16,589 nucleotides of DNA from Candidatus Pacearchaeota archaeon (GCA_018304175.1 JAGVWT010000014.1:1-16589), one strand, 5' to 3'. Counted from the stretch's first letter, positions 1-16,589 are shown. A program made the numbers and translations. Notes: generated from the sequence alone by a model not told the origin.

Positions 1-1
1 A

Positions 2-307
2 GGAATTTCTCTTGTTTTGGCGACGCAGCAACCAGGACAAATTCATAGAGATGTTATGACTCAATCTGACATTGTAATTTCACACCGAGTTACATCACAA
101 CCTGATTTAGAAGCATTGAATTATATTATGCAAAGCTATCTTCTTGAAAGCATAAAAAAATACATGGATGATTTACCTGACTTGAAAGGTTCAGCAATTA
201 TACTTGACGATAATTCAGAAAGAATTTATCCTATGAGGATACGTCCGAGATTCACATGGCATGGGGGAGAAGCACCGACTGCAATTAGAGTAGAGAAGAA
301 GTTATGA
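2..307 (+). CDS. HerA/FtsK-superfamily (DUF87/DUF853-like) ATPase, C-terminal fragment, 5'-truncated by the window
   Basis: The frame is open from base 2 (GISLVL-ATQQPG), so the TTG at 17 is not the real start. A hydrophobic strand followed by ATQxP, then 'VMTQSDIVISHRV' and 'GSAIILDD', matches the C-terminal motifs of HerA-like ATPases. Confidence 0.75.
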   Translation, partial: GISLVLATQQPGQIHRDVMTQSDIVISHRVTSQPDLEALNYIMQSYLLESIKKYMDDLPDLKGSAIILDDNSERIYPMRIRPRFTWHGGEAPTAIRVEKKL

Positions 308-312
308 AATTA

Positions 313-1266
313 TCACAAAACCTTGAAATCAATTCTGACACGGAATTTGTAAGGTGCAATTTCACCTGCTTTTTTTACATTGAGGATTTTTATTTTCTTT
401 TTTGATTTTTTCGCCTCCTCATTTATTTTTTTCTTAACTGATGGAATTTCTTCCTCTTTGCAAAAATCATAGTAAAATACAACTGTATTTTTTTTGCTCA
501 ATGAAAACGCTTCTTTCAAAAAACTTTCTTTAAGTTGAGGGCGCGGCATGACAATAAAATCGAATTCGTGGGGCACCAAGGTTCCCCTTACGATAACCCC
601 TCCTTTAATTGCTCGTTCGTTATCACTCACTCTATTTGATATCACTCCAAGTCGGCGTCCCGCACGACTTTCCACATAATTTTTATTTAACAGATAATTC
701 TGTTTAGATATCTTTTTGTTAATTTGCGAACGCGAGTGAGCAAGTATTTTTTTAACAGTTTTTCTTATATCTCCTTGGATTATCTGAACATTATCTTTGA
801 GTTTGTTAAGTTCAACATTCAGTTTTGCGTATTTGCTTGCTTCTTTGTTAATTTCAGCTGAATAAACTTTTGCTTTGGATTTTTTTGCTATAACAATGCT
901 ATAAGGGGCAACTCCAGCAAACATTACCAAAACTTTTGAAGATTTTTTAATTTTTGAAGCAATCTCTTTCCTTTCATTGCTTAATCGTGGGGAAAAGTAT
1001 GTTTTGTCTACATTAAATCTGAAAACGCATTCATTTTCCCTGTAGAGTGCTTCTTTAGTTTTAATTCCTAACAAATGCTTTGTCTGCTGTTTTCTTAGCC
1101 TTCCCTTGAATTTTCCGGTTTTTTCAAGAACTGTTTTAATTGTAGGATTTTTTTTCAGCAACTTTTCAGCAATTTTTTTCTTTTCTTTTCCTTTCATATT
1201 TCGCGAGAATTTCAAAATTGCTATATTTCCCACAATATCAAAACCTTTTAGATTTTCAATTTTCAT
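313..1266 (-). CDS. trm5: tRNA (guanine-37-N1) methyltransferase, Trm5/Met-10+ family, lacking the N-terminal D1 domain and carrying a ~55-59 aa in-frame insertion
   Basis: Motifs FDIVGNIAI, ENECVFRFNVDKTYFSPRLSNER, SAM-binding MFAGVAPY, AEIN, GDIRK, FDFIVMPRP, YYDF and YKFRVRIDF. Confidence 0.9.
   Translation of the reverse strand: MKIENLKGFDIVGNIAILKFSRNMKGKEKKKIAEKLLKKNPTIKTVLEKTGKFKGRLRKQQTKHLLGIKTKEALYRENECVFRFNVDKTYFSPRLSNERKEIASKIKKSSKVLVMFAGVAPYSIVIAKKSKAKVYSAEINKEASKYAKLNVELNKLKDNVQIIQGDIRKTVKKILAHSRSQINKKISKQNYLLNKNYVESRAGRRLGVISNRVSDNERAIKGGVIVRGTLVPHEFDFIVMPRPQLKESFLKEAFSLSKKNTVVFYYDFCKEEEIPSVKKKINEEAKKSKKKIKILNVKKAGEIAPYKFRVRIDFKVL
566..623. repeat. Palindromic (REP/MITE-like) element, copy A, inside the trm5 coding sequence
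   Basis: 570-608 matches 12287-12325 at 33/39 nt without gaps. Both copies start TCGT and end TCGYTCGTTAT (613-623 vs 12343-12353). Core hairpin GGGG(C/A)ACC-AA-GGTTCCCC. Confidence 0.8.
649..670. repeat. GC-rich hairpin AAGTCG-GCG-TCC-CGC-A-CGACTT within the trm5 insertion
   Basis: 9-bp stem with a one-base bulge, read directly from the sequence; strikingly GC-rich for this background. Confidence 0.6.
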
Positions 1267-1287
1267 GAATACTAAAATACAAGAAAG

Positions 1288-1295
1288 TTTATAAA
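1288..1295. promoter_or_regulatory. Palindromic TATA box TTTATAAA, probably shared by the divergent trm5 and membrane-protein genes
   Basis: The only clear TATA box in a 49-nt intergenic gap. It lies 20 nt from the ATG at 1316 (+) and 21 nt from the ATG at 1266 (-), with purine-rich BRE-like flanks on both strands. Confidence 0.6.
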
Positions 1296-1315
1296 AACTA
1301 TTTCTTTATTTTATT

Positions 1316-1792
1316 ATGCAAAAAGGGAGTTTTTTGATATTTTTTGGATTTGTTTTGATTGGTATGATTGGTTTTGTAAGCGCCCAGTATTACGGAGGAT
1401 ATGGCTACGGGAGTTTTGGATATTTTAACTTGGATGATTCAACAGTTCTGCTCGGAATAATATTTTTAGTATCTTTCGGATTGCTTTATTATCCTTTATC
1501 AAGGTTTTTTAGGGACAATACAATAATAGCTGCAGTAATTACCTTTGCACTTTCTTTCGGAATAACTTGGTGGGTTTACAGAAGTGGTATAACTTATGAC
1601 CTGTATTTTTATAATTTATTCAGCTTTTTACCAAGTGATTTTTTAGCAACAATTTTGCCTTTGGTTTTTTTAGCTTTGGTAGCACTCATGATCTGGAAAT
1701 TAAAATTTTCTAGAACTCTTTTAATTATAGGGGGATTTTTAGTAATATTAAGCCTTACAGAGTTTGTCGTTGATGGAAAAGGAATAATGTAG
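1316..1792 (+). CDS. Multi-pass membrane protein with signal peptide, apparently interrupted near 1787-1792
   Basis: Signal-peptide-like N-terminus ending VSA, then a Y/G-rich segment (QYYGGYGYGSFGY) and about 4 hydrophobic helices. Ends abruptly at KGIM-TAG. Confidence 0.75.
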   Translation: MQKGSFLIFFGFVLIGMIGFVSAQYYGGYGYGSFGYFNLDDSTVLLGIIFLVSFGLLYYPLSRFFRDNTIIAAVITFALSFGITWWVYRSGITYDLYFYNLFSFLPSDFLATILPLVFLALVALMIWKLKFSRTLLIIGGFLVILSLTEFVVDGKGIM

Positions 1793-2033
1793 GAAAAGGC
1801 GAGGAAATAATCCAAATAATTCTTCATCAAGAATTGATATTTTAATAAGTGAAGCAAAAGCTTATAGGCATTGGGCGGATAAAACTGATAATCCTAAATT
1901 TTACAGAAGCTGGGCTGGTTATTTGGGATATTTAAAAAATAGGGGATATGGTAGTGGTGAAAAAGAAATATGTAGAAGATTGAATGTAACTTCTCGCGAC
2001 ATACTGAATGTAGTTAAGAGACATATAAGGTAA
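1788..2033 (+). pseudogene. Probable out-of-frame C-terminal cytoplasmic domain of the 1316 membrane protein (81 codons, no ATG)
   Basis: The +1 frame opens right after a TAA at 1785-1787. It reads CRKRRGNNPNNSSSRIDILISEAKAYRHWADKTDNPKFYRSWAGYLGYLKNRGYGSGEKEICRRLNVTSRDILNVVKRHIR* and has no start codon. Confidence 0.65.
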
Positions 2034-2116
2034 TTTTTCGTTCTTTGCAGTTTAGTAACTATTTTAAAATTACTACATTTAGAAAAATTTATAAAGAGCT
2101 TTTTTCTAAGAAATTT

Positions 2117-2388
2117 ATGTTATTTTCAAGAAAGGAAAAACTTAGAGTAATTACACAAATGATAACAGAGATGCAGATTTATATCCTGTAGAATCAAAGG
2201 TATCTTTTTTGAATAGAAGAAACGGAATCTATGTATATAATTGTGATAGTGATAAGGTTTATCTCCACACTTCTCAAGGGTATTTAGACTCAAATATAAA
2301 CAGAGATAATCAGTTGTCAGTTAAGGCTCAAGGAACACGGGATTTTGTTAGGGATTTTTATAGGTATTTATTTGAAATATCTCAATAA
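2117..2388 (+). pseudogene. Small hypothetical gene (~90 aa) split by an apparent single-base frameshift near 2157
   Basis: TTTATAAA at 2088-2095 lies 21 nt before the ATG at 2117 (MLFSRKEKLRVITQ). That frame stops after 24 codons. The -1 frame (open 2146-2388) reads NDNRDADLYPVESKVSFLNRRNGIYVYNCDSDKVYLHTSQGYLDSNINRDNQLSVKAQGTRDFVRDFYRYLFEISQ*. Confidence 0.55.
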
Positions 2389-2394
2389 AAATAA

Positions 2395-3438
2395 TTAAAA
2401 CCACTTACCTAAATTTCTCTGTTTGTTTTTTTCTTTCGCGTCACGAAGTTTTTCAAGTTGCTTTTCAACTCTCTCATCTGAGAAGTCGTGGTCTTGAACG
2501 AGAATTTTCTTGATTTTTTTTTCATCTATTTCAGGAAATTTGAATTTTTCATCTTTGACATTTGCCTTATGGAATAATTCGAAAATTTCTTTCCAGTCAA
2601 ATTTGTCTTCATCACTAAGATTTAAGAATTGTTCTTCAATACTTTTGAAAATTAAAACAGGCTGTTTGTATTTTTGCACTATCTGAAGTGCTTTTTTCTG
2701 TCCGATTCCAGGAATGCCGCGAGGATTGTAGTCTGTACCAACAAGAATTCCAAGACATATCAATTGGTCAAGATTTATTCCTAGAAAGTTTAGAACTTTA
2801 TCAAGTTCGATTATCTCTGGTTTGACTTCAACCCAACCTGAAAAAGTTTTTCTTTTTCTTGCTAAAGTTAAATTTCTTATAAGTCTCGGAGTCCCGAAGA
2901 GCAAACTGTCATAATCTTGACTTACACTTGCAAAAATTTTATCCTGATTTTTTCTACATAAATATGCTGCTTCTGCTTCTCCTTCGCTCGGAGCTTGAAT
3001 TATTGGAATGCCCATAGAAACTAAAAGTTCTTTGCTTTCTTGAATCATTTCATCATTTAATCTTGTTAATTGTGAGCTGTAACGTCGCATTAATTCTAAA
3101 TCATCTGCTTTTCTCGCGGCTTCATATTTTTCCTTTGTGGAATCTCTGAACTCTTTTCTTTTACTATGTATTTTGTGTTTTAATTCAGGGGCTTCACCAT
3201 CAAAAACATAAACAAGGCTTAATCCTTCTGATAATAAAGAAATGTTTCTGTAGAATAATCCTGACAAGTGTGATGTGACTCTTTTTTTTGAGTCCATTAA
3301 AGGAGTGCCGTCTGGCTGTCGTACAGTTGTGAGAAACTGATAAAGTATGTTAAATGCGTCGACACAAAGTATTTTACCTCTCAGTTCTGGAATTTCAATT
3401 TCCCTTCTTGGAATTATTTCGCTTATATTCAATCCCAT
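2395..3438 (-). CDS. fen1: Flap endonuclease 1
   Basis: Motifs DAFNILYQFL, RQPDGTPL, TSHLSGLFYR, VFDG, APSEGEAEAA, SQDYDSLLFG, GTDYNPRGIPGIG and C-terminal PIP box QRNLGKWF. Confidence 0.97.
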   Translation of the reverse strand: MGLNISEIIPRREIEIPELRGKILCVDAFNILYQFLTTVRQPDGTPLMDSKKRVTSHLSGLFYRNISLLSEGLSLVYVFDGEAPELKHKIHSKRKEFRDSTKEKYEAARKADDLELMRRYSSQLTRLNDEMIQESKELLVSMGIPIIQAPSEGEAEAAYLCRKNQDKIFASVSQDYDSLLFGTPRLIRNLTLARKRKTFSGWVEVKPEIIELDKVLNFLGINLDQLICLGILVGTDYNPRGIPGIGQKKALQIVQKYKQPVLIFKSIEEQFLNLSDEDKFDWKEIFELFHKANVKDEKFKFPEIDEKKIKKILVQDHDFSDERVEKQLEKLRDAKEKNKQRNLGKWF

Positions 3439-3473
3439 GTTATAATAGTGTAAAAGAGTTATAAAAATTTAAT

Positions 3474-3959
3474 CTATTTATCCAATCTTCTTTTTGCATA
3501 TTCTACTGTTCCCCGAAATGTGCCTGTGACTTGACCGTCACTCATATCTCTTAAAGGAGTTATTCCATAAGGCCCAAATTTATACCCAAAATTATCTAAC
3601 AAAGCCTCTCTCATTTTTCTGACGTCGCCGTCACCAGGTTTTCCATGTTCTACCAAATGATCATAAATCTTTTGTGCTGATGTTAAAAAACCCTCGTAAG
3701 TGGTATTGCTTACTCTTCGTTTTCTCGGCTTAGAAATCGGACCTGTTTTTTCTGGTTCTATTTTTTTCTCTAAACCACCTCTAATCAGGTCAAAAGTTGG
3801 CTGCCTGCCTTTATCATAGAGTTTTTTTTCTGCATTTGATAAATTATTTCTATTAATACCCAACTCAACACAAATTTCATAAAAACCTGAAGCATCCCCA
3901 ATATCATAAGCTCTAAGTTTTCTTGATTCTGGGCTAATTTGAAATTGCCTTTTTTCCAT
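3474..3959 (-). CDS. Hypothetical protein, 161 aa
   Basis: Long ORF with normal composition and an AGGAG Shine-Dalgarno-like site upstream; no family recognised. Confidence 0.7.
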   Translation of the reverse strand: MEKRQFQISPESRKLRAYDIGDASGFYEICVELGINRNNLSNAEKKLYDKGRQPTFDLIRGGLEKKIEPEKTGPISKPRKRRVSNTTYEGFLTSAQKIYDHLVEHGKPGDGDVRKMREALLDNFGYKFGPYGITPLRDMSDGQVTGTFRGTVEYAKRRLDK

Positions 3960-4052
3960 ATTTTAACTCCTATTTAGTGATATATAAATCTTTTTGTTCA
4001 TAAAAAACCTAGTATCAATAAATAATATAAAACACAGTTATTTTAAAGTTTT

Positions 4053-6515
4053 ATGAAAACAGATTTTATTCCAATTGATTATGACTATTTTGATTTTGAA
4101 GGGAGAAATTACGTGAAAATTATAGGAAGGGATTCTAAAGGAAAAAGGGTTTGTGTGATTGACTCATGTCCTGTGTATTTATGGGCAATACTTGAAGACA
4201 AAATCGGAAAAGAAAAAATGAACAAGATTATTGGGGATGTAAAAAAAATAGAAGTTGAATCAAGAGGCAGAAAAACACAGGTTGAGAAAGTTGAGATTCA
4301 CGACAAAAATTTTCTTGGGGAAAAAGTGAAAGCTTTGAAAATTTTTGCAACAAATTACAAGGATTTGCACGATATTGCTGACTATTTGAATATAGAAGGA
4401 ATAAAAAAAAGACGCGGTTATGATTTGGGATTTATAAGCCACTACATAATTGAAAAAAACTTTCTACCATTAAATTGGTACGAGATAAGTGGAGAAATGC
4501 TGAATAATTCATTTGAATTTGGTGGAATTGATGCTGCATTGAATGTTGATTTGTGCATAAAAGTTGATAAAATAAAGAAAATAGATGAAAAAAAATTCTC
4601 TCCGAGAGTTATTGCTTATGATATAGAAGCCGATGATTTCAAGATAGGTGAAGGAGAAATTCTTATGGTGTCTCTGGTTTCAAATACTGGAATTAATAAA
4701 GTAATAACATGGAAAGGACACGACTCAAAAAAATTAGGCTATGTTGAATATGTTAAAGATGAGGCAGAATTGCTTGAAAGATTTGTCAGTGAAATAAAGA
4801 AATCCTCTCCCGATTTTCTCGTAGGATATTTTTCAGATGGTTTTGATTTACCTTATTTAAAGGCAAGAGCAGAAAAACATAAAGTTTCATTGTCTTTAGG
4901 AATTGATGGAAGCCAGCCAAGATTTTATCGTGGTAGAATCCCGACGGGAAAAATAAATGGAATAGTCCATGTTGACTTGCTTAGGTTTATTCAGACAGCT
5001 TATTCCCAGTATATGCAGTCAGAAACACTTTCTTTAGATGAAGTTGCAAATGAATTTCTTGGAGAAAGGAAAAAAAATTTCAAATTCAAACATTCTTCAA
5101 AAATTAGCAAGGAAGAGTGGAAAAACTTTTTTGAATATAATCTACACGATTCTGTTTTAGCTTTAAAATTGTTTGAAAAATTTTGGCCTGATTTGTTTGA
5201 ATTCACAAGAATAATGCAAGAGCCATTGTTTGATGTTTCAAGGAATGGGATGTCAAATAACGTTGAAGATTACATTTTACATAATTTGAAAAAATTTAAT
5301 GAAATTCCTGAAAAGAAACCAATTCATGAGGAAATATCTGAGAGGAGAAATATGGAAAAATACGAGGGTGCATTTGTATTTGAGCCGATTCCGGGCTTGT
5401 ATGAAAACATAGTTGTATTTGATTTTACAAGTAGCTATGGGAGCACAATTGTTACTTATAATTTATCAAAGTCAACCTTTCTCGAAAAACCTGAAAAGAA
5501 TTCCCATAACATTGAGATTCTTGGAAAAAAAGTTTATTTCTCAAAAATCCCTGGTTTTTTCCCAGAAATGCTGAAGGAAATTATTGAAAAAAGAAAAAAA
5601 TACAAAAGAGAGCTGAAAGAAAAGCCCGACGCTGTCAAAACAGCAAGAAGCAATGCTTACAAATTACTTGCAAATGCCTCTTATGGATATCAGGGATTTT
5701 TTGGAGCAAGGTATTATTGTAGAGAAGCCGCGGCTGCAACTGCTGCATTTGCAAGAAAAGCGATTAAGGATTCTATAAAAAAGATAGACTCTGAAGGATA
5801 CAAAACTATTTACAGCGACACTGACAGCATTGCCTTTTTGATGAATGATAAAAAAGAGTCTGAAGTTCTAAATTTTTTGGAAAAACTAAACTCAGAACTT
5901 CCAGGAATCATGGAACTTGAACTTGAAGGGTTTTTTAAAAGGGGAATCTGGGTTACAAAACGTTCTGGAGTTTTGGGAGCGAAAAAGAAATATGCTTTGA
6001 TTGAAAAGAATAACAGGCTAAAAATTCGTGGTTTTGAAACAGTAAGGAGAGACTGGTGTAATTTAGCAAGAAATGTTCAGAACCAAGTTTTGAAGTTTGT
6101 TCTTGAGGACGGAAATGATAAAATGGCACTGGAATATGTTAAAGGAATAATAAATAAAGTCAAAAAAAGAGAAGTCAATAGAGAAGATTTGATAATAAGA
6201 ACTCAGCTCAAAAAACCGATTTCAGAGTACAAAGCAATTTCTCCGCATGTGATAGCTGCAAAAAAAATGCAGGAAAGGGAAATTCCAATAAGCATGGGAA
6301 ATCTTGTTGAGTATTACGTTGCCGAAACAAAAGGAAAGGAGAAAAAACTTGTTCGTGATAGAGTTAAATTGCTTGATGAGAAAGGAAATTATGATGTAAA
6401 ATATTACTTGGAACATCAGATTCTGCCTGCAGTTGAAAACATATTACAGGTTTTTAACATTGAACCTAAAGAAATTATCGACGGAAAAAAACAGACAAAG
6501 TTGGGAGATTTTTGA
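4053..6515 (+). CDS. polB: Family B DNA polymerase with 3'-5' exonuclease domain
   Basis: ExoI YDIEAD, ExoII SDGFDLPYL, ExoIII YNLHD. Polymerase motifs DFTSSYGS (A), KLLANASYGY (B), YSDTDS (C), then KKKYA, RGFETVRRDW, YYLEHQILP and C-terminal PIP-like QTKLGDF. Confidence 0.96.
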   Translation: MKTDFIPIDYDYFDFEGRNYVKIIGRDSKGKRVCVIDSCPVYLWAILEDKIGKEKMNKIIGDVKKIEVESRGRKTQVEKVEIHDKNFLGEKVKALKIFATNYKDLHDIADYLNIEGIKKRRGYDLGFISHYIIEKNFLPLNWYEISGEMLNNSFEFGGIDAALNVDLCIKVDKIKKIDEKKFSPRVIAYDIEADDFKIGEGEILMVSLVSNTGINKVITWKGHDSKKLGYVEYVKDEAELLERFVSEIKKSSPDFLVGYFSDGFDLPYLKARAEKHKVSLSLGIDGSQPRFYRGRIPTGKINGIVHVDLLRFIQTAYSQYMQSETLSLDEVANEFLGERKKNFKFKHSSKISKEEWKNFFEYNLHDSVLALKLFEKFWPDLFEFTRIMQEPLFDVSRNGMSNNVEDYILHNLKKFNEIPEKKPIHEEISERRNMEKYEGAFVFEPIPGLYENIVVFDFTSSYGSTIVTYNLSKSTFLEKPEKNSHNIEILGKKVYFSKIPGFFPEMLKEIIEKRKKYKRELKEKPDAVKTARSNAYKLLANASYGYQGFFGARYYCREAAAATAAFARKAIKDSIKKIDSEGYKTIYSDTDSIAFLMNDKKESEVLNFLEKLNSELPGIMELELEGFFKRGIWVTKRSGVLGAKKKYALIEKNNRLKIRGFETVRRDWCNLARNVQNQVLKFVLEDGNDKMALEYVKGIINKVKKREVNREDLIIRTQLKKPISEYKAISPHVIAAKKMQEREIPISMGNLVEYYVAETKGKEKKLVRDRVKLLDEKGNYDVKYYLEHQILPAVENILQVFNIEPKEIIDGKKQTKLGDF

Positions 6516-6574
6516 AATTAATTTGGTTTCTCCTTAAGACAACATTTATAAATAGTTTAATCAAAACACATTTT

Positions 6575-7063
6575 ATGAGAAGTATAATTAATCCCCTTAT
6601 TGATGTAGCATTAACTCGTATTTGGAATGATAACATGGGACTCATTTTCTTAAACGGAGACACTTATTTAGATTTAGATAAAGTAAAATTTTATGGATAT
6701 CACTTAAAGGTAACTCGCGCTTCCATAGATGCAATCATTAGAGGTATTGAGAACGAAGATAAATTTCCAGCCGTACCTGTGTATAAAACAGGTATAAAAA
6801 CTTATGAACTAGTAATACATAAAATGAGGCAGGATCTCAGATTTAATGATGGAGGTCACACCCGTTCAGTTGCTCATAAATTAACTCACAAACCATTGCT
6901 GGTTGAAATTCTTAATAAAGATAGCAAAGTTCCGTTTTTCAGATATAATCACTTAAATCTAATGCCTTTAACATGGAGAAAACACATAAGTGATATTCAA
7001 ATAGTAGACGATGGAGGAATAGATTACAAAAATCGTAAGGAGAGAGATGGAAGGTATAGGTAA
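6575..7063 (+). CDS. Stand-alone ParB/sulfiredoxin-fold (ParBc-like) protein, 162 aa; start re-called at ATG 6575
   Basis: The pattern IDAIIRGIENEDKFPAVPV...YEL...DGGHTRSVAH...PLLVEIL follows the ParB/Srx core. TTTATAAA at 6545-6552 lies 22 nt before ATG 6575, favouring it over the TTG at 6512. Confidence 0.55.
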   Translation: MRSIINPLIDVALTRIWNDNMGLIFLNGDTYLDLDKVKFYGYHLKVTRASIDAIIRGIENEDKFPAVPVYKTGIKTYELVIHKMRQDLRFNDGGHTRSVAHKLTHKPLLVEILNKDSKVPFFRYNHLNLMPLTWRKHISDIQIVDDGGIDYKNRKERDGRYR

Positions 7064-7117
7064 ACGCTTTACTTTAGAGTAAATTATTTCACACTATTTC
7101 TAACATAAAGTATAACT

Positions 7118-7867
7118 TTATTCCAAAAGCAAAAGTGAGGCCATTATCAAAATTCCCAACAGGAACGCTAAAAGCTGAAGCAAAGATGATTTTATTCCTG
7201 TGTGTTTATTCAGTTCAGGGATTAAATCACTACCTGCTATATATATGAATCCACCGATAGCAAAAGGAACAATCATGAATGCTATGTTTTCTATGTAGCT
7301 TGTTAAAAATAACGCAAAGATTACTCCAAGCAAAGCCACTAATCCCGAAACAAAATTAAGAAATAATGCTTTACCTCTTGAAAATCCCCCATGAAGTAAA
7401 ACTCCAAAGTCGCCGATTTCTTGAGGTATTTCGTGTAAAATAACTGCAATGGTCGCCGCAATTCCTACTTGTACATTGATGAGATAAGCAGAAGCGATAA
7501 TCAGTCCGTCAAGAAAATTGTGTAAAGCATCGCCGATAATTATCATTAGCGAAAATGAATGCACTTTTTCATCGCTGAAATGCACATGATGGTGATGCCA
7601 ATGAATTACTTTTTCCAGAATAAAAAATAAAACTATTCCTCCAAGTATCATTACAGAAATATAAACACTAAATCCGTGTTCTTCAATTAATTCAGGAAGA
7701 AGATGCAAAAAAGCTCCAGCAAATAATGCTCCTGCTGCAAAGCTAACGAGGTAAATAAGCCAACCCTTAAGTTTCTTTTCATTTATAGAAATTGTTAGTG
7801 CGCCTACAAGCGAGATAAGACTAACTACAAAGACACTTACAAAAGCATAGATCCATATGTCCAACAT
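7118..7867 (-). CDS. ZIP-family (ZupT/SLC39) divalent metal transporter
   Basis: Multiple TM helices, FLHLLPE, His-rich loop HWHHHHVH, and signature motifs LHNFLDG and LHEIPQEIGDF. Confidence 0.93.
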   Translation of the reverse strand: MLDIWIYAFVSVFVVSLISLVGALTISINEKKLKGWLIYLVSFAAGALFAGAFLHLLPELIEEHGFSVYISVMILGGIVLFFILEKVIHWHHHHVHFSDEKVHSFSLMIIIGDALHNFLDGLIIASAYLINVQVGIAATIAVILHEIPQEIGDFGVLLHGGFSRGKALFLNFVSGLVALLGVIFALFLTSYIENIAFMIVPFAIGGFIYIAGSDLIPELNKHTGIKSSLLQLLAFLLGILIMASLLLLE

Positions 7868-7900
7868 TTTATAAAAGAAGAGTTAATTAATATATAAAAT

Positions 7901-7927
7901 ATGAAAATAGTTTATAAATATTTTCAT
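7901..7927. promoter_or_regulatory. Inverted repeat ATGAAAATA-N9-TATTTTCAT enclosing a TATA box (7911-7918)
   Basis: Perfect 9-bp arms between the divergent ZIP and methyltransferase genes. The TATA box is 20 nt from ATG 7939. Confidence 0.45.
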
Positions 7928-7938
7928 TTGAGTTTAAA

Positions 7939-8895
7939 ATGAATTTTGAATCAAAACCGCTTTTTGTCGAGAGAATGAAAAAACTTCTTGAGAATGAGGA
8001 AGATGCTAAAGAATATTTTGAAATTTTGTCGAAGCCAGAGTTGAAATCATTCAGGGTTAATACTTTGAAAACTACTCCTGAGAAACTTAAGGAAATGCTT
8101 GAAAAGAAAAACTGGAAAATAAAACAGCCGATAAAAAATCACCCTGAAATAATGGTTGTTGATTCAAAGTTGTTTCCTGGTGAATTGGGAAGAAGTTTAG
8201 AGCACATTTTAGGTTATTATTATGTTCAGGAAATTACTAGTATGCTTCCTATTTTGGCTTTAAACCCAAAACCCGAAGAGAATATTCTTGACCTTGCTGC
8301 TTCTCCTGGTTCAAAGACAACTCAAATAGCTGCGTTAATGAAGAATGCAGGCACGTTAATTGCCAACGATGTTAAACTACAAAGGATAAAAATTCTTGCT
8401 TCTAACTTAGAAAGATGTGGTGTGACGAATGAAGTAATCACGAAAAGTGATGGTGCGGCTTTATGCAGAAAATTAAAGATGAAGAATTTCCTTTTTGATA
8501 AAATACTTGTTGACGCCCCGTGTTCTGGAGAAGGAACTTTTAGAAGTATGCCAAAAACTTTTCCTGCGTGGAACATAAAAAAAATTTATAGTCTTTCCAG
8601 AATACAGAAGAATTTGTTGGAAAATGCTATAGAAGTCTTAAAACCTAATGGAGAAATTGTTTATTCAACGTGCACTCACGCACCTGAAGAAAATGAAGAA
8701 ATAATAAATTATGTCTTGGAGAAATTCAAAAATATAAGAGTTGAGAAAATAACTTTACCTGTGAAATGCAGAAGCGGAATAACTAAATGGAATGATGAAA
8801 TTTTTAGTGATGAACTAAAAAATACGTGCAGAATTTATCCACAAGATAATAATACAGAAGGATTTTTTATCGCCAAACTCAAAAAAATAAAATGA
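7939..8895 (+). CDS. RsmB/Nop2/RsmF-family RNA m5C methyltransferase, catalytic domain
   Basis: Motifs FRVNTLK, GYYYVQEITSM, LDLAASPGSKTT, ILVDAPCSGEG (motif IV Cys), YSTCT (motif VI Cys) and EGFFIAKL. Confidence 0.93.
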   Translation: MNFESKPLFVERMKKLLENEEDAKEYFEILSKPELKSFRVNTLKTTPEKLKEMLEKKNWKIKQPIKNHPEIMVVDSKLFPGELGRSLEHILGYYYVQEITSMLPILALNPKPEENILDLAASPGSKTTQIAALMKNAGTLIANDVKLQRIKILASNLERCGVTNEVITKSDGAALCRKLKMKNFLFDKILVDAPCSGEGTFRSMPKTFPAWNIKKIYSLSRIQKNLLENAIEVLKPNGEIVYSTCTHAPEENEEIINYVLEKFKNIRVEKITLPVKCRSGITKWNDEIFSDELKNTCRIYPQDNNTEGFFIAKLKKIK

Positions 8896-9311
8896 AAATA
8901 ATAATCAATTCAGGATATTTTGATCCATTACACGTCGGACATTTAGAATGCATGAAGCTTTCAAGAGAATTGGGAGACAAATTAATTGTTATTGTCAACA
9001 ATGATTATCAATGCGCAATGAAGAAAAATGAGATTTTCATGCCTGCAAATGAGAGGTTAGAAATTGTAAGGTCAATAAGATATGTTGATGATGCTCTTCT
9101 TGCTATAGATAGAGATAAAAGTGTTTGTGCTTCGCTAACAAAAATAGCAAGAGATTATAAAGGAAATGAATTAATATTTGCGAAAGGCGGTGATCGCTTC
9201 AGTGGTGATATTCCAGAAAGAAGAATATGTGAAAATCATGGAATAAAAATCGTTGACGGCTTAGGAGAAAAAATTCAAAGTTCTTCTTGGCTAATAAGAA
9301 AATCTAAGTAA
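8892..9311 (+). CDS. HxGH-type cytidylyl/nucleotidyltransferase (TagD/RfaE/RibL-like)
   Basis: Motifs SGYFDPLHVGH, LIVIVNND, ER...RYVD, KGGDR and KIQSSS. ATGA overlap with the upstream stop. Confidence 0.85.
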   Translation: MKIIINSGYFDPLHVGHLECMKLSRELGDKLIVIVNNDYQCAMKKNEIFMPANERLEIVRSIRYVDDALLAIDRDKSVCASLTKIARDYKGNELIFAKGGDRFSGDIPERRICENHGIKIVDGLGEKIQSSSWLIRKSK

Positions 9312-9312
9312 A

Positions 9313-9801
9313 ATGGACAATCAGAAATTCATACCACTGAAAATAATGAATGAAAGAGAAAGAAAAGAAATTCTTGATAAACTTAATGAGCAATTTGGGA
9401 TAAATGAGATACCTGGGAAAATTGTTGCTAGGGGAAAAGATAGATTGTTTTTGTCGTCTGTTGGTTTAAGCGACACTGAACTAAAAAATATTGAAGATTC
9501 AATCGTTATTGAAAGAGTTGGAGTTTATTTTGCGAAAGTTGATGATTTAACTGGAAAAATAAGACTGAGCATTGAAGGCTCGCAAATTTTCAAGAACCAG
9601 ATTAAGAAGAATATCTTTGAAATCCAAAACAATGAGGATTTTGAAAAATGGATGAAGGGGCAGGAATTAAATATAAGCACAGGCAAGAAAGATTTTTTGA
9701 TAATGAAATACAAGGACAATTTTGTAGGGACTGGAAAAGCATCTGCGGAAAAAATCAGCAATTTCATTCCGAAAAACAGAAGATTGAAGGAGAGGGGATA
9801 A
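9313..9801 (+). CDS. Protein resembling the RsmF/YebU C-terminal PUA-like RNA-binding region
   Basis: The C-terminal segment EKWMKGQEL...LIMKYKDNFVGTGK...ISNFIPKNRR follows the pattern of the RsmF C-terminal domain. It is adjacent to a catalytic-domain-only m5C methyltransferase. Confidence 0.65.
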   Translation: MDNQKFIPLKIMNERERKEILDKLNEQFGINEIPGKIVARGKDRLFLSSVGLSDTELKNIEDSIVIERVGVYFAKVDDLTGKIRLSIEGSQIFKNQIKKNIFEIQNNEDFEKWMKGQELNISTGKKDFLIMKYKDNFVGTGKASAEKISNFIPKNRRLKERG

Positions 9802-9934
9802 TGGCTAAGCTTTGCGAAGAGAATTTTGTTTTAGTAGAACAAATACACTTAAAAAATCACATTTTCTAATTAATTCATGAATCAGACAGACAAACTAAAA
9901 TCAAAGATTTTGTATAATCTATTTTATAAATAAA

Positions 9935-10813
9935 ATGTCTAAAGAAAAAATTTTCAGAGCAGGAAAAATTGCTGCTGAAGCGAAAGAATACGCGAGAAAA
10001 ATAATAAAGAAAGGTATGTTTTTATTGGAAATCGCAGATAAGGTTGAAGGAAAAATTATAGAGCTTGGAGGCAAGCCGGGTTTTCCCCTGAATTTAAGCG
10101 TGAATGATGAAGCGGCACATTACACTCCTAGTTACAATGATACAAAAATTGCAGAAGGTTTACTAAAAGTTGATTTGGGTGTTCATGTCGACGGATTTAT
10201 TGCAGACACTGCGTTTTCTTTGGATTTAGAAAATAGTGAAGTGAATAAAAAATTGATTGAAGCAGCGAAAGCAGCTTTGGAAAACGCGATAAAAACTGCG
10301 AAAATCAATACGGAAGTTGGAAAAATTGGCAAGGCAATTCAGGAAACAATTAAGTCTAGAGGATTTTCACCGATTGTTAATTTAGGAGGACATGGAATCA
10401 CTCGCTACGAAGTTCATTCAGGAATTATGATCCCAAACATTGATAACAAAAGCAAAAACAAACTTGAAGAAGGACAGTATGCGATAGAACCTTTTGCAAC
10501 AAATGGCAACGGAAAAATCCACGACGGAAAACCTTCTGGAATTTATGAATTGAGGAGCGAGAAAAATATCAGAAGTTCTGTGGCAAGAGAAGTTCTTGAG
10601 TTTATAATAAATGAATACAAGACGCTTCCTTTTTGTTCTAGATGGCTCGTAAGGAAAATTGGTACGAAAGCATTAATTGGATTGAAACAGCTTGAAGAAA
10701 ATGGAAACTTGTATCACCATCCTGTTTTAGTTGAAACATCAAAAGGAATTGTCGCGCAGGCAGAACATACAATATTAATTGAAAAAGATAAAACAACTGT
10801 GACGACTGAGTGA
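9935..10813 (+). CDS. map: Methionine aminopeptidase, type II
   Basis: Motifs AAHYTP, KVDLGVHVDGFIAD, GGHGI, AIEPF, the type II helical insert (TLPFCSRWL) and AQAEHT. Confidence 0.96.
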   Translation: MSKEKIFRAGKIAAEAKEYARKIIKKGMFLLEIADKVEGKIIELGGKPGFPLNLSVNDEAAHYTPSYNDTKIAEGLLKVDLGVHVDGFIADTAFSLDLENSEVNKKLIEAAKAALENAIKTAKINTEVGKIGKAIQETIKSRGFSPIVNLGGHGITRYEVHSGIMIPNIDNKSKNKLEEGQYAIEPFATNGNGKIHDGKPSGIYELRSEKNIRSSVAREVLEFIINEYKTLPFCSRWLVRKIGTKALIGLKQLEENGNLYHHPVLVETSKGIVAQAEHTILIEKDKTTVTTE

Positions 10814-10823
10814 ATGAATGAGA

Positions 10824-11264
10824 TTAATTTTTTAGTTTATGTTGATACCATTCAGCATAACGCCTTTTACCTCCATCATATCCCCCCTTATAGAGTTCGC
10901 GTAGTTTAATTGAAGGTACATTAAAGACTTCTTGAATGTGGCTCTCTATTTCAGTAATGGTTTGCCTTACATGATTCTCATATTCTTCAAATCTTTTTCC
11001 TAATTCATCAGCCGGTATTCTTTCTTGTCTACAATAAATAGTACCAAAGTTAACCATCTCTTGAATGTTATCTAAAAGAGCAAGAACGTTATTATGTGGC
11101 CATTTATCTATATTATACTTTCTTTCATAATCATTATACCATTTGTCTTTGAAAGCTTCTTCACCTAATAAATTTTTTAAGACATCAAAAGGATATAAGA
11201 CAGGCTCAACGTCATACATTAAATCACCCACTCTCTGAAAAAATTTCTCTAATTTTTTTGTCAT
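10824..11264 (-). CDS. Hypothetical protein, 146 aa
   Basis: ORF with normal composition, last in a tightly packed minus-strand cluster; no family recognised. Confidence 0.7.
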   Translation of the reverse strand: MTKKLEKFFQRVGDLMYDVEPVLYPFDVLKNLLGEEAFKDKWYNDYERKYNIDKWPHNNVLALLDNIQEMVNFGTIYCRQERIPADELGKRFEEYENHVRQTITEIESHIQEVFNVPSIKLRELYKGGYDGGKRRYAEWYQHKLKN

Positions 11265-11271
11265 TTTATTT

Positions 11272-11433
11272 TTAATAATTTCTTTCTTGATTAATTCTTT
11301 CTTCTATAACTCTATTAAGTCTTTCTGAAACATCTTCTATAACATCCCTTAAATCAGCATATCCTCTTTGACGATTTCTTTTTCCTACAATTTCTCTTCC
11401 TGCTTTTTCATAGTCAATTATGTTGTCTGTCAT
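11272..11433 (-). CDS. Small hypothetical protein, 53 aa, not in the ORF track
   Basis: MTDNIIDYEKAGREIVGKRNRQRGYADLRDVIEDVSERLNRVIEERINQERNY* fills the gap between its neighbours (2-nt and 7-nt spacers) and shares their AAAATGACA start context. Confidence 0.65.
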   Translation of the reverse strand: MTDNIIDYEKAGREIVGKRNRQRGYADLRDVIEDVSERLNRVIEERINQERNY

Positions 11434-11435
11434 TT

Positions 11436-11828
11436 TTAATTTGTATATTCAACAATTTTAAATCGCTTTTTTAAGAAATCATTAATTTCATCTTCTTTTT
11501 CTAGATTAGCTCTATAACCGTATGAGTTATAACTGCCTCCACATATTCCCACTCCATCTTGATTTATTAATTCGACATCCATAATCCATTCTGAATTTTC
11601 TGAATACCTGCTAAGTACTTCTTCTATATCAGATTTACCTAATGTTCCATATGGAGAACCCAGTGAACTAAGTTTTTCATCATTAGGCATACATTTTAAC
11701 ACTCTAACAACTTGGAAATATTTACATCTATCCGAGCTTTTGGTTAATTCTAATAATGTTCTTAAGACATTTTGTTCTTTAATTAATCTTATAAATCCCT
11801 TTTGTGTTTCTCCAATTGTTTCTGTCAT
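11436..11828 (-). CDS. Hypothetical protein, 130 aa
   Basis: ORF with an AGGAG upstream and a 1-nt gap to the previous gene. Confidence 0.7.
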   Translation of the reverse strand: MTETIGETQKGFIRLIKEQNVLRTLLELTKSSDRCKYFQVVRVLKCMPNDEKLSSLGSPYGTLGKSDIEEVLSRYSENSEWIMDVELINQDGVGICGGSYNSYGYRANLEKEDEINDFLKKRFKIVEYTN

Positions 11829-11829
11829 T

Positions 11830-12195
11830 TTATATTAATTCTCCTTCTGAATCTTGATAATCAATAAACAAAAAGGTTTGATATTTTGATGGTAATTTTC
11901 CCTGTTTTGCGTCACTAACAATTTTATTTATAACAAATTCAATATTTTTCTCATTTACAAATCCTTGAAAACCAAAATGAGTATCTGCTGGACTGTTGTA
12001 TGATATGTGGTTAAAAGTTCCTGCAAGATAGCTTTCCCTTAACATTTCCGAGTGTCGCCTTGCTAAGAATTCAGAATTTAGTTCTATAATTGGTGATTCA
12101 TTAAGAGGTATATTTTCTCCCCAAACCCTCTTTACTTCACCTATACTCCTAATTCTTTCTAATTCGTCTAAAAATTTATCTAAGGGTGTTTCCAT
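11830..12195 (-). CDS. Hypothetical protein, 121 aa
   Basis: ORF with a GGAG upstream and a TATA-like ATTTAAATA further upstream; first gene of the cluster. Confidence 0.7.
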   Translation of the reverse strand: METPLDKFLDELERIRSIGEVKRVWGENIPLNESPIIELNSEFLARRHSEMLRESYLAGTFNHISYNSPADTHFGFQGFVNEKNIEFVINKIVSDAKQGKLPSKYQTFLFIDYQDSEGELI

Positions 12196-12280
12196 ATCTT
12201 CTCCAAAATTTTAACATATTTAAATCTTACTGTTTTGTTGTTCTTTTAAAAAGGTGACAAATTGCTCACCGCAAAGTTGC

Positions 12281-12353
12281 TCGTAAGGGGAACCAAGTTT
12301 CCCCTTACACTAACCCCTTCTTAAAAAACGCTCTCTCTGAAGTCGCTCGTTAT
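12281..12353. repeat. Palindromic (REP/MITE-like) element, copy B, intergenic
   Basis: GTAAGGGGAAC-CAA-GTTTCCCCTTAC hairpin followed by TAACCCCT and TCGCTCGTTAT; homologous to 566-623. Confidence 0.8.
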
Positions 12354-12506
12354 TTTCTGCAACTGATAACATAAATTTTTTGTGTGTTATTTGTAGAAAA
12401 ATATTTTGGGTGAAGCGGATGTTTTTAGGTAGGTTGAATGGGAAAATTGTATTTTGGTTTTTTAGATTAACAATTATTCTAATAACTGGGTTCTACGAAG
12501 ACAATT

Positions 12507-14801
12507 TTATCCAAAATAACTTCCGCTTGTAGGCATTGCAGCTTTTGAGGACCTGAGGTAGTTTTCCTCTATTTTCTTGTAAACTTCAATCATTGGCTTG
12601 CTTACGCTCGGTTTGACTTTTTTCAGCGCGTCTTCAAAATGTTTTTTCTTCACGCTTTTTGCATTTATGTCTTCTCTCAGCGAAAGCATTGCAGCCTCTC
12701 TTGCAAGAGCTTCTATATCTGCTCCTGTATAACCCTGAGTTTTTTTCGCGATGTCTTCAAGGTTTACATCTTTTGCGAGTGGCATGTTTTTTGTGTGAAT
12801 TTTCAAAACTTGTAATCTTCCATCTTCTTCAGGAGCACCCACGAGCAAAATCCTGTCGAATCTTCCAGGACGTAAAAGCGCAGGGTCTAACATATCTGGT
12901 CTGTTAGTAGCTCCAATGATTAAAACATCTTTCAAATCTTCCAAACCATCCATCTCTGCGAGAATTTGATTCAGAACTCTTTCAGTGACCCTTGTTCCCG
13001 CTTCAATTCCTCTTTTGCCTGCGAGAGCATCAACTTCATCAAAAAATATTACGCAAGGTGCAACTTGGCGTGCACGCTCGAAAATTTTTCTTACTCCTTC
13101 TTCTGATTTCCCAACCCACATGCTTAACAATGAAGGTCCCTTTACTTGAATGAAGTTAGCTCCTGATTCTTTTGCGACTGCTTTTGCTAAAAGTGTTTTT
13201 CCAGTTCCTGGAGGACCGTAAAGCAAAATTCCCCTGCTTGGTCTTATGCCCATTCTCACAAATGTTTCTGGATATTTCATCGGCCATTCAACAGCTTCTC
13301 TGAGTTCGCCTTTGATTTCATCTAACCCTCCAACAGAATCCCAGTCAACATCAGGAGTTTCAACTAGAACCTCACGCATTGCACTAGGTCTTACTACTTT
13401 CAAAGCTTCCATAAAATCTTCTTGTTTCACGACAAGTTTTTCAAGTATATCACTGGGAATTTGTTCTTCTTCGTCGAGTTTCATTTTTGGCAAGAATTTT
13501 CTTAAAACATTAATTGCAGCTTCTTTCGCCAATGCTTCCAAATCTGCACCAACAAATCCATGAGTTACAGAAGCTAGTTTTTCAAGGTCGACTTCTCTTA
13601 AAGGCATCCCTCTTGTGTGGATTTTCAAAATTGAAAGTCTTCCTTCTTTGCCTGGAACGCTTATTTCAATTTCTCTGTCAAATCTCCCAGGTCTTCGTAA
13701 TGCAGGGTCTATAGAATTAATTCTATTTGTTGCTCCGATGACAATAACTTTACCACGAGATTTCATTCCATCCATCATTGTCAGTATTTGTGAAACAACT
13801 CTTCTTTCTACTTCCCCCATTGTTTCTTCTCTTTTAGGTGCGATTGCATCTATTTCGTCGATGAAAATAATTGCTGGAGATGTTTTCTCGGCTTCCTCGA
13901 ACAAGTCACGAATTTTTTTCTCGCTTTCTCCGTAGAATTTTGACATTATTTCTGGACCGTTTAGCAATATGAAGTTTGCATCTGATTCATTCGCGACAGC
14001 TTTTGCCAAGAGAGTTTTTCCTGTTCCAGGAGGACCGTGAAGCAAAACACCTTTTGGAGGTTCTATTCCCAACTTTTCAAAAATTTCCGGATGCTTCAAT
14101 GGAATTTCTACCATTTCGCGAATTTTTTTGATTTCTTCACTCAAACCACCTATATCTTCGTAGTTTATCTCAGGAAATTTTTCATCTGTGATTTCAATTG
14201 CTTTTGGATTCAGGACAACTTCTGTGTTTTCGGTAATGATTGTTGGTAGGTTTGGATTTGAAGTCGCGACAATGAATTTTATCTGCGTTAATCTACCCCC
14301 TAAATCTCCGAGTCCCATTCCTCCGAAAAAATCTCCGAATATGTCATGGAATTCTCCGCCGAAATCTTCTGAAATTAAATCTCTTCTTTTTTGAACTCCG
14401 CCAAGAACAACAATGTCACCTTTCAAAACCGCTCTTCCCAATAAACCGCGTTTCAATCCTTCAGAGTCACCTTGAATCATTACATTTTTCTGCATTGGAG
14501 CTATGATTATTTTTTTCGCCTCTTTTACTTCTGCTTTTGATACAGTTACAAAATCTCCAATTCCTGTTTTTGCGTTTCTCCTGATTATTCCATCGATTCT
14601 TAAAATTCCCTCGCCGACGTCGGTAGGATATGCTCTATCGACGATTGCAATTGTTTCCCTATTTCCTTTTATTAATATAACATCGCCTCGCTTAATGTCG
14701 AGAGTTCTCATTATCTCTGAGTCAATTCTTGCAATTCCTTTGTATGCGTCGTCAGGAATCGCTTCAACAACTTTTAGTCTTACTGGTTTTGCCGGTGCCA
14801 T
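12507..14801 (-). CDS. cdc48: Cdc48/VCP/VAT double-ring AAA+ ATPase
   Basis: N domain, two Walker A motifs (GPPGTGKT), Walker B motifs FIDEID and FFDEVD, and two SRH motifs (RPGRFDR). A GGAGG site lies upstream at 14816-14820. Confidence 0.97.
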
Positions 14802-14802
14802 T

Positions 14803-15057
14803 TTAATTTAAACTTCCTCCAATTTTTAATCTCCCACTATTTCTTTCATCAATTAATTGTCTGTATGATTGAAATCTTTCAGGTTGATAAATACTTTTGT
14901 GGAAATCGCACATATGTCCTAGTCCTTCAACATAATTTATTCTCGTCCTTAGCTCAGTTGGTGTATCTTTCCTAATGCCTGTGGACTCAAGGCAGATTAC
15001 ACACTTATAATCCAAGCTAGAGGTTTTTATTGAAAAATTTATTATTTCAGCTGCCAT
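14803..15057 (-). CDS. Small putative zinc-finger protein, 84 aa (CxxC...CxxH)
   Basis: CVIC...[21 protein letters not shown] sits 8 nt upstream. It overlaps the upstream gene by 11 nt and ends 1 nt before the cdc48 ATG. Confidence 0.65.
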
Positions 15058-15439
15058 TTTTTTTCTCCTTTACCTTTGCGATTTCATTTAGATTTTCGCC
15101 GAAATTTATTGACAATCTTCCCATTTCTTCAAAACAAAGTTTTACCATATCATCCATTATTCTTCTTTGCGCGTTCATGAATGAAACTATTTCCTTTGGT
15201 ATTGAAACTGCGTAGCTGTTTCCGACAAGTCTCATTTTTACGCTGAACTCCTTGTTCCTTAAATTTATAAATTTATTGTAATTCTGCTCGTCAACTGGAT
15301 GAATGATTTTTTCATTGCAACTTTTTTTCGGACAAATCATTGTCCTCATTATGAATCCATTTCTGATTACATTTGCTCTTTCCATTTCTGAATTGCATTT
15401 TTTGCATAAAATCTTGTTGTCAAAAATATCATTTACCAT
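15047..15439 (-). CDS. Zn-ribbon plus AbrB/MazE/SpoVT-type DNA-binding protein, putative transcription regulator
   Basis: N-terminal CKKC...CPKKSC; C-terminal KMRLVGNSYAVSIPKEI, a typical swapped-hairpin AbrB signature. Confidence 0.8.
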   Translation of the reverse strand: MVNDIFDNKILCKKCNSEMERANVIRNGFIMRTMICPKKSCNEKIIHPVDEQNYNKFINLRNKEFSVKMRLVGNSYAVSIPKEIVSFMNAQRRIMDDMVKLCFEEMGRLSINFGENLNEIAKVKEKKNGS

Positions 15440-15451
15440 TTTGAATTTCTT

Positions 15452-15493
15452 GTATATACCTACCTGTATACACTAGAAAGTATACTTTTTAAA
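15452..15493 (-). promoter_or_regulatory. Promoter (TATA-like TTTAAAAA at 15493-15486) with three phased palindromes; putative operator
   Basis: GTATATAC (15452-15459), TGTATACA (15465-15472) and AAAGTATACTTT (15477-15488). GTATA begins at 15452, 15466 and 15480. Confidence 0.6.
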
Positions 15494-15555
15494 TATTTCT
15501 GTGGTAAAAGTGTAATAACCAATCATCTTAAAAACATCTTGTGCTTTTTTTGTTA

Positions 15556-16209
15556 ATGAGTGAAAAAAGTTTTGCTAATAATTTGAAAAGGTTTTGGGAT
15601 AAATTTTGGTTTTTGGTTTGGAAAGACGACAGTTTTAAAGGGTGGATTTTATCGTTGGTATTCATTTTTATAATTATAAAATTCATTTTCTTTCCAGGAT
15701 TAAGCTTTATAACAAGCACAGAATTACCATTAGCGATTGTTGAATCGTGCAGTATGTACCATAATGGAAATTTGCTCTCAGATTTTGGCGAATGGTTTGA
15801 CGATAATGAAGCAAAGTATTCTGCTTTTGGAATAGAAAAAACAGAGTTTCAAGAGTTTAGGATGAAAAACGGTTTTAACAAAGGAGATATCTTACTGATA
15901 ACCGGCGTGAAACCAGAGAACATTGAAATAGGTGAAATAATAATTTTCAGTTCCGGAAATTCAGGCACGCCGATAATTCACCGCGTTGTTTCTATTGAAA
16001 GGAAAGTTGATGGTCAGGGAAACCTTGGTTTTCTTACCTTTTCAACAATGGGAGACAACAATAATGGGCAACTAAACTCTGAGTTGAGTATTTCTGAAGG
16101 ACAGATAATTGGTAAAGCAATGTTTAAAATTGCTCCTTATCTTGGATGGATAAAACTTGTTTTCTACGAGCCTTTCAAAACTTCGTCTGATATGGGATTT
16201 TGTGAGTGA
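15556..16209 (+). CDS. Signal peptidase I, archaeal/Sec11 type (S26); start re-called at ATG 15556
   Basis: N-terminal TM anchor, catalytic Ser in VESCSMYH, GDIL, catalytic His in PIIHRVV, and TMGDNN. Confidence 0.9.
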   Translation: MSEKSFANNLKRFWDKFWFLVWKDDSFKGWILSLVFIFIIIKFIFFPGLSFITSTELPLAIVESCSMYHNGNLLSDFGEWFDDNEAKYSAFGIEKTEFQEFRMKNGFNKGDILLITGVKPENIEIGEIIIFSSGNSGTPIIHRVVSIERKVDGQGNLGFLTFSTMGDNNNGQLNSELSISEGQIIGKAMFKIAPYLGWIKLVFYEPFKTSSDMGFCE

Positions 16210-16256
16210 GAATTTTCTACCATAAACCTTATAAAATGTATTTTTATGTTTGATTC

Positions 16257-16589
16257 ATGGCACCAACAATAGATGTTAGTAATGAAACTTTGGAACGACT
16301 TGATAAAATGAAAGTTCCATATACTTTGAGAAATGAACAAAGGCAATCTCAAAAGACAGAAGATGCAGACTTTATCAAACTTCCATCAGGAATTTATGTT
16401 GCGAAAGAAAAAACTCTTCATGGCAAGAATTGGTTTGATTCTCATAAAGCACTTCAAAAACAAGGAAACAGGATGTTAATGCCTATAGAATTTGTTGAAT
16501 TTCTTAATCATACAAAAGATAACTTCCCTGAAATTTACAGGGAAATCACAGAAGTTAGAAGCCCTTGGAGAGCAGAATATCTTGACGCT
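16257..16589 (+). CDS. 3'-truncated ORF (111 codons visible), putative C-type-lectin/FGE-fold protein, not in the ORF track
   Basis: CTTATAAA at 16228-16235 lies 21 nt before the ATG. It reads MAPTIDVSNETLERLDKMKVPYTLRNEQRQSQKTEDADFIKLPSGIYVAKEKTLHGKNWFDSHKALQKQGNRMLMPIEFVEFLNHTKDNFPEIYREITEVRSPWRAEYLDA, open to the window end. Confidence 0.75.
   Translation, partial: MAPTIDVSNETLERLDKMKVPYTLRNEQRQSQKTEDADFIKLPSGIYVAKEKTLHGKNWFDSHKALQKQGNRMLMPIEFVEFLNHTKDNFPEIYREITEVRSPWRAEYLDA

Follow-up and report, generated by a model that had tools for sequence, protein, structure and literature searches.

A hairpin repeat of tRNA genes and a second repeat family meet within a predicted Trm5 methyltransferase of a Pacearchaeota archaeon

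The trm5 locus and its composite insert

The window, i.e. the whole stretch of 16,589 nucleotides analysed here (Candidatus Pacearchaeota archaeon, GCA_018304175.1 JAGVWT010000014.1:1-16589), carries near its beginning a gene for a predicted Trm5-type tRNA (m1G37) methyltransferase, P0001 (Table 1). The assignment draws on sequence profiles and on a structural model. PF02475 is matched with 118.2 bits (E 4.7e-34) vs a gathering cut-off of 28, and the TYW2 N-terminal domain accompanies the TRM5/TYW2 methyltransferase domain in the Pfam search; the D1 domain of characterised archaeal Trm5 is missing. The phmmer matches in the PDB are Trm5b, Trm5a and MJ0883. An AlphaFold model of P0001, fed with 30 orthologues, reached a mean pLDDT of 84.7 and was superposed on Trm5b (5yac) with Z 26.4 and rmsd 2.9 over 249 of the 317 residues. 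Its scores against 2yx1 (Z 25.8) and against the TYW2 fold (3a25, Z 25.8) are similar.

Table 1 Positions of the trm5 gene, the repeats and the direct repeats within the window
Feature	Position	Strand	Description
Host gene trm5	313..1266	minus	317 aa (P0001); Pfam PF02475 + PF25133
Hairpin-module copy A	568..606	plus, antisense to trm5	Residues 221-233, KGGVIVRGTLVPH; nhmmer E 1.2e-11 vs family profile
Long insert, second repeat family	607..744	minus	Residues 175-220 (LAHSRSQIN...RVSDNERAI), modelled as extended helix, then disorder
Left copy of direct repeat flanking copy B	12276..12284	plus	GTTGCTCGT; sequence reading
Hairpin-module copy B, intergenic	12285..12341	plus	Hairpin 1, tail and weak second hairpin CUUC...GAAG; nhmmer E 1.4e-11
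Right copy of direct repeat flanking copy B	12342..12350	plus	GTCGCTCGT; sequence reading

The motifs GDIRKT (residues 165-170) and FDFIVMPRP (235-243) of P0001 are separated by 64 residues, vs about three between the GDSREI and ADRIIMNLP of the solved archaeal Trm5b (5yac). An earlier, sequence-only reading of this DNA had pointed out a stop-free stretch of about 64 residues at this place and a short linker in characterised archaeal Trm5 proteins; translation of the ORF and the solved structure bear out both. The superposition spans 249 of 317 residues, and the insert is therefore the unaligned part.

In the model, the methyltransferase core is confident (pLDDT >90). It is followed by an extended helix at residues 167-198, along which confidence falls, by disorder at residues 199-220 (pLDDT <50) and by a small β-hairpin formed by GVIVRGTLVP (strands 223-226 and 229-232), which runs straight into β4 (235-240). 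The structure prediction that had been proposed as a check thus leaves the core intact and places the insert at the periphery, with low confidence, in a surface or loop position compatible with the fold. In class I methyltransferases the loop entering β4 lies at the sheet edge opposite the SAM and catalytic loops, which come after β1 and β4. By analogy, the insert would lie on the surface, far from the active site.

The 64-residue stretch is pieced together from two unrelated repeat families. Thirteen of its residues, the peptide GGVIVRGTLVPH encoded by 568-606, derive from a hairpin module; another 46 (607-744) come from the second family. The palindromic repeat that the earlier reading placed at the end of the stretch accounts for the 13 residues, but not for the 46.

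The ends of the long insert are themselves GC-rich, imperfect inverted repeats, which read in the mRNA sense CTTGCTCACTCGCGTTCGCAAATT at one end and GTGAGTGATAACGAACGAGCAATT at the other and use rare CGN and TCG codons in a genome of 33% GC. Among close orthologues it is either present or absent. The long inserts of orthologues share the start (Y/H)S(R/H)SQI(N/D), have a variable middle and end in one of two types, RVSDNERAI-P or (Y/N/F)RA(Q/K)RDKL..IP. Of 151 family genomes, 13 contain the second end motif, TCGAGCNNAGCGAGNNAA, and one of them (G026) has nine copies. The motif is in frame in two Kae1/TsaD genes, in a radical-SAM (Elp3-like) gene and in a second Trm5-like gene; an RsmB/F gene contains it in another frame, and further copies lie between genes. 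No second copy of the subfamily to which the window long insert belongs was found in this genome. We also compared the long insert, as a candidate antisense tRNA intron, with 13 ARAGORN-predicted introns of this genome, the tRNA-Asp intron and the copy B region; only local matches of 15-23 nt were obtained (z ~3), and this origin was rejected.

The hairpin module and its homes

The segment 568-606 (plus strand) matches the intergenic element at 12284-12321, in agreement with the second hairpin copy that had been noted near 12281-12325. For the 18-nt core with up to three mismatches, 0.00 occurrences are expected by chance in the window. The family consensus comprises (A)TGAGGGG, a variable loop or inner stem of 3-10 nt, and CCCCTTACACTAACCCCT(CC); the core of about 39 nt can be written as (A)TGAGGGG, variable loop and CCCCTTACACTAACCCCTCC. 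Its stem of 7-10 bp is built around an invariant GGGG/CCCC, with an inner stem differing mostly in length, and is followed by the conserved non-palindromic tail TTACACTAACCCCT(CC). Because a conserved single-stranded tail succeeds the GGGG/CCCC hairpin, the module is asymmetric and no plain palindrome, and the perfect 14-bp stem of the earlier reading was an idealisation. Full-length copies additionally have a second small hairpin of variable sequence (CCUCC...GGAGG or AUCG...CGAU).

Copy B is located between the ORFs 11830-12195 and 12507-14801, both on the minus strand, and its fold has a predicted energy of -19.2 kcal/mol (z -2.8). The 9-bp direct repeat around it matches at eight of nine positions and is possibly a target duplication. 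No Rfam covariance model matched within the window at E<=1, and at the remaining copies only tRNA and RNase P matches were obtained, which come from the host RNAs. Readings of the hairpin as a K-turn/L7Ae site or as a C/D-box or H/ACA RNA seem unlikely, with no box motifs or tandem G.A pairs visible.

The scan of the genome (a MAG of 544 kb in 17 contigs), which had been suggested earlier, revealed 13 clear copies and one decayed copy. The Trm5 copy is the single coding one. Eight copies flank tRNA genes, beside exact duplicates of 13-25 nt of the tRNA end. Four of these are positioned upstream of a tRNA gene whose first 13-17 nt are exactly duplicated directly ahead of the module; the duplicates include up to 4 nt of leader, and a TATA-like box precedes the distal one. 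The other four are downstream and on the opposite strand, flanked by an exact duplicate of 24-25 nt of the tRNA 3' end. A further copy constitutes the tRNA-Asp(GTC) intron, and the decayed copy is found in the intron of tRNA-Gly(GCC). Two copies are intergenic (C13:54235 and copy B), and one resides in the RNase P RNA. A GCTCGT(TCG)-type sequence resembling the ends of the long insert abuts copy A on the right and copy B on both sides; it also abuts the copies L052 and C13:54235 on the left.

In the RNase P RNA, the module and its second hairpin make up an insertion of about 50 nt just after the CR-I sequence GAGGAAGGUCC, which is missing in all 15 relatives aligned (MAFFT). The same alignment places the 5' end of this RNA about 76 nt further upstream than the Rfam alignment had done; the reading of the copy as the P3 helix, which depended on the mis-set 5' end, was rejected.

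Relatives have the module in the same kinds of context, mostly duplicates of tRNA 5' ends, introns at position 37/38 and duplicates of tRNA 3' ends, and in one case as a tandem of two whole units. Besides the tRNA-Asp of this genome, the module forms tRNA introns at four loci (L048, L049, L054 and L056), and the intron copies sit after position 37, at the canonical 37/38 site. The module has its main niche in tRNA genes, as part of the leader or trailer or as an intron, and only a minor one in protein loops.

A strict motif was found in 25 of 301 genomes of the same Pacearchaeota-type family, with a single match for the reversed-pattern control, and in none of 253 genomes representing 78 further families of the class. 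Even within the genus, two genomes lack the strict motif. Positive family genomes mostly contain one to three copies; G224 has six, and the 13 of this genome are the most among the genomes searched. The 'CACCAAGGTT' subfamily was detected in 31 stretches among 185,579 species genomes, all of them MAGs labelled as Woesearchaeota, Pacearchaeota or Nanoarchaeota. The module is a lineage-restricted repeat family. Its near-identity across genera with 35-40% protein difference points to a conserved recognising factor or to horizontal spread. Of the mobile palindrome family that the sequence-only reading had proposed for this lineage, the restriction to the lineage is retained (13 copies here, 25 of 301 genomes), but the element is asymmetric and its mobility is suggested by comparison only.

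Outside Trm5, coding copies were identified in an RsmB/F-type m5C RNA methyltransferase and in a GatB/E protein, where the module lies in the N-terminal region. The RsmB/F gene of G224 is present on two contigs, each with a full copy and a second partial or degraded one, and an RsmB/F gene of an unrelated genome (L239) contains the module at the same place, immediately ahead of the DAPC motif. This site is the loop entering β4 of the Rossmann methyltransferase, as in Trm5. The coding copies consist of the 36-39 nt core alone, never with the second hairpin, and all are antisense to the element, being read as (K)GGV(S/N/I)VRG(T/N)LVP(L/H). Reading of the consensus in six frames by hand gave one stop-free antisense frame, which encodes KGGVSVRGTLVPL, and two sense frames, or three in the GTG variant. 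As only one antisense frame is open, the reading frame is forced once the orientation is given. The hosts on which the antisense bias is seen are few (Trm5, RsmB/F twice and GatB/E). In two genomes a pristine coding copy is the only copy. An apparent MFS-transporter host (L222) was discarded, since its likely start codon comes only after the element, which neighbours a tRNA-Gly. A search of a 5.8-billion-protein database with a 40-residue tandem-hairpin probe (P0039, residues 173-212) yielded nothing new among 28 scored candidates. The suggestion that the repeat colonises protein loops and creates new peptide sequence is therefore upheld for in-frame copies in Trm5, RsmB/F and GatB/E, but describes a minor niche in comparison with tRNA genes.

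Turnover at the Trm5 site

Among the 120 closest Trm5 orthologues, 115 could be classified by the state of the site. It is empty in 40 (GDIKKxAKKIKEKFDVIVMPRP), so the alignment that had been proposed defines an empty site and not all orthologues carry an extension. A pristine hairpin peptide is present in 13, a decayed version of 12-13 residues in 23 (e.g., KGRLIVKGSLVPL and KRGLKVNNEIVPQ) and a long insert in 39. The window protein combines a long insert with a hairpin, and two proteins have tandem 12-residue units, one with two and the other with three. P0002, which is closest to the window protein (76% identical), has a long insert and no hairpin; copy A is absent from it and from about one third of the orthologues.

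These states are almost randomly scattered on the tree (52 changes vs a mean of 59 after shuffling), which was computed with FastTree with the insert columns excluded and has many weak branches. Well-supported branches alone force at least six changes for the pristine hairpin. Sisters only 0.05 substitutions per site apart differ, with a hairpin in P0003 vs a long insert in P0019, and a long insert in P0005 vs an empty site in P0097. Further well-supported pairs are P0022 (decayed) vs P0119 (empty) and P0004 (hairpin) vs P0091 (long).

The DNA of 75 metagenomic orthologues places the unit between ...AAA and AAA TTT GAT and contains a series from base-for-base consensus copies to AT-drifted remnants of equal length. 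The Trm5 site revealed no transposition event, no excision footprint and, with flanks of only AAA/AAA, no clear target duplication of the kind that the earlier reading had proposed to look for. Third-codon identity between Trm5 genes amounts to 0.77-0.92 in the hairpin core vs 0.34-0.50 in the flanks, which are saturated, and copy A shares 95% identity with the copy of another Trm5 gene in which the flanking third positions are saturated. As the core codons are four-fold-degenerate Gly, Val, Arg, Thr, Leu and Pro codons, peptide selection cannot be the cause of this conservation. The pristine copies have consequently either arrived recently and independently or been conserved at the nucleotide level; on the reading favoured below they would be recent.

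The inserts are probably translated and not spliced, to judge from the conservation of the frame. The Trm5 frame is uninterrupted in all 117 family genomes with a Trm5 match, a check in which no ORF filter was applied. The 27 long inserts have no in-frame stop in 969 codons, a count biased by the ORF filter, vs 5.5% and 12.2% per codon off frame (about 86 expected). Because no insert contains a stop and the copy in Trm5 runs antisense to the tRNA-intron version, the mRNA-intron reading was rejected.

Comparative patterns suggest mobility at the DNA level. Candidate mobilising genes were sought in four repeat-rich genomes (G000, G224, G026 and G139; 71-88% complete). RAYT (Y1/HUH, PF01797) had no match in any of the four, while control genomes responded, and the RAYT/IS200-like partner anticipated by the earlier reading thus did not appear. 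TnpB occurs only in G224. Xer-type recombinases are encoded in three of the four and missing in G139, which has three copies of the element. GIY-YIG genes are absent from all four, and the single one in G264 adjoins neither a tRNA nor a repeat. No parent autonomous IS was found with PF01797, PF07282, PF00589 and PF01541, and RAYT, TnpB, tyrosine recombinase and GIY-YIG were all rejected as mobilising genes, as none tracks the element. The genomes in which the coding copy is the sole one are awkward for a within-genome source of transposition, unless the assemblies are incomplete; incomplete assembly, allele exchange or nucleotide-level selection may account for them.

Origin of the insert and relation to known systems

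The 64-residue stretch is probably the translated product of two small non-autonomous repeats nested at one permissive Trm5 site. This site would be the loop just before β4 of the Rossmann-type methyltransferase fold. The hairpin element would have its main home in tRNA genes (5' leader, 3' trailer and the intron after position 37) and would occasionally land elsewhere. A copy landing in a coding sequence would survive only if its length were a multiple of three (36-39 nt), if it lay antisense in the one stop-free antisense frame and if the surface loop that it hit were tolerant. Such a copy would be translated as a β-hairpin or loop of 12-13 residues and, over time, would drift to AT-rich codons or be lost.

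We consider it unlikely, and yet worth weighing, that the hairpin is kept for a function at the nucleotide level, as a cis-acting mRNA structure, a protein-binding site or an antisense target of element RNAs. The uniform antisense orientation of the coding copies would fit, given two open frames in the sense direction and one in the antisense, as would the conserved third-codon positions of the core and the two genomes whose only copy is a coding one in pristine state. The hosts are suggestive as well: the clear ones all act on RNA, mostly on tRNA (Trm5, RsmB/F and GatB/E), and those of the second family include Kae1/TsaD and the Elp3-like radical-SAM protein. However, independent hosts are few, and the host bias is explained just as well if non-essential modification enzymes tolerate insertions; moreover, many lineages let the 12-codon unit decay to AT-rich codons or have none. 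In the antisense-target version, sense RNAs from pre-tRNA leaders and introns would couple the expression of a tRNA-modifying enzyme to tRNA processing. The partner model is weakened, because two genomes hold the coding copy alone and so offer no sense partner, and the window copy has CGA in its tail where all sense copies of this genome have CAC or CAA. There is a slim chance that the module is a recognition element of archaeal tRNA processing, with antisense copies in the mRNAs of enzymes modifying tRNA or rRNA (Trm5, RsmB/F, GatB/E) kept by pairing with the released sense RNAs; if so, tRNA production and the capacity to modify tRNA would be coupled by feedback, and the peptide would be a by-product.

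An old, vertically inherited Pacearchaeota Trm5 loop, lost often, with secondary non-coding copies or with similarity maintained by peptide selection, would explain why 36 of 115 close orthologues have a unit of 12-13 residues at the exact position and why their divergence forms a continuum. This reading is largely refuted, and we hold it to be very unlikely: peptide selection cannot hold four-fold-degenerate third positions 77-92% identical beside saturated flanks, near-identical sister proteins differ in state, tandem units (x2 and x3) exist, and the same DNA occurs in tRNA genes, RNase P RNA, RsmB/F and GatB/E. The role of the module as a bona fide position-37 intron in several tRNAs raises the question of whether the insert, wholly or partly, is an archaeal bulge-helix-bulge mRNA intron cut by the tRNA splicing endonuclease. 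That seems extremely improbable, as the module is antisense in trm5, while the inserts of all orthologues are a multiple of three and stop-free (0/969 vs 86 expected), which would be needless in a spliced sequence, and the frame is kept even in decayed copies. Repeats can be assembled wrongly in a MAG of 17 contigs such as this one, so a chimeric contig or faulty binning could in principle have put the repeat into trm5; the chance of such an artefact is negligible, since the exact window protein is recorded on eight contigs, the hairpin recurs within Trm5 in independent assemblies, one of them a single-cell genome, and the frame is intact on both sides.

The favoured origin from two nested, translated repeats would make this a clear case in 'DPANN' archaea of very small repeats written into essential-type enzymes and translated. 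The Trm5 site, with empty, fresh, tandem, decayed and lost states, would offer a natural time series for the origin of protein loops from selfish DNA. A single 39-nt module joins tRNA introns, inserts at tRNA ends, an insertion in RNase P RNA and translated loops, and it connects the problem of tRNA-intron spread in archaea with a sequence family traceable over hundreds of genomes. Such inserts also inflate protein lengths and depress profile scores (the RNase P RNA here falls below the Rfam threshold), and 'conserved insertions' used as phylogenetic markers for 'DPANN' could mislead.

A full-text search of the published literature found no description of such elements in 'DPANN' archaea; together with the lack of an Rfam match, this agrees with the earlier statement that no described element was recognised. 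In Methanocaldococcus jannaschii, palindromic repeats that have coding potential would set a precedent among archaea for translated palindromes.

Several known systems share single features with the module. The transposing tRNA introns of Thermoproteales are near-identical short sequences in different tRNA genes and positions (Fujishima et al. 2010, as described in PMC4090602). They imply spread at the DNA level within a lineage, and several module copies are also 37/38 introns; the Thermoproteales introns are described only within tRNAs, whereas the module is also found in leaders and trailers, in RNase P RNA and in translated coding sequence. Integrated elements of the pNOB8/SSV type have partial duplications of tRNA genes at their borders (PMC3293823). 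The tRNA-side copies, though not the Trm5 copy, resemble them in that inserted DNA lies between direct repeats of a 5' or 3' tRNA segment and leaves the tRNA gene intact, but only about 75 nt lie between the repeats and there is no integrase. With REP/REPIN elements and MITEs the module shares the form of a short non-autonomous hairpin repeat that is occasionally intragenic, in contrast to the presence of a RAYT/Y1 gene, none of which was seen in the four repeat-rich genomes, or of a parent IS, which was not found there. By MITE criteria, the hairpin arms could act as inverted repeats, and the flanking repeats are 8/9 at copy B, AAA/AAA at Trm5 and 13-25 nt at the tRNA copies; a clear pairing of terminal inverted repeats with a target duplication was not seen. 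Unlike the hairpin repeats associated with Ssn/GIY-YIG nucleases (PMC11893778), the module has no GIY-YIG gene associated with it in the five genomes named above.

The closest likeness in kind is to the palindromic elements of Rickettsia (RPE) and Wolbachia (WPE), which are inserted in frame, translated and compatible with the protein fold, spread in lineage bursts and leave degraded old copies (summarised in PMC10969869 and PMC1779305). Like RPE, the module is a short, multi-copy, gene-less hairpin repeat in a small reduced genome, occurs in frame in housekeeping genes and would be translated as a surface peptide, with old copies recognisable as degraded inserts (cf. RPE-7 in PheT). Unlike RPE, with their 100-150 bp, it is archaeal ('DPANN') and has a core of 36-39 nt; it resides mainly in tRNA genes, and its coding copies are few, all antisense and concentrated at the fast-turnover hot spot in Trm5. 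We have not filed it as an RPE because length, domain of life and consensus differ. Repeats translated in frame are thus known as a kind from RPE, and by this analogy the module appears to be their archaeal counterpart.

Hairpin module in the RNA genes

Eight tRNA genes of the genome that includes the window (G000) each contain about 75 nt of inserted sequence. The insert combines the hairpin module with a second hairpin and a short arm that is complementary to the end of the tRNA, and it lies between exact duplicates, 13–25 nt long, of the 5′ or 3′ end of that same tRNA. In the 5′-type inserts a promoter-like TATA box precedes the distal duplicate, so transcripts of these tRNAs are predicted to have a long, structured leader. 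In G264, a relative's genome, one tRNA is preceded by two complete tandem units of 96 nt each, every unit comprising the tRNA 5′ duplicate, the module and the complementary arm. Either unequal recombination of the duplicates with one another or repeated insertion could account for this arrangement.

Introns of 15–146 nt interrupt about half of the 28 tRNAs that ARAGORN found in G000. tRNA-Glu and tRNA-Ala have in common a further conserved kind of intron, TACGCTGAAA...GCTTCGCGA..TCGCAAAG, which is unrelated to the hairpin module.

The RNase P RNA of G000 contains a hairpin-module insertion of about 50 nt directly after the conserved region CR-I (GAGGAAGGUCCGGCCAC), which is absent from all 15 aligned relatives. 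The RNA scored 78.4 bits, under the Rfam gathering threshold of 84 bits, and its 5′ end was wrongly placed by Rfam, both probably because of this insertion.

Locations of the repeat copies (G numbers, genomes; C numbers, contigs; L numbers, loci)
Feature	Genome	Location
5′-type tRNA inserts	G000	C1:~10985-11075, C5:~14310-14400, C12:~15005-15090, C14:~60070-60165
3′-type tRNA inserts	G000	C4:~28500-28610, C8:~22973-23075, C13:~35200-35300, C14:~2960-3060
RNase P RNA with module insertion	G000	C17:~7274-7674 (L011)
Tandem units before a tRNA	G264	C53 889-1018 (L051 / L234)
Copy B with flanking direct repeat	G000	window 12276-12350
Coding copies of hairpin module		window 568-606; L068, L072, L074, L226, L239
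Second repeat family, end motif TCGAGCGAAGCGAGACAA		L113, L117, L120, L121, L128; G026 contigs (L121-L126)

Copy number and flanks

The strict search pattern for the module has 13 copies in G000 versus none in G162 and G247, the two other genomes of the genus, which are 68–80% complete; this difference suggests either that the module multiplied in a recent burst in the G000 lineage or that its repeats are poorly assembled in G162 and G247. The intergenic copy B is flanked on both sides by a direct repeat matching at 8 of 9 positions (GTTGCTCGT ... GTCGCTCGT). The repeat sequence is similar to the GCTCGT(TCG) end of the family to which the long insert in trm5 belongs, and this family end, at window 609-622, also adjoins copy A, the module within trm5.

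Coding hosts of the two families

Copies of this second family, with the end motif TCGAGCGAAGCGAGACAA, lie in frame in relatives' genes for Kae1/TsaD, an Elp3-like radical-SAM protein, RsmB/F and a second Trm5-like protein, and are, as predicted from their sequences, translated. Two copies in G026 are followed by a GC-rich stretch with a predicted RGG-rich peptide (IRGGGRGRGG). The clear coding hosts of either family, small in number, all act on RNA, mostly tRNA (both families pooled: Trm5, RsmB/F, GatB/E, Kae1/TsaD and Elp3-like). The hairpin site is structurally equivalent in Trm5 and RsmB/F, being the loop that enters strand β4. The sole module copies of two genomes, G559 (L226/L241, in Trm5) and G560 (L239/L242, in RsmB/F), are these coding ones, and both are still near-consensus.
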